This document shows, piece after piece, positions 1 through 64,000 of a stretch of DNA of 64,000 nt. The DNA is from Nitrospirota bacterium. GTDB lineage: Bacteria > Nitrospirota > UBA9217. How positions within the stretch are numbered: position 1 is the first letter of the stretch; each line of letters begins with the position of its first letter. The stretch is taken from contig CAVVUN010000015.1 of assembly GCA_963751455.1 (NCBI GenBank), forward strand, positions 1,600,001 to 1,664,000. Direction: 5' to 3'. The notes under the pieces are model-generated. The model ran no database searches, was not told where the DNA came from, and saw only the letters and a program-made list of their open reading frames with translations. The translations under genes and the position numbers were made by a program.

Positions 1-1900
1 GCATATCAAAAGAGAAGCTTGTCGGGAAGACCGTTCTCGACATCACGCCCAAAGAGTTTGGCAGATAAATATCATGACATGGACAGGGACCTCATCGAAC
101 ACCCGGGTGTTCAAATCTACGAATATTCAGTCAAGCACGCTGACGGCTCTTTCCGCGACGTCATCTTCAACAAGGCGACATTTGCCGATGTCGAGGGAAA
201 GGTGGGCGGGCTGATCGGCGCAATGCATGATATCACGGAACGGAAAAAGATCGAAGCGGCTTCCAGGAGGGCCGAACTGGTTATTAAGCGGAACTACGAC
301 ACCCAGACCGCCATCAACTGGATCCTGCACATCTCCCTCGAAAATCTTACTCTTGACGGCATCTTGAAGCAGGCGCTCGATATCATCCTCTCGATTCCCT
401 GGTTGTCGATAGAATCGAAGGGTGCAATCTTCCTTGTTGAGGATTACCCGGAAATACTGGTCATGAAAACACAGAGGGGGCTCTCGGAACATCTGCATGA
501 CCAATGCAAAATCGTCCCGTTCGGCAAGTGTCTCTGCGGAAGGGCAGCCGCCCGGGGAGACGTTCAGTTTGCGGACCGCCTTGACGATCGTCACGAAGTC
601 AGCTACGACGGGGCTATAGGGCACGGTCATTACTGCGATCCCGATCATGGATGCGCAGCGCGTGCTCGGTGTCATCAATATGTATTTAAAGGAAGGACAC
701 CGGCGGGACGATAAGGAAATCGAGTTTCTGAACGCAATGGCGAGCGCTTTGGCCGGGGTCATCCAGCGGAAACGGACCGAGGAGGAGCGTGAAAAGCTGA
801 TCATAGAGCTTCAGACCGTTCTGAACATCGTATCCCACTCCCAGCAGGAATGGCGGAACACCTTCGACAGCATCACGGACATGATCGCCATCCTGGACAA
901 GGAATTCACCATAGTGAAAGCGAACAAAGCCTTCGCGGCGTATTTCGGCCTGCAGCCGCAGGAGGTCATCAAAAGAAAGTGTTATGAGCTTATGCACGAG
1001 GGCAGTTCCCCAATCCCGAATTGTCCTCACCACACAACGTTAACCCAAAAAATAGCGGCCGCAGAGGAGTTTCTCGACAAAAGGACCAACAGACTGTTCC
1101 GCGTTTTTACGTTTCCCTACCATTCCCCGGAAGGCGAGATCATCGGGTCTATTCACATCTCCCGCGACATAACCGAAGATAAGGAAAAGGAAACCCGCCT
1201 TATCATGAGCGAACGGCTTGCGGCGCTTGGCCAAATGGCCTCAGGCATCGCCCATGAGATCAACAATCCTCTTGCCTCTATTGCCGGATGCTCGGAAGGG
1301 CTCATGACAAGGGCCAGAAAGGGGAACTGGGACGCTAAACTGTTTGAATCCTACCTCGGCATTATCCAGGAAGAGGTCTTCAGATGCAAAAGCATCACTA
1401 CTGCAATATTGTCCTTTGTCAGGAAAAGCAGCTATGAAAAAAAAGAAGTTTCGCTGAATGGACTTCTCGACAAGACGCTCGAGATCATCGGATTTCAGGG
1501 GAGGCTCAAAGACATAGAGATACAACGGCGCTACCAGCCCGAAGGGCCTGTTATTCGAGGCAATGAAGGCGAACTCAGGCAGGTTTTCCTTGCAGTCATA
1601 ACCAATGCGCTGGACGCAATGTACGACAAGGGCTGCCTTGTTCTTGAAACCGCCGCACAAGAGGAGTCATCCGTAATTCGCATCAGCGACACAGGTTCCG
1701 GAATATCACCGGAGAACATGCTCAAAATTTTCGATCCATTCTATACGACCAAGGCAGAGAGGGGCGGGACCGGTCTTGGCCTCTCCATTGCGCGCAAGAT
1801 AGTTGCGAACCACAACGGCACCATCCAGGCAGTTTCCGACCCAGGGCAAGGCACTACCATAACCATAACCCTTCCATCCTCATTCACTCCTGAATTATAG
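1..1900 (+). CDS. PAS/GAF sensor histidine kinase, 5'-truncated by the window, with two apparent 1-bp insertions (~58, ~637)
   Basis: Joining frames gives PAS (KTVLDITPKE..ADKY..DVIFNKATF), GAF (CLCGRAA..HGHYC-IPI..VLGVINMYL), a second PAS, H-box GIAHEINNPL and HATPase N/G boxes (NALDA, DTGSGI, GTGLGL). Confidence 0.85.
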
Positions 1901-2024
1901 CCAAAGCAGTTAAAAAAGCATTTACGTCCGGCATTTTATGAGCACCTGCTTATCGGGCATCCCGCCCGATACAACAAGGCAGCCTGCCTTATTTCCTTTC
2001 AAATTTTATTTAAAATCCCTAAAA

Positions 2025-2057
2025 AATCAATCCCTTGCAGCGGGCATACTACTTGCT
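2025..2057 (+). promoter_or_regulatory. Putative IHF site plus sigma54 (-24/-12) promoter of the chemosensory operon
   Basis: AATCAATCCCTTG (2025-2037) matches IHF consensus WATCAANNNNTTR after an AT-rich tract; GGGCATACTACTTGCT (2042-2057) has GG-N10-GC with TTGC. Confidence 0.6.
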
Positions 2058-2142
2058 CTCTATGACAAGAAAGCACTATTATATCCCGGCGCTATTGCTG
2101 CTTGATGTCATAGAAAGCAAGACAAGTTCAGGAGGGAATAAC

Positions 2143-2619
2143 ATGGGAATAAATTGCTGGGAATTCAAGAAATGCGGCAGGGAACCGGGCGGCAAAAAAG
2201 CAGCGGAACTCGGTGTCTGCCCTGCGACTACGTACACAAAATTGAACGGCGTCCATGGCGGCAAGAACGCGGGCCGCGCCTGCTGGGTCGTGGCCGGTTC
2301 GCTCTGCGGCGGGAAGATACAGGGGACCTATGCTCAGAAGCTGAACAACTGCTGGAGGTGCGAATTCATGAATGCCGTAAAAAAAGAAGAGGAACCTGCA
2401 CCGTGGGGTTTTTGTCATACTCGCCTCGGCATGGACAGGACTCTTGAAAAGATAAAGGACAAAAAGGCGGCGACCGATCAACCTGCGGCTGCACTGCAGT
2501 CCACAGGGCGGATTAAACCGGTTGGACCGGAAGCAAAATATCAAGGAGGAAAGAAATGGCTAAGAACCTTCAGCTGGTTGTGTTCAATATCGGCAAAGAA
2601 CTCTACGGTGTCGGCATAG
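2143..2619 (+). CDS. Small Cys-rich two-CW domain protein; true stop may be TAA at 2514-2516 if there is an indel near 2508
   Basis: RBS GGAGG then ATG 2143; NCWEFKKCGRE..GVCPA..GRACW..GSLC..CWRCEF; the annotated end overlaps cheW by 64 bp. Confidence 0.7.
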   Translation: MGINCWEFKKCGREPGGKKAAELGVCPATTYTKLNGVHGGKNAGRACWVVAGSLCGGKIQGTYAQKLNNCWRCEFMNAVKKEEEPAPWGFCHTRLGMDRTLEKIKDKKAATDQPAAALQSTGRIKPVGPEAKYQGGKKWLRTFSWLCSISAKNSTVSA

Positions 2620-3038
2620 AATCCGTGCACGAGATCGTAAAAGTGCCCGATATCACGCAGGTGCCCGATGCGCCCCGTTTTCTTGAGGGTGTGATCAACT
2701 TGAGGGGCAAGATAATTCCGGTAGTGGACCTCAGAAAGAGGCTCAATCTGCAGGGGAAGGAAAGGAACAAATCGTCCAGGGTTCTCATTACAGAGAACGA
2801 GGGGCGCCTTATCGGGCTGCTCGTTGACGCGGTATCCGAGGTCCTCAAACTGCATCCTGATGCTATCGAGGCCCCTCCTGAAATGGTTTCCGCAATCGGC
2901 GTCGAGTACATAACGGGTGTGGCGAAGGTCGGGGAACGGCTGGTTATCCTTCTTACCCTTCAGAAAGTGCTGAATCTCGACGACATGAAAAAAGTCGTGA
3001 AAGTGATTGAAAAATCAGCCGGTTCTCAGGCTGCATAG
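2556..3038 (+). CDS. cheW: Chemotaxis adaptor CheW
   Basis: QLVVF..YGV.IESVHEI..ITQVPDAP..GVINLRGKIIPVVDL..GLLVDAVSEV; RBS AGGAG. Confidence 0.95.
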   Translation: MAKNLQLVVFNIGKELYGVGIESVHEIVKVPDITQVPDAPRFLEGVINLRGKIIPVVDLRKRLNLQGKERNKSSRVLITENEGRLIGLLVDAVSEVLKLHPDAIEAPPEMVSAIGVEYITGVAKVGERLVILLTLQKVLNLDDMKKVVKVIEKSAGSQAA

Positions 3039-3068
3039 AATTCTAAATAAAGGCAAGGAGACCGAATA

Positions 3069-5300
3069 ATGAAGTGGACTATCGGGAAAAAATTGACTGC
3101 CGGCTTCATGAGTCTTGTCCTGTTGCTCATCATCGTCAGCGTCGTGGCATACGCCAACATGACAAGCATGGCCAGAAGTTCCGAATTTATATCATCGGCT
3201 GCGGAGATCAAGAACAGCTGTACTGCCCTCGCGAGGGATTTTATACGCCAGCAGGATGGTTATACCGACTATTCACTCACGAGAGAGTCCGAGGTAAAAA
3301 AAGAGATCGCTGAAGACGGCGAGCTGGTGAGAAAGGACATCGAAATACTGAAGGTGCTCCTTGCGGGCAAGGAAACCGGCGTCTCGAATGACGACATTCT
3401 GAAAATTCATGAACAATTCGAGACTACCGGCGAAATGATGGCATCCCTCTATATCCAGGGCAAGCAGGCGGAGGGGAATGCCGCAATGGAAAAGTTCGAC
3501 GGCGTCATTTCCAAGATCGAAAAACAGATGGCAAAACTGGAAGACTTTGCTAATAGAAACAGCGCCGATGCTGTAAAAGCGGCTGCTGATTCGAAAAGAA
3601 CGGCCAATATACTGATCATCGGCATTTCGTTGCTGTCAGTCATGATCGCGATTATTCTGGGGCTCTTCCTGTCGCGGTCGATAGCTATCCCCGTGATTGA
3701 AGTAGCGCGCATTGCCGGCAGGATCGCTGAGGGAGACATCGACCAGGATGTCAGGATAGAACGGGATGATGAAATAGGGACCCTGGCCGCATCGTTCAGG
3801 GAAATGATAACTTATCTGAAAGCAATGGCAAACGCGGCCGGCAACATCGCGGAAGGAGACCTGCGCTCCGATGTTAAGCCGAAGTCCGGCAAGGACGTAC
3901 TCGGTAATGCATTTGTTGCGATGTCATTATATCTGAAAGGGATGGCACAAGCGGCGGGTGACATAGCCGAGGGGGACCTGGGGTCCGATGTGACACCGAA
4001 GTCGGAGCGGGACGTTCTCGGGAACGCCTTTAAAAGGATGAACGGATACCTGAAGAGCATGGCAGCAGCGGCAAGCGACATCGCTGAGGGCGACCTCAGG
4101 TCCGAAGTGACGCCCAAATCCGACAGGGACGTTCTTGGAAACGCTTTCCATTCGATGATCCAGTCCTTGAGGAATATTATCGGGGATGTGCGCTCCGGCG
4201 CTAACGATATTGCTTCCGCCTCGGTGCAGGTCGCATCAACGTCGGAACAGGCCGCAAGGAACAATGAAACCGCCGCAACGGGAGTTGAAGAAACGACCTC
4301 GACCATGCACGAGATGTCGGCCAATATCCAGAACGTGGCAAAAAGCTCGCAGAGCCAGGCCTCGTCCGTCACCGAGACGTCCGCTTCCATTGAACAGATG
4401 ACGACATCCATTCAGCGGATTGCCGCGACGGTAAAGCAGTTCGTGGATCTTTCCCAGAAGACGAAAAAGGCCGTGGATCAGGGCTCGAATCCGTAGACCG
4501 CTCCATCAAAGGGACGGACGAGATCAACAAAGCGATCGTGAGCTCCGCGGACACCATAGCAACCCTGGGTTCGCGGGTGGAAGATATCGGCAAAATCGTG
4601 GACGTCATCGACGACATTGCGGAACAGACGAATCTGCTCGCCTTGAATGCGGCAATCGAGGCGGCGCGAGCCGGAGAACAGGGGATGGGTTTTGCAGTGG
4701 TCGCCGAGGAGGTTCGGAAGCTGGCCGAGCGTTCCGCAAAATCAACAAAAGAAATAGCCGATCTGATTTCCGGCATCCAGAAAGAATCGCAGGAGGCCGT
4801 CCGCCTGATGGAAAAATCGACCCAACTGGTGGAAAAGGGAGTGGACCTGAGCAGGGACGTGAAACGATCGCTCAAGGCCATTGAGAACAACGTGGGAGAA
4901 GTCGACAAATACTCGAAAGAGATCGGAGCGGCGACTCAGGAGCAGTCGAGCGGCAGCACGCAGATCGCGAAAGCCACGGAAAGCCTGCGAGAGATCACGC
5001 ATGAGATCACGTCCGCAACAGAAGAGCAGGCGTCGGCAGCGGAACAGATCGTGAAGACGATGGAAAAAATGAGAGAAATGATCCATCAGAATGCGTCGGG
5101 TACCACCGAGCTTGCTTCCTCCGCGGAACAGATGAGGGCACAGGCCGACCGGTTCAAGGAGATCATAGACCGGTTTGTACTGAGCAGACGAGGGCCGGAC
5201 GGCTCGCTCCGTGAAGAAAAAGAGAAGCAGTCGCGCCTGACGACGGCAATGGCAACGGGAAAAAAAAGCCGCCGAACGGCAGCTGGCAGGCGCGGTCTGA
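3069..5300 (+). CDS. Methyl-accepting chemotaxis protein 1 (2 TM, helical periplasmic domain, poly-HAMP); frameshifted near 4481 and in the 3' tail
   Basis: ORFs 3069-4496 and 4538-5488 join at [11 protein letters not shown]; hairpin tip [40 protein letters not shown]; tail reconstructed as ..QLAGAV* (TGA 5298-5300) by similarity to MCP3. Confidence 0.85.
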
Positions 5301-5338
5301 TCGAATGGGGTCGTCCCAGAGGAGAAAAAAAGAGGACT

Positions 5339-7908
5339 ATGAAGGGCAAGGACTTGACGATCAAATCGAGGGTAATCGTGACTGTTATCGCGATTTTCCT
5401 CACGAGCAGCGATCATCATGGGATTCGTAACGTACACAAGCCAGATGAACCAGCTGCAGGAGGCGATCACGGAAAAGGTGAAGAATAATCTCAACCTGCT
5501 CCCGTCTCAGATTCAGGGTGAAGCGGAGGGGCTGTCCCGGGCCTTGTCGGGGTTCATCAGAATGGAGAGCTCTTCTTCAGCCTTTTGCCGAGAGAAACCG
5601 GGACAAGCTGGCGGCAGCGGTAAAACCGATTTTCCAGGATCTGAAAGCGAAGAACAATATCACGCATATGTATTTCATCGAGCCGGACGGTGAGGTCTTC
5701 TTCAGGGGCCACCAGCCGGATCAGCACGGCGACCGGCTTACCCGAACCACGTATAAAAAGGCAGCGGAAACGAACAGAGCTGGCAAGCGGGATCGAGATG
5801 GGGAAGAATTTCTTTTCCCTCAGGGCGGTGCATCCCGTGGTGTATAAAGGAACGCTGATCGGATATCTGGAGCTGGGGCAGGAGATAGATCATATCTTCA
5901 AAGACCTGTCCGCAATAACCGGGGACGACGTGAGCGTATTCCTGACGGATGAATTTCTCAAGAGCAAGTCTGCGGAGCTCAAGGCGGAGCGGGTAGGTGA
6001 CTTTATTCTGCTGGACTCCACGCACAGGGAAACCGGACTCAGGCTTGCGGAAAAAGTGATGCTGGACAAAGGCTTGAAGGAAATGGCCGTCTTTGACGTG
6101 GAGTTGAGGGGGGCACGGTACGCCGTGGGTCTGGGACCCCTGAAGGACGCATCCGGCGCGACGGCCGGAGTTCTCCTGTTCGAGCATGAGGTAGATGCTC
6201 TGTACGCCTCGATCCGGAAAAACATCCTGATCGTGGTCGTGCTGTTCGGCCTGCTTCTCGGCGCCGCCATCGTGGTTTTCTATTTTTCGATCAGGACGAG
6301 CCTTGCCCTGTTCAAGCACGTGTCGGCGAGCGCTCAGAAAATTGCGGATGGCGATCTGGATGTGGACCTCGCGACGGATCGGACGGATGAGATCGGCCAG
6401 CTGGCACTCGCCTTTAAACGCATGATCGATTATCTCAAAGGCATGGCGAAGGTTGCCGGCGCCATCGCCGAAGGAGACCTGCGGGAAACGGTGAAGCCGA
6501 AATCCGAAAAAGACGTGCTCGGGAACGCCATTCAGAACATGAACCTGTATTTAAAAAACATGGCGGACGTTGCAGGCTCCATCGCGGAAGGCGACCTGGC
6601 CTCCGAAGTCAAGCCAAAATCGGGAAAGGACATGCTGGGAAATTCTTTCCATACCATGATTCTTTACGTAAAAGAGATGGCACTTGCGGCAAGTAATATT
6701 GCCGAGGGGGATCTTCGGGCCGATGTAAAGCCGAAATCGGGAAAGGATATACTGGGAAACTCTTTCCAATCCATGTTGGCCGGGCTGCGGGGAATTATCG
6801 CCGATGTGCGCAACGGCGCTGAGGAGATTGCGTCTACCTCCAGCCAGGTGGCCCTGACCTCGCAGCAAGCCGCAAAAAACAATGAGACCGCCGCAACCGG
6901 AGTGGAGGAAACGACATCGACCATGCACGAGATGTCCGCGAACATCCAGAACGTGGCTAAAAACTCCCAGAGCCAGGCGTCATCGGTTGACAGAGACGTC
7001 GGCTTCGGTCGAGCAGATGGTAACGTCGATTCAGCGGATCGCAAACACCGCGAAGCAGTTCGTGGAACTGTCCGAGAGAACAAAGAAGGCTGTGGACATG
7101 GGTCTTGAGGCAGTGGACCGGTCGGTCAAGGGCACGGACGAGATCAACAGCTCGATCATCCGATCTGCGGACACGATCGCTGCCCTGGGGTCCCGGGTTG
7201 AGGACATCGGCAAGATCGTGGACGTGATCGATGAAATTGCGGAACAGACGAATCTTCTTGCCTTGAACGCGGCAATCGAGGCAGCGCGGGCCGGGGAGCA
7301 GGGCATGGGGTTCGCGGTGGTGGCCGAGGAAGTGCAGGAAGCTTGCGGAGCGTTCCGCGAAATCGACAAAGGAGATAGCGGAGCTGATCTCGGGCATCCA
7401 GAAGGAGGCCCAGGAAGCGGTCAAGACCATGGAGAAATCCACGCAGCTCGTTGAGAAGGGCGTTGAAATGAGCAAGCAGGTGGGTGATACACTGAAGGCG
7501 ATCGAGAACAACGTTGTGGAAGTGGACCGGTACTCGAAGGAGATCGGCGCTGCCACGCAGGAGCAGTCAAGCGGAAGCACGCAGATCGCGAAGGCCGCGG
7601 AAAGCCTGAGGGAGATCACGCACGAGATAAGCTCGGCAACGGAGGAGCAGGCCACGGCAGCGGAGCAGATCGTCAGGAACATGGAGAAGATGCGGGAGAT
7701 GATCCACCAGAACGCTTCAGGAACCACGGAGCTGGCGTCGTCAGCGGAACAGCTGCGATCGCAGGCGGACCGGTTCAAGGAAATCGTCGGAAAATTCGTG
7801 CTCGATGAGGATGAGGGCGCCGTGCTCGTTTCTTCTTCGAGGAAAAAAGCGGATCAGAGGCATGGCGACGGAATCGGCAACGGCAGGAAGAAACCAGGAA
7901 TGAACTGA
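5339..7908 (+). CDS. Methyl-accepting chemotaxis protein 2 (Cache-type sensor, poly-HAMP); five apparent indels (~5405, 5567, 5777, 6988, 7335)
   Basis: ORF pieces 5418, 5518, 5690, 6882 and 7429 concatenate to TM-Cache ([40 protein letters not shown])-TM-HAMPs-MCP signalling domain. Confidence 0.85.
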
Positions 7909-8072
7909 CCGGGCTGAGCTGCAGAGAGACCGGCAGTAGTCAAACAGGAGGTGGCGGCATGCCGCGACAAACATAGGGACGGGTGAAAACAGATTGTTCA
8001 TGCAAGTGTATTAAAAATATTTTCGGGCGGTTTGCAAAGCCGCAATATCCATCACTCACTCGGGAGGAAACA

Positions 8073-8984
8073 ATGAAAACGACAAAAAAAGGAAAGTCGC
8101 AGATAACGGTTCCGGCAGCAGCCATTATTCTGAGTATCCTCATTAGCTTCTTTGTATCGTTCTCGACTGCAGCAGCGGAAGAACTGAAATGGGTAGGATG
8201 CGGGATTTCGAAAAAGGCTTTTATGAGTGGTCTTGTGGCAGCCTATGAGAAAAAATCCGGCATTAAGATCAAACTGGAGGGCGGCGGAGCCACCCGCGGC
8301 ATCGTGGATGTGGCTGAAGGAAAGGCAGACATGGGCGGTACCTGCCGGCACGTTCTGCCGAGAGCCGAGGAACGCGGCGTAAAACTGATACCGATGGGCT
8401 GGGACGCTCTGGTCGTGCTGGCGCATCCTTCCAACAGCGTCCGCAATCTGATGCTGGATGAGTTAAAGAATATCTATACAGGTAAGATCACAAACTGGAA
8501 ACAGGTTGGCGGCGCGGACCGCAAAATCATCGTAGTGGCACGGTCAGGCAAGATTTCCGGGGTGGGCCGGACGTTCCGGGAACTCGTTTTTAAAAATCCG
8601 GAACAGGAGTTTACCGCCGATGCGAAAATAGTGGAAGAATCAGCCGGAGTCGAACAGGTGGTTGAAAAAGAAGCGGGGGCCATTGCGGTAAGCGGCGTAA
8701 GCAGCGCGCAAAAAAGAGAAGTCAAAATGGTTCAGGTCAACGGAAAAGCGCCGACTCATGAGAACATCAAGGATGGATCGTACCTTCTGTACCGGCCTCT
8801 GTACCTCGTAACGAAGCAGCAGGCTACGGCTGAAGTCGGCAAGTTCGTGGCATTTGCGCTGAGTGAAGAGGGGCAGGCCGTCATCTCAGGAGAAGGAACC
8901 GTGAATTTGAAGGAAGGGGCCCGTCTGTGGGCGCTCTACAGCCAGCAGATGAAAGAAGCAGGTGTAACTCCCGGGAGCTTCTGA
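8073..8984 (+). CDS. PstS-fold periplasmic substrate-binding protein
   Basis: RBS GGAGG, signal peptide (TAAA-EE), GGGATRGI..ADMGGTCR, WDALVVLAHPSN, IYTGKITNWKQVGG, YLLYRPLYLVT. Confidence 0.85.
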   Translation: MKTTKKGKSQITVPAAAIILSILISFFVSFSTAAAEELKWVGCGISKKAFMSGLVAAYEKKSGIKIKLEGGGATRGIVDVAEGKADMGGTCRHVLPRAEERGVKLIPMGWDALVVLAHPSNSVRNLMLDELKNIYTGKITNWKQVGGADRKIIVVARSGKISGVGRTFRELVFKNPEQEFTADAKIVEESAGVEQVVEKEAGAIAVSGVSSAQKREVKMVQVNGKAPTHENIKDGSYLLYRPLYLVTKQQATAEVGKFVAFALSEEGQAVISGEGTVNLKEGARLWALYSQQMKEAGVTPGSF

Positions 8985-9050
8985 GCCGGCGGGAGAAATA
9001 GAATAAGCCGGCCGCACCTTGCAGCGAACTTTACGAATAAGGAGTATGTG

Positions 9051-10934
9051 ATGAGCGCTATAACCTTCATGAATAACTGGAAGCTGACAAAAAAAATTAT
9101 ATTCACCCTCATGGTGGCGCTTGCCTTCGTGTTCACGGTCCTGACCATCATCCTGAGCCTTCATCAGAAGCAGGTCCTGATGCATGAACTCGATAAAAAG
9201 GGCGTGAGTCTTGCCAAATTTGTGGCGGACATATCAGCAGAGCCGATCTTGACGTACAATTTTACGTACCTTGAGAACTACGTAAAAAACATATCGGAAG
9301 GGGACAAGGACATTGTGTATGCAGTGGTTCTCGGAAAGGACGGAAACCCGCTAACGCATCATTTCGACGGCGTCCAGGAGAAAAAGGACGTAAGCGAGTT
9401 CATGAGCCCTGTCATGCAGAATTCTGAAAAAATCGGTTCCGTAAAAATCGGATTCAGCACGTCTTCCATCAGCAGGGCCCTTTTCGGTTCGCAGCTGATC
9501 ATAGGCGCACTCTGCGTGGGCACCCTGATCGTCATCTCCCTCGCGATGCTGGTCATGTTCCGGGTCCTTGCGCTCAACCCGATTGAAGAACTGAAAGCGG
9601 TTGTGGAAACGGCCGCATCAGGAGACCTCACCGTGAAAGTAGATGTGAAGAGCAGGGACGAAATAGGCGACCTTGGTTTTCGCGTCAACCAGATGATCGG
9701 TTCCCTGGCAGATTTGATCGGGCAGGTAAAGTCTTCCTCGAAAAGCATCATGGAAGCTTCCGACCGGATTGCGGCAACATCCGAAAACATCACTGTTTCA
9801 GCCGACCAAACCGCGTCGACGTCGGAACAGGCTGCGAAGAACAACGAATCGGCTGCATCTGCTGTTGAAGAGACGTCGGCCACGATGCACGAGATGTCCG
9901 CAAACATCCAGAATGTCGCCCGGAACGCCCAGAATCAGTCATCCGTTGTCGCGGATACCTCGGGCTCGATCGAGCAGATGGTTGCGTCGATCAAGACTGT
10001 GGCGGGCACGGTCCAGGATCTCGTCGACCTGTCCCAGAAAGCACGGAAAGCCGTGACGATCGGGCTTGAATCGGTCGACAAATCAATCAAGGGAACCGAC
10101 GAGATCAGCAAGACTATCGTCATGTCCGCTGAGACCATAGCGGCCCTCGGATTGCGCGTTGAGGACATCGGAAAGATTGTGGACGTTATCGATGAGATCG
10201 CCGAACAGACGAACCTGCTGGCGCTGAACGCGGCCATTGAAGCTGCGCGCGCCGGGGAACAGGGAATGGGTTTTGCCGTCGTTGCCGAGGAGGTGCGGAA
10301 GCTCGCAGAGCGCTCTGCGCGGTCCACCCGGGAAATCGGCGACCTGATCTCCGGCATCCAGAAAGAGTCACAGGGCGCGATAAAGGTCATGGAAAAGTCT
10401 ACCCTGCTCGTTGAAAAGGGCGTGGAGATGAACAGGCAGGTGGGCGATGCGCTCAAGGGAATAGAAGTGAATGTCGCGGAGGTCGATAAATTCTCCAAGG
10501 AAATAGGCGGAGCGACCCAGGAACAGTCGGCGGGGAGCACCCAGATCGCGAAGGCCGCTGAAAACCTGCGGGAGATCACCCACGAGATAACCTCGGCAAC
10601 AGAGGAACAGGCCTCTGCGGCCGAACAGATCGTAAACACCATGGAAAAGATGAGGGCGACTTTGCATCAAAACGCGGCGCAGACGCTTGAACTTGCAAAA
10701 TCCGCAGAGCAACTGCGTTCCCAGGGAGCTTCGGAGCTTGCCGAGTCAGTGGGGCAGCTTCGATCACAGGCCGAGTATTTCAAGGACATTGTCGGAAAAT
10801 TCATTATTGACGATGAGACGGCTTCTCCGGTTTCCTCTGCAAAAAAAGCGGAGTCCCTGTATAGCGACGGCAACGGCAAAGGCAACGGGAACGGCAGAAA
10901 GGGACTGAGGCGGGAACTGGCGGGGAGAGTGTAA
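9051..10934 (+). CDS. Methyl-accepting chemotaxis protein 3 (short periplasmic domain, single HAMP)
   Basis: Two TM segments, HAMP ([18 protein letters not shown]), intact MCP signalling domain paralogous to MCP1 and MCP2. Confidence 0.93.
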
Positions 10935-11767
10935 TGCTGACGAACGAGGAATTCAGGCTTTTCCGGAACCTGGTGTACGACGAGTCCGGCATATACCTTG
11001 CTGAGAACAAAAAGGATTTTCTCGAACACCGGTTGATGGGAAGAATGAAGGCGACCAACAAGACGACGCCGTACTGGTATTACCGGTTTCTTCTTGAGAA
11101 CAGGAAAGCCGAACTCCTCCTTCTTCTCGACTACCTTACCGTCAACGAGACGCAGTTCTTCAGAAACATGCCCCAGTTCGACCTTTTCAGGAATGTTATC
11201 CTTCCCGACATAACGGCCCGCAAAAAGAAGGAGGGCAAGAGAACGCTCAGGATATGGTCGGCAGGATGCTCGACGGGTGAAGAAGCATATTCGATCGCCA
11301 TGTGTGTCCTGGACTTCGTGGAAAACATCACGACGTGGGACATCAAGGTCCTGGCATCCGATTTGAGCCTTCACGCACTTGAAGTCGCTCATCGCTGCAT
11401 CTACCCTGAAGAGAAGGTGAGGGAGAGCGTGCCCCCTCCCGTCATATCGAAATATTTTGAACGCCAGACGGAAGCATACCGGGTGCGCGAGCTTGTCAGA
11501 AACCTTGTCGTATTCGATTACCACAACCTGAAGCATGAGAACGGCATGAGCGGGCTGGACGTCGTTTTCTGCAGGAACGTGATGATCTACTTCGACGAGG
11601 AGGAACAGAAGAGGCTCGCAAAAAAATTTTACATCTCCCTTTCACCGGGCGGATATCTGCTGATAGGGCATGCCGAAAGCCTGCATGGCTGGAACCTGGA
11701 CTTTCAATTTATCCATGACAACAAAGGAACCGCATATAAAAAAATCGACCGGGGGGCGACATTATGA
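10934..11767 (+). CDS. cheR: Chemotaxis methyltransferase CheR
   Basis: LTVNETQFFR, IWSAGCSTGEEAYS, DVVFCRNVMIYFD, GHAES. Confidence 0.96.
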   Translation: MLTNEEFRLFRNLVYDESGIYLAENKKDFLEHRLMGRMKATNKTTPYWYYRFLLENRKAELLLLLDYLTVNETQFFRNMPQFDLFRNVILPDITARKKKEGKRTLRIWSAGCSTGEEAYSIAMCVLDFVENITTWDIKVLASDLSLHALEVAHRCIYPEEKVRESVPPPVISKYFERQTEAYRVRELVRNLVVFDYHNLKHENGMSGLDVVFCRNVMIYFDEEEQKRLAKKFYISLSPGGYLLIGHAESLHGWNLDFQFIHDNKGTAYKKIDRGATL

Positions 11768-12129
11768 AGATACTGGTTGTGGAAGACGACAAGAACTTCG
11801 GCTTTGTGCTCAAGGGCGAACTCGAGGAGTCCGGCCACGAAATAGATCTTGCCCTGGACGGGGTCGAAGGCGTTTTGAAATTCATCGACGGCAGTCATGA
11901 TTTCGTTCTGCTCGACATCAAAATGCCGAAACTCGACGGAATCAATGCGCTGCGCATTATCAAAAAAGTGAATCCCCGGGTGCCGGCCATAACCTATTCC
12001 GGAAATGCCGGAAGCGGGGAGATGGCGGAATCCGTCAAGGCAGGCGCGATACGCTGTCTTACCAAACCGTTCGGGATCGGTCAATTGAAGGATGAGATCG
12101 GGAAGTATCGCGTGCGGCACGGAGCATGA
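11764..12129 (+). CDS. Single-domain response regulator (receiver only)
   Basis: ILVVEDD..LLDIKMP..TYS..KPF; ATGA overlap with cheR. Confidence 0.9.
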   Translation: MKILVVEDDKNFGFVLKGELEESGHEIDLALDGVEGVLKFIDGSHDFVLLDIKMPKLDGINALRIIKKVNPRVPAITYSGNAGSGEMAESVKAGAIRCLTKPFGIGQLKDEIGKYRVRHGA

Positions 12130-12130
12130 T

Positions 12131-14146
12131 ATGACCAACAATCTGGGACAGTGGGATGAAAAAGAAGTTGCAGAACTCAAAAAGGTCTTCTACTCCCAGG
12201 CGTATGAGATTGTGGAAGAACTTCAGGACGCACTGCTCAAGCTGGAAGCAGACCCTGCCGATGATGGAGTCCTGAAAACAGTGAAGCGATTCGTCCACAC
12301 GCTCAAGGGAGATTCGAATTCGATCGGGTTGACGTCCGTCGGCACGCTCTGCCACCGGATGGAGGATGTCCTTTCTTCCGTCATGGATGATAACGGCCAC
12401 GCTGTTCATGAAGCACTCGAACTGCTCCTGACCAGTGTGGACACAATGCATGCCATGCTGAGCAGGAGCGAGGAAACTTCGGACGTACGATGCCCTGAGG
12501 AACTGCTCCTGAGGATCAACCGCTTTCTCGGCAGTTCCCGCCAATCGCCGGAGCCGCTTGAACAGGAGCAGGGTCTGAGCGAATACCAGGCGCTCCAGGT
12601 CCGTGAAGCGTTGAAGGAGGGATTTTACATTTATCGTGTGGACGCTCTGTTTCACGCAGAGTGCGCGGAAAGGGCCATCGCAGGCTTGATGGTGCTGCAG
12701 AGACTGAGGGAGATGGGCGAGATTATTGCAGTTACGCCTGACCCGGAAAGCAGCGAAATGGAGCACGCGTGCTCTCTCTCAGTAACGTTCAGTTCACGGG
12801 CTGATAGGGCCGCCGTGAAAGAAAAAGCCTTTGTGACAGGTGTTACCGCCGACGTGACCGCAACAGCCTTGCAGTCCGGGAACGAACATACAGAACCAGC
12901 GGCCGCATCGCCGGTATCGGTCTCCCCGGGTTTGAAGAGGGACATGCTGCGTGTTGAAGCGTCCCGCGTAGACAGGATCATGGACCTCGTGGGAGAACTG
13001 ATAATCGGCCGTTCCATGATCGAGCAGCTGACGAGAGACATCGCGGCAGGCGAGTCTCCCGGCGATGTGGTCGATCGACTGATGGCGGCCAATTCCTACA
13101 TGGAGCGCACGGTCTCGGATCTCCAAAAGGGCGCCATGAAGATGCGTATGGTGACTTTGTATCAGATATTCAGAAAATTTCCCAAAATGGTCCGGGATCT
13201 GTCCGTTGAAAAGGGCAAAAAAGTCGCGCTCGAAATATACGGCAATGAGACTGAGCTGGACAAGGGCATTGTTGACGCGCTCGGAGAGCCGCTTGCGCAT
13301 ATTGTTCGCAATTTTATCGATCACGGCATCGAAAGCCCCGCGGAACGGCGCTCAGCCGGCAAGTCCGACACGGGCCGGATCATATTCAAAGCCTATCACG
13401 AGGCATCCGAGATCGTCATCGAAACCTCGGACGACGGACGCGGTATCGAAACCGCGAAACTCAAACGGAAAGCCGTAGAACGCGGGTTCATAACCGCTGA
13501 AGAGGCGGAGAAGATGCAGGATAAAGATGCCATGAACCTGGTATTTTTATCCGGTCTGAGCACGGCCGAAACCGTGAGCGATACGTCCGGCAGGGGAATC
13601 GGCATGGATGTCGTAAAGAGCGCTGTGGAAAGCATGAAAGGCTCGATCGAGATCGAGTCAAGCCTGGGCCGGGGCACGATGTTTCGCATTCGCCTTCCGC
13701 TCACTCTTGCCGTGATCAAGGCGCTGCTTTTCGAGGTCGGTGAACGGACATACGCCGTACCGGTTGCGATGATTGCAGAAGTTGCAAAAATCCGGATGGA
13801 TGATCTTATTACCGTGGATGGGAAGAAGACCCTTCTCCTGAGAGATCAGATCATCTCCATTATTTCCCTGGAGAATCTTTTTGCTATTGATGGCAACGGA
13901 AAAAAGGGAAAATACGTACTTGTCCTCGGTACGACCGGCAGGAAGATCGGGCTGATGATCGACCGGCTCGTCAGGCAGCAGGAGCTGGTGGTAAAGGCGA
14001 TCGACCACGGCGATGTCCACTCGGATTTCGTCGCCGGCGCATCCATACTCGGCAACGGGATGGTCGTTCTCATTCTTGATGTGACAGCACTGCTCAAAAA
14101 AGCCATCGAGGAAGAAAAAAGAAAAAGACTGGAGGTAAGCGCATAG
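12131..14146 (+). CDS. cheA: Chemotaxis histidine kinase CheA
   Basis: Hpt RFVHTLKG, P2-like domain, dimerisation LVGELII, HIVRNFIDHGIE, SGRGIGMDVV, C-terminal CheW-like domain. Confidence 0.96.
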   Translation: MTNNLGQWDEKEVAELKKVFYSQAYEIVEELQDALLKLEADPADDGVLKTVKRFVHTLKGDSNSIGLTSVGTLCHRMEDVLSSVMDDNGHAVHEALELLLTSVDTMHAMLSRSEETSDVRCPEELLLRINRFLGSSRQSPEPLEQEQGLSEYQALQVREALKEGFYIYRVDALFHAECAERAIAGLMVLQRLREMGEIIAVTPDPESSEMEHACSLSVTFSSRADRAAVKEKAFVTGVTADVTATALQSGNEHTEPAAASPVSVSPGLKRDMLRVEASRVDRIMDLVGELIIGRSMIEQLTRDIAAGESPGDVVDRLMAANSYMERTVSDLQKGAMKMRMVTLYQIFRKFPKMVRDLSVEKGKKVALEIYGNETELDKGIVDALGEPLAHIVRNFIDHGIESPAERRSAGKSDTGRIIFKAYHEASEIVIETSDDGRGIETAKLKRKAVERGFITAEEAEKMQDKDAMNLVFLSGLSTAETVSDTSGRGIGMDVVKSAVESMKGSIEIESSLGRGTMFRIRLPLTLAVIKALLFEVGERTYAVPVAMIAEVAKIRMDDLITVDGKKTLLLRDQIISIISLENLFAIDGNGKKGKYVLVLGTTGRKIGLMIDRLVRQQELVVKAIDHGDVHSDFVAGASILGNGMVVLILDVTALLKKAIEEEKRKRLEVSA

Positions 14147-14243
14147 CGCATGGGGCAGAGCGCATAGCGTAAAGCGATGAAAAACAAGTATGACGCAAAG
14201 ATGAAAATATTTTTTGCCATGCTTTATGCCCTATGCTCTATGC
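14141..14243. repeat. Period-7 inverted-repeat element (GCATAGC type)
   Basis: gcatagc gcatggg gcagagc gcatagc gtaaagc ... gccatgc tttatgc cctatgc tctatgc; contains the cheA stop codon. Confidence 0.8.
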
Positions 14244-14268
14244 GGTTTGCCTTTGAAAGGTATGCGCA

Positions 14269-15342
14269 ATGCGAAAGATAAGGGTCCTCGTAGTCGATGA
14301 TTCAGCGCTGATGCGGAAGATGATCCCACAGATCCTGGCATCCGACCCGGGTATCGAAGTGGTGGGCACGGCAATGGACGGTCTGTTTGCGCTCAAAAAA
14401 GCCAAAAATCTTGAGCCGGATGTCATCACGCTCGATGTGAGCATGCCGCGCATGAACGGCATAGAAACGCTCAGGCATATCGTAGAGGACTTCCGGATTC
14501 CGACCATTATCGTCAGTTCTCTGGCTCAGAAAGAGGCCGAGTTGACCCTGCAGGCCCTCGAGATCGGCGCTTTTGATTTCGTTACCAAGCCGCAGGACGC
14601 CATTTCCGTTCATATCGGGGAGATAAGCCGGGACCTCATCGAAAAAGTAAGGGCTGCGTACGAAAATCCGCCGGTATCGATACGAATGATGAAAATTCGT
14701 TCAGAACTTCTCCCCAGAAAAAAAGCAAAGCCCGCCGCCCCGGTATCGACTGAACACGTGCTCGCCATCGGCGTATCGACGGGCGGTCCGAATGCGCTCA
14801 GCTATCTGCTTCCGCAGATACCGAAGGATTTTCCCGCCGGGATCGTGATAGTGCAGCACATGCCGGCCGGGTTCACCGAGATGTTTTCAGCAAGACTGAA
14901 CGCGGCATGCGACATCGAGGTGAAGCAGGCCATGGACGGGGACCTTGTTATGCCGGGCCGGGCGCTGATTGCGCCGGGTGACAGGCATCTCAAAATCAAA
15001 CGGATGACGCTCGGCACTATTGCCGTACTGTCTGATGCTCCGCATGTGGGCGGACACCGGCCCTCCGTGGATGTCCTTTTCCGGTCGGTGGCCTCAGAGT
15101 ATGGGCAGCAGGCGACCGGCGTCATCATGACCGGCATGGGGTCGGATGGGTCCGACGGTATCGGGGAAATCAAGGCGCGGGGCGGCATGACGATTGCGCA
15201 GGACGAGAACAGCTGCGTTGTCTTCGGAATGCCGAAAGTTGCGATCGAAAAAGGGAACATCGTGAATACGGTTTCTCTTGCCGGGATGGGATCTTTTCTG
15301 CTGGAGCATTTCTCGAAAAAGGAGGCAGCATATGGCAGTTGA
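14269..15342 (+). CDS. cheB: Chemotaxis methylesterase response regulator CheB
   Basis: N-terminal REC; GVSTGGP, IVQHMP, HRPSVDVLF, MTGMGSDG. Confidence 0.96.
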   Translation: MRKIRVLVVDDSALMRKMIPQILASDPGIEVVGTAMDGLFALKKAKNLEPDVITLDVSMPRMNGIETLRHIVEDFRIPTIIVSSLAQKEAELTLQALEIGAFDFVTKPQDAISVHIGEISRDLIEKVRAAYENPPVSIRMMKIRSELLPRKKAKPAAPVSTEHVLAIGVSTGGPNALSYLLPQIPKDFPAGIVIVQHMPAGFTEMFSARLNAACDIEVKQAMDGDLVMPGRALIAPGDRHLKIKRMTLGTIAVLSDAPHVGGHRPSVDVLFRSVASEYGQQATGVIMTGMGSDGSDGIGEIKARGGMTIAQDENSCVVFGMPKVAIEKGNIVNTVSLAGMGSFLLEHFSKKEAAYGS

Positions 15343-15760
15343 TTTCGAAGGTGCGAACAGGAGTTCGTTCAACTGTGTGGTGGCTGATGATTCCGCCTTT
15401 GCAAGAAAGAACATAGCCAAGGTCGTAGCGCAGGTCGGCGGAACCGTAATCGGCGAGGCAGCCAACGGCAATGAGGCACTGGAGTTATACATCAAGCTCC
15501 AGCCCGACATCCTGCTGTTGGACATCACCATGCCGCTGCTTGACGGCGTTGATACGCTCAGAAAGATAGTAGAACTCGACAAAAACGCCAAGGTCATCAT
15601 GGTAAGTTCGATCGGGCACAAGGAAATGATCTGGCGGGCGCTCTGCCTCGGCGCGAAACATTTCATCACCAAACCGTACAATCCGGAGTACGCCGGCCTG
15701 ATAATCAAATCGATCATCGAAGGGAAGGGGGGCGCAGCATTATGCGATACGACTACATAG
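15332..15760 (+). CDS. cheY: CheY-type response regulator
   Basis: RBS GGAGG; ADDSAFAR..GEAANGNEA..LLDITMP..VIMVSS..KPY. Confidence 0.8.
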   Translation: MAVDFEGANRSSFNCVVADDSAFARKNIAKVVAQVGGTVIGEAANGNEALELYIKLQPDILLLDITMPLLDGVDTLRKIVELDKNAKVIMVSSIGHKEMIWRALCLGAKHFITKPYNPEYAGLIIKSIIEGKGGAALCDTTT

Positions 15761-16203
15761 AGCCTTTGGTCGCTTCAACAAAAAAGGTACTGGTCAGCCT
15801 CATGCATGCGGAGATAACCAACGGCGAGACAGCGCTCGTGAAGGGTGATGATCTGAAGGGCGAGGTCTCGATTCTCATAGCCCTCAGGGGAGACTCGGAT
15901 GGCCACATCATCGTAAACCTTGACCGGGACACGGCCGCACGGATTTGCACAGTCATGAACGGGCCGGTGGTCGACGGTTCGACTTCATACGATGTCGATA
16001 CGATCTCGGAGCTTTCCAATATGATCGCGGGGAACGCGGCAAGTTCTCTGAATGACCTGGGGTTCGATTTTGCGGTGTACCCTCCGTGCGTTATGACAGC
16101 CGATGAAATCGGGCGGAAAACACAGGGAGTAGAGGTCTTTCGCGTGCCTCTGGGCACGCCGTGCGGCGAGATTTCGATTAATGTGGCCCTGAAGACGAAT
16201 TGA
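15742..16203 (+). CDS. cheX: CheX/CheC-family phosphatase
   Basis: MRYDYIEP N-terminus; catalytic ExxN in ISELSNMIAGNA followed by PP. Confidence 0.85.
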   Translation: MRYDYIEPLVASTKKVLVSLMHAEITNGETALVKGDDLKGEVSILIALRGDSDGHIIVNLDRDTAARICTVMNGPVVDGSTSYDVDTISELSNMIAGNAASSLNDLGFDFAVYPPCVMTADEIGRKTQGVEVFRVPLGTPCGEISINVALKTN

Positions 16204-16281
16204 AAGCTGCTGTGGGGATGTCGGGTTATTCGAGGAGCCTCCGGGCTCCAGCGGCCGGGCTGTCCGGTCCGGGAGGAAACG

Positions 16282-17325
16282 ATGTCGGATCCCATGAGGA
16301 TACTGTTTGTTGACGACGAGAAGATGATTGTCGAGACGTTTTCCCTGATGCTGACGGACCTCGGCTATTACGTGAAAACCGCGTGCGGCTGCGAAGAAGC
16401 ACTGGGCCTCGCATCGCGCGAGCAATTTGATATAGCCTTTCTCGACCACTTTCTCGGATCGTGCCTCGGACTCGACCTGATGCGCGCCATGGCCGAGGAG
16501 AACCCGGACCTGTCGTATGTTATTGTTACGGCCAACAGCAGCATGGACCTTGCCGTCGAATCCCTGAAGAGCGGCGCGTCGGATTTTATCAGTAAGCCCT
16601 TTCGGGTGGCCGATCTCATCAGGAGTATTGAGTACGTCGGCAAAAAGCGCGAGCTCAAACGGCAAAAGAGAAACTTGCTGGAGAATCTCGAGCACGTTGT
16701 GAATGAAAAGACCGAGGAATTGAAGCAGATCTATACAAATGTGCTGTCGTCTCTGGCCCAGGCAATGGAAAAAAGGGACATCGGGACCTACGGTCACAGC
16801 AGACGGGTCAGTTACCATGCACGGCTCATCGCGGCCGCGCTGGATCTCCCGGAGAAGGAGCGAGCAGACCTCAAAACAGCGGCGCTGCTCCACGATATAG
16901 GAAAAATCGGCATCTCCGATTTTATTCTGGGAAAACAAGGCCAACTCAATGAAGAGGAGCGCCAGGCAATCAAGAACCATCCGCAAAAAGGGTACGAGAT
17001 CCTGAAACCACTCAAACAGTTTGAACCAATACTTCCCGCTATCCTTCATCACCACGAATTTTACAACGGCTTGGGCTACCCCGCCGGTCTTGCGGGCGAA
17101 GCAATCCCTCTTCATGCCAGGATCATTGCCGTTGCGGACACGTATGACGCCATACTGGCTAACAGGCCGTATCGGTCGGGTGCGACCCATGAATCTGCGG
17201 TGAGGGAGCTTTTGCTTTATTCCGGGTCGCAGTTCGATCCTGTAATTGTGAAGGCCTTTGTGGAGACGGACGCCAAATACCGGCATGTAATGGCCGCCGC
17301 ATCAAGCGCGAAGGAATCTGCATAG
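16282..17325 (+). CDS. REC-HD-GYP response regulator (putative c-di-GMP phosphodiesterase)
   Basis: REC, then TYGHSRRV, LLHDIGKIG, HHHEFYNGLGYP, ARIIAVADTYDA, RPYR. Confidence 0.93.
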   Translation: MSDPMRILFVDDEKMIVETFSLMLTDLGYYVKTACGCEEALGLASREQFDIAFLDHFLGSCLGLDLMRAMAEENPDLSYVIVTANSSMDLAVESLKSGASDFISKPFRVADLIRSIEYVGKKRELKRQKRNLLENLEHVVNEKTEELKQIYTNVLSSLAQAMEKRDIGTYGHSRRVSYHARLIAAALDLPEKERADLKTAALLHDIGKIGISDFILGKQGQLNEEERQAIKNHPQKGYEILKPLKQFEPILPAILHHHEFYNGLGYPAGLAGEAIPLHARIIAVADTYDAILANRPYRSGATHESAVRELLLYSGSQFDPVIVKAFVETDAKYRHVMAAASSAKESA

Positions 17326-17383
17326 CGCAGAGCGCATAGGGCATAGCGAAAATATTTTACGCTTTGCGCCATACCCTCTCCGC
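17320..17383. repeat. Period-7 inverted-repeat element (GCATAGC type)
   Basis: gcatagc gcagagc gcatagg gcatagc ... gctttgc gccatac; contains the HD-GYP gene stop codon. Confidence 0.75.
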
Positions 17384-17438
17384 ACGACGCTCCGGAAAAA
17401 ATATTGCGCTGGAGTACGCTTCCAGAAAGGAACAATCC

Positions 17439-18476
17439 ATGAAGAACTCAGTAACGAGAATGCATATTGCTGTCGTGGGGGCAGTACTATTGCTGACGAC
17501 TTTTCTTTTTGCAGCGTCCGCTGCTTCTGCTCATGAATCGCAAACCGGCTTGCGTGACCACGCCTTTACGGACCCGTCCCGACATTTCCCCATGCCGGAC
17601 GACTGGACCACAAAGCCCATCACGTACGAAAATGGAACAGGACAGGCCGATCTAGTGATCGTCATGGACCAGGATATCTATTTTACGCTGCTTCCCATTA
17701 TAGAAAAATTCGGCAAGGACAATAATATCAAAATCGTTGTCAAGGAAGGCACCTGCGGCATTGCCGCGGGCATGCTCGGCAGGAAGTCGGCTGACATGGG
17801 AGGGTTCTGCTGCCCGCCGGGCGCCGAGGACCGCCTGCCCGGATTGCGATTCCATACCATGGGGATTGTTGCGAAGTCGTTTTTTGTTCATCCTGATAAC
17901 CCCGTGGACAGGGTATCATCTTCACAGCTGCAAAAAATCTACCAGGGAAAGATATACAACTGGTCTCAGTTGACCACTGCACAGGGGAGGCGCGGCCCGG
18001 ATTTGAAGATCAAGGCCGTTGCCAGGCTTCACTGCCAGAGAAGACCCGGTCATTGGCGTAAGCTTCTTGATTCGGACAAAGATTTCAGTCCCCGGATTTC
18101 GGAGGTCGGGTCCATACCCGATATGATCGCCCAGGTGGCAGCCTCAAAAAATGCCATCGGTTGGGAAGTGCTGACCATGGTTGAAAAGAACAAAGACAAG
18201 GGCGCGGTCAAGCCCGTAAGCATCGACGGCTTCCGGCCAAACGACTCTTCGGTTCTTGTTTCGCTTAAATATCCCTATTACCGCACATACAATCTGACAA
18301 CCTGGGAAGGAAAGGGACTCGAAAACAAGCATGCAGGCAAACTGGTTGATTACATGATGCGCGAATTCGACAAGCTTGATCCGGACCGGTTCGGGTTTGT
18401 CTCCGCGAGCCGCCTCAGGAAGGCGGGATGGAAATTCAGTGGGAATGAGCTTATCGGTGAACCGGCCCGACAGTAA
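17439..18476 (+). CDS. Cys-rich PstS-fold periplasmic binding protein
   Basis: Signal peptide (AASA-HE); EGTCG..ADMGGFCCPP, VHPDNPV, IYQGKIYNWSQL, YPYYR. Confidence 0.75.
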   Translation: MKNSVTRMHIAVVGAVLLLTTFLFAASAASAHESQTGLRDHAFTDPSRHFPMPDDWTTKPITYENGTGQADLVIVMDQDIYFTLLPIIEKFGKDNNIKIVVKEGTCGIAAGMLGRKSADMGGFCCPPGAEDRLPGLRFHTMGIVAKSFFVHPDNPVDRVSSSQLQKIYQGKIYNWSQLTTAQGRRGPDLKIKAVARLHCQRRPGHWRKLLDSDKDFSPRISEVGSIPDMIAQVAASKNAIGWEVLTMVEKNKDKGAVKPVSIDGFRPNDSSVLVSLKYPYYRTYNLTTWEGKGLENKHAGKLVDYMMREFDKLDPDRFGFVSASRLRKAGWKFSGNELIGEPARQ

Positions 18477-18499
18477 CAGGGCGGGGAACGGAACGGGCA

Positions 18500-20314
18500 A
18501 TGATTACTCTCGTACGGAACTTACTGCACCGCATATCATTGACGCCCAAGATGCTGTTCGTCACCATTCTGGTCGGGGTGGCCGTTTGGGCGGCGTTGGA
18601 CACGGTCCAGAGCAGAAGGCTCCGTGATATGTTCGAGGCTGACCTCTGGCAAAGGCTCCAGAAACATGTTCACCAGGACAGGATCCGGTTCGATAATTAT
18701 GTGGCGAGCTACAACCAGGCTGCGAAACTGATGGTGTCGCAGCACAGCTTCCGTCACTATGTCGCCAATCGGCTGCAGCCGGGCAGTTCGTCCCCGGTCG
18801 CATTTCACCGGGACCTTCCGGCCTGGCTGCCCGATGCAGCTGTAATGAGGAAATTCACGTATATCAACTTCGGGCTGCTTATCGACGAACGCGGACTGGT
18901 CCGGGAGGTTTACCAGGCTCAGCCCGCAGCCCCGCCGGCGTCACTCCTCAGGTCCTCCAAACTCCACAGGCAGTTGAGCCGGAACCAGAGCTTCCTGACG
19001 GAGATTGACGGAAAACCCTTCCTGCTTACCTCCGAATCGCTACCCGGTTCGAAGGGCGCAACGGCGTCGTTGATGCTTGCCGCCCAACTTGACGACGAAT
19101 TTCTTATGAGTTCAAAGAGAGACGCTGGTTTTGAAGGCGAAATTGAGGTACTCGCGGGAGGCGAAGAGCCGCGGATCGTAGCCAGCAACAGACCGGACAT
19201 TGTTCCAGCCGGCGCAAAGCTGTCCGATCTGCGGAACGATTATCTGATTATCGGCAAGTCCTTCTTCGATTCCGGCGCGTCCGACCTTCTGCTGCAGTTG
19301 ACGACCTTGATCTCGAAACGGGAATTCAGAAAGCTGAATGACGCAATCATGACCGCAGAGCGGTTACAGCGCGCGATTGTTGCGCTTGCACTCATTGCCG
19401 CATTTGCTTTTATCATATATTGCATCACGCGTCGAATCCGGCGGCTCACCGATACGATTACGGATTTGTCACAGCACAGGCTCAATTTGGAACCTGCCCG
19501 CCGGGTTGAACGGGGAGACGAACTCTGTGGCCTCGAAGACCAGTTCCGGCATTTCACGGACGAGATCCTGGAATCGCACGAGCGGCTCGAGCAGAGCAAC
19601 CGGCAGCTCCATGAATTCACGTATATCGCTTCGCATGATCTGCAGGAGCCGTTGCGCAAAATCGTCGCCTTCAGCGACCGCTTGAAAGCCGACACAGCCG
19701 GTATTCCCGATGACCGGAGCCGCGACTATCTTAAGCGCATACAGAATGCGGCGACACGGATGCAGACACTGGTGAACGATCTTTTGATCTATTCACGAGT
19801 CACGACCAGGGCCGAGCCGTTCGTTCCTGTGAACCTCGCTACAGTCGTCAAGGAGGTCCTTTCTGATCTTGAAATAAGTATTGAACAGACGGGTGGGCGC
19901 GTCGAGATCGGGAGCCTGCCGACGGTCGAGGCCGACGCGCTGCAGATGCGCCAGCTCTTTCAAAACCTCATCGGCAATGCGCTGAAATTCCATCGAATAC
20001 AGGAACCGCCGTTTGTACAGGTCACGTCATGCATCATTAATGCTGAAAGAAAAAAATCTGTCGGGAATGATGGAGAACTTTGCCGGATAACGGTGGTGGA
20101 CAACGGTATAGGCTTTGAAGAGAAGCATGGAGACCTTATCTTCGGCGTTTTTCAGCGGCTTCACGGCAGAAGCGAGTACGAGGGAACGGGAATTGGTCTT
20201 GCAATCTGCAAGAAGATCGCGGCACGCCACGCGGGGAGCATCAGCGCAAAGAGCAGCCCCGGAAACGGAGCAACCTTTATCGTCACCTTGCCGCTCAAAC
20301 AAGTAAGAGGATAA
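18500..20314 (+). CDS. Membrane sensor histidine kinase (2 TM, HAMP, HisKA, HATPase)
   Basis: YIASHDLQEPLRKI, QNLIGNALKF, DNGIGF, FQRLH, GTGIGLA. Confidence 0.93.
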   Translation: MITLVRNLLHRISLTPKMLFVTILVGVAVWAALDTVQSRRLRDMFEADLWQRLQKHVHQDRIRFDNYVASYNQAAKLMVSQHSFRHYVANRLQPGSSSPVAFHRDLPAWLPDAAVMRKFTYINFGLLIDERGLVREVYQAQPAAPPASLLRSSKLHRQLSRNQSFLTEIDGKPFLLTSESLPGSKGATASLMLAAQLDDEFLMSSKRDAGFEGEIEVLAGGEEPRIVASNRPDIVPAGAKLSDLRNDYLIIGKSFFDSGASDLLLQLTTLISKREFRKLNDAIMTAERLQRAIVALALIAAFAFIIYCITRRIRRLTDTITDLSQHRLNLEPARRVERGDELCGLEDQFRHFTDEILESHERLEQSNRQLHEFTYIASHDLQEPLRKIVAFSDRLKADTAGIPDDRSRDYLKRIQNAATRMQTLVNDLLIYSRVTTRAEPFVPVNLATVVKEVLSDLEISIEQTGGRVEIGSLPTVEADALQMRQLFQNLIGNALKFHRIQEPPFVQVTSCIINAERKKSVGNDGELCRITVVDNGIGFEEKHGDLIFGVFQRLHGRSEYEGTGIGLAICKKIAARHAGSISAKSSPGNGATFIVTLPLKQVRG

Positions 20315-20318
20315 ACCT

Positions 20319-22229
20319 ATGGATAAAAAGGTAAGGCCAACAGAGGATCGGCAAGCTGGTTCCTTTCAAGGACATGCTATCGGCCATGAGGACCCGGAGA
20401 AAATTCCGGCTCAAGACAGGCGGATGACTGCAGGGATGCGGAGCATGACGGAAAAGCGGCACGTAAAAATACTTCTCGTCGATGACGATGAGGACGATTA
20501 TATCATAACCCGGGACATGCTTCGCGAGGCCCGGCGGACCGTCTGCCAACTGGACTGGGCGCCGACCTTTGAGGCGGGCCGGGATGCGATCATGCGCAAA
20601 GAGCATGATCTTTATCTCCTGGATTTTCGCCTCGGCAAGCATACGGGCCTGGAGCTTCTGACTCTCGTTGCCGGGGAGTGTTGCAAAGCCCCGGTCATTC
20701 TGTTGACCGGCCAGGGAGACCACGACGCGGACATAGAAGCAATGAGGGCCGGGGCGTCGGATTACCTCGTAAAAGGCGGCATCGACGCGCCGCTCCTTGA
20801 GCGGTCTATCTTGTATTCCCTAGAGCGCAAACAGTGGGAAGAACAGATCCGGCAGCTCGCATATTATGACTGCCTGACCAATTTGCCGAACAGGATGCTG
20901 TTTGAAGACCGGCTGGAACAGACGGTGGAACAGGCCAGGCGGTACGAACGGCTTACCGGAGTGCTGTTTCTGGATCTGGACAATTTCAAGCGCATAAACG
21001 ACACGCTCGGACACCGCATGGGAGACCTGCTGCTCAAAATGGTCGCTGAGCGGCTGATGGGCTGCGTGCGCGGAAGCGATTCCGTGGCGCGCCCAAGCAC
21101 GGATGAAAAAAACAGTACGGTTTCACGCCTCGGCGGAGACGAGTTCACCATCATCCTTGTGGAGCTCAGGCATGCTCACGACGCCGCTACAGTGGCGCAG
21201 CGCATTATCGATGAGATGTCAAGGCCGTTCTTGCTTGGCGGGCGTGAAGTGTTCATCTCGGTCAGCATAGGCATCGGCATTTGTCCGCAGGACGGTGAAG
21301 ATGTGACGACGCTGCTCAGGAACGCTGATGCGGCCATGTACTATGCAAAAGAGCAGGGTAAAAGCAACTACCAGTTTTATGCAAAGTCGATTAACTCAGC
21401 GTCGCTGCAAAGGCTTGCGCTCGAAAACGATCTGCGAAAGGCCCTGGAGCGAAATGAGTTTCAGGTGTATTACCAGCCGCAGATAGAGATCAGTACAGGC
21501 AAGATGATAGGCATGGAGGCGCTGCTTCGATGGCGGCGTGGGGGCGGGGAGATGATTTCTCCGGGGGAGTTCATTCCTCTTGCTGAAGAAATCGGGCTGA
21601 TCGTGCAGATCGGGGAGTGGGTACTTCATAACGCGTGCATGCAGAACAGCGCATGGCAGAAAGCGGGTTTTCCACGCATACCGGTTTCAGTGAACCTGTC
21701 TTCCCACCAGTTCAGGCACCGCGGCATTCTAAAAACCATTACCGAGGCTTTAAGCGCCTCGGGACTTGACCCTGAATGCCTGATCCTGGAAATCACTGAA
21801 ACCGTTATCATGCAGAATACGGACGCAACCCTCCGCACGCTCCATCAACTGAACGCGATGGGCCTGCGGCTTTCACTTGATGATTTCGGCACAGGGTATT
21901 CGTCTTTGAGTTATTTGAATCGATTCCCTCTCTTTGCCATAAAGATCGACCGTTCTTTTACGAAAGATATCACGGTGGATGCGTATAGCGCGGCCATTAC
22001 CAGGGCAATCATTGCGATGGCGCACAGCCTCGCTATGAAGGTCGTTTCAGAAGGCGTGGAAACAGAGGAGCAGCTCGGTTTTTTATCGAACCTGAATTGC
22101 GACGAGATGCAGGGGTATCTCGTAAGCAAGCCGCTCGCGGTAGAGGAGGTTACGAAGCTTCTTGCAAGGGAAAAGGCCGGAACGGGCGTAGGACTTGCGA
22201 TCTGTGCAAAAAGCCTACGTTCGCAATGA
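20319..22229 (+). CDS. REC-GGDEF-EAL protein; start may be ATG 20445
   Basis: ILLVDDDEDD..LLDFRL; YDCLTNLPNR; RLGGDEF; GMEALLRW; DDFGTGYSS; EGVET. Confidence 0.95.
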   Translation: MDKKVRPTEDRQAGSFQGHAIGHEDPEKIPAQDRRMTAGMRSMTEKRHVKILLVDDDEDDYIITRDMLREARRTVCQLDWAPTFEAGRDAIMRKEHDLYLLDFRLGKHTGLELLTLVAGECCKAPVILLTGQGDHDADIEAMRAGASDYLVKGGIDAPLLERSILYSLERKQWEEQIRQLAYYDCLTNLPNRMLFEDRLEQTVEQARRYERLTGVLFLDLDNFKRINDTLGHRMGDLLLKMVAERLMGCVRGSDSVARPSTDEKNSTVSRLGGDEFTIILVELRHAHDAATVAQRIIDEMSRPFLLGGREVFISVSIGIGICPQDGEDVTTLLRNADAAMYYAKEQGKSNYQFYAKSINSASLQRLALENDLRKALERNEFQVYYQPQIEISTGKMIGMEALLRWRRGGGEMISPGEFIPLAEEIGLIVQIGEWVLHNACMQNSAWQKAGFPRIPVSVNLSSHQFRHRGILKTITEALSASGLDPECLILEITETVIMQNTDATLRTLHQLNAMGLRLSLDDFGTGYSSLSYLNRFPLFAIKIDRSFTKDITVDAYSAAITRAIIAMAHSLAMKVVSEGVETEEQLGFLSNLNCDEMQGYLVSKPLAVEEVTKLLAREKAGTGVGLAICAKSLRSQ

Positions 22230-22292
22230 TACCATGAAAAATGTGAAATTTCGAAATGCATTTGTCGGCGCAAAAATAGGCGGTGAAAGTAC

Positions 22293-22798
22293 ATGACGCG
22301 CAAGGCCGCGAAAATATGGCACCGAATTTCACTGACTCCCAAAATGCTGTTTCTTGCCGTCCTGGTCGGGATGGTCGTCTGGTCAAGCCTGGATCAGCTC
22401 CAGAGCAGGACGCTGAGGGAAATACTCAAGGCCAACCTGGCGCAAAGGCTCCAGAAACATGTCCACGAAGACAGGATACGGTTCGATAATTATGTGGCGG
22501 CTTATAATCAAGCCGCTAAGCTGATAGTTTCTCAGCATAGTTTCCATGAGTACGTCGCTGACTACCTGGCGAGGGAGGGACACGTCAAGCCGAGTCGTGT
22601 TTCATACGGATCTTCCCGCCTAGCTCCCCGGCAATCATGCGTAAATTCGCGTATATCAGCTATGCGGTGCTGATTGACGACAAAGGACTTGTCCGGGAAG
22701 TTTACCAGGCACACCCGGGAACGGCGCCTGCGTCTCTTCTCAAATTTTCCGAACTCCTGAGGCAGTTAAGCCATAACCAGAGCTTCATGACCGGTGAT
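22293..22798 (+). pseudogene. Truncated, frameshifted paralog of the N-terminal sensor part of the 18500-20314 kinase
   Basis: HRISLTPKMLF..RLQKHVHEDRIRFDNYVAAYNQAAKL, then in another frame MRKFAYI..GLVREVYQA..QLSHNQSFMT; similarity ends near 22798 with no TM2 or kinase domain. Confidence 0.8.
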
Positions 22799-22948
22799 TG
22801 TTTACGATTTTTGGTCTCTTTCCATGACATATCCAGCCAACATCATGATTCTAAATATCAGACCGCCATGGTCATAATACTTAGTCAAGGAAAAGAATTA
22901 ATAAACATCGGAACTGTCCCCGGTTTCTTGGAACCAGCCCCGTTTTTG

Positions 22949-22977
22949 TTGACTGCATCGAAGAACTATGACATAAT
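22949..22977 (+). promoter_or_regulatory. Putative sigma70 promoter of cytochrome gene 1
   Basis: TTGACT-N17-CATAAT. Confidence 0.5.
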
Positions 22978-23166
22978 CCGGACGTTTTCTTTGTCAGCCT
23001 GTATTATAAATTAAGACTAAAAGGACGCTTCAACCCTTTAGAGCTGGCTGCCCCGGAAACACTGGGGAGACTGCACAACTGCTGGGTGTACAGGACAGCG
23101 GCCGAGCTGCCGGGAATGCCAGCCAATTCTAACAGGGCCCAAGAGTTATGTCAGGTACTGGAGCCG

Positions 23167-24006
23167 ATGAATTCAGTAAAGCGCAGCAGCTTGATTGTTA
23201 TAGTATGCCTGAACGCGGTACTCATCGCGCTTCTTGTTCTGTCGGGCAGCGCGCCTGCACAAATAAAAATACAGTATAAAAAAGAAGATTGCGTGAAATG
23301 CCATGCCGCCCGGGTAAACGATATAGCCACGGCTGGAAGGAAACACAGGAGTGTTCCCTGCGTAGGCTGCCACCCCGGTCATCCGCCGGACGTGAAGAAG
23401 CCGATTGCGCAATGCGCGAAGTGCCATCCGAAGACTCGGAAAGCGCATTTCGAAGTAGGAGGCTGCCTCAATTGTCATAAAAATCCGCACACCCCTTTGA
23501 ACATACCGCTTACAGGCAAAGAGGGATGTCTTAACTGCCATGCGCTCCAAATTCGACAGCTCAAGGACAGCAAGAGCAAGCATACCGCTCTTGACTGCTC
23601 GTTCTGCCACGACGTTCATCGAAAAGTCCCGAAGTGCACCCAGTGCCACTTGTCCCATTCCGATACGATCCTCGGTGACTGCAAAGAATGCCACAATGCT
23701 CATATGCCAAGGCATGTGAGGTATTCTGTTGAAATACCGTCAAAAGACTGCGGCGCTTGCCACAGCACGGCTTTAAGCCTTCTGGCGTCCAGTAAAACCA
23801 AGCACAAGCCATTTGCCTGTGCATTCTGCCATCAGGAGAAACATAAGATGGTGCCTAAGTGCCGCGACTGCCATGGTTCGCCGCATCCTGCAGGTATAAT
23901 GGCAAAGTTCGCGAACTGCGGCGAGTGCCATAAAATCGCTCACGATCTCAATAACTGGACCGCGGCGGACATTCCGGACACAGCGAACCATGCGCCGCGG
24001 AAATAA
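23167..24006 (+). CDS. Periplasmic multiheme cytochrome c (12 CxxCH)
   Basis: Signal peptide; 12 CxxCH motifs counted (CVKCH ... CGECH) in three 4-heme repeats. Confidence 0.92.
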   Translation: MNSVKRSSLIVIVCLNAVLIALLVLSGSAPAQIKIQYKKEDCVKCHAARVNDIATAGRKHRSVPCVGCHPGHPPDVKKPIAQCAKCHPKTRKAHFEVGGCLNCHKNPHTPLNIPLTGKEGCLNCHALQIRQLKDSKSKHTALDCSFCHDVHRKVPKCTQCHLSHSDTILGDCKECHNAHMPRHVRYSVEIPSKDCGACHSTALSLLASSKTKHKPFACAFCHQEKHKMVPKCRDCHGSPHPAGIMAKFANCGECHKIAHDLNNWTAADIPDTANHAPRK

Positions 24007-24030
24007 ACATTCCCGGTTACCGAGAGACAG

Positions 24031-24059
24031 TTGACTGATTCAGCTAAATATGGCACAAT
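24031..24059 (+). promoter_or_regulatory. Putative sigma70 promoter of cytochrome gene 2
   Basis: TTGACT-N17-CACAAT, same layout as upstream of the paralog. Confidence 0.5.
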
Positions 24060-24139
24060 GTCGGCTGTTTTTGACTTCCTGATTTTTGAGCGAGATTCGC
24101 TCTCTGGAAAAACGGCATATTTCAATTAAAGGAGGAAAC

Positions 24140-25021
24140 ATGAAAGCATTAAAAGGCAGTAGTTTTACGGTTATGGTATTCCTGGTCCTCTGTATGTCTC
24201 TGTTTCTTGTCTCAGCTGGTACAGCAGCTGCACAATCGAAAAACAGTCAGCCGCCCGCGAAGTCAAAGCCGGCCCTGTCAAGCGACGATTGTCTCAAGTG
24301 TCATGAAGCTCCGCCGAACGACATAGCAGCCGCCGGCGGGAAACACAAGGATGTAGGGTGTACAGGCTGTCATAACGGCCATCCGCCGACCGTAAAGAAG
24401 CCGATTCCCCTGTGCAACGACTGTCATATGGGCAAGGCGCACTTTGAACTCAAGGGCTGCCTAGGGTGTCACAAAAACCCGCATACGCCGTTAAAAATAT
24501 CATTTGCAAATAATGTTACCGACCCTTGTCTCACCTGCCACACGCCGCAAATCGATCAACTCAGGAAGAACAAGAGCAAGCATACCGCCCTTGACTGTTC
24601 GAGATGTCATGACGTTCACCGGAAGATACCCCAGTGCACGCAGTGCCACAAGCCGCACTCCACAGAAATGACGGCCGGAGACTGCAAGAAATGTCACAAG
24701 CCGCATATGCCTACGCGCGTGACCTATGCCGCGGATACACCTTCGAAAGACTGCGGCGCATGCCATGCCAATGTTTTGAGCATGCTTACGGCGAGCAAGG
24801 CCAAGCACAAGACCTTCGCATGCGCATTCTGTCATCAGGAAAAGCATAAGATGGTTCCCAACTGCTCGGATTGCCATGGTTCACCGCATCCCGCCGGCAT
24901 CATGGTGAAGTTCCCGAAGTGCGGCGATTGTCACAAGATCGCTCACGACTTGAATAACTGGCCTGCGAATGCCGCCGAATCTTCCGCAGCGCCCAAAGAA
25001 GCACCGAAGAAACGCAAATAG
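24140..25021 (+). CDS. Periplasmic multiheme cytochrome c (12 CxxCH), paralog of the upstream gene
   Basis: RBS GGAGG; signal peptide; 12 CxxCH (CLKCH ... CGDCH). Confidence 0.94.
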   Translation: MKALKGSSFTVMVFLVLCMSLFLVSAGTAAAQSKNSQPPAKSKPALSSDDCLKCHEAPPNDIAAAGGKHKDVGCTGCHNGHPPTVKKPIPLCNDCHMGKAHFELKGCLGCHKNPHTPLKISFANNVTDPCLTCHTPQIDQLRKNKSKHTALDCSRCHDVHRKIPQCTQCHKPHSTEMTAGDCKKCHKPHMPTRVTYAADTPSKDCGACHANVLSMLTASKAKHKTFACAFCHQEKHKMVPNCSDCHGSPHPAGIMVKFPKCGDCHKIAHDLNNWPANAAESSAAPKEAPKKRK

Positions 25022-25037
25022 GATACTTTGAAAAGCC

Positions 25038-25074
25038 AAGGAGGGCCTGTGATTAAGCAGGCCCTCCTTTTTTT
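25038..25074 (+). terminator. Rho-independent terminator
   Basis: AAGGAGGGCCTG/CAGGCCCTCCTT stem followed by a T-run. Confidence 0.85.
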
Positions 25075-25336
25075 GTGGAACGTGTTATCTATCCCCTGAC
25101 CGAACCAGAGCCAATGCTTTTTAATCACTGAATTTGGTTCCAATTGTTCTCCGCCTGCTTCAGAAGCTTTGGCATCATAATAAATTTCCCTAAGCTAAAT
25201 TTTAAAATCGCAAGTTCAATTGTAAAGTGCAACACTTGGGAGAGCAGCAACGGGACGACCTGCGAGTTCAGCTCTTGTTCAGGGGTCGTCCCCGCAGTCG
25301 AACCAGTAATGAATTCATCCGAGGTCTGTGACCGGA

Positions 25337-26667
25337 TTACGAGGAGGTTTTTGGCGCAGGCCTCAGGAACAGGAGGTCTTTCACCATGATCAGCAGCCCG
25401 GCCAGGAAACAGAGGCCGAGGAAGAATGTGACCAGAAGCCAGAGTCGCATGTATGATTGAGCGATCATATAGCCCATCCCGAGTACGCGTTCGAGATAGG
25501 ACTGCACCACGCCTGCGATGCCGAACGAGATGCCCATCAGCAGCATGGCGGTGACCATTGTCCAGAAGGCGGCGGTGCCGCGGGAAGAATCATACACGTC
25601 TATTCCCTTGAGCTTCGGCATCGCAAAATAAAAGACCATGATGTTCAACAGCGCGTAGGCGCCGAAGAACGCGAGATGGCCGTGCGAGACGGTCACCTGC
25701 GAGCCGTGCGTGTAGTAGTTGATCTGCGGCAGCGTATGCATGAAACCCCAGACCCCGGCGCCGACCACGTGCATGACCGCAGTGGTGATAGCGATGGTCC
25801 AGGTAAGCTGATTTTTTATCACGGTCCTGCGGTGCCGGACGTGGCTGATCGTATCAACGAGCATGAGCAGGATCGGGAGAGGTTCCAGCGCCGAGAAGAC
25901 GCCGCCTACCCAGAGCCAGTATTTGGGAGCGCCGATCCAGTAATAATGATGGCCGGTTCCCGCGATGCCCGTAAAGAGGAACAGGCCGATCTCGACATAA
26001 AGCCATTTTTCCAGAACGTGCCGGTCGATTCCGGTAAGCTTCAGCAGTACAAAGGCGAATATCGAAGCGGTCACGAGTTCCCAGGCGCCTTCCACCCACA
26101 GATGAATGACCCACCACCAGTAATACCAGTCGATCACCTCGTTCCGGTAAAAGGGTATCCCGAAGAGATACTGGGCTGCGAGAAAGATCAGGCCGCCAAG
26201 AAGCGTACCCTGGATCACGGTCCAGCGTTTTGCCCTGAACATGGTCATGCCCACATTGAACAGAAAAATGAGCGCGCCGATTACCACAACGATGTCGAGT
26301 GGACGGGGTATTTCGAGGAGCGGCCTTCCCTGTGTCCAGCCGAAAAGAAATCCGACAAGAGCGACCACACCGGTGACAACAAGGCGATAAGCTGGATCCA
26401 CGCGAGACGGACAGAGTAAAGCTCGCTTCTCGTTTCCTCGGGTACTATGTAGTATGTGCCTCCCATGAAGCCGAGGAGCATCCACAACACGAGGAGATTC
26501 GTGTGCATGGCGCGGGCAGTGGCAAAGGGAAAGACATCAACAATAGCTTGCGGCACCGTGAAACTGTAATTATAGGCAAGCCACAGTCCCAGGATCACCT
26601 GGAGCACGAAGAGCGGCAAGGCAGCGACGAAATACCAGTAGGCTACTTTCTGAGAACGATATTCCAT
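25337..26667 (-). CDS. norB: Nitric oxide reductase large subunit NorB (cNOR); 1-bp deletion near 26383
   Basis: ORFs 26281-26667 and 25337-26485 join; RAMHTNLLVLW, WWVIHLWVEG, GTGHHYYWIG, HGHLAFFGAY. Confidence 0.92.
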
Positions 26668-26723
26668 ACAGTCCTCCTCTTTTCCGTATGTAGGCCTGGC
26701 GACGAACGCGTTTCTCTTTTATC

Positions 26724-27425
26724 CTACTTTAAATTCGCCAGGAAGCCGGCGACTGCCTCCAGTTCCTTGTCCGACAGGTCCTTCTGCGGCGGCATCAGCG
26801 CCCTGGGGTTAATAGACTTGGGGTCCTGTATATAGTGCTCGATCCGCTCTTTGTTCATCTTTCTGCCTACCGTATCGAGCGCCGGCCCGAAGACCCCTCC
26901 TTTTCCGTGCAGGGAATGGCAGTTTATGCACCCGCGAGTCTGAAATACGGCTGCGCCCGGCTGCACACCGGCGCCCGCAATCATCCGCTCTTCGCCCCTC
27001 GTGAACCTTCTTTTGCTGTCCTGCGGAGGCCAATCCCCGTTGTCGATGTTGCCGACCCAGGTAAAAAAAGCAACCAGATTGTTAATTTCTGCATCGGTGA
27101 CGTTCTGGTTCGGCATCTTTCGCCATGATGAGGCAAATGCTTTTGCGGGATCTTTAACACGGAAGCGAATGCCGTCTTCGCCGATTCGCTGAACCACTTT
27201 GGTAAGATCCGGCGCGTAATAACCGCCGAAACCGATGATCGTATGGCAGTCATTGCAGTTGTATTTTTCAAAGATTCTTTTTCCCTCTACCACCGTATCA
27301 GTCAGCTTGTCCACATGCGAAAGCGTTTCGACCTGTTTGTGGGTGTCCCAGGTCAAGTAGAGGAAAAGAGCTGCCGAAGAAATGGTCCCCCACAAGAATA
27401 TCAGAAAAGCGGTTTTCTTCGACAT
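26724..27425 (-). CDS. norC: Nitric oxide reductase cytochrome c subunit NorC with an extra C-terminal c-heme domain
   Basis: RBS GGAGG; N-terminal TM; CNDCH..GGYYAPDLT..RKMP; second CINCH..GPAL..LMP; upstream of norB. Confidence 0.88.
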   Translation of the reverse strand: MSKKTAFLIFLWGTISSAALFLYLTWDTHKQVETLSHVDKLTDTVVEGKRIFEKYNCNDCHTIIGFGGYYAPDLTKVVQRIGEDGIRFRVKDPAKAFASSWRKMPNQNVTDAEINNLVAFFTWVGNIDNGDWPPQDSKRRFTRGEERMIAGAGVQPGAAVFQTRGCINCHSLHGKGGVFGPALDTVGRKMNKERIEHYIQDPKSINPRALMPPQKDLSDKELEAVAGFLANLK

Positions 27426-27648
27426 GGCACCTCCCGATTGTTGAAGATGAGTCATTGTCAAAAAGAGTCGTCGGAGCAGCCCCGCTGCATGCCCCATCTC
27501 TGGTAATAATCATATCGCTTTTTTATCGGCGGATTGACCGCTGAAAAACGGTAAGAGACCTCTATTACAAAAGATTGTATAAGCCCGGCTGCTCCGTGTC
27601 GGCGGTTTTGATTGAAAAAGAAAAATAATTAAGGTAAACTTGATTTCC

Positions 27649-28884
27649 ATGGCGCGTGAAATCAAAGCAAACTCCGGCGGCTGGTCGAAAGGACTCAGCC
27701 GCAATGTGGTTCTTCTCGGTTTTGTCAGCCTTTTAAACGACGGCGCCTCGGAAATGATATACCCGCTCCTGCCCGTTTTTCTGACGGCTGTTCTCGGGGC
27801 CGGCCCGGCGGCCCTGGGCATCATTGAAGGGATTGCCGAGGCAACCGCATCACTGCTCAAGCTCTACTCCGGGTACCTTTCCGACCGTGTGAAGAAGCGA
27901 AAGGGCTGGATCGTCGCGGGCTATTCCCTTTCGAATGTTATCCGTCCGCTTATCGCCTTTGCCTCGTCATGGCTGCACGTTCTTGTTCTCCGTTTTTCTG
28001 ACCGCATCGGGAAAGGTCTGCGAACATCACCCCGGGACGCAATTATCGCCGAGTCGACCCCGGCCGAGTACCGCGGCAAGGCGTACGGGTTTCATCGGGC
28101 CATGGACCACAGCGGCGCTATCATCGGCCCTCTCATCGCAACCGCGCTGCTGGTTGTCTACGAAGAGAACCTCAAGGCCGTTTTCCTGCTGTCCTTCATC
28201 CCGGGACTGCTTGCAGTCTCCCTGCTCTTGCTCGGCCTCAAAGAAACGCCTTTGGAGGTGACACACTCACGGAAGACTGTGTTCAATTTCAGATCGGCAT
28301 TTCAAGAGATGCCACGCGGATTCCGGTCTTATCTCCTTATTATTCTCATATTTACGCTCGGAAACTCGACGGATGCGTTTCTTCTTTTGCGCGCCCAGCA
28401 GTTGGGCGTCCCTGTGAGTCTGCTTCCGACGATCTGGGTTGTGCTTCATGTCGTAAAGATGGCATTCTCGGTGCCCGGAGGGGCCTCCTCAGACCGTATC
28501 GGCAGAAAGAAAGTCATCATTGCGGGCTGGATCATCTATGCGCTCGTATATGGAGGCTTTGCGGTTGCGAACCACCAGTGGCATGCCTGGGCGCTTTTCG
28601 CGGTCTACGGCGTCTTTTTCGGTTTGACTGAAGGCGTAGAAAAGGCGCTTGTGGCGGACTTCGCACCGGCGCACCTGCGGGGGTCGGCGTTCGGCCTTTA
28701 TCATCTTATTGTCGGGGTGGGAGCGTTTCCGGCTTCGCTTATTTTCGGGCTTGTTTGGCAGAAATTCGGTTTCGCGGCCGCGTTTGGAATGGGGGCGTCA
28801 CTGGCACTGGCAGCGATCATAATGCTGTCCATGCTGAATGTCGGGAAACCGGGTGATAACCAAACAGAAGCCATCCCCACCTAA
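27649..28884 (+). CDS. Major facilitator superfamily transporter
   Basis: About 12 hydrophobic segments; GYLSDRVKKRK, SDRIGRKKV, GKAYGFHRAMD. Confidence 0.92.
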   Translation: MAREIKANSGGWSKGLSRNVVLLGFVSLLNDGASEMIYPLLPVFLTAVLGAGPAALGIIEGIAEATASLLKLYSGYLSDRVKKRKGWIVAGYSLSNVIRPLIAFASSWLHVLVLRFSDRIGKGLRTSPRDAIIAESTPAEYRGKAYGFHRAMDHSGAIIGPLIATALLVVYEENLKAVFLLSFIPGLLAVSLLLLGLKETPLEVTHSRKTVFNFRSAFQEMPRGFRSYLLIILIFTLGNSTDAFLLLRAQQLGVPVSLLPTIWVVLHVVKMAFSVPGGASSDRIGRKKVIIAGWIIYALVYGGFAVANHQWHAWALFAVYGVFFGLTEGVEKALVADFAPAHLRGSAFGLYHLIVGVGAFPASLIFGLVWQKFGFAAAFGMGASLALAAIIMLSMLNVGKPGDNQTEAIPT

Positions 28885-28977
28885 GCTCTCTGAGGGGAAA
28901 TACTGTGAGGGGATGGGTCAAAAACTGATTCTTGGATTTGGAGTTTAGTGTAATTTCGGATTGAGAGAGGATTGTTC

Positions 28978-29577
28978 ATGTCAACCTATACCGTAGCGAT
29001 CACGGGCGCGAGCGGGGCACCATATGCGCTCAAACTTCTTCAGGTTCTGATCAAGGGCGGGCACTCCGCATTTTGTTCAATATCCAGGGAGGGGCTTTCA
29101 ATCCTGAAGGACGAGACGAGCCTGATGCTGAAGGGGTCAGAGACCGATATCCAGTACACTCTCGAAAAGCATCTGGAAGCGAAGCAGGGACAAATCACCT
29201 ATTTCGATGAAGACAACATGTATGCCGCGATAGCAAGCGGTTCGGTCAAGGTCGATGCCATGATCGTCATACCGTGTTCCATGAAGACCCTGTCGGCAAT
29301 GGCGCACGGCTATGCCTCGACGCTTATTGAGCGGGCCGCGGATGTTACCTTGAAGGAAAAGAGGAAGCTGATCATCGTTCCGCGGGAAACGCCGCTCTCC
29401 GCCGTTCACCTTCGTAATATGCTCACGCTTGCTGAATTGGGGTGCTACGTTATTCCTGCGATGCCCGCCTTTTATCAGCATCCGAAAAAGGTTTCAGATA
29501 TGGTCGACTTCATCGTGGGAAGGGTGTTGGACAGTCTCGAAATCGAGAACGATCTTTCTCCGAGATGGGGAATGTAG
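28978..29577 (+). CDS. ubiX: Flavin prenyltransferase UbiX
   Basis: VAITGASGA, IASGS, PCSMKTL, RAADVTLKE, PRETP, PAMPAFY. Confidence 0.95.
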   Translation: MSTYTVAITGASGAPYALKLLQVLIKGGHSAFCSISREGLSILKDETSLMLKGSETDIQYTLEKHLEAKQGQITYFDEDNMYAAIASGSVKVDAMIVIPCSMKTLSAMAHGYASTLIERAADVTLKEKRKLIIVPRETPLSAVHLRNMLTLAELGCYVIPAMPAFYQHPKKVSDMVDFIVGRVLDSLEIENDLSPRWGM

Positions 29578-29632
29578 AATTGCGATTGCGGATTTCACAT
29601 CCGAAATCCGAAATTCGCAATCCGAAATTGAG
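29570..29632. repeat. Period-7 inverted-repeat element (ATTGCGG/CCGAAAT type)
   Basis: ggaatgt agaattg cgattgc ggattt ... atccgaa atccgaa attcgca atccgaa; lies between convergent genes and includes the ubiX stop. Confidence 0.75.
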
Positions 29633-29633
29633 A

Positions 29634-30029
29634 TCATGCCGCCTTCGGTTCATGGAGGGCCGCTTTTACGACCCGCTCGAATTCCGTTTTACCCACCGGT
29701 TTGTTCACGTACTCAAAAACGCCGAGGCTCAACGACTGGAAGTAGTTTTCGATGCTTCCGAACGCCGTGATCATGATCACGGGTACGGCAGGCAGGATTC
29801 GTCTCAATTTCATGACAAGCTCAAGTCCGCTCATGTCCGGCATCCGGTAGTCGGTTATGATCAGGTCGATGCCCGGTGCATTCTGTATCGCGGACAGCGC
29901 CGATGTTCCGTCCGGCATGGCGATGACGCTGTATCCGAGATCGCCCAGGATCTCACTGAAGATCCGCCGATTTTCCGGCTCATCTTCGACGACCAGTATT
30001 ATCCTCTTTTCCTTGTTGCTCTTACTCAT
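29634..30029 (-). CDS. Single-domain response regulator
   Basis: ILVVEDE, ITDYRMP, VIMITAFG, KPV. Confidence 0.9.
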   Translation of the reverse strand: MSKSNKEKRIILVVEDEPENRRIFSEILGDLGYSVIAMPDGTSALSAIQNAPGIDLIITDYRMPDMSGLELVMKLRRILPAVPVIMITAFGSIENYFQSLSLGVFEYVNKPVGKTEFERVVKAALHEPKAA

Positions 30030-30067
30030 TACTACTCCTTTTTCGGGAAAAGCAATGCGCCCTCCCG

Positions 30068-32056
30068 TTAAATCTTATGAGTGCGTATTTCGGCGGTACC
30101 GCCCGTACCGCCTTTTTTCCCCGCGGGCAGCATGATGTCCACGGTCGTTCCGGAGTCTTGCCGGCTCGATATTTCCACAGAACCGTTCATGGCTATAATC
30201 ATTTTTTTTACGATCACCAGCCCCAATCCCGTGCCCTTGACCTTCGTCGTGTAGAATGGTTTGAAAAGATTCAGCTGCTGCTGCTCTGTCATTCCGCATC
30301 CGTTGTCCTCGACCCGTATGCGGCACGCCGAATGCTTATCAGCTGCCGTCACCCGTATTCTCGGATTGCTGCGGCCCCGGAGTGCATCCGTGGAGTTGGT
30401 CAGCAGATTGATGAGTACCTGCTGGAGAGCGCGGGGATCGGCATAACAGAAGCTGCTCGATTCGTCGGCTGCCTCGATCTCTATTCCTTTCGCCCGGAAG
30501 TCTTCCTTGACGAGCGTCATCAGCTTGTCGAACAAGTCCTTGAGCTGTATGTTCTGCAGTTCAGGCTTTTCATACAGATTGAAGCTCCTCAAGGCGCGCA
30601 GCAGATAATTCACCCTTGCAATTTCACTCAATGCCCGGTCTATGTAGTCCTGGATGGCGTCTTTTTCGAGTTTCCCGATCTTTTCCCTGAGCACGCTTAA
30701 GATCATATTGGTTGAATTGACGGGGTTGGCTATTTCATGCCTGACTCCGGAAAAAATGAACCCGATGTTGTTCATGTTGTCCATTGCATGGGCAAGCGAC
30801 TCAAGGCGCAGCTTCTCGGACACGTCGCGTTTAATCGAAACATAGTTGATGGTCCGGCCGGCCCTGTTACTGATGGGGGAATATGTGCACTCCTCATCGT
30901 ACAAGGTCCCGTCTTTCTTTTTGTGGAGGAGCCGCCCGGTCCAGACTCCGTCGCGTTTCAGAGTTGCACGCAGGTCGCGATAAAACCGGTCATCCTGTTT
31001 TCCGCTGTCAAGAATGTGCAGGTTGCTTCCGACCGCCTCTAATTCGGAGTAGCCTGTCATCTTCTCGAATGCCGGATTCACGTACGAAATGACGCCGCGA
31101 ACGTCCGTTATGACTATAGAGTCGGCTGCTGAGTCTATCGCGGCCGCCAAAGTAATGCTGTTTTCCTCTGCCCGCTTGCGATCCGTAACATTTACGGCGC
31201 TCAATACGAGTCCGCTCACGGAACCGTCGACGTCCTTTACCGGCTGAAGACTCCAATTCCAGTAGGTGGGAGCGCCGTTAAAACCCGGGCTTTCGAAGGA
31301 CTTTTCATATTCGATATAGGGCTCGCCGGTTTCTACCACTCGTTTGAAAATTGCTTCATTTTCAGAATTAGGAAATATACTGAAGTAATTCCTTCCCACA
31401 AAATTGTCCGGCGTGCCGCCCGCAGCAACGGCGTACGCCCTGTTTACGCTGATGAAGTTGAAATTTCTGTCGACGTATGCGATATGAACGTCAATACTCT
31501 CGAAGATCCTTTTCAGGAATTCGTAGGCTTTGGTCAGTTGATCTGTCCGCTCGCGCACCTTTCGTTCCAGGTCCTCGTGCGATTCCTGGAGCGCCTGTGT
31601 CAGCCTCTGCTCTGTTATGTCCAGCATCGCGCCCACGATCCTCCTGGCCTTTCCAGACGGATCGCGCGCTATCAAAGCGCGGTCATGCACATGCGACCAT
31701 GCGCCGTCGGCCCTCAAAAAACGATATTCGGCTATCCAGGACGATGCCCCTGTTCTGATTGCTTCCTGAGCCGTCGAAACAACCCGCTCGCGGTCATCAG
31801 GATGGACACGCTGGATCCACCATTCCGGCGACGAACTCTCTTCCGGAAAACGGCCGAACCCGGTTGTATATGTATTGTTCCAGGAAACAACGTCGTTGAC
31901 CAGGTCCCAGTCCCAAATCGCCTCATTGGCGGCGTTGGTCGCAAGCCGAAGCCGCTCCTCGCTCACACTCAGCGCGTGGTCGGTTCCTTCCTGTTTCTCG
32001 GCGGCCGTCTTTCGGCAGCTCCTGCCGATTTTATACTGTATCGAATTTTTACTCAT
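30068..32056 (-). CDS. Cytoplasmic multi-PAS sensor histidine kinase
   Basis: Three PAS domains (IWDWD..HPDD; VNRAYA; VNPAFEKMTGY); GVRHEIANP; DNGCGM; GTGLGL. Confidence 0.9.
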   Translation of the reverse strand: MSKNSIQYKIGRSCRKTAAEKQEGTDHALSVSEERLRLATNAANEAIWDWDLVNDVVSWNNTYTTGFGRFPEESSSPEWWIQRVHPDDRERVVSTAQEAIRTGASSWIAEYRFLRADGAWSHVHDRALIARDPSGKARRIVGAMLDITEQRLTQALQESHEDLERKVRERTDQLTKAYEFLKRIFESIDVHIAYVDRNFNFISVNRAYAVAAGGTPDNFVGRNYFSIFPNSENEAIFKRVVETGEPYIEYEKSFESPGFNGAPTYWNWSLQPVKDVDGSVSGLVLSAVNVTDRKRAEENSITLAAAIDSAADSIVITDVRGVISYVNPAFEKMTGYSELEAVGSNLHILDSGKQDDRFYRDLRATLKRDGVWTGRLLHKKKDGTLYDEECTYSPISNRAGRTINYVSIKRDVSEKLRLESLAHAMDNMNNIGFIFSGVRHEIANPVNSTNMILSVLREKIGKLEKDAIQDYIDRALSEIARVNYLLRALRSFNLYEKPELQNIQLKDLFDKLMTLVKEDFRAKGIEIEAADESSSFCYADPRALQQVLINLLTNSTDALRGRSNPRIRVTAADKHSACRIRVEDNGCGMTEQQQLNLFKPFYTTKVKGTGLGLVIVKKMIIAMNGSVEISSRQDSGTTVDIMLPAGKKGGTGGTAEIRTHKI

Positions 32057-32308
32057 CTCTGCATTAATAGTTTGCTTCCATGAATGGATCAAGATCAAAA
32101 GATTTTATTGTTCGCCTGCAATATTCTTCGTGCTTTTAGTCTTCGGAGAATGCTCTATTAACAGTGTAGCATTTTTGAAGTTTTATTCGACATGTGCTGC
32201 TATGACTTTGTAATCGCATCGCGGGAAAAACCCACACTCTTCTTTAACCTGCCGTATGTTTTATTACACCTTCTCTCCCTGCAAAGTCAACATGACTCGC
32301 TTGGTTCT

Positions 32309-32481
32309 TTAATCCTAAAAACGGCATTTGAACACGGATGAACACGGAAACAGCGGATCAAAACAATGTGATAGAGCAAAAAGCCATCTCGCCTTTTGGG
32401 TGAATCCATTACTGTTCGTAACTTCCTATAAATCCGTGTTGATCGGATTTTATCCGTGTCCAACTGCTTTTTTCAGGTTAA
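32309..32481. mobile_element. MITE-like element with ~30-bp terminal inverted repeats and ACACGGAT-type nonamer repeats
   Basis: TTAATCCTAAAAACGGCATTTGAACACGGAT ... ATCCGTGTCCAACTGCTTTTTTCAGGTTAA; related copy at 40439-40619. Confidence 0.65.
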
Positions 32482-32747
32482 TGAAAAGGACTGCAGTGCA
32501 ACGTAAGGCCGATAGCATGGCGTGCAGCAATCATAAGTATCAAAAAATGTCGCGCATTAATCAAATTTGTCGTGTATGGAAATTTAAACGGTCTGTTAAA
32601 GGCGGGACTGATTTATTACAGAGAGCAGAACGAACAGAGAAACCAAGAATACGTTTGAAAGGTTTTGATGGCGAAATGAGGAACCTGTTTACCCTGCAAG
32701 GGTAAAACGCCAAGATACGGAGGCGAAGGGTCGAGAAAAAAACGAGA

Positions 32748-33212
32748 TTATGCGTTATATTCCGTGCCGCCGCTTCCGCCGCTTTCGCCGAGGTTTTTTA
32801 TCCAGTTATCGATCGTGGATGCATCCTGTTTTGCCAGGACCTCTTCGGCAACAAACACCGGGGCGCCGATTCTGATTGCTACCGCTATCGCGTCGCTTGG
32901 CCTGGAATCTATGTGGAACTCCTTATTGTTGTTCAGAAGATACAGCGACGCATAGAACGTATTATCGATAAGGTCGCTTATGACGACCCGGGCAATCTCT
33001 ATTTCAAGCCGGTCAAATATGTTGACGATCAGATCATGTGTAAGCGGTCTCGATGGTTTTACGTTGCTCATTGCCAAAGCGATTGAGTTTCCTTCAGCGG
33101 CTCCTATCCAGATCGGAAGTATTTTTTTTCCTGTTTCATCCTTCAAAACGACGATATAGCTGCTGTTCCTGCTGTCGAACAAAACAGTGTTTACATTCAT
33201 TTGAACCCACAT
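32748..33212 (-). CDS. Bifunctional nuclease family (DUF151) protein
   Basis: LPIWIGAAEG, RPLTHDL, TFYASL, DSRPSDAIAVA. Confidence 0.92.
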   Translation of the reverse strand: MWVQMNVNTVLFDSRNSSYIVVLKDETGKKILPIWIGAAEGNSIALAMSNVKPSRPLTHDLIVNIFDRLEIEIARVVISDLIDNTFYASLYLLNNNKEFHIDSRPSDAIAVAIRIGAPVFVAEEVLAKQDASTIDNWIKNLGESGGSGGTEYNA

Positions 33213-33279
33213 ATTTACTCCTTTTCTCTTCTCAAATAAACATACCACACCGGGCAAATCAAGTAAAGGGATTATTTTA

Positions 33280-33307
33280 TTGACATTTTCGGGAGATAGG
33301 ATATACT
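33280..33307 (+). promoter_or_regulatory. Putative sigma70 promoter of the argS operon
   Basis: TTGACA-N16-TATACT. Confidence 0.5.
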
Positions 33308-33474
33308 TTCACACTTGTAAACTGCGAAAAAAACAGCGAACATAATGTTAATTCCATGAGCTGCGTGCATAAAAGAGCATCGAAATCGGCAATTTTCGTC
33401 CGCCTGTTCATCACCCCCACCTCTGAATTTCTCCGCCGTTCGAGGGGGAGGAGTATTGGAGAAAGGCATTTCGG

Positions 33475-35139
33475 GTGAAACTAACAGTAACGGAAATCCT
33501 GCTCCAAGCCCTCACGCGTGCTAAAGAAAAGGGCGAACTAAAACTCGAAACAAAGCCGGCGATCACGCTCGATACTCCCCGCGAAAAAAGCCACGGCGAT
33601 CTTGCTACTACCCTCGCCATGACCCTTGCCAAGCCGGAGTCAAAGCCCCCGAGGAGGATCGCTGAGATCATTATCGGCAATATCCGCGACGACTCCGGGA
33701 TCCTGGAAAAGACAGAAATAGCGGGGCCCGGCTTCATCAATTTTTTCTTCAAGCAGGAACGATGGAAACAAACGCTCTTTGACATCGAAGCCCTGGGAAC
33801 GCGATACGGGCTGGCGGACATCGGTAAAGGCAAAAAGGTACTGGTGGAGTTTGTAAGTGCCAACCCGACCGGCCCGCTCCACGTCGGCCACGGCAGGGGA
33901 GCAGCCGTCGGAGATGCGCTTTCGAATCTGCTTGCCGCTGTCGGATACGCAGTGTCCCGTGAGTTCTATATCAATGATGCGGGCAGGCAGATCAGGCTGC
34001 TCGCGCTTTCCGTGTACAGCCGGTACCAGCAGGCGCTCGGCAATCAGGTTCCCTTTCCCGAGGATGGATATCACGGCGCCTACATCGAGGAAATTGCGCA
34101 GGCATTCAGCAAAGTGCATGGCACGCATTATCTGAACGTGCCGTTTGACGAGTGCGTTGACCGGTTCGGGGATTTCGGCAAGGAGACAATGCTGGCCGAT
34201 ATTCGGCAGGACCTGGAAGGGTTCGGCGTTCGTTTCGACACCTGGTTCAGCGAGGCCGGTTTGCTCGCGGACGGGTCGGTGAAACGATCAATCGACGAAC
34301 TGATGGAAAGCCGGAACCTCTACGAGCAGGAAGGCGCGCTCTGGCTGCGTTCAACAACGTTCGGAGACGATAAAGACAGGGTAGTTCTGAAAAAGGACGG
34401 CAGCTTTACTTATCTTGCTACCGACATCGCCTATCACCGGAACAAGCTGGCCCGGGGGTTCGAGTCGCTTGTCAACATATGGGGCGCAGATCATCACGGC
34501 TATATTCCACGGGTACAGGCCGTAATTCAGGCTTTCGGGCATCCTCCCGATTCGCTCCACGTGCTGCTGGTTCAGCTCGTTGCAATCCTCAGGCACGGGC
34601 AACCGGTTCCGATGTCCAAGAGGGCGGGAAACTTCGTTACCCTCAGGGACGTGGTCCAGGATGTAGGCAGGGATGCCGCCCGCTTTATCTTTCTCACCCG
34701 GCGCTCAGACAGCCACCTGGACTTCGACCTGGATGTGGCAAAGGAACAGTCCAGGGAAAATCCGGTGTACTACGTGCAGTACGCCCACGCACGGGTGGCA
34801 AGTCTTTTTCGGGAAGCTGAATCACGCGGCATCCCGCAGCCTGCACGGCAATCCGTCGACGTCTCACTCCTGGACCTTGAGGAAGAGCAGAGCATCATCA
34901 AATCGCTTGCAAAATATCCCGAGGTGGTCGAAGACGCGGCGCTGGCGTACGAGCCGCACCGGTTGACGTTCTATCTTCAGGATCTGGCAGGCATGCTCCA
35001 TAACTACTACTTCAAGCACCGCGTGATAACAGAGGATGCGCCAAGGACGGCTGCCCGACTTTTTCTCATGAAGCAGGTGAAAACCGTCATACAGTGCGCG
35101 CTTACTATTCTCGGCGTGAGCGCGCCGGATAGAATGTAG
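33475..35139 (+). CDS. argS: Arginine--tRNA ligase
   Basis: AGPGFINF, EFVSANPTGPLHVGH, WGADHHGY, MSKRAG, YYVQYAHAR. Confidence 0.97.
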   Translation: MKLTVTEILLQALTRAKEKGELKLETKPAITLDTPREKSHGDLATTLAMTLAKPESKPPRRIAEIIIGNIRDDSGILEKTEIAGPGFINFFFKQERWKQTLFDIEALGTRYGLADIGKGKKVLVEFVSANPTGPLHVGHGRGAAVGDALSNLLAAVGYAVSREFYINDAGRQIRLLALSVYSRYQQALGNQVPFPEDGYHGAYIEEIAQAFSKVHGTHYLNVPFDECVDRFGDFGKETMLADIRQDLEGFGVRFDTWFSEAGLLADGSVKRSIDELMESRNLYEQEGALWLRSTTFGDDKDRVVLKKDGSFTYLATDIAYHRNKLARGFESLVNIWGADHHGYIPRVQAVIQAFGHPPDSLHVLLVQLVAILRHGQPVPMSKRAGNFVTLRDVVQDVGRDAARFIFLTRRSDSHLDFDLDVAKEQSRENPVYYVQYAHARVASLFREAESRGIPQPARQSVDVSLLDLEEEQSIIKSLAKYPEVVEDAALAYEPHRLTFYLQDLAGMLHNYYFKHRVITEDAPRTAARLFLMKQVKTVIQCALTILGVSAPDRM

Positions 35140-35275
35140 CAATTGCGGATTTCACCCTGCACTCGCGCTGCGCACTGCTTAGACTCATTGTCTTACCATC
35201 TCGCTGAGAAGCGCGAGACGGGAATCAAGGACCTCATAAGCTCTGGGTGCAGGCGGATTGCGGATTGCGGAATAA
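35132..35275. repeat. Period-7 repeat arm interrupted by a ~100-bp inverted-repeat insert
   Basis: gaatgta gcaattg cggattt [CCTGCACTC ... GGGTGCAGG] cggattg cggattg cggaata. Confidence 0.6.
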
Positions 35276-35303
35276 AAGCACAAAATCATTAATCTGAAAT
35301 TAA

Positions 35304-36416
<1,113 letters not shown>

Positions 36417-36418
36417 TA

Positions 36419-36498
36419 AGTGCATAATGCAAAGTGCAAATTGTAAATAGCAAATTGTGGGAAAGCTAAACACTTTCCACTTTGCAATTTGAAATTGA
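36419..36498. repeat. Period-7 inverted-repeat element (AAATTGC type)
   Basis: agtgcat aatgcaa agtgcaa attgtaa atagcaa ... tttgcaa tttgaaa. Confidence 0.65.
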
Positions 36499-36519
36499 AG
36501 AAATTTTAAGGAGGACAAC

Positions 36520-36858
36520 ATGTTAACAGCTATAGCGCATGCCATGGGGACGTCGGGAGGCGCAGGCGGTCAGGGAGGCGGCGGAGGTGCTTCCGGCCTC
36601 ATCATGATGGTCGCCATATTCGCGATTTTCTATTTCATCCTCATACGGCCTCAGCAGAAGAAGATGAAAGAACATAAGAAGATGGTGGACGAGCTTAAAA
36701 AAGGCGACGAGATCGTTACTGCCGGCGGGATGTACGCAACGGTGGAAGGCGTGACGCCCGAAACGCTGACGGTCAAGATTGCGGAAGGCACGAAAGTAAA
36801 GATCACGCGCAGCTCGGTTGCCGCGGTTGTGACGGAAAAAGAGAAGCCCAAGGAATAA
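36520..36858 (+). CDS. yajC: Preprotein translocase subunit YajC
   Basis: FYFILIRPQQKK..LKKGDEIVTAGG; between tgt and secD. Confidence 0.96.
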   Translation: MLTAIAHAMGTSGGAGGQGGGGGASGLIMMVAIFAIFYFILIRPQQKKMKEHKKMVDELKKGDEIVTAGGMYATVEGVTPETLTVKIAEGTKVKITRSSVAAVVTEKEKPKE

Positions 36859-36870
36859 GGCGAAGAAAAA

Positions 36871-36941
36871 ACGAAGGACGAAGGACGAGGGACGATAACA
36901 GAAAAAGCGAAAGCGTATCATCCTTCGTCTCTCGCTCCTCG
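36871..36941. repeat. Period-7 inverted-repeat element (ACGAAGG type)
   Basis: acgaagg acgaagg acgaggg acgataa ... tatcatc cttcgtc tctcgct cctcg. Confidence 0.7.
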
Positions 36942-36983
36942 GGGTTTATCGATATTTCAGATTTACCAGGAGGCCATGGCATT

Positions 36984-38558
36984 ATGAAAAAGAGCATCCA
37001 ATGGAGAGTCGGGCTCATAGCACTCTCAGTCTTTGTAGCGTTGTTTTTATTTCTGCCTTCCACCCCGCTTGAATCGAAATTGCCGGGATGGTGGCACAGG
37101 AGCGTGCCCAAGATATCGCTGGGGCTCGATCTCAGGGGCGGAAGCCATATCGTGATGCAGGTAGAGACGGAAAAGGCGGTTGAGTCATCGGTGGACAACA
37201 TTGTGGCTGATCTGCAGACGACCGCTTCATCGCAGGCGCTCGCTGTGACCTTCGCCAGGACCGGCCAGGATATCAGCGCGAAGTTCGGTGAGGGGCTGGA
37301 CGAAAAGGTAGATAAGCTCGTCAAGGGAAGCTACGCTATCGTGGATTCCAAATCCCAGTCAAAAGGTCAGCTGGTATACAGCCTTAAGACGGCGGAGGTG
37401 AACCGTCTGAAGGAGTGGGCGGTGCAGCAGGCCCTCGAACGGACCAGGCGCCGCATCGACAAATACGGCGTGGCCGAGCCCGCGATATATAAGCAGGAGC
37501 AGGACCAGATAGCGCTCCAGCTACCCGGCGTGAAGAATCCGCAGGAAGCCATCTCGTTCATAAAGACGGCAGGCCGGCTCGAGTTCAAACTGGTGAACAC
37601 GGACCCGGATGCTTTCCAGAAGGCGCAGGCCGGCAAACCGCCCGAGGGTACGGAATTGCTCTTTGAAGAACGCGAGAACGAAAGCGGCAAGATCGTGAAA
37701 CAGCCTGTGCTCGTTTACAGCAAGACGCTTTTAACCGGGGACCGGTTAAAGGAAGCCAAGGTAGGCATCGATCAATACAACAAGCCGGCGGTAAACATCT
37801 CGTTCGACAGCGAAGGAGCGAAGATTTTCGACCGTATTACGGCGGAAAACATCGGGAAACAGCTGGCGATTATCCTGGACGGGGTAATCCATTCAGCTCC
37901 GCGGATCCAGGACAGGATCAGCGGCGGGAGCGCCGAGATCACGGGCAGCTTCACGCATGAAGAGGCGTCAAAGCTTGCCATTGTGCTGCGTGAATCGCTT
38001 CCGGCCCCTGTTAAGATCATCCAGAACGTAACGGTTGGCCCCTCGCTCGGGCAGGACTCGATTACCAAGGGCGTCCATGCAGCGATCATCGGGGGTCTCA
38101 TAGTTATCGTGTTCATGGTAGTCTATTACCGGCTGTCCGGCCTCATTGCGGACTACGCGATCGTGTTAAACCTGGTTCTCCTGCTGGGCGCCATGGCTCT
38201 TTTGAATGCGACGCTCACGCTGCCGGGCATCGCAGGCATCATCCTGACCATGGGTATGGGCGTGGACACCAATGTCCTCATGTTCGAGCGTATACGCGAA
38301 GAAATCCGTACGGGCAAGCAGGCGCGTCCGGCTGTGGATTCGGGGTATGACAAGGCATTTCTTACGATCCTCGACTCGCATGTGACAACCCTTATCACTG
38401 CTGCGGCGCTGTTCATGTTCGGAACCGGGCCCATTAAGGGTTTCGCAGTGACCCTCAGCCTCGGCATCATAATCAACCTGTATTCCGCTTTGGTCGGCAC
38501 CAAGGTGATCTTTGATATCATCAATACGAAGTGGAAGTTGGAGAAGCTCAGTATTTAA
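36984..38558 (+). CDS. secD: Protein translocase subunit SecD
   Basis: LGLDLRGG, GVAEP, VGPSLG, TLTLPGIAG, FERIREE. Confidence 0.97.
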   Translation: MKKSIQWRVGLIALSVFVALFLFLPSTPLESKLPGWWHRSVPKISLGLDLRGGSHIVMQVETEKAVESSVDNIVADLQTTASSQALAVTFARTGQDISAKFGEGLDEKVDKLVKGSYAIVDSKSQSKGQLVYSLKTAEVNRLKEWAVQQALERTRRRIDKYGVAEPAIYKQEQDQIALQLPGVKNPQEAISFIKTAGRLEFKLVNTDPDAFQKAQAGKPPEGTELLFEERENESGKIVKQPVLVYSKTLLTGDRLKEAKVGIDQYNKPAVNISFDSEGAKIFDRITAENIGKQLAIILDGVIHSAPRIQDRISGGSAEITGSFTHEEASKLAIVLRESLPAPVKIIQNVTVGPSLGQDSITKGVHAAIIGGLIVIVFMVVYYRLSGLIADYAIVLNLVLLLGAMALLNATLTLPGIAGIILTMGMGVDTNVLMFERIREEIRTGKQARPAVDSGYDKAFLTILDSHVTTLITAAALFMFGTGPIKGFAVTLSLGIIINLYSALVGTKVIFDIINTKWKLEKLSI

Positions 38559-38644
38559 TGCAAAGTGCATATTGCAAACTGTAAAATTCAAATAATTCGT
38601 TAAAGGCATTTCGGGTTCGCTTGTTAAACCCGCGGGAGGGTACA

Positions 38645-39553
38645 ATGCTTCAGCTCTTACATAAGACCAACGTCGACTTCATGGGATGGAAAAATATATC
38701 GTTTGCTATTTCAGGAGTACTGATTGCGCTGGGGATCATAGCCCTGGTGCAGATCGGCCGCGGCAAGGCGAACCTCGGCATAGATTTCATAGGCGGCACA
38801 ACGATTCAGCTCAGCTTCAAACAGCCGATGCCTATCGACAAAGCCCGCCTGGCCATGGAAAAAAGCGGCTTCCCGGGCGCGTCTATCCAGGAAGTCGGCG
38901 AGGGGGAAAACAAGATCCTGATCAGGCTCCGCGAGTCAGAGGGCGCCTCTGACAAGGTGCAGTCGGTGTTTCGCCAGGAATTTTCCGACAACCCCTTCGA
39001 GGTTTACAGCATCATGGAAATAGGACCCGCGATCGGGCAGGCCCTCCAGCGCGATTCGCTGCTGGCCATCACCGTTTCCATCATCGCCATCGTTATTTAC
39101 ATAGCTGTCCGGTTTCAGTTCAGGTTCGGCATTGCCGCCGCCATTGCTACTGTTCATGATGTACTTGCGGTGCTCGGCATCTTTTATATCATGAACAGGG
39201 AGATCAACCTGCTCATCATTACGGCGCTTCTTACGCTTGCGGGGTATTCGCTGACCGATACCGTAGTAATCTTCGACCGGATCCGTGAGAACCTGAAACG
39301 CAATAAGCGCGATCCGCTGCCGAAACTGGTGAATGACAGCATCAACGAAGTTTTATCCCGTACGATCATAACGTCCCTCACCGTTGTTCTCGTGCTTGTC
39401 CCGCTCGTTATCTGGGGCGGCGATGTGCTGCACGATTTCTCGATCGCGCTGCTCATGGGCGTGATTGTCGGCAGCTTGTCCTCGATGTTCGTTGCCAGCC
39501 CCGTGCTGGTCGTATGGCAGCAAATGAGCGGCGGGAAGCTGATCACAAAATAG
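38645..39553 (+). CDS. secF: Protein translocase subunit SecF
   Basis: LGIDFIGG, HDV, GYSLTDTVVIFDRIREN, LSRTIITS. Confidence 0.97.
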   Translation: MLQLLHKTNVDFMGWKNISFAISGVLIALGIIALVQIGRGKANLGIDFIGGTTIQLSFKQPMPIDKARLAMEKSGFPGASIQEVGEGENKILIRLRESEGASDKVQSVFRQEFSDNPFEVYSIMEIGPAIGQALQRDSLLAITVSIIAIVIYIAVRFQFRFGIAAAIATVHDVLAVLGIFYIMNREINLLIITALLTLAGYSLTDTVVIFDRIRENLKRNKRDPLPKLVNDSINEVLSRTIITSLTVVLVLVPLVIWGGDVLHDFSIALLMGVIVGSLSSMFVASPVLVVWQQMSGGKLITK

Positions 39554-39567
39554 AAACAAAAGAGTTC

Positions 39568-39737
39568 TTATCCGCAGATTTCACAGATTACGCAGAAACA
39601 GCAAGCCCGGAATTCCGGTTTTATAATTCAGCATGCGGGAAATGTTTAAGATTTTCTCAATATTCGTTTTTTTTGTAATGAGAAAATCTAGTAGTCACTA
39701 ATTTCAATCTGCGCACATCTGCGAAATCTGCGGATAA
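39568..39737. repeat. Period-9 inverted-repeat element (CGCAGAT type)
   Basis: TTATCCGCAGATTTCACAGATTACGCAGA ... ATCTGCGCACATCTGCGAAATCTGCGGATAA; homolog at 60228-60315. Confidence 0.8.
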
Positions 39738-39754
39738 TCTTTTCAGGTTTTTTA

Positions 39755-40438
39755 ATGTCGAATGATCCTCTCTCCATTAAAGTCGGCGGCGCCGAAGCCC
39801 GGGTGTATACCGACGCCGATCCGGTTGAGCTGTCCTGCGGTTCTGCGGGCTGCGAATCAAACTGCTGCACCAGGAGCGCGCCTGTCATTCTCAACCCCTA
39901 TGAAATCGCCTTGATCTGCAGGGAAAGCGGCATGAGCTACGAAACGCTGCTCGATGTCGTGGATACCGGCCGGACAAAGAGCTTTCCCCTGGTGATGCTG
40001 CCCCGGGATCCGGCCTGTCATTTCTGGTCTTCAGGCGGGTGCCGCATTTACAGCGCAAGGCCGCTTGCGTGCAGGCTCTATCCGCTCGGCAGGGTCTTCG
40101 AGAACGGGAAATCGTATATCGTCCATCCCGAGCTGAACGTCTGCGGCGGTTTTGTCACTGCAACGGCCCGGCAGAGACTTGAAGGCTATCTCGCGGGTCA
40201 AAGCGTTGATCTGCATATCCGGATGTCGGACATCTGGATAGATTTCGTATCGGAAATAGAACGCCTTCCGCTTCCGGATGCGCCGGTCACCTCCGTAGCC
40301 TTCCATATGCTTGTGTACAGCCCTGATACGCCTCCGGCAAGAGGGCATACCGATTCTGCCTTGTCCCCTGAGGACCGTTTTATGCTGCGTCTGAAGACTG
40401 CCCGTGAACAGCTTCCCCGTTTTCTGCATCTGGTCTAG
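39755..40438 (+). CDS. YkgJ-family cysteine-cluster (CxxCxxCC-like) protein
   Basis: SCGSAGCESNCC..ACHF..GCRIYSARPLACRLYP..CGG. Confidence 0.85.
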   Translation: MSNDPLSIKVGGAEARVYTDADPVELSCGSAGCESNCCTRSAPVILNPYEIALICRESGMSYETLLDVVDTGRTKSFPLVMLPRDPACHFWSSGGCRIYSARPLACRLYPLGRVFENGKSYIVHPELNVCGGFVTATARQRLEGYLAGQSVDLHIRMSDIWIDFVSEIERLPLPDAPVTSVAFHMLVYSPDTPPARGHTDSALSPEDRFMLRLKTAREQLPRFLHLV

Positions 40439-40619
40439 TGATCCCGGAAAGAGCATTCGGACACGGAAAAATCGGATAACATCGGATAAAGATAAATAAA
40501 AATCAATCTTCTTAATAAAAAACCATCACCCGTTTGGTGATTTTTCGTTTCGATCCAAGTCCTCGATTTAATCCGCCGTTTCTGCGTTTATCTGCGTCCA
40601 ACTGCCGTTTTTGGGTGAT
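40439..40619. mobile_element. MITE-like element, same family as 32309-32481
   Basis: Right end reverse-complements to ATCACCCAAAAACGGCAGTTGGACGCAGAT; left end ATCCCGGAAAGAGCATTCGGACACGGA. Confidence 0.6.
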
Positions 40620-40651
40620 AAGAACCAAATCTCGGGTTGATCCGTCATAAC

Positions 40652-40685
40652 AAAAAGGGTGTCGCCTTACGGCGACACCCTTTGT
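40652..40685. terminator. Bidirectional Rho-independent terminator between convergent genes
   Basis: AAAGGGTGTCGCC-TTAC-GGCGACACCCTTT. Confidence 0.8.
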
Positions 40686-40705
40686 ATTTTCGGGGGAAAT
40701 TTATC

Positions 40706-40845
40706 CAAAACGAAGCAGAAGACCACGTGGCGTTAGCCCGTGGTTGAATGCGTCCCTCTTGTTTCCCTCCTCCTTCAGGGGGAGTTAGGAGGGGGTGCTT
40801 CTTTTGAATTCAAGTGCCACGGGCGTAAGCCCGTGGGTATCTACT
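40706..40845. mobile_element. Non-autonomous element with two IS200/IS605-like end hairpins
   Basis: CCACGTGGCGTTAGCCCGTGG (40723-40743) and CCACGGGCGTAAGCCCGTGG (40817-40836); abuts the typA stop. Confidence 0.5.
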
Positions 40846-42663
40846 TTAGTCGATCTTATCCCTGTTCTTCGGCCTCTTATTGGACTCGAGTATCCTCTTT
40901 CTCAGCCTGATGGAACCAGGCGTCACTTCAACCAGTTCGTCTTCCTTGATGAACTCGATCGCCTGCTCCAGCGAAAGCTGACGGTGAGGGACGAGCCGAA
41001 GCGCCTCATCAGCGCCTGACGCCCGCATATTCGTGAGCTTCTTTTCCTTGATCACGTTTACATCGATGTCGTTCTCACGCGAGTTCTCCCCGACAATCAT
41101 TCCTTCGTACACCGCGGTGCTTTCCTTGATAAACAATTCGCCGCGGGGCTGGATATGGTACAGGGCATATGTAGTGGTCTTCCCCGGCCGGTCAGCGACA
41201 AGAGCGCCGGTGGCGCGCTTCGCGATCGGCCCCTGCCAGAGCTCATATCCGTCGAAGATGTGGTTCAGCAAGCCGGTTCCCCGGGTATCAGTCAGAAATT
41301 CCGACCTGAAGCCGATCAGGCCCCTCGCGGGGATGCGGAACTCAAGCCTGACGCGTCCGTGGCCGTTGTTCGCCATCTTGGTCATACGGCCCTTGCGGGA
41401 CCCGAGCTTCTGGGTGACCACCCCGATGAACTCTTCCGGGCAGTCGATAACGAGGTTTTCCATGGGCTCGTAGGTCTTCCCTTCGCGCTCCTTGGTAATT
41501 GTTTCCGGCTGGGAGACGGAAAGCTCATATCCCTCGCGTCTCATCATTTCGATCAGGATCGCGAGCTGCAGTTCACCTCTTCCGAGCACCTTGAAACTGT
41601 CGGTAGCCTCTGACTTTTCCACCCTGATCGCGACGTTGTACAGAAGCTCTTTTTCGAGCCGTTCCTTTAAATGGCGGGAAGTCACGAACTTGCCTTCCTT
41701 CCCGGCAAAGGGCGAGGTGTTGATCGAGAAGACCATCGAAATTGTCGGCTCATCCACGGCGATGCGCGGCAGGGCCACCGGATTTTCCGGATCCGTAATC
41801 GTATCCCCGATGTTGACCCCTTCAATGCCGGCCAGCGCGACTATGTCGCCGATGGTGGCATTTTCCGCATCAACCCGTTTGAGGCCCTCGAATTCAAAAA
41901 GCGAAGTTATCTTCGTCTTTATGGTGCCGTTATGGGTAACCACGCCGATGGGAGCGGCCACAGATGCGGTTCCGGAGAAAATCTTTCCGATCGCCAGGCG
42001 TCCTACGTAGTCGTTATAGTCGATGTTCATCACGAGGAGCTGAAGGGGGGCCGTTTCGTCTCCTTCGGCGACGGGGATGGTTTTCAGGATCAGATCAAAG
42101 AGCGGCTTGAGGTCTTTTGCTTCGTCTTCCATCTTCAATTTGGCAAGGCCGTCACGCGCGTTCGTATACACGATCGGGAAATCCAACTGGGCGTCGTTTG
42201 CGTCCAGATCGATGAACAGATCATATACTTCGTTCACGACTTCGCTGATTCTCGCATCGGGCCGGTCGATCTTGTTGATAACGAGAATCGGCGGCAAGCC
42301 GAGTTCCAGGGCCTTCTTGAGGACGAACCGCGTCTGGGGCAGGGGACCTTCCGAGGCATCAACGAGCAGGAGAACGCCGTCCACCATCTTGAGGGTGCGC
42401 TCGACTTCTCCGCCGAAATCGGCATGGCCTGGGGTATCCACAATGTTGATCTTGACGCCGTTGTACCGAACGGACGTGTTTTTTGCCATGATCGTGATCC
42501 CTCGCTCGCGTTCGAGGTCGATGTTGTCCATCACGCGCTCCTGAACGCGCTCGTTATCGCGGAACGTGCCGCTTTGGCGAAGAAGAGTGTCGACAAGTGT
42601 CGTTTTTCCATGGTCGACATGGGCGATTATGGCTATGTTTCGCAGGTCGGTTCTTTTCAGCAT
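40846..42663 (-). CDS. typA: Translational GTPase TypA/BipA
   Basis: [53 protein letters not shown]. Confidence 0.97.
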
Positions 42664-42907
42664 CAATTTTCCTTTACCGAGAAATGAAAGAGGCAAACAG
42701 AGCACAGTTTGCGCTATGCTCCATGCGCCAGGCATGTATTTCACCAGAGCTGGGCTTTATACCACAAGGGAGCATGTGTTGTCAACCGAATAATGTCTTG
42801 TGGTTCTTCGTTCCATCATGAAATTACGTGTTCCCTGCTTGAAATAACACTTTTTTTATGAAATACTTTTACTAATAAAATCGAGAGCCACGCTTGAGAG
42901 GATAATC

Positions 42908-43765
42908 ATGAAAAGGCTGTACGCGCGGAACCGGGACACTATCATCATCAGCATCCTGGCATTAACGGTCCTCAGCTACGGAAGTACTATAGCGCCTTCC
43001 GCAGCGGCAGCCGAAAAGAACTTCTATGCGGCGGCAGAAGATTTTACCTGGGAAGAGTTTGCCGATGACGGGTCCCGGCTGCTGAAAGAGTCCGGCGTGC
43101 TTACCGGCGTCGGCTTCGTATATTGGAATGAGCTGCCGGACAATATCACGATCAAACCGGTTGCGGAGATATTTGCAGGCACCGTAGATTACGACGGGCA
43201 GGCCTGTGATATAAATACCAATATTTGCGTTCCGGCACGAACTGATGTGGATTACTTCGGCTTGAAGCTGCAGGGAGAAATCGGAAAAAGATCACGGACC
43301 GCAGCAGGTTTTTTCATTGAACCGTTCGGCGGAATCGGCTTTCGCGGCTGGTACAGGGAAATCAACAGCGGAACAGCCGCTGATGGAAGGGCCACAGCGG
43401 GGTACACGGAACAATGGACAACGTTCCATGCAAGACTGGGATTGAGGGGCGGCAGGGACCTCTCAGAGAGAAAACAGGTCTTTGTCGAAGCAGGAGTGAA
43501 ATATCCTCTTTTAAACAGGAATACCGCTTACCTGAGCGATGCCGGGCTCGGTGACGATATCACCATGCACCCGGGGAAAAAGTCTTCTTTGTTCGCTGAA
43601 GCCGGAATGAAAATCAAGACGTTATCGGTAAGCTTGTTTTACGACAGCCTCCGGTTTTCAAAATCGAACGTCGTTGAAACCGTCGAGGGTAATTTCATTA
43701 TTCAGCACTGGCAGCCGAAATCTACTATGGATATGTACGGCCTCAAGGTTGGGGTGATTTTTTAA
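42908..43765 (+). CDS. Probable outer-membrane beta-barrel protein
   Basis: Signal peptide, alternating amphipathic strands rich in G/Y/F, C-terminal YGLKVGVIF. Confidence 0.7.
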   Translation: MKRLYARNRDTIIISILALTVLSYGSTIAPSAAAAEKNFYAAAEDFTWEEFADDGSRLLKESGVLTGVGFVYWNELPDNITIKPVAEIFAGTVDYDGQACDINTNICVPARTDVDYFGLKLQGEIGKRSRTAAGFFIEPFGGIGFRGWYREINSGTAADGRATAGYTEQWTTFHARLGLRGGRDLSERKQVFVEAGVKYPLLNRNTAYLSDAGLGDDITMHPGKKSSLFAEAGMKIKTLSVSLFYDSLRFSKSNVVETVEGNFIIQHWQPKSTMDMYGLKVGVIF

Positions 43766-43819
43766 AAAGCAATAGTACGCAGATGAACGCAGACGTCACA
43801 GATAAACCGACCGATGAAT

Positions 43820-45295
43820 CTATCCCGGTTCATCGAGCTTCCCGAACGCCTTCAGCACCACTTCGGACAAGGCCGGATGTATATGCATGCCCTTTGCGAC
43901 CGCCCAAAGGTTGTTCTCGCCGGCCATAGCATTCACGACCTCCTGGATCAGTATCGACGCCTGGGGGCCGATAATGTGATAGCCCAGGATCTTCCCGCTC
44001 TTCCGGTGCACGACGGCTTTCGTAAAGCCCTCGGTCTCCATCATTGCTTGTCCGCGGGCAACGTCGCTGTACAGGGCTTTTCCAACCAGGATTTCTTTCT
44101 TCCCCATCAATTTGACGGCCTGCTCTTCTGTCAGTCCGACGGACGCGATCTCCGGATAGGAAAAAACAGCGTGCGGAACGGTCACGTAATTCAGCCGGGA
44201 CTTTTTTCCATGGACGACGTTGTGCCAGACCAGTTCAGCCTCGCGGTTGGCCGTATGCCGGAACATTTTCTTGCCGATGGCGTCGCCGAATGCCCAGATG
44301 TCCTTCTTCGATGTTTCGAAGTATTCGTCGACATGGATATAGCCCCGTTCGTCGGTTTTCACTCCTGTGTTTTCAACGCGCAAAAGATCGGCGTTTGATC
44401 TTCTGCCGGCGGCCACCAGGAGATGGCGGGCGCTTAGTTCGAGTTGCTTTCCGTCCCGCTTCCGGGCGCTGACAATCAGGTTTTTCCCCTCAGTGCGGAC
44501 CTCCACGGCTTCGGTATTAGAATGGACGGACATTCGGCGGGAAAGAGCGGTTTCAAGAAGTTTCGAGACTTCGGGCTCCTCATCGGGCACCAGCCGCGCA
44601 TTGCGCTGCAGGATCGTGACCTTTGTGCCTACAGCCTCGAAGAAGTGGGCAAATTCGGCAGCGATGTAGCCCCCGCCGATGATGATCATGCTGTCCGGCC
44701 GTTCCCGGAGTTCGAGGGCGCTTTCGTTCGTGAGGTACTTCACGGCCTCAATCCCTTTCACTGCGGGGATCGCCGGGCGGGCTCCGCTCGCTATCACGAT
44801 GGTCTTGCCTTTAATGGCGACGGGGTTAACGCCGTTAAAGATTCTCTCTTTATTTTCGGACGGCTTTTCGGCAGATCGCGATGTATTGATGCGCTCGTAC
44901 GATTGGTGCGCATCTTTAACCGGGTGAACTTCGAGCGTATAATCCCCGCTAAAATGAGCTTCACCGAGATAAAAATCGAAGTCATCGGCGTCCTGTAAAG
45001 AGCGTTCAATGTGATCACGGCTCGCTGTGACTTCACTCCTCATGCGTTCCATGATCGCTGCAAAATCTATCTCTTGGATTTCGGCGGTAATGCCGAATTT
45101 TTTAGCTTCGCGTATTTCAACGATTCTATCCGCCGGATAGACCAATAGTTTTGTTGGGATTCAGCCGACGTTGAGGCAGGTGCCTCCCAGCGGTCCCTTG
45201 TCCACAAGGGCCGCGGTTTTCCCATGCGCGAGAGCATCTTCGATTAGGCTTGCACCGCTGCCGCTGCCGATTATGATGACATCGTATTCTTTCAT
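43820..45295 (-). CDS. Class I pyridine nucleotide-disulfide oxidoreductase (Lpd/mycothione reductase-like), probable selenoprotein (Sec45)
   Basis: From ATG 45295: MKEYDVIIIGSGSG..GGTCLNVG-TGA-IPTKLL, continuing in frame with ORF 43820-45145; GGGYIAAE, C-terminal HIHPALSE. Confidence 0.85.
45125..45141 (-). promoter_or_regulatory. Candidate bacterial SECIS hairpin
   Basis: TCTATCC-GGC-GGATAGA, stem starting 20 nt after the in-frame TGA, with G at the first loop position. Confidence 0.55.
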
Positions 45296-45454
45296 CTGAA
45301 GTTCGCCTTTCTTCTTGCATGCACCGTCTCATAGGGGTGGATGCCGGTCCGGGGAACTCTCTCGCCGGTTTTATCTATTGTATCATCTTCGGAAAGAGAG
45401 TCAACTGGAAGGAGTAGACGATTGGAAAAGAACGGTGACAGGCAGAAGAAGAAA

Positions 45455-46405
45455 TTACCATTTAAAAGTGAAGATCAGCCCCTTGAGGTCTTTTTGAAAT
45501 ACCGGTTTTATGGAGAGTGTCTTCAAACCTGTTTTCGCGGTTTCTTTTTCCTTGTGATGCCGCGCGAAACCGGTTCCTATTACCGTTCCGAGCGTAATGC
45601 CGGCAAAGACATCAGAGAGGTGGTGTTGATTGTCCTGCACGCGCGAAGCGCCTACAAACGCGGTCGTAAGATACAGCGGAATGGCTATTCTCGGGTCCCA
45701 GTCGTACATTTCCGAAATCGATGCCGCGAGCGTGGCTGTGCTCGAGGCATGGCCCGAGGGAAAGGACAAGCGATCACTGCCGTCGGGACGTTTTCTCCCA
45801 ACCGCATATTTAAACCCCTGGGTTGCCGCCATGTTCACAAGCAAGGCCTCGATTGCGACGATGCCCGTGTCTGCAAGTTTCTTGTCGTTTGACAGTTTTC
45901 CGGTTCCGAATAGCGCGGCTCCGATGCCGGCGTGCAGAGAGAATTGCCCGAGTTTACGACCATACGCGGAAACGTTGCCCAGGGGACGCCGATCGCGGGC
46001 GTAGTCTCCAAACTCGGCATCCAGAGTGAGCGACAATGCCGCCAGTCCGGTTCCAAACAAGGCCAACGGGATATTATCTCGGGAATATAGGCTTTTTGTT
46101 CCATCCGTAATATCGCCGAAAAAATCTTTAAAGTAAGCGCTGGCAGGGGGAACATGATCATTCAGGATCTCTCCGGAATGGGGCCCATCGCCCGTACCGG
46201 CCTCGGCAGACGCGATTTTATCTTCAAATGCACTGAGACTGCGGAAGGTGCCCGCTGTTTTATTGACAGCCGGGGCCGAAAGACCGGGAGGCAAGTCGCT
46301 CATTGAAAAAGCAGTGGCCGATCCGGAAAAAAGGAAAAAAACAAGGCTGATGACAGTGACTGAATTTCGGTATGATTTTTTTCGATAGTGCCGAAACAGA
46401 AGCAT
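45455..46405 (-). CDS. PAP2-family phosphatase
   Basis: KYAVGRKRP, SFPSGH, SRVQDNQHHLSDV. Confidence 0.9.
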   Translation of the reverse strand: MLLFRHYRKKSYRNSVTVISLVFFLFSGSATAFSMSDLPPGLSAPAVNKTAGTFRSLSAFEDKIASAEAGTGDGPHSGEILNDHVPPASAYFKDFFGDITDGTKSLYSRDNIPLALFGTGLAALSLTLDAEFGDYARDRRPLGNVSAYGRKLGQFSLHAGIGAALFGTGKLSNDKKLADTGIVAIEALLVNMAATQGFKYAVGRKRPDGSDRLSFPSGHASSTATLAASISEMYDWDPRIAIPLYLTTAFVGASRVQDNQHHLSDVFAGITLGTVIGTGFARHHKEKETAKTGLKTLSIKPVFQKDLKGLIFTFKW

Positions 46406-46638
46406 AACCGGTAATAAACTCCTTTAAAAGATCGCTGAGCCGATCCGGTATTGTTAAAAAAAGTATTACGATACGAATCAAAAAGTGCACCCATAGTACG
46501 GCATTGTTTTGAGATATGCAATAGAGAGTTAAAGCTCGCGAAGTTGTCTAAGACTTATTTATCATTGACAGGGAACACGCAAAAAAGCTATAACCATCGA
46601 AGCGTTACTATTTTCACAAACGAATAGAAAAGACCCAA

Positions 46639-47820
46639 TTGCACGACCATATTATTAAATACACAAAGAAACTGATCCGTGACCGGACGGCTGTTCCCGA
46701 CAGCGTGCGCTTTTACGTCATGGATGATGCGCTGATAACCAACAGGCAGGATGAATGGCTGCCCGTCTTCGCGCGGGTCTTCACCGGTCTGAATATTACA
46801 GCCCTCCTGTTTGCGCGGTCCTCACTTCCCTTTACTGATTTCCTGATCGCGCGGGCTGATCCCGGTATAAACCGGATCATACCGAAGGACACCGAGACGA
46901 AGACCTTTCTGCATGATATTCCGATCGTGAGAAAAACAGAATGGTCAGGGAAAACGAATAACGAAATAGCCGCCATTTTGATGGGCGCTCTCAAGGAGCG
47001 GAAAGCCGTGATGTTGGAGGGACTTGGCGTCGTAGCAGCAGGCGGTGTAACAATCGAACAGGCCTTTAATGTGTACTCGATGATTTTTCACACAACGTTG
47101 ATTAAATACCTGCTCGATCTTCTCCATGACGGCTTCAAACTGCCGGGGGAGCCGGAAGCTTTTAAGGAGTTCAAAAGCACCTGGGTACGTCCAATCCGAA
47201 CGGAAAATCTTCACTTCGCCCCTGGCCGTTTGTCGGAGCCGGGACAGATCGTTGAGGAACTTCATCGTGTAGGAAGATATACGGTAGGGCAGGGATTGGT
47301 CGATTCTTTCTTCGGAAACATCAGTTATTTTGACGGCAAGACGATTTTTATAAGTCAGACCGCTTCTTCTCTGGACGAGTTGGAGGACCATATCGATCCT
47401 GTTCAACTCGACGCTTCTTCCACAGCCGGTATAACAGCTTCATCCGAGCTTCCTGCTCACCGGGCAATTTATCTTTCGACCGGGTGGCGGGCAGTACTGC
47501 ATGGTCATCCGAAATTCAGCGTCATACTCTCAATGCACTGCCGGGAGGAGGACTGCGGCGTCGAGGATTGCGGCAGGGATTGCAAACGCAGACGCTCGGC
47601 GGGAGGCGTGCCAATCGTTTCCGGTGAAATAGGCGCAGGCGGACTGGCCAGGACCGTACCGAAGGCGACCAGCGAGGCGGGCGCCTGCATCGTGTACGGT
47701 CATGGCGTATTTTCGGCCGGAGAGAACGGTTTCCGTGAGGCCTTTATCAGGATGGCCGAGGTCGAGAACCGCTGCCGCGACGAGTATTTCAGGCTTTTTG
47801 AAATAAAGATCACGGCCTGA
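46639..47820 (+). CDS. Class II aldolase/adducin family protein (two-domain)
   Basis: C-terminal domain GNIS..ASSELPAH..LHGHP..GHGV; TTG start; upstream TTGACA-N18-TATAAC. Confidence 0.75.
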   Translation: MHDHIIKYTKKLIRDRTAVPDSVRFYVMDDALITNRQDEWLPVFARVFTGLNITALLFARSSLPFTDFLIARADPGINRIIPKDTETKTFLHDIPIVRKTEWSGKTNNEIAAILMGALKERKAVMLEGLGVVAAGGVTIEQAFNVYSMIFHTTLIKYLLDLLHDGFKLPGEPEAFKEFKSTWVRPIRTENLHFAPGRLSEPGQIVEELHRVGRYTVGQGLVDSFFGNISYFDGKTIFISQTASSLDELEDHIDPVQLDASSTAGITASSELPAHRAIYLSTGWRAVLHGHPKFSVILSMHCREEDCGVEDCGRDCKRRRSAGGVPIVSGEIGAGGLARTVPKATSEAGACIVYGHGVFSAGENGFREAFIRMAEVENRCRDEYFRLFEIKITA

Positions 47821-49249
47821 TCGTTATATAGATAGTTCCTCCATCCCGGTATACAAGGAGCAGTACAGTGTCGCTCTCTTGTATCTTCGACACTGCCTGA
47901 TCGTAGTCATTGAGCGTCCTGATTTCCTGCCTGTTCACTTCGATGATAATATCATTTACCTGGAGAGCGGCCTGAGAGGGGCTGTCCGCGCTGATGTTTG
48001 TGATTATGACTCCTCCGGCATTGGCAGGCAGTTCCAACTGGTCCCGCAGCGCAGGGGTCAACTCCTGTACCGTAATTCCCTTGAGCACGTTGTTGTAGTC
48101 GATCTTTTTCGTCACTTTCCGCTCTTTATATTCCGTGAGCGTTACCCTGGCGCTGTTCTCCTTGTTGTCCCTGATGAACTTCAATTCCACGGCCTTGCCG
48201 GGCGCAGCAGCTGCAACTGTGTTTCTGAGATTGGTGGCGTCCGTGACCGGCTTCCCGTCGAGATGGGTGATAACGTCGCCCCTCTTGAGTCCTGCCTTAG
48301 CGGCCGGGCTGTCTTTTACCACGTCCGCCACGAGCACCCCGGTTTGCTGTTTGATGCCGAGCGACTTGGCAAGTTCGGGCGTCAGGTTCTGAATGCTTAC
48401 GCCGAGCCATCCCCGGATGACCCTGCCATGCTTGATGATGCTGTCCATCACGGTCCGTATCATCTCTGAGGGTATTGCAAAACCAACCCCCATGTAGCCG
48501 CCGCTTGTCGAGAAGATCGCGGTATTTATGCCGATTACCTCGCCGAGCATATTGACGAGAGCGCCGCCGGAGTTGCCCGGATTGACAGCCGCATCCGTCT
48601 GGATAAAGTCTTCCAGGTCCGCGATGCCGACGTTCGATCTTCCGACAGCGCTCACGATGCCCATCGTGATAGATTGATTCAGACCGAAAGGCGTGCCGAT
48701 TGCCAGAACAAAGTCGCCCTCTTTCAGTTTTTTGGAATCTCCCATCTTCGCGGCCGGAAGCCCCTTGGCGTCGATCTTGATTACGGCGAGATCGGTCCTC
48801 GGATCTGTTCCCACGACCTTGCCCTTGAATTCGCGCTTGTCGGACAGGAGAACCTTGATTTCCTCGGCGCCTTTGATTACGTGATTGTTCGTAAGGATAT
48901 AACCGCTCTCGGACACGATTACTCCCGATCCAAGAGAAGCGGACTTGAATTTCCGTTTCGGATTGTCCTGGTCTCCGAAGAAGCGCCGGAAAAACGGGTC
49001 GTTAAAGAGATCCCCATACGGACCTTCTTCCGCGCTTACGGTGCTTGTTGTCGAAATGTTCACGACCGACGGCTTTGCAACATTGGCGACTTCGGCAAGC
49101 GCCGCGCTTAACCGGGAGAGCAGCTGGACCGAGTCGGGAGATATAGTTTTATCCTTTGGTTCAGCGGCTGCGAAGGCAATGCCCGGGCCAAGCATGCTCA
49201 TGGCCAGGAGAAATGACGCGACTGTCGAGTATATAGCAGGTTTTTTCAT
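47810..49249 (-). CDS. htrA: HtrA/DegP/DegQ periplasmic serine protease with two PDZ domains
   Basis: LGSGVI, TNNHV, DLAVIK, IQTDAAVNPGNSGG, two PDZ domains. Confidence 0.93.
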   Translation of the reverse strand: MKKPAIYSTVASFLLAMSMLGPGIAFAAAEPKDKTISPDSVQLLSRLSAALAEVANVAKPSVVNISTTSTVSAEEGPYGDLFNDPFFRRFFGDQDNPKRKFKSASLGSGVIVSESGYILTNNHVIKGAEEIKVLLSDKREFKGKVVGTDPRTDLAVIKIDAKGLPAAKMGDSKKLKEGDFVLAIGTPFGLNQSITMGIVSAVGRSNVGIADLEDFIQTDAAVNPGNSGGALVNMLGEVIGINTAIFSTSGGYMGVGFAIPSEMIRTVMDSIIKHGRVIRGWLGVSIQNLTPELAKSLGIKQQTGVLVADVVKDSPAAKAGLKRGDVITHLDGKPVTDATNLRNTVAAAAPGKAVELKFIRDNKENSARVTLTEYKERKVTKKIDYNNVLKGITVQELTPALRDQLELPANAGGVIITNISADSPSQAALQVNDIIIEVNRQEIRTLNDYDQAVSKIQESDTVLLLVYRDGGTIYITIRP

Positions 49250-49413
49250 GTGGTCCCTCCTCATCACACGGTTGAAGTGGCACTTTCTTATGATGCGTCG
49301 ATTAGAAGAATGATGGCATGGTGAACACCGTTGAAAGATGTGCGGATCGCGTGCCCATGAAGCGCCTGTTTCTTAGTATACTACGATTTACATTGGGCGG
49401 AACTGAGACGGGA

Positions 49414-52400
49414 TCATTCGATTCTGGCGCAGAGTTGCAGCTTGTTGCTGTCCAGGAACAACAGATAGCCCTCGACTGATTCGAGAGCGAAGATCTGTTT
49501 GGCCGCTTCGCAGTATAAAGATATTTGAGGACGATAGTGGTCGGTCCATGCCGAGAGGGACAGGTCATTCTCAATGCGAATCGCTTTATAGTCTATCACG
49601 AATCCCCTTTGTCCCCGAATAACGACACGGTCCATGATGCCGCTTACAAGGGCGCGGCCTTTCATAAACAGAAAGGGGAGCTCAGAATAGGACCCGGGCC
49701 TGCGCTCGAATAAAAGCGCGTTTTGAGGATCGTTCAAAGCTGTAGTGATGACGGTATGCACCTCGCGAGCGAAAGCGAGGCGCGCCTCATCCGTGAGCCG
49801 ACGGAGTTCAGCGTGCCCCATCATGATCTTGTCCAGAGCATAGCCGCCGGTTGTCGTTACCTCCTCCAGGCAGCGGTGGAGAATGCTGCCGCGCGTCAGC
49901 GGCGATACGGTCCTGTCATCAGCGGGCACAAAATTTTCCACCCGCTCCTCTTTATCCTGATGAATAAAATCCGTGGCTTTTGTCCAAACTGGTGTTACCG
50001 ACCGCTCAACAGGGGCGAGATTTTCGATAGCCCGGTCCATATCAGGCTCTTTCACGGACGTGCGCTCCGATTCGCTCTCGCATTCTTTTTCCCGGGACAA
50101 ACCGGCTTTTTCCTGGTTTTGACCCTGAAATGCCGAAGGCCGGTCCTCGCCCGATTTTTCCGCAGGACAGGAATATACGGATATGCCGGCCGCAATCCGG
50201 ACAGGCGCATCGAACAGGGGTTTCGGCGAAGCGCCGTGGAGATAAGCAAGCCAGGTATCCGGCTTTACCGCTGATTTGCCGTTCGTCAGCGCGCCGATCA
50301 TGATCAGGTGGTCCCGCGCGCGGGTCATCGCGACATAAAGCAGCCGCTGATGCTCCCGCAGCAGTTCCTCCTGCTCGAGCTTCCATAACTCATCATAGAC
50401 CGGGTTTATTCGGTCCTTAACAGCCATTCGGACCCGTCCTCCGGCGTCATCAAGAATTACCAGCGGCCGGGCAGACAGCGACCTGGAATACTGGTTCATG
50501 CCGGGCAGGAACACGATGGGATATTCGAGCCCCTTGGCCTTGTGTACAGTCATGATGCTGATCGCTCCCTCAAAACCCGGGAGGTTGATGTCAGCAGTGG
50601 ACTCGCGCTGCTCGCTCCGGCGGATATTCTTTACCCTTTCGACAAAGTCCTGCAGGTTCGTATAGCCTCTCCGGTCGAACTCCCGGGCCATGTCGAGCAG
50701 CTTGTCGATATTGAATATTGCCTGCGGATTTATGCTGCCGAAGCGGACATATGCCCCGGTCTCACTTACGATTCTGTGGACCAGACCGGAAAGAGGAATA
50801 AGCCCCGAGATTTCCGCCCAGCTCTGGAAGGAGTTTCCGATGTCCGGCCGGAGCCGCTGAAGGGCGGCAAGCATGTTTCCGTCGTCCTGCAGAAGGTCGA
50901 ATATATCCTGTTCTGAAAGCCCGAAGAGCGGAGATTTGAGGGCCGCTGCAAGCGAAAGCCGGTCCTCTCGGTTCCAGAGGAAGAAAAGCACGTTCACGAG
51001 CGACTGCACCTCGTCTTCGTCGTAAAAACCAATGCCGCCCAGCACCCGGTATGGAATGTTTTCCGCCTGGAGGGCGGCTTCATAGTCCTTTAGCTTTGTG
51101 CGCGACTGGATAAGCACTGCGCAGTCTCCGTATGCGGCCTTCCGTTCTATCCATCCGCTGCCGTTATTCGCGCCCGGTTCTCCAGAACGAACGGAGTTCG
51201 TTTGTTTGCTTCCCTCTGCCGCGCCGGGGGATCGAGGCGGCTGTGCCGTGTCTCCGGCGTTCCCGTCCCGCTCATACACAATTGCGCCGGTCGTTATCAT
51301 CGCTTTTATTTCGCGGGCAAGGATCCGGGCCTCGGCCGGGCCCGCTCCCTTCTCTTCCGGCGACGGCTCGAACTCGATCAGCCTGACGCTCCCCGTATGT
51401 TCGCGGCGTTCGGCGTCCGCGGCGGTGTACGCTTCTCCCCAGAGCGACGTGAAGACCTGGTTCACGGTAGCCATGATCTCCGGCGTGGACCGGAAGTTCC
51501 TGTCAAGCGTCAGTATCTCCCGGGAGTCGGCAGGAAGGTTTACTTCCATCTTCCGCCTCACGTCGTGGATCAGGCGGTAATTCGCCTCTCGAAAACGGTA
51601 GATCGACTGCTTTTCGTCGCCCACCACGAACAAGGTCGGCTGCACCCGCTTGTCCGCTCCCCGGCCGGCAAATATCTCCTCGGTCAACTTTCGGATAATA
51701 GCCCACTGGATATCGCTGGTGTCCTGGAACTCATCAAGCAGGAAGTGCAGGATCTTGCGGTCGAGCCAGTAGAGTATATCCATGGATTCGATGTGCTGCA
51801 GCAGCCGGTACGCGCAGATTTCAAGGTCGTCGAAGTCCAGCACTCCCTCTCGCATTTTCGAGTTTTGATATTTCGTTTCGGCGCGATGGAACAGCGTCAG
51901 AAGACTCTCCGCCTCATGTGCGGCCCGGATGCATGAGTCGAAGCTCCGGACCTGGTGAAGCATCGCCTGGATACTGAAGAAATTCTTTTCATAGTCATCG
52001 CGGTCATTGCCTCTGAATCTCCCCTTTGAAATGGCGGCTTTCCTGCAGGGGGACCAGTCCTTATTGAAGTATAGTGAAGCAATCGATTCGGCAGTCCTTA
52101 AAACGGGATCAACGTCACTCTCCCGGGAAAGAAGCGCATGCTGCCTGCCCATGCATTCATCATACAATTCCGGCTGCGACGCCAGGACTCGTTCCATCCC
52201 GCTGAACCGCGATCGCCACTCGCTGCCGGTAATGAGCGCTTTGAGCTCCGCTTCTGCCCGGGAAGCGTCCATACCCGAACGTACGGCTTCGATCAGCCTC
52301 CGAGGCCCGCCGGCGTCTATTTCCATGCGTTTCAGTCTGCTCCTGATGGAGATGAGGAACGTTATCGTGGCCACGAGATCGTCAGCCGTAAAGCGCTTCA

Positions 52401-52836
52401 ACGGGGCAATAAGGACGGGATCCCGATCCGTTTCTTCGAGTGCTTCTTCGACGGCTTTCTCTATCTTCTGAGTCTGGTCGCGGGTATCGAGCACGCCGAA
52501 ATCCGGAGGAATTCCCGCTTCAAGCGGGTAACGCTTCAGCAGGTTCATGCAGAAGGAGTGGATCGTAGAAATGCGCAGGTCCTGCCTGCCCCGGAGGACC
52601 TCTTTAAGCACTGGTTCTGGCAGTTCCCGCATGACGCGTTCCTTGATCTCCGCGGCTGCCTTGTCCGTGAAGGTGATGGCCACTGCCTGGTCGATGTTCA
52701 GGCCCCGTTGGCGCAGCAGGTCAAGGAGCGCCAAATAGCGGTCCTTGAGCGCACGAGTCTTGCCGGACCCTGCCGAGGCTGAGAGGTGTACGCATTTGGC
52801 GGTATCCGTTGTCTTTTTGTCGCTGTTACGGTTCAT
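49414..52836 (-). CDS. addA: AddA-like UvrD helicase-nuclease
   Basis: SASAGSGKT, LLDEFQDTS, VGDEKQSIYRFR, NFRS, MTVHKAKGLE, LYVAMTRARD, nuclease GIMDRV..IDYK. Confidence 0.88.
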   Translation of the reverse strand: MNRNSDKKTTDTAKCVHLSASAGSGKTRALKDRYLALLDLLRQRGLNIDQAVAITFTDKAAAEIKERVMRELPEPVLKEVLRGRQDLRISTIHSFCMNLLKRYPLEAGIPPDFGVLDTRDQTQKIEKAVEEALEETDRDPVLIAPLKRFTADDLVATITFLISIRSRLKRMEIDAGGPRRLIEAVRSGMDASRAEAELKALITGSEWRSRFSGMERVLASQPELYDECMGRQHALLSRESDVDPVLRTAESIASLYFNKDWSPCRKAAISKGRFRGNDRDDYEKNFFSIQAMLHQVRSFDSCIRAAHEAESLLTLFHRAETKYQNSKMREGVLDFDDLEICAYRLLQHIESMDILYWLDRKILHFLLDEFQDTSDIQWAIIRKLTEEIFAGRGADKRVQPTLFVVGDEKQSIYRFREANYRLIHDVRRKMEVNLPADSREILTLDRNFRSTPEIMATVNQVFTSLWGEAYTAADAERREHTGSVRLIEFEPSPEEKGAGPAEARILAREIKAMITTGAIVYERDGNAGDTAQPPRSPGAAEGSKQTNSVRSGEPGANNGSGWIERKAAYGDCAVLIQSRTKLKDYEAALQAENIPYRVLGGIGFYDEDEVQSLVNVLFFLWNREDRLSLAAALKSPLFGLSEQDIFDLLQDDGNMLAALQRLRPDIGNSFQSWAEISGLIPLSGLVHRIVSETGAYVRFGSINPQAIFNIDKLLDMAREFDRRGYTNLQDFVERVKNIRRSEQRESTADINLPGFEGAISIMTVHKAKGLEYPIVFLPGMNQYSRSLSARPLVILDDAGGRVRMAVKDRINPVYDELWKLEQEELLREHQRLLYVAMTRARDHLIMIGALTNGKSAVKPDTWLAYLHGASPKPLFDAPVRIAAGISVYSCPAEKSGEDRPSAFQGQNQEKAGLSREKECESESERTSVKEPDMDRAIENLAPVERSVTPVWTKATDFIHQDKEERVENFVPADDRTVSPLTRGSILHRCLEEVTTTGGYALDKIMMGHAELRRLTDEARLAFAREVHTVITTALNDPQNALLFERRPGSYSELPFLFMKGRALVSGIMDRVVIRGQRGFVIDYKAIRIENDLSLSAWTDHYRPQISLYCEAAKQIFALESVEGYLLFLDSNKLQLCARIE

Positions 52837-55800
52837 TTTTATCGCACATCATCCCATATGGACAATACCGGCAGGAGTTTTCATCACGGGGCTCGGGCCT
52901 GAAATCGCCGGCCAGTATTCCTTCTATCGCCCCGCGCGCCTTGTTCATGCTCCGCTGCAAAATCGCCTCGAATTCCGCGGCTGTCTTGGAGCTCGCTTTC
53001 GGTTTCGACGACGGATGATCATCGCGTGCTTCTTTATTGAAGAGCACAACGTCCCTCGCAGCCGCGCCTGTCTTCCCGCCCAGGTCGTAATAGGCAAGTC
53101 CGATAGGGTTTCGCAGCAGCGGGCGATGTTCGGCTGGACCTCGCGTCAAAGACCCTGCCAGGACCGCATATACAGGCAACTGAAAAATGTCCTGTTCAGC
53201 GTTCATCTTCGGCAGGGGATAGCCTCCGGTCTTGTAATCCACAATCACGAAGTTCCCTTTTTCATCCGCGTCGATGCGGTCTATCTTTGCGGAAATCGCA
53301 GCTGCCTGTCCGTTCGAGAGGACCATCTCGAAATGCTCAATTTTCTGTTCAAGGTACGCAGGCGTCAGACCCTGAGCCCAGAAAACCTCCTCAGCTGCAA
53401 GGAATCGCTGAGCCATCACGGTGACAAAAAGCTGCTTCTCGCGGCGATTGCGGAACGTATCTGCTTCAGAATCAAACGCTGAATCGGCCAGGTCATTCAG
53501 CAGAGCCTGCGCCTCGGCACGATGTTCCGGGGAAACGGGCCTGTCCGTACCCCAGGAGAGATAGAAGTTCCTGAGGATGGCGTGCACCTTGCTTCCGCGG
53601 TCAAGAGGCGATATATCTTCGGTTACATCCTCGAGAGGCGCTATTCCGAGAACCCTCGCAAGATAGTAATCATACGGACAATTGAGATAGAGATCGAGAT
53701 CGGTGACCGGGAAATCCCGTTTTGCATGGAGCATGGCTGCGGGTCTAATGGAAAGACCCGGTTTCAACTCCGGTCGTGCTGCCCGATACGCGGCAGTTAT
53801 TACATCAATCTCGCGTGTTCGGCCGGGCATGGCGCTTGACAGCCGGGCAAGCCATTCGCTTCTAAGCTCGGCAGCCCCGCTACGCTGTCCATGGGCCTCT
53901 ACGCCAACCGACTTTGCCAGTTCGGAAAGGCTCCTGCTCGTATCCATCCTGAGGCCGGACCGGATGCCTGATGTTTTTTCCATGCCGCGGTTTATCAGTC
54001 CCGCTTTATGGAGCGGGGTGAGCTCCTTGAGAAAGGGCGACGGCATTACCGGCCTTTCCCCTTGATTCTCCGGCCATGTCAAAACCACCCTGTCTGCCGA
54101 CAAAAGCAGGCGATAGAAGTGGAGCGCGGCGTTTAACCGGTCGCGCTGAAGTGTTCGTACTCCCATGGTTTCGAGCATCTCCTCGGGGAGAAAAATATTA
54201 GCGGGTAAACGCCGCGGGAAGACGCCTTCAACCAGGCCGCCGAAATAAATCTCGCTCCACGGATGTCCAGTGCTTTCTTCCAGGCCGAGAACCTGTACCC
54301 CGCCTTCGTCCTCGGGCGGCACCTGGAACCGGTTACGCATCAGAGTCTTTTTTAACAGAAACAGCCATTCGGGAAACGTGTACCGGTAATCGTCAAAGAG
54401 GGTTCCTGCCTGGTTCAGCGACGCCAGGGTATCAGTCAGTTTCCGGTATGCCTGGAGGTTCGTATTCAGCGGCCCCTTGATCAGCTGAACACGGGCGCCG
54501 ACTTCCGCCCAGGAAAGGAGAAAGGACAGACGTTCCATCCACAGAGTGAGAGGGGCAGCGTCGCTGCCGGAAAAGGGCTCCAGCGCTGTGAAAAGATCGT
54601 TCAGGGGACCTGACAGGACGTCGACGGATGAATCCGGAGAGGAGTGGCGGAATGCGGAGATTAATTTCCGTCTACCGCCCGTTATTCTCTGCTTTCGTAA
54701 AAACCGGTCGAGTACCGAAGCGATGTGGCCCTGCGTGCCGAATTTCAGAAACGGCGAGCTGAAGATCCTGAGGAGCGAAGGACCGGAAAAATCATCCCGG
54801 CAGCTTTCGAGAAGCGAGATCAACGCAATGGCAACCGGGGATGTGGACAGTTGCCGGCCGAGCGCCCGGTTATAGGGGATCCCGAAATCCGTGAATATTT
54901 CCTCAACAAGGGGGCCGTATTCATCGAGCCCCGGGAAAGCGACAAGGATTGAATCCGCCGCAGTTCTTTTTTTCAGCGAATTTTTCACTTCGCTTGCGAT
55001 GAACGAAACTTCTTCCCGGCTGTTCAGCGCCGAGATAACCATCAGCTCCTTGGCAAAGGAAGCGGCTTCCGGTGCTTTATTAGCTGATTCCTCGAACGAT
55101 TTGGCCGAAAACAGGGCAGTTGAAATGTAGTCGTCGGCGGCGTTTGCTGTCTCTGCCGGGCGCGAAGGAACGGTGTCCAAAGCCGACAGAAAATCCCTGA
55201 TTATTCTTAGAGGATGGAATTCATGTGCCTGCTCGATCAGGGCAGAGGAAGGCGCCTCGATGATATAAAGGCATTCTGCCAAGCCTGCAACGTGCCGGAT
55301 AATTTCTGTTTCCACCCGATCCAGGCTATGAATGCCGTCTATTACTATTGTACGGTACTTTGCAAACCATGCCGAGTCGAACCGGTCCCGGAGATAGATC
55401 CTCATGCCGGCCGGATCCGTGAGCCTGTTTTGCTGCAGCAACTTCCTGTATCTGCCATACAGGTCAATGAGAAGCCTCACCTGGGGCTTGTCCGATAGAT
55501 CCGAGTCCTTTATCTTAATGGCCAGAGCTGCCGGCTCCACACCCGCACGACCGAGCTGTTCGATCGTCGTTGCCATTGCCGCTGAAAGCGAGGGCGCAAG
55601 CAGGTCCGGGCTCTGATTGAAAAAACTGCCGCCTGACAGGCTTTCCTTCACCAGGCCCTCGAGGAGAACCATGCGGCCGTTTTCATCGATAATGTGAGGA
55701 CCGTTCTTCTGGGCGAATTGTTTTTGGAGCATTTGGTCGAACGTCGCGATATCGGGCTGGGCCAGTGCGGCTGATCCTTTGTGCTGTACGGCTTCGAGAA

Positions 55801-55960
55801 ACAATTTTCCGTAAAGACGCTTCATGCGGGAAGAGGGGACCAGAATTAAAACATCGTTATACAGGTACGGGGGTGATGGCCTTGAAGATAGAATAGTTTC
55901 CACAATGCTGGATCTTTCTATCCAACCCGCTTTTCCAAAGGGTATGAGACGGCATATCAT
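52826..55960 (-). CDS. addB: AddB-like PD-(D/E)XK nuclease with Fe-S cysteines
   Basis: YLNCPY, KIDRID, IVDYKTG, C-terminal CRYCPYGMMC; overlaps the addA start. Confidence 0.85.
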   Translation of the reverse strand: MICRLIPFGKAGWIERSSIVETILSSRPSPPYLYNDVLILVPSSRMKRLYGKLFLEAVQHKGSAALAQPDIATFDQMLQKQFAQKNGPHIIDENGRMVLLEGLVKESLSGGSFFNQSPDLLAPSLSAAMATTIEQLGRAGVEPAALAIKIKDSDLSDKPQVRLLIDLYGRYRKLLQQNRLTDPAGMRIYLRDRFDSAWFAKYRTIVIDGIHSLDRVETEIIRHVAGLAECLYIIEAPSSALIEQAHEFHPLRIIRDFLSALDTVPSRPAETANAADDYISTALFSAKSFEESANKAPEAASFAKELMVISALNSREEVSFIASEVKNSLKKRTAADSILVAFPGLDEYGPLVEEIFTDFGIPYNRALGRQLSTSPVAIALISLLESCRDDFSGPSLLRIFSSPFLKFGTQGHIASVLDRFLRKQRITGGRRKLISAFRHSSPDSSVDVLSGPLNDLFTALEPFSGSDAAPLTLWMERLSFLLSWAEVGARVQLIKGPLNTNLQAYRKLTDTLASLNQAGTLFDDYRYTFPEWLFLLKKTLMRNRFQVPPEDEGGVQVLGLEESTGHPWSEIYFGGLVEGVFPRRLPANIFLPEEMLETMGVRTLQRDRLNAALHFYRLLLSADRVVLTWPENQGERPVMPSPFLKELTPLHKAGLINRGMEKTSGIRSGLRMDTSRSLSELAKSVGVEAHGQRSGAAELRSEWLARLSSAMPGRTREIDVITAAYRAARPELKPGLSIRPAAMLHAKRDFPVTDLDLYLNCPYDYYLARVLGIAPLEDVTEDISPLDRGSKVHAILRNFYLSWGTDRPVSPEHRAEAQALLNDLADSAFDSEADTFRNRREKQLFVTVMAQRFLAAEEVFWAQGLTPAYLEQKIEHFEMVLSNGQAAAISAKIDRIDADEKGNFVIVDYKTGGYPLPKMNAEQDIFQLPVYAVLAGSLTRGPAEHRPLLRNPIGLAYYDLGGKTGAAARDVVLFNKEARDDHPSSKPKASSKTAAEFEAILQRSMNKARGAIEGILAGDFRPEPRDENSCRYCPYGMMCDKNEP

Positions 55961-55991
55961 GACTCGTTGATTATGCCACAACTAATATTTA

Positions 55992-56021
55992 TTGACAACA
56001 TGTGCCGCTATAGTTTATAAT
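55992..56021 (+). promoter_or_regulatory. Putative sigma70 promoter
   Basis: TTGACA-N18-TATAAT upstream of ferredoxin-trxA. Confidence 0.55.
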
Positions 56022-56039
56022 TTTTTTCGTTATCGTGCT

Positions 56040-56243
56040 ATGCAGTTCATTATTACGAAAAATACCTGTACCGGCTGCGGGACCTGCCTGGAGGTTTGCC
56101 CCACAGAAGCGATAAAAATGATAGACGGGCGCGCAAGCATCACGCTTGACTGCATAGATTGCGGTTCCTGTCCGCGTGTCTGTCCCGAAGGCGCTATAAA
56201 ACAGTTGCTTCCTGCCGCGCGTACCGGCGTGGTTCAAAATTGA
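56040..56243 (+). CDS. 2x[4Fe-4S] ferredoxin
   Basis: [12 protein letters not shown] and [12 protein letters not shown]. Confidence 0.9.
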
Positions 56244-56268
56244 TGCTAACAGTGTGAAGGAGGTAGTG

Positions 56269-56592
56269 ATGGCTGAAGCAGTAACGAGCGCAACATGGGA
56301 TCAGGAAGTGCTGAAAGCAAGCAATCTCGTGCTGGTTGATTTCTGGGCGGTATGGTGCGGGCCTTGCAGAATGGTGGCGCCTATCGTAGATGAGATCTCA
56401 AAGGAATACGAGGGTAAACTGAAGGTACTCAAGCTCAATACCGATGAGAACCCTGACGTCGCAGGAAAGTACCGCATTATGGGAATTCCTACCTTGATGT
56501 TCTTTAAAAACGGTCAGACCGTGGACCAGGTGGTAGGCGCGGTCCCGAAGGCGCAGCTGAAATCCAAAGTGGATGCGCTGCTCGCAAAATAA
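56269..56592 (+). CDS. trxA: Thioredoxin
   Basis: [15 protein letters not shown]; RBS GGAGG. Confidence 0.96.
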
Positions 56593-56657
56593 AAATTCTA
56601 CTGATTTTTTTAATCTCGTAATTCTGAATTGCCCGTTCACAAACGGGCACATTTATT

Positions 56658-57155
56658 TTGGGGAGATTTTCCTTGTTCAAGAACGGTCTGGCATCCGTCA
56701 TTCTCATACTGGCTCTCTGTTCGGCATGCACCAGGAGCAATCAGTCCGGAGCGGCCGCTCCCAATTTCACGCTTAAGGACCTGAGCGGCAAGACCGTAAA
56801 GCTTTCAGATTTCAAGGGGAAGCCGGTCTTGATAGAGTTTTGGGCAACGTGGTGTCCGCCGTGCCGTTTGTCCGTGCCGGGCATAGAGAAGCTGCACAAA
56901 ACCTACAGCAGCAAAGGACTGGTGGTTCTCGGCATATCGCTCGACCAGGACGATTGGGACTCGGTAAAGGCTTTCGCGGACAAGAACGGCGTTACGTATA
57001 CCGTGCTTAAAGGCGATGACGATGTAATGGCCAAATACCAGGTGAGAACCATCCCGATGATGATCGTCATGAATAAAGAAGGGATGATCTTCAAACGCTA
57101 TCTGGGGTTTGACGGCGAAGACGCCCTCGAAAAAGATATCCAGTCCGTGCTGTAA
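56658..57155 (+). CDS. TlpA/ResA-like thiol-disulfide oxidoreductase, probable lipoprotein
   Basis: Lipobox-like LCSAC; APNFTLKDL; FWATWCPPC. Confidence 0.88.
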   Translation: MGRFSLFKNGLASVILILALCSACTRSNQSGAAAPNFTLKDLSGKTVKLSDFKGKPVLIEFWATWCPPCRLSVPGIEKLHKTYSSKGLVVLGISLDQDDWDSVKAFADKNGVTYTVLKGDDDVMAKYQVRTIPMMIVMNKEGMIFKRYLGFDGEDALEKDIQSVL

Positions 57156-57200
57156 GCCGCATTGCATAAACGCAAAGAGTCTCGTTCTTTCCAAACACAT

Positions 57201-57226
57201 AGATCCTTCACTTTGTTCAGGATGAC
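57201..57226. repeat. Short dispersed intergenic repeat
   Basis: AGATCCTTCACTTTGTTCAGGATGAC; related 26-mer GGACCTCTCACTTCGTTCGAGGTGAC at 63959-63984. Confidence 0.5.
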
Positions 57227-57258
57227 GCATTCTTGCCTATGAACGCGTCAGTTTTTAA

Positions 57259-57287
57259 TTGACAATAAAAAGAGCGACCGATATAAT
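57259..57287 (+). promoter_or_regulatory. Consensus sigma70 promoter of tRNA-Gly
   Basis: Perfect TTGACA-N17-TATAAT. Confidence 0.85.
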
Positions 57288-57299
57288 GATGCGAAAAAA

Positions 57300-57375
57300 G
57301 CGGGCGTAGCTCAGCTGGTAGAGTACAAGCTTCCCAAGCTTGGGGTCGCGGGTTCGAAACCCGTCGCCCGCTCCA
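57300..57375 (+). tRNA. tRNA-Gly (anticodon CCC)
   Basis: GCGGGCG acceptor stem, anticodon arm CAAGC-TTCCCAA-GCTTG, T arm GGTTCGAAACC, encoded CCA; 76 nt. Confidence 0.97.
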
Positions 57376-57402
57376 TTTTCTTTAGTCCGATGCGCGTAAT
57401 CC

Positions 57403-57434
57403 GACCCCTTCCTGATCTCAGGGAGGGGTTTTTT
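57403..57434 (+). terminator. Rho-independent terminator after the tRNA
   Basis: ACCCCTTCCTGA-TC-TCAGGGGAGGGGT followed by a T-run. Confidence 0.75.
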
Positions 57435-57449
57435 GTCGGGGAGGCAGCC

Positions 57450-58100
57450 ATGCACTCGCTCACCACATTGAAATGCGTATTTCTGTATGTCCTGTTTTTT
57501 GCTGTTCCGGTTCAAGCGCAGGAAAGCCTGGTCATAGCGGATTTCAGCTCAGCCGCGGGATCAGTCCCGGCCGGCTGGGAGCTGAAGGAAAAATCGGGCA
57601 AGGCGGACATGGCAGTGGTCAAAGACGAAGGGGTTTCCGCTGTCAGATTTCGCAGTTCCAACACGTCTTTCTCGCTCCAGAAAGAGGTCCGTGTCGACCT
57701 GAAGCAGTATCCGGTACTGTCCTGGAAATGGAAAGTTACGAAACTGCCGGATGGAGGAGACTTCAGAAAATCGAAAACCGATGACCAGGCCGCTCAGCTG
57801 TTTATCGCTTTTTCCAAGACCAAAGCGATTGTGTATATCTGGGACACCAACGCGCCCCAGGGGCTGATGGAAAGCACCTCTCCGGTGCCATTCATGACCC
57901 TCAAGGTTGTCGTTCTGCAATCAGGGCCGGCCGTGCTGGGCAGGTGGATCACCGAGAGCCGTAATGTATACGACGATTACAAAAAAATGTTCAATGCCGA
58001 GCCGCCGGCCGTGAACGGCATGAGGCTCCAGATCAATTCGCAGCATACAAAGACCTCGGCTGAAAGCTACTTCGCAGACGTGGTTTTTAAAAGGCAATGA
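57450..58100 (+). CDS. DUF3047-like exported protein
   Basis: Signal peptide; LSWKWKV..DDQAAQL..IVYIWD..WITESRNVYDDYKK. Confidence 0.75.
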   Translation: MHSLTTLKCVFLYVLFFAVPVQAQESLVIADFSSAAGSVPAGWELKEKSGKADMAVVKDEGVSAVRFRSSNTSFSLQKEVRVDLKQYPVLSWKWKVTKLPDGGDFRKSKTDDQAAQLFIAFSKTKAIVYIWDTNAPQGLMESTSPVPFMTLKVVVLQSGPAVLGRWITESRNVYDDYKKMFNAEPPAVNGMRLQINSQHTKTSAESYFADVVFKRQ

Positions 58101-58140
58101 GGAAGGCAAGTGCAAATTGCAGGTGCCGCGGAAAGCAGAA

Positions 58141-58662
58141 ATGGGCGCGAAAATTATCTTCATAACAGGCGGGGCGCGATCAGGCAAATCCGCCTATGCG
58201 GAAAACCTGGCAAAGAACCTCAGCGGCAGGCGGGCATACGTAGCGACGGCGCAGGCGCTGGACGCTGAGATGACGGCAAAGATCAGGAAGCACCAGCAGG
58301 ACCGTGCCGGCGCATGGGACACGTATGAAGAGCCGCTGGCGGTCGCTGAACTGTTGAGAAAGCTGTCCAGCCGTTATGAAATAGTTCTCCTGGACTGCAT
58401 TACGCTCTGGTTAAGCAATATCATGGCACACAGCGACGCTGACACAGTCGTGGAAGTCCGCTCGCGTGAACTCATCGAAGCAATCAAAGACTTTACTGGG
58501 TGCTGCATCATTGTCTCCAACGAGGTGGGCCTCGGCATTGTTCCCGATAATCCTCTTGCAAGAAAATTCCGGAACCTGGCCGGCATGTTGAACCAGCAGC
58601 TCGCAGCTACGGCAGATGACGTTTACTTTACTGCCGCCGGTATCCCTATGAAAATAAAATGA
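58141..58662 (+). CDS. cobU: Adenosylcobinamide kinase/guanylyltransferase
   Basis: ITGGARSGKSAYAE, YVATA, LLDCITLWLSN, VSNEVGLGIVP. Confidence 0.95.
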   Translation: MGAKIIFITGGARSGKSAYAENLAKNLSGRRAYVATAQALDAEMTAKIRKHQQDRAGAWDTYEEPLAVAELLRKLSSRYEIVLLDCITLWLSNIMAHSDADTVVEVRSRELIEAIKDFTGCCIIVSNEVGLGIVPDNPLARKFRNLAGMLNQQLAATADDVYFTAAGIPMKIK

Positions 58663-58714
58663 GCATGCAGCGTCTCCCACATTTTCAATTTGCAGCTTAC
58701 TATAATACTGCGGC

Positions 58715-58801
58715 ATTCTTCGAGCCATTGAAAGGATAAAGGCAGGGGACGCGGAATCCGGCAATTCAACCATTTCCCGCACCGTCAGCGAAAAATTATG
58801 A
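58715..58801 (+). pseudogene. Probable internally deleted remnant of cobT
   Basis: One frame reads ILRAIERIKAGDAE...VSEKL*; its TGA overlaps the cobS ATG at the position cobT often occupies. Confidence 0.4.
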
Positions 58802-59565
58802 TAAGGAATTTTATTACCGCCACGCAATTCCTGACCGTATTTACGGTCAGCAGGAAGCACAAAGTCAACGAAGCGGACCTTGCGCAGTCAATGGTCTATT
58901 TTCCCGTTGTCGGTTTTTTGATCGGGTTTATCCTGGTAAATGCGGATAAAGCATTGAGCTGGCTGCTTCCCTACAGCATTACGAACGTATTCCTGATCGG
59001 CATTTCGGTGCTTCTCACCCGCGCCCTTCATGTCGACGGGTTTGCCGACACGCTCGACGGCATGATGGGAGGACACGACGCCGCCACACGACTCGAGATC
59101 ATGAAAGACAGCAGGCTTGGTACTGCCGGCGCAACAGGCATATTGCTCCTCCTGCTTATGAAATATCTCTGTTTGAATAATCTCTTTGAGTACGATAAGG
59201 CGGCTGCACTTTTGAGCGCGCCGATGCTTGCGCGCTGGTCCCACGCGCTCATGGCGTTCAAGACGGCTTACGGTCGTAAAAATGGCATGGGGAAATGTTT
59301 TATCGGTCACCTGCGGACCAGCAGCCTGGTCGCCGCATCCGTAGTAGCTGTCGGACTGTCGACGTTTGTCATATTCAGGTTTGATGTCCGCTCCGCAGCC
59401 CTGGTGCTGACCGTTCTGTCCGGAATCGGTTTGACGACCTTCCTCGGAAAGAAGTATCTCCTGAGCAAGCTCGGAGGCATTACCGGAGACAGCGTCGGAG
59501 CCGTGAGCGAGCTGAATGAGGTCGTAGTGCTCCTCATATTCGTGATTTTTTCGAACGGAACTTAA
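58798..59565 (+). CDS. cobS: Adenosylcobinamide-GDP ribazoletransferase
   Basis: QFLT, LHVDGFADTLDG, IMKDSRLG, GGITGD..GA..E. Confidence 0.95.
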   Translation: MIRNFITATQFLTVFTVSRKHKVNEADLAQSMVYFPVVGFLIGFILVNADKALSWLLPYSITNVFLIGISVLLTRALHVDGFADTLDGMMGGHDAATRLEIMKDSRLGTAGATGILLLLLMKYLCLNNLFEYDKAAALLSAPMLARWSHALMAFKTAYGRKNGMGKCFIGHLRTSSLVAASVVAVGLSTFVIFRFDVRSAALVLTVLSGIGLTTFLGKKYLLSKLGGITGDSVGAVSELNEVVVLLIFVIFSNGT

Positions 59566-59566
59566 G

Positions 59567-60166
59567 ATGATGCCTACACGGGTCTATCTGATGCGCCACG
59601 GTGAAGTGGTAAATGGAGGAGAAAAGCGCTACAACGGCCATATCGATATCGATATTACCGCTGCAGGCGTAGAGCAAATGCACAGGCTCGCGGGTCTGCT
59701 GCAGGGGAAAAGCGTGGCAGCAGTATACTCGAGCGATCTTATCAGGTCGGCCCGCGGCGCGGACATTATTTCGAGAAGTTTGGGACTGACCTACACAGCT
59801 TTACCCGTATTGCGGGAGCGAAGCGTCGGCGCATGGGAAGGACTTACCGCGGACGAGATCAGGGGGCAATATCCTCAGGAATACAACACATGGCAGGCGG
59901 ACTTGCTGAACTACCGTCCCCCGAACGGTGAATGCCTGAATGACGTGCGGGACCGGATCATCCCGGCCTTCCGCAAAATTATTGATTCTCATCCGGAGCA
60001 GGAGATTGCGATGCTGCTTCACGGCGGCGTCAACAGGGTCATTCTCGCCGATGCGCTTAAGCTTGAACTCATGAATCTTTTCCGGATCGAACAGTCATTC
60101 GGAGCGCTGAACATTATTGATTACTACGACGACGGCATGGCGGTGGTGAGACTGCTTAACGGATAG
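59567..60166 (+). CDS. cobC: Histidine phosphatase (alpha-ribazole phosphatase-like)
   Basis: LMRHGE, YSSDL, GAWEG, HGGVNR; follows cobS. Confidence 0.82.
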   Translation: MMPTRVYLMRHGEVVNGGEKRYNGHIDIDITAAGVEQMHRLAGLLQGKSVAAVYSSDLIRSARGADIISRSLGLTYTALPVLRERSVGAWEGLTADEIRGQYPQEYNTWQADLLNYRPPNGECLNDVRDRIIPAFRKIIDSHPEQEIAMLLHGGVNRVILADALKLELMNLFRIEQSFGALNIIDYYDDGMAVVRLLNG

Positions 60167-60227
60167 TGCCTTAAATGATTATTGAAAATTGTAAAATGAA
60201 AAATAGTAACTACTCAGCTCATTTTTT

Positions 60228-60315
60228 TATCCGCAGATCACGCAGATTTCGCAGATAAAAACAAAACCTGAATTCTGGTTTTAAAATCTGCGTCCATCTG
60301 CGAAATCTGCGGATA
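60228..60315. repeat. Period-9 inverted-repeat element (CGCAGAT type)
   Basis: TATCCGCAGATCACGCAGATTTCGCAGAT ... ATCTGCGTCCATCTGCGAAATCTGCGGATA. Confidence 0.8.
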
Positions 60316-60414
60316 GAAGGCTTTTTCTCAGATTTGTCTTAATGCCGTTCTGAAAAGAAGCTGAATAGTTACGAAAAATATAGAAATATAATTTTGAGTT
60401 GAAGGGAGCAAAAC

Positions 60415-61251
60415 ATGCTGAAGAAAACCGCCTCCATGCTATGCACTGGAAGTGTAGTGCTGCTGTTGTCCGTTCCTGCGGTTAATGCCGACGAAGTAAA
60501 ACTGATCGAGGCGGAAGGCCAGATCAGCCTGGGCGACGACACCACGATAGGGCAGGCAAAGGCGGCAGCGCTGAACAACGCACGGCGCGCGGCCCTTGAA
60601 AAGGCCACCGGCATTGTCGTGCACGGCTCTTCAATGGTCTATAACAATCAGCTTGTGAATGATCTTGTTATGGCGGCGACAAAAGGGGTCATTGTCGACG
60701 AAAAGATCCTGGAAAATAAATGCGACGCAAAGGACGGGCACCTCTTCTGCAACGCAAAAATCCAGGCAAAAGTCAAGCCGTTAAGCCTCGAGCGAAGAGG
60801 AAATTTTGCGGTAACCAAGGTAACGGTCCAGAGGCCGGACAGGGAAGATTCGGCAAAGAGCGCTGTGTTTCAGAGCAAGGACGAGATCCGCATCAGAACA
60901 GCGGTTAATGAAGACGCGTATATGAATATATTCAGCGTGGATCAGAACGGAGGCATCTCGAAACTGTACCCGAACACGTACATTGACCAGGAGCGTCTGA
61001 TTGCGGGAAAGGAACTGGTGTTTCCGGATGACAACCAGAGAAAGATCGGGCTGAAACTGAAAGTCAGAACGCCGAAGGGTGTTCGGCGGGCTGTTGAATC
61101 GGTACTTGTGATCGCGACCAGGGAAAAGGTGAAGCTGTTGACCGAGGAAACGGTGGAGAACGCGACTATCACGGACCTCATGAAGCAGCTTTCGGAGATT
61201 GATCCGTCACAGTGGGTCGACAAAACAGAGGGGTATGAAGTGAGGGAGTAG
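60415..61251 (+). CDS. Exported protein with a C-terminal DUF4384-like domain
   Basis: Signal peptide; N-terminal AKAAALNNARRAALEKA helix; DAYMNIFSVDQNG..KLYPN..LVFP..ESVLVIAT. Confidence 0.65.
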   Translation: MLKKTASMLCTGSVVLLLSVPAVNADEVKLIEAEGQISLGDDTTIGQAKAAALNNARRAALEKATGIVVHGSSMVYNNQLVNDLVMAATKGVIVDEKILENKCDAKDGHLFCNAKIQAKVKPLSLERRGNFAVTKVTVQRPDREDSAKSAVFQSKDEIRIRTAVNEDAYMNIFSVDQNGGISKLYPNTYIDQERLIAGKELVFPDDNQRKIGLKLKVRTPKGVRRAVESVLVIATREKVKLLTEETVENATITDLMKQLSEIDPSQWVDKTEGYEVRE

Positions 61252-61434
61252 GGGAAGCCTATTCCAGTTTCAAATCATTGGCCTTCGCTTGAGATACCTG
61301 TCTGTATCGCCGTTCGGCAAAATGAAACCAATATCTATTCTTACATTTTCCGGGGAATAAATAGGGCAGGCCGAAAAAAGGCCTGCCCGCTTGTAGTGGC
61401 TTTTTTTACTCAGAACTTCAACCCCGGATATTAT

Positions 61435-61525
61435 TTACGGCGTATACTTGCCGCCGGTGTTGGGATAATCAGAAGGTTCTATAGTACCGCCCCAGATGAT
61501 CATCTGTGAACCTGTCCATAACCGC
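61435..61525 (-). pseudogene. C-terminal fragment of a Kelch/beta-propeller repeat protein
   Basis: Minus strand reads (AV)WTGSQMIIWGGTIEPSDYPNTGGKYTP*, followed by hairpin GGGCAGGCC/GGCCTGCCC at 61364-61388. Confidence 0.55.
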
Positions 61526-61690
61526 ACCGCCGCTCTTGCTCATCCTTTTTACAGTATTGCCGAAACGTCAACATTTATGGGAAAAAAGTATTATAGTCAA
61601 ACTTTTTTTGCAGTATTTATAGGCTAAAAATCACCTTATTATTCAAAAATTCATTGACTTTAGATGTATCCTGGCTTATTGTTACACACG

Positions 61691-61785
61691 AAAAGCTGGG
61701 GGAGCCCCGAACCATTGGGCTGAGAGGTCCTTAGAGGACGACCCTTAGAACCTGATCCGGTAGTACCGGCGTAGGGAAGGCGAGA
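61691..61785 (+). ncRNA. TPP riboswitch
   Basis: GGGGAGC..GCTGAGA..ACCC..GAACCTGATCCGG..TACCGGCGTAGGGAAG upstream of thiS/G/E. Confidence 0.93.
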
Positions 61786-61806
61786 AGAGAAACAAGATCA
61801 CTTTTC

Positions 61807-61836
61807 AGCCGTATCCTCCGGATATGGCTTTTTTTA
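61807..61836 (+). terminator. Riboswitch-associated terminator
   Basis: AGCCGTATCC-TCC-GGATATGGCT followed by a T-run. Confidence 0.8.
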
Positions 61837-62169
61837 TGGAGCGAGCCGACCGTGTCGGCGTTGAAGTATGGAAGAATATAAAACCTATGCCCATACGCCG
61901 CCTCATTTGTATCGTACGGGCTCAAAATATTTTATTACCGCTATTACCTATGAGAAATCCTACTATGCCAGATTAAATTACCTTTACTATAACCCCGTGA
62001 AGCATGTTACGTCTCGGTGCCTGAGGAGTATCCTAGGGGAAGGTATTTTTTCGCAGCCGTACCGAACAAGACCGTCTCGACAGGCTTTTAAAGGAATACC
62101 CTTTTGATCGCGTAGAGGTTGAGGAACCTTATTGAATAATGAGGACGGCAACATGGTTGCCTCGGTCCA
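61837..62169 (+). mobile_element. REP-flanked, internally deleted REP-associated tyrosine transposase (RAYT) remnant
   Basis: Palindromic ends TGGAGCGAGCCGACCGTGTCGGCG and CGGCAACATGGTTGCCTCGGTCCA; ORF 61868-62107 joins a RAYT-like N-terminus (HTPPHLY..YFIT) to the C-terminal RLNYLYYNPVKH with no HUH core. Confidence 0.7.
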
Positions 62170-62181
62170 TATAAATAAAAT

Positions 62182-62379
62182 ATGAATATCTCTCTCAATG
62201 GCGAAAAAAAAGAAATTCCCGATAAAGTGACAGTCCTTGGTCTTCTGGAGTTTCTCAAAATCCAGCACCAGAGAGTCGCGGTCGAACTGAACGAGACGAT
62301 CGTCAAGAAAGACCGTTACGGCGACACAATCATTCAAGACGGAGATTTGCTGGAGGTTGTGAGCTTTATGGGTGGAGGG
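62182..62379 (+). CDS. thiS: Sulfur carrier ThiS; no stop after the GGG end, reads through into thiG
   Basis: [32 protein letters not shown]. Confidence 0.9.
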
Positions 62380-62383
62380 AATT

Positions 62384-62438
62384 TGGAGCGAGCCGACCGT
62401 GTCGGCGTAAATCACGGCAACATGGTTGCCTTGGTCCA
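62384..62438. repeat. REPIN-like doublet between thiS and thiG
   Basis: The same two palindromes as 61837-61860 and 62146-62169, separated by 7 nt. Confidence 0.8.
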
Positions 62439-62454
62439 TAAAGGAGTAAATAGA

Positions 62455-63234
62455 ATGACAGACGACAAACTGGTCATCGCAGGCATAGAATTCAAGTCCC
62501 GCCTTTGGGTCGGAACGGGCAAGTACAAAGATTTCGCGGAAACGAAAAAGGCGATCGAGATGTCCGGAACTGATGTGGTCACGGTCTCTGTCCGGCGTGT
62601 GAACATCATCGATAAGGGCAAAGAGAACCTTCTCGACTATATCGACCCGAAACTGTACAAGATATTGCCGAATACTGCCGGGTGTTATACTGCCAAGGAT
62701 GCGATCCGCACCGCGATGCTTGCGGCCGAGGCGGGCATCACGAAGCTTGTCAAGCTCGAGGTGATCGGCGACCAGAAGACGCTTTTCCCGGATAACGAGG
62801 CGACACTCGAAGCTGCAAAAATCCTGCTGAAGGAAGGCCTTATTGTCCTGCCCTATACGAGCGACGACCCGATCATGGCCAGAAAACTGGTTGACCTGGG
62901 GTGCCCGGCGATCATGCCGCTCGCTGCACCGATCGGTTCCGGGCTCGGTATCAGGAACCCTTACAATATCATGATCATCATGGAGACCGTAAAAGTGCCG
63001 ATCATCGTCGATGCCGGCGTGGGCACAGCTTCCGATGTTGCGCTTGCTATGGAGCTTGGCTGTGACGCGGTGCTGCTGAACACCGCAATCGCCGGCGCCC
63101 AGGACCCAATCGCAATGGCGGAGGCGATGAAGTACGGCGTGCTCGCGGGTCGGCTGGCATTCAAGGCTGGAAGGATACCGAAGAAACTGTATGCTACTGC
63201 CAGCAGTCCGATCGAGGGAATTATCGGGAGCTGA
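62455..63234 (+). CDS. thiG: Thiazole synthase ThiG
   Basis: Own RBS AAGGAG; [41 protein letters not shown]. Confidence 0.96.
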
Positions 63235-63331
63235 GAAATGACTTATTTCAAATTGCAAAATTGTAAATTGGAAATTTCAAAATGGAGTAACGCTTCTCGC
63301 AATATGCATTTTGCAATATGCAATTTGCAAT
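63235..63331. repeat. Period-7 inverted-repeat element (AAATTGC type)
   Basis: aaattgc aaaattgt aaattgg aaatttc ... gcaatat gcatttt gcaatat gcaattt gcaATG; the right arm ends at the thiE start. Confidence 0.75.
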
Positions 63332-63947
63332 GAACTTAGATTTTAACCTCTACCTCATTACCGACCGAAAGCAGACGAAATTACCGCTTATCGAGGCTGT
63401 GACGCTTGCATTGGAGGGCGGTGTACGCGCGATCCAGCTCAGGGAAAAGGACCTGAAGATCCGTGAGCTTCTTGGCCTTGCCCGGGAACTGAGGGAAATC
63501 ACGAAACGCTTCAGCGCCCGGTTGTTCATAAATGACAGGGTAGACGTCGCTGTTGCGGTTGATGCGGATGGAGTACATCTCGGAAAGGATAGCATGCCTC
63601 CTGCTGCTGTCCGCAGAATAGCGGGAAATCGCCTTCTTGTTGGTGTTTCAACGCATACGCTTGAAGAAGCAAAGACAGCACAGACAGCGGGAGCTGATTT
63701 TATTACCTTTGGCCCGGTTTTTTTTACACCTTCCAAAGCACAGTTTGGGGATCCAGTGGGATTGGAATCATTAAATTTGATTAAAAAATCAGTTTCAGTG
63801 CCAATATTTGCCATTGGTGGCATAAAAAGTGGGAACGCGAAGCAAATTATGGATACCGGTGTCGATGGCGTCAGTATGATTTCAGATATTTTCGGATCAA
63901 ACGATATCCGCCAGGCAGCTGAACAAATTATAAACGAAATCACCTGA
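63330..63947 (+). CDS. thiE: Thiamine-phosphate synthase
   Basis: LYLITD, IQLREK, INDRVD, GVHLG, GVSTH, GPVFFTPSK, AIGGI. Confidence 0.93.
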   Translation: MNLDFNLYLITDRKQTKLPLIEAVTLALEGGVRAIQLREKDLKIRELLGLARELREITKRFSARLFINDRVDVAVAVDADGVHLGKDSMPPAAVRRIAGNRLLVGVSTHTLEEAKTAQTAGADFITFGPVFFTPSKAQFGDPVGLESLNLIKKSVSVPIFAIGGIKSGNAKQIMDTGVDGVSMISDIFGSNDIRQAAEQIINEIT

Positions 63948-64000
63948 TGAAGCATGAAGGACCTCTCACTTCGTTCGAGGTGACAGGCGAGCATGTTTTT

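Follow-up and report, generated by a model that had tools for sequence, protein, structure and literature searches.

A predicted selenocysteine in the active-site CxxxxC centre of a mycothione-reductase-like flavoenzyme from Nitrospirota

Does an in-frame TGA at the redox-active centre of a bacterial flavoprotein disulfide reductase mark an error, a dead gene or a codon for selenocysteine (Sec)? The question is raised by a gene on the minus strand of a 64,000-nucleotide stretch of a Nitrospirota genome, hereafter the window, to whose first letter all positions refer unless a genome contig is named. A sequence-only reading had noted that the open reading frame track starts this gene at 45145, that the frame nevertheless reaches back to ATG 45295, and that it contains a GSGSG motif and the segment GGTCLNVG-TGA-IPTK with the TGA as its sole interruption. 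Translation reproduced each of these points: the ORF finder puts the start at TTG 45145, and the frame opens at ATG 45295 and closes at the TAG at 43822-43820 on the minus strand (491 codons, one internal stop), the TGA at 45163-45161 being codon 45 and the second position of the CxxxxC motif. The frame is intact and encodes a flavoenzyme of the glutathione/mycothione-reductase type, with UGA as the second active-site cysteine codon. Its upstream and N-terminal features are as follows, with mycothione reductase abbreviated as Mtr.

43820..45295, minus strand: whole coding sequence when UGA is read through, encoding a 491-aa class-I flavoprotein disulfide reductase (from sequence, homology and a structural model).
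45377..45404, minus strand: sigma-70-like promoter match, TTGACT-16-TG-TACAAT, 10/12; weak, as 3 such matches were found against 1.5 expected.
45306..45310, minus strand: AAAGG, candidate ribosome-binding site 10 nt before ATG 45295 (from sequence only).
45254..45268, minus strand: GSGSG FAD-binding loop, residues 10-14, a mycothione-reductase-type variant.
45176..45178, minus strand: TGC for Cys40, the substrate-facing cysteine, which aligns with Mtr Cys39 and is Cys in 91/91 family rows.
45161..45163, minus strand: in-frame TGA, codon 45, a predicted flavin-proximal selenocysteine that aligns with Mtr Cys44.

The second Cys of CxxxxC is the flavin-proximal one in this enzyme family. Existing annotation cuts the gene short: the protein collection entry (P0300) is a 441-aa truncation only, missing the two catalytic residues as well as the FAD loop, and a Sec orthologue (HUI67742.1) is deposited as a truncated 378-aa 'FAD-dependent oxidoreductase'. 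No U was present in the stored database proteins, a result of little weight since U is possibly converted on storage.

When 401 genomes of the phylum were scanned for the pattern, the TGA form turned up in 26: the present genome and 25 of its 63 family relatives, together spanning 15 genera. It was found in none of the 337 phylum genomes outside the family, and a TAA or TAG version of the same codon in none of the 401. The fetched loci contain 107 distinct genes with the motif; 23 carry TGA, 84 carry TGC/TGT and none carries another stop, which is the alternation of Cys and TGA among homologues that the sequence-only reading had suggested looking for; at the first cysteine position, by comparison, no homologue-search match has a stop codon. 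None of the 23 TGA genes has a further internal stop, and across 22 TGA orthologues the 44 codons preceding the TGA keep a mean amino-acid identity of 77% at a third-base identity of ~50%.

The TGA could in principle stem from faulty sequencing or from a nonsense mutation, the gene then encoding an ordinary Cys enzyme or being a pseudogene. Assembly errors do exist in this genome (the selD frameshift described below is one), and background TGA occurs: of 90 TGA hits in a metagenome scan, 60 belong to the present subfamily and 22 to PRK06370-type oxidoreductases, and the other 8 are scattered lipoamide-dehydrogenase-like genes with no common hairpin, some of them otherwise broken. However, the identical codon and the hairpin that follows it recur in 26 genomes, 15 genera and 60 metagenome stretches with frames otherwise intact and with TAA/TAG in 0/401, and the window copy itself carries hairpin codons seen in no Cys orthologue, which leaves this explanation very improbable. 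Genome-wide reassignment of UGA, e.g. to Trp, under which codon 45 would not be a special recoding site, is scarcely credible: the Trp codons of the 23 TGA genes are TGG in 69/69 cases, 10 of the 21 complete TGA genes use TGA as their terminal stop, and every non-TGA homologue has Cys in the codon-45 column. Taken together, the conserved TGA, the intact frames, the TGG-only Trp codons and the preserved upstream codons argue that error, pseudogene and reassignment are excluded in practice.

The sequence-only reading had also described a 7-bp hairpin with a G-led loop beginning 20 nt downstream of the TGA, a description that is exact.

45125..45141, minus strand: predicted bacterial SECIS element, 7-bp stem and GGC triloop, within codons V52-R57 (comparative evidence).

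The hairpin (TCTATCC-GGC-GGATAGA, 45141-45125) has its first base 20 nt and its GGC loop 26 nt past the TGA. The consensus model of the bacterial SECIS, as set out in PMC13188914, has a stem of 4-16 bp, a loop of 3-9 nt lying 16-37 nt from the UGA, a G among the first two loop bases and a free energy of -7.5 kcal/mol or lower. The window hairpin agrees with the stem, loop, G and spacing rules; folded alone it reaches -6.7 kcal/mol and so misses the energy limit, and segments of 54-60 nt reach -11.3 to -11.6 kcal/mol with a competing fold (z = -1.5 for the 54-nt segment, whose minimum free energy fold competes with the hairpin). Moreover, 127 of the 2267 TGA triplets of the window are followed by an equally good hairpin, and 207 of 5000 synonymous recodings match its energy. 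Taken alone, the hairpin is not significant beyond chance by folding energy.

Its weight comes instead from being conserved together with the TGA: the hairpin core is present in 22/23 TGA genes vs. 0/45 Cys orthologues, and in 0/25 of the Cys orthologues that share the YP[AG]DR peptide. It is likewise present in 43/43 distinct metagenome sequences of the present subfamily. The TGA genes fix TAT (23/23), CCG (23/23) and AGA/AGG (23/23), whereas the Cys genes use all synonymous codons, and 98.7% of stem cells pair across 53 sequences vs. 29-58% when the alignment is slid; covariation is limited to the outer pair (UA/UG/CG) in 3 related sequences. Since Sec and Cys forms are intermingled in the phylogeny (see below), the link between hairpin and TGA is not one inherited block, though kin are not independent. 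Both the geometry, which fits the consensus model, and the way in which the hairpin tracks the TGA are consistent with the SECIS role proposed for it at the outset.

Selenocysteine insertion further calls for a dedicated apparatus, and the genes whose presence the sequence-only reading had proposed to check were all found: selA and selB, which are adjacent, a Sec-type selD and a tRNA-Sec all score over their cut-offs in the present genome (G000). The selD gene (G000:C2:129959-130880) has an in-frame TGA of its own and is split by a frameshift in the present assembly; its SECIS-like element is of the same design (8-bp stem, GUC triloop, 34 nt after its TGA). Matches to tRNA-Sec occur in 55/64 family genomes and in 32/32 of the high-quality ones. 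Among the first 24 relatives, 4 of the 16 TGA carriers lacked a detected selA, and the same 4 a detected selB (G002, G006, G017 and G019; 89%, 96%, 63% and 86% complete, respectively). G002 and G006 do have a Sec-type selD, and G006 also a tRNA-Sec; in G019, at its 86% completeness, none of selA, selB, selD and tRNA-Sec was found, and G185, a 99% complete genome from the genus of G002 and G019, has selA, selD and tRNA-Sec. The selA gene is also present in six relatives with a Cys-form enzyme, so that the Cys form does not require the machinery to have been lost.

The present genome holds a second tRNA with a UCA anticodon (C13:3951-4041, minus strand), which comes immediately after genes for a TusA-domain protein and a tandem rhodanese; it has G1-C72 and U73, whereas the tRNA-Sec on C1 has G73. 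Second-copy tRNAs fetched from relatives (L305-L314) keep UCA and U73 in 10/10 cases. These features match the selC*-type tRNA-Cys(UCA) of Mukai et al. (PMC5389517), who describe selC* tRNA-Cys species, some from Nitrospirae, that have U73 and a GCA or UCA anticodon, and who show opal suppression in E. coli by a deltaproteobacterial selC* tRNA. UGA45 might then be read mainly or partly as Cys, giving a Sec/Cys mixture governed by selenium supply, or mostly Cys. Yet many TGA carriers have a single tRNA-Sec-family match only; G000 has only one selB and one cysS, with no extra copy found, and cysteinylation of the C13 tRNA is a prediction; and the contig carrying this tRNA is 9 kb long and contains frameshifts, the genome as a whole having 5.4% contamination. 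That the hairpin is fixed in TGA genes alone speaks for SelB-dependent decoding, and a gene needing only Cys would not retain both a UGA and a hairpin. We therefore consider a main or partial reading as Cys improbable, while back-up Cys insertion at UGA45 is possible. Decoding of UGA45 as Sec, which the sequence-only reading had put forward and which the conserved TGA, the linked hairpin and the Sec machinery all support, is by contrast very probable. As a separate observation on the tRNA complement, ARAGORN predicts, at G000:C2:525275-525348, a tRNA-Ser(act) of 74 bases that has no long variable arm.

Phylogeny indicates how the two forms are related. A FastTree phylogeny of 133 rows, from which the hairpin-encoding columns were removed and which includes the PRK06370 subfamily and two scattered hits, gave 17 Sec/Cys changes, at least 10 of them forced by well-supported branches. 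An IQ-TREE phylogeny of 34 rows hand-chosen from these 133 gave 10 changes, 7 of them forced, and the AU test rejected a single Sec clade (p-AU 5e-9). On these trees the predicted Sec forms and the Cys forms are interleaved. As one hairpin is common to nearly all Sec forms, a single gain of Sec with repeated reversions is the simplest history; the likeliest reading of the sequences, for a tree whose root is not fixed, is that Sec would be ancestral in the family, with repeated returns to Cys accompanied by hairpin loss. The archaeal orthologues fetched are all Cys forms. A divergent TGA carrier without the hairpin core (L078:4133-4183), whose genome has selA, possibly represents a separate SECIS and a separate gain. 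Some family genomes also contain a second paralogue (~50% identical; L036, L040, L038 and L039) in both TGA-plus-hairpin and Cys forms; G013 has the TGA form twice, and G023 combines a TGA with a Cys paralogue.

To what kind of enzyme, then, does the predicted Sec belong? Three further stretches of the protein bear on this.

43862..43879, minus strand: His473-Pro-x-x-x-Glu478 acid/base pair, with no later C-terminal Cys or Sec.
44594..44677, minus strand: pyridine-nucleotide site with GGGYIA (207-212), Gln230-Arg231 and Arg234, and no acidic residue.
44828..44923, minus strand: ~32-residue insertion, approximately residues 125-156, of lower model confidence.

An AlphaFold model with Cys put at position 45 had a pLDDT of 95.5, and the best match in both sequence and fold was Mtr (PDB 8qcj; E 4e-85, TM 0.87, 36% identity). 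The marks of class I are present throughout, namely the FAD loop, the N-terminal CxxxxC centre (with Sec as the second Cys), the NAD(P)H domain, the His-Glu pair, the interface domain and the fold. The assignment to the flavoprotein disulfide reductases thus stood, since motifs and fold fit, while the grouping was refined to mycothione-reductase-like and not lipoamide dehydrogenase. With Mtr the window protein shares the GSGSG loop, the CxxxxC position, the His-Glu pair (His473/Glu478 align with Mtr His442/Glu447) and the equivalent of Arg199; it differs in having UGA at Cys44, Pro at Arg205 and the ~32-aa insertion, and it scores far below the Mtr cut-offs. The insertion occurs in a minority of orthologues, in Sec and Cys types alike; it is ~27-38 residues long, polar and variable, follows the fifth strand and is seen also in L016 and L053 (a Sec and a Cys relative). 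One clade of orthologues (L023, L024, L030, L143, L173 and L206) has a short histidine-rich C-terminal tail.

The Arg231 column is Arg in 87/91 family rows, the genome's two lipoamide dehydrogenases have Glu where the window protein has Gln230-Arg231, and judged by its sequence the enzyme probably uses NADPH. One of the two arginines that bind the 2'-phosphate in Mtr, Arg205, aligns with Pro237, and therefore the preference for NADPH is not certain.

No NCBIfam model reaches its cut-off for the window protein. The nearest is NF004947 (cut-off 592), on which it scores 575.6 with its insertion, and four orthologues score 598 (the Sec relative L044), 618, 600 and 586. Several named families were considered and rejected: lipoamide dehydrogenase (E3; TIGR01350, 352 vs. 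408.8, with Gln230-Arg231 in place of Glu); mycothione reductase itself (TIGR03452 and NF005884, 376 vs. 635.65 and 411 vs. 501, with no MshC over cut-off in the host); mercuric reductase (TIGR02053, 335 vs. 454), as there is no Cys after residue 40 and MerA has a C-terminal Cys pair; and high-Mr thioredoxin reductase, as the protein ends KLDEPG at the TAG, without a C-terminal Cys-Sec arm.

The 22 metagenome hits of PRK06370 type are FAD oxidoreductases in which TGA takes the place of the same second Cys (e.g. L203:213-1589 and L201:2887-4254, both plus strand, and L149, L176, L178, L186 and L195). The two that were scored both exceed the NF004992 cut-off; these proteins are ~33% identical to the window protein and form a separate branch. 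Several of the TGA forms recur across samples, and the database proteins nearest to them are truncated. Hairpins of -6 kcal/mol or lower follow 9/18 TGA forms vs. 9/23 Cys controls (p = 0.13), one hairpin being found in Cys forms as well, and among 301 genomes of another phylum 0/25 matches had a stop; no TGA-carrying genome was found. Beyond the recurrence of the TGA, a Sec in PRK06370 is unsupported, and we treat it as a lead.

The surroundings of the gene gave no pointer to a substrate. Its conserved locus comprises addAB, degP and a class II aldolase gene in divergent orientation and an outer-membrane beta-barrel gene, typA or lpd-gcvH in convergent orientation, and no conserved co-oriented partner gene was present among the relatives' loci listed; few relatives have a PAP2 gene like the one upstream of the window reductase. 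The divergent neighbour at 46639-47820 (plus strand), found in many relatives, encodes 393 residues, with a class II aldolase domain in the C-terminal part and no domain assigned to the N-terminal half. That no 2-oxoacid dehydrogenase genes are adjacent, as first read from the window, was borne out, and no gene with the E2 domain was found genome-wide or in 20 of 24 relatives.

These observations bear on whether the enzyme, with its Sec decoded, might be a lipoamide dehydrogenase working with lipoylated GcvH. The nearest NCBIfam model (NF004947) is indeed named dihydrolipoyl dehydrogenase, with the Sec relative L044 above its cut-off and the window protein below it, and several relatives have a lipoamide dehydrogenase gene and gcvH just downstream on the opposite strand. 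But the TIGR01350 score falls short, the acidic residue of an NADH site is missing, E2 was not found in G000 or in those 20/24 relatives, and lipoamide dehydrogenase is encoded separately by two other genes of the genome, one adjoining gcvH and one scoring 528 on TIGR01350, from both of which the window enzyme lies far in the tree. We consider this reading rather unlikely. As an aside, the lipoamide dehydrogenase gene and gcvH of G000 follow directly after rnf-like genes (G000:C1:260247-265877), in a genome in which no E2 was found, and the order lpd-gcvH-rnfB is seen also in relatives L053 and L055.

Preferring the mycothione-reductase-like assignment, we infer a stand-alone NADPH-linked reductase that would reduce a small disulfide through a Cys40-Sec45 selenenylsulfide. 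GshB, BshC and GCS2 ligase were not found in 25 family genomes, and no MshC was over cut-off in the present one. Since these markers of glutathione, bacillithiol and mycothiol synthesis were not found, another small disulfide is likely, and a small soluble disulfide of none of these thiols, e.g. cystine or CoA disulfide, is the substrate that we slightly favor; lipoate or lipoyl-GcvH would be a minor possibility, a non-disulfide oxidant, as for RclA, a somewhat smaller one, and a redoxin protein the smallest of the four.

In Mtr, the N-terminal Cys attacks the substrate and FAD passes electrons to the proximal Cys (PMC10910545). By analogy with the mechanism of the family, NADPH would reduce FAD, which would open the Cys40-Sec45 selenenylsulfide at the flavin-proximal Sec; Cys40 would then attack the substrate disulfide, with a proton moved by His473-Glu478 of the other subunit; and the Sec45 selenolate would attack Cys40, releasing the second thiol and re-forming the S-Se bond. 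Selenium would be fully ionised and a better nucleophile and leaving group beside the flavin, and it might resist oxidative inactivation. We regard the proposed mechanism as a whole as highly probable, its substrate being uncertain.

How does this enzyme compare with known systems? Its closest counterparts are the Cys-type NF004947 orthologues of Nitrospirota and archaea (the nearest 66-77% identical), which have the same motifs and, in many relatives, the same locus, but which carry TGC/TGT without a hairpin; their source names are dihydrolipoyl dehydrogenase or mycothione reductase, and no experimental characterisation of this Cys clade was found in the literature searched. The mammalian high-Mr thioredoxin reductase is a selenoenzyme of the same superfamily that also uses a selenenylsulfide, but there the Sec is carried by a C-terminal arm, and the N-terminal pair, Cys59/Cys64, contains only sulfur (PMC10779653), whereas the window protein has its predicted Sec in the N-terminal pair and no arm. 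The E. coli hypothiocyanite reductase RclA (PMC9335216; the window protein scores 223 vs. 740 on its model) and the haloarchaeal bis-gamma-glutamylcystine reductase (PMC7278568) are, like the window protein, stand-alone enzymes of this superfamily with no C-terminal redox center, and these sources describe them with Cys or make no mention of Sec. The haloarchaeal enzyme was once misannotated in databases, and by analogy the database names of the present family may likewise be misannotations.

Two flavoprotein families in a 2026 catalogue of 119 selenoprotein families, a Sec CoA-disulfide-reductase-like protein (TIGR03385, UGxP) and a type III sulfide:quinone reductase (HxxU), are, like the window protein, predicted bacterial FAD-dependent selenoproteins, but families and motifs differ (the window protein scores 82 vs. 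a cut-off of 458 on the CoA disulfide reductase model NF007123); a CxxxxU flavoprotein disulfide reductase is absent from the table that lists them (PMC13188914, Table 1). By term search, the main texts of deep-Sep (PMC12013277), BSepDB (PMC13326102) and SelCysML (PMC13745706) yielded no dihydrolipoamide or pyridine-nucleotide disulfide reductase, and no selenium form at the flavin-proximal position was found in the literature covered, a scope outside which most subscription journals fell. The gene very probably encodes a Sec enzyme whose form the 119-family catalogue lacks and which gene callers truncate. A broader picture, which joins a selenolate as the flavin's direct redox partner, repeated Sec/Cys flips, a possible switch involving a selC* tRNA and a possible second origin in PRK06370, is offered tentatively, with somewhat less than even confidence.

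The predicted Sec would replace the flavin-proximal Cys, unlike that of thioredoxin reductase, which sits away from the flavin, and the close natural Sec/Cys pairs, ~70-77% identical, lay the question of selenium vs. sulfur open to direct spectroscopy of the flavin charge-transfer state. If the assignment is true, the family would offer ready-made matched pairs on the role of selenium at the flavin-proximal site and would add a selenoprotein family missed by annotation, and its substrate may point to the thiol buffer used where synthesis markers for glutathione, bacillithiol and mycothiol were not detected, as in this lineage.
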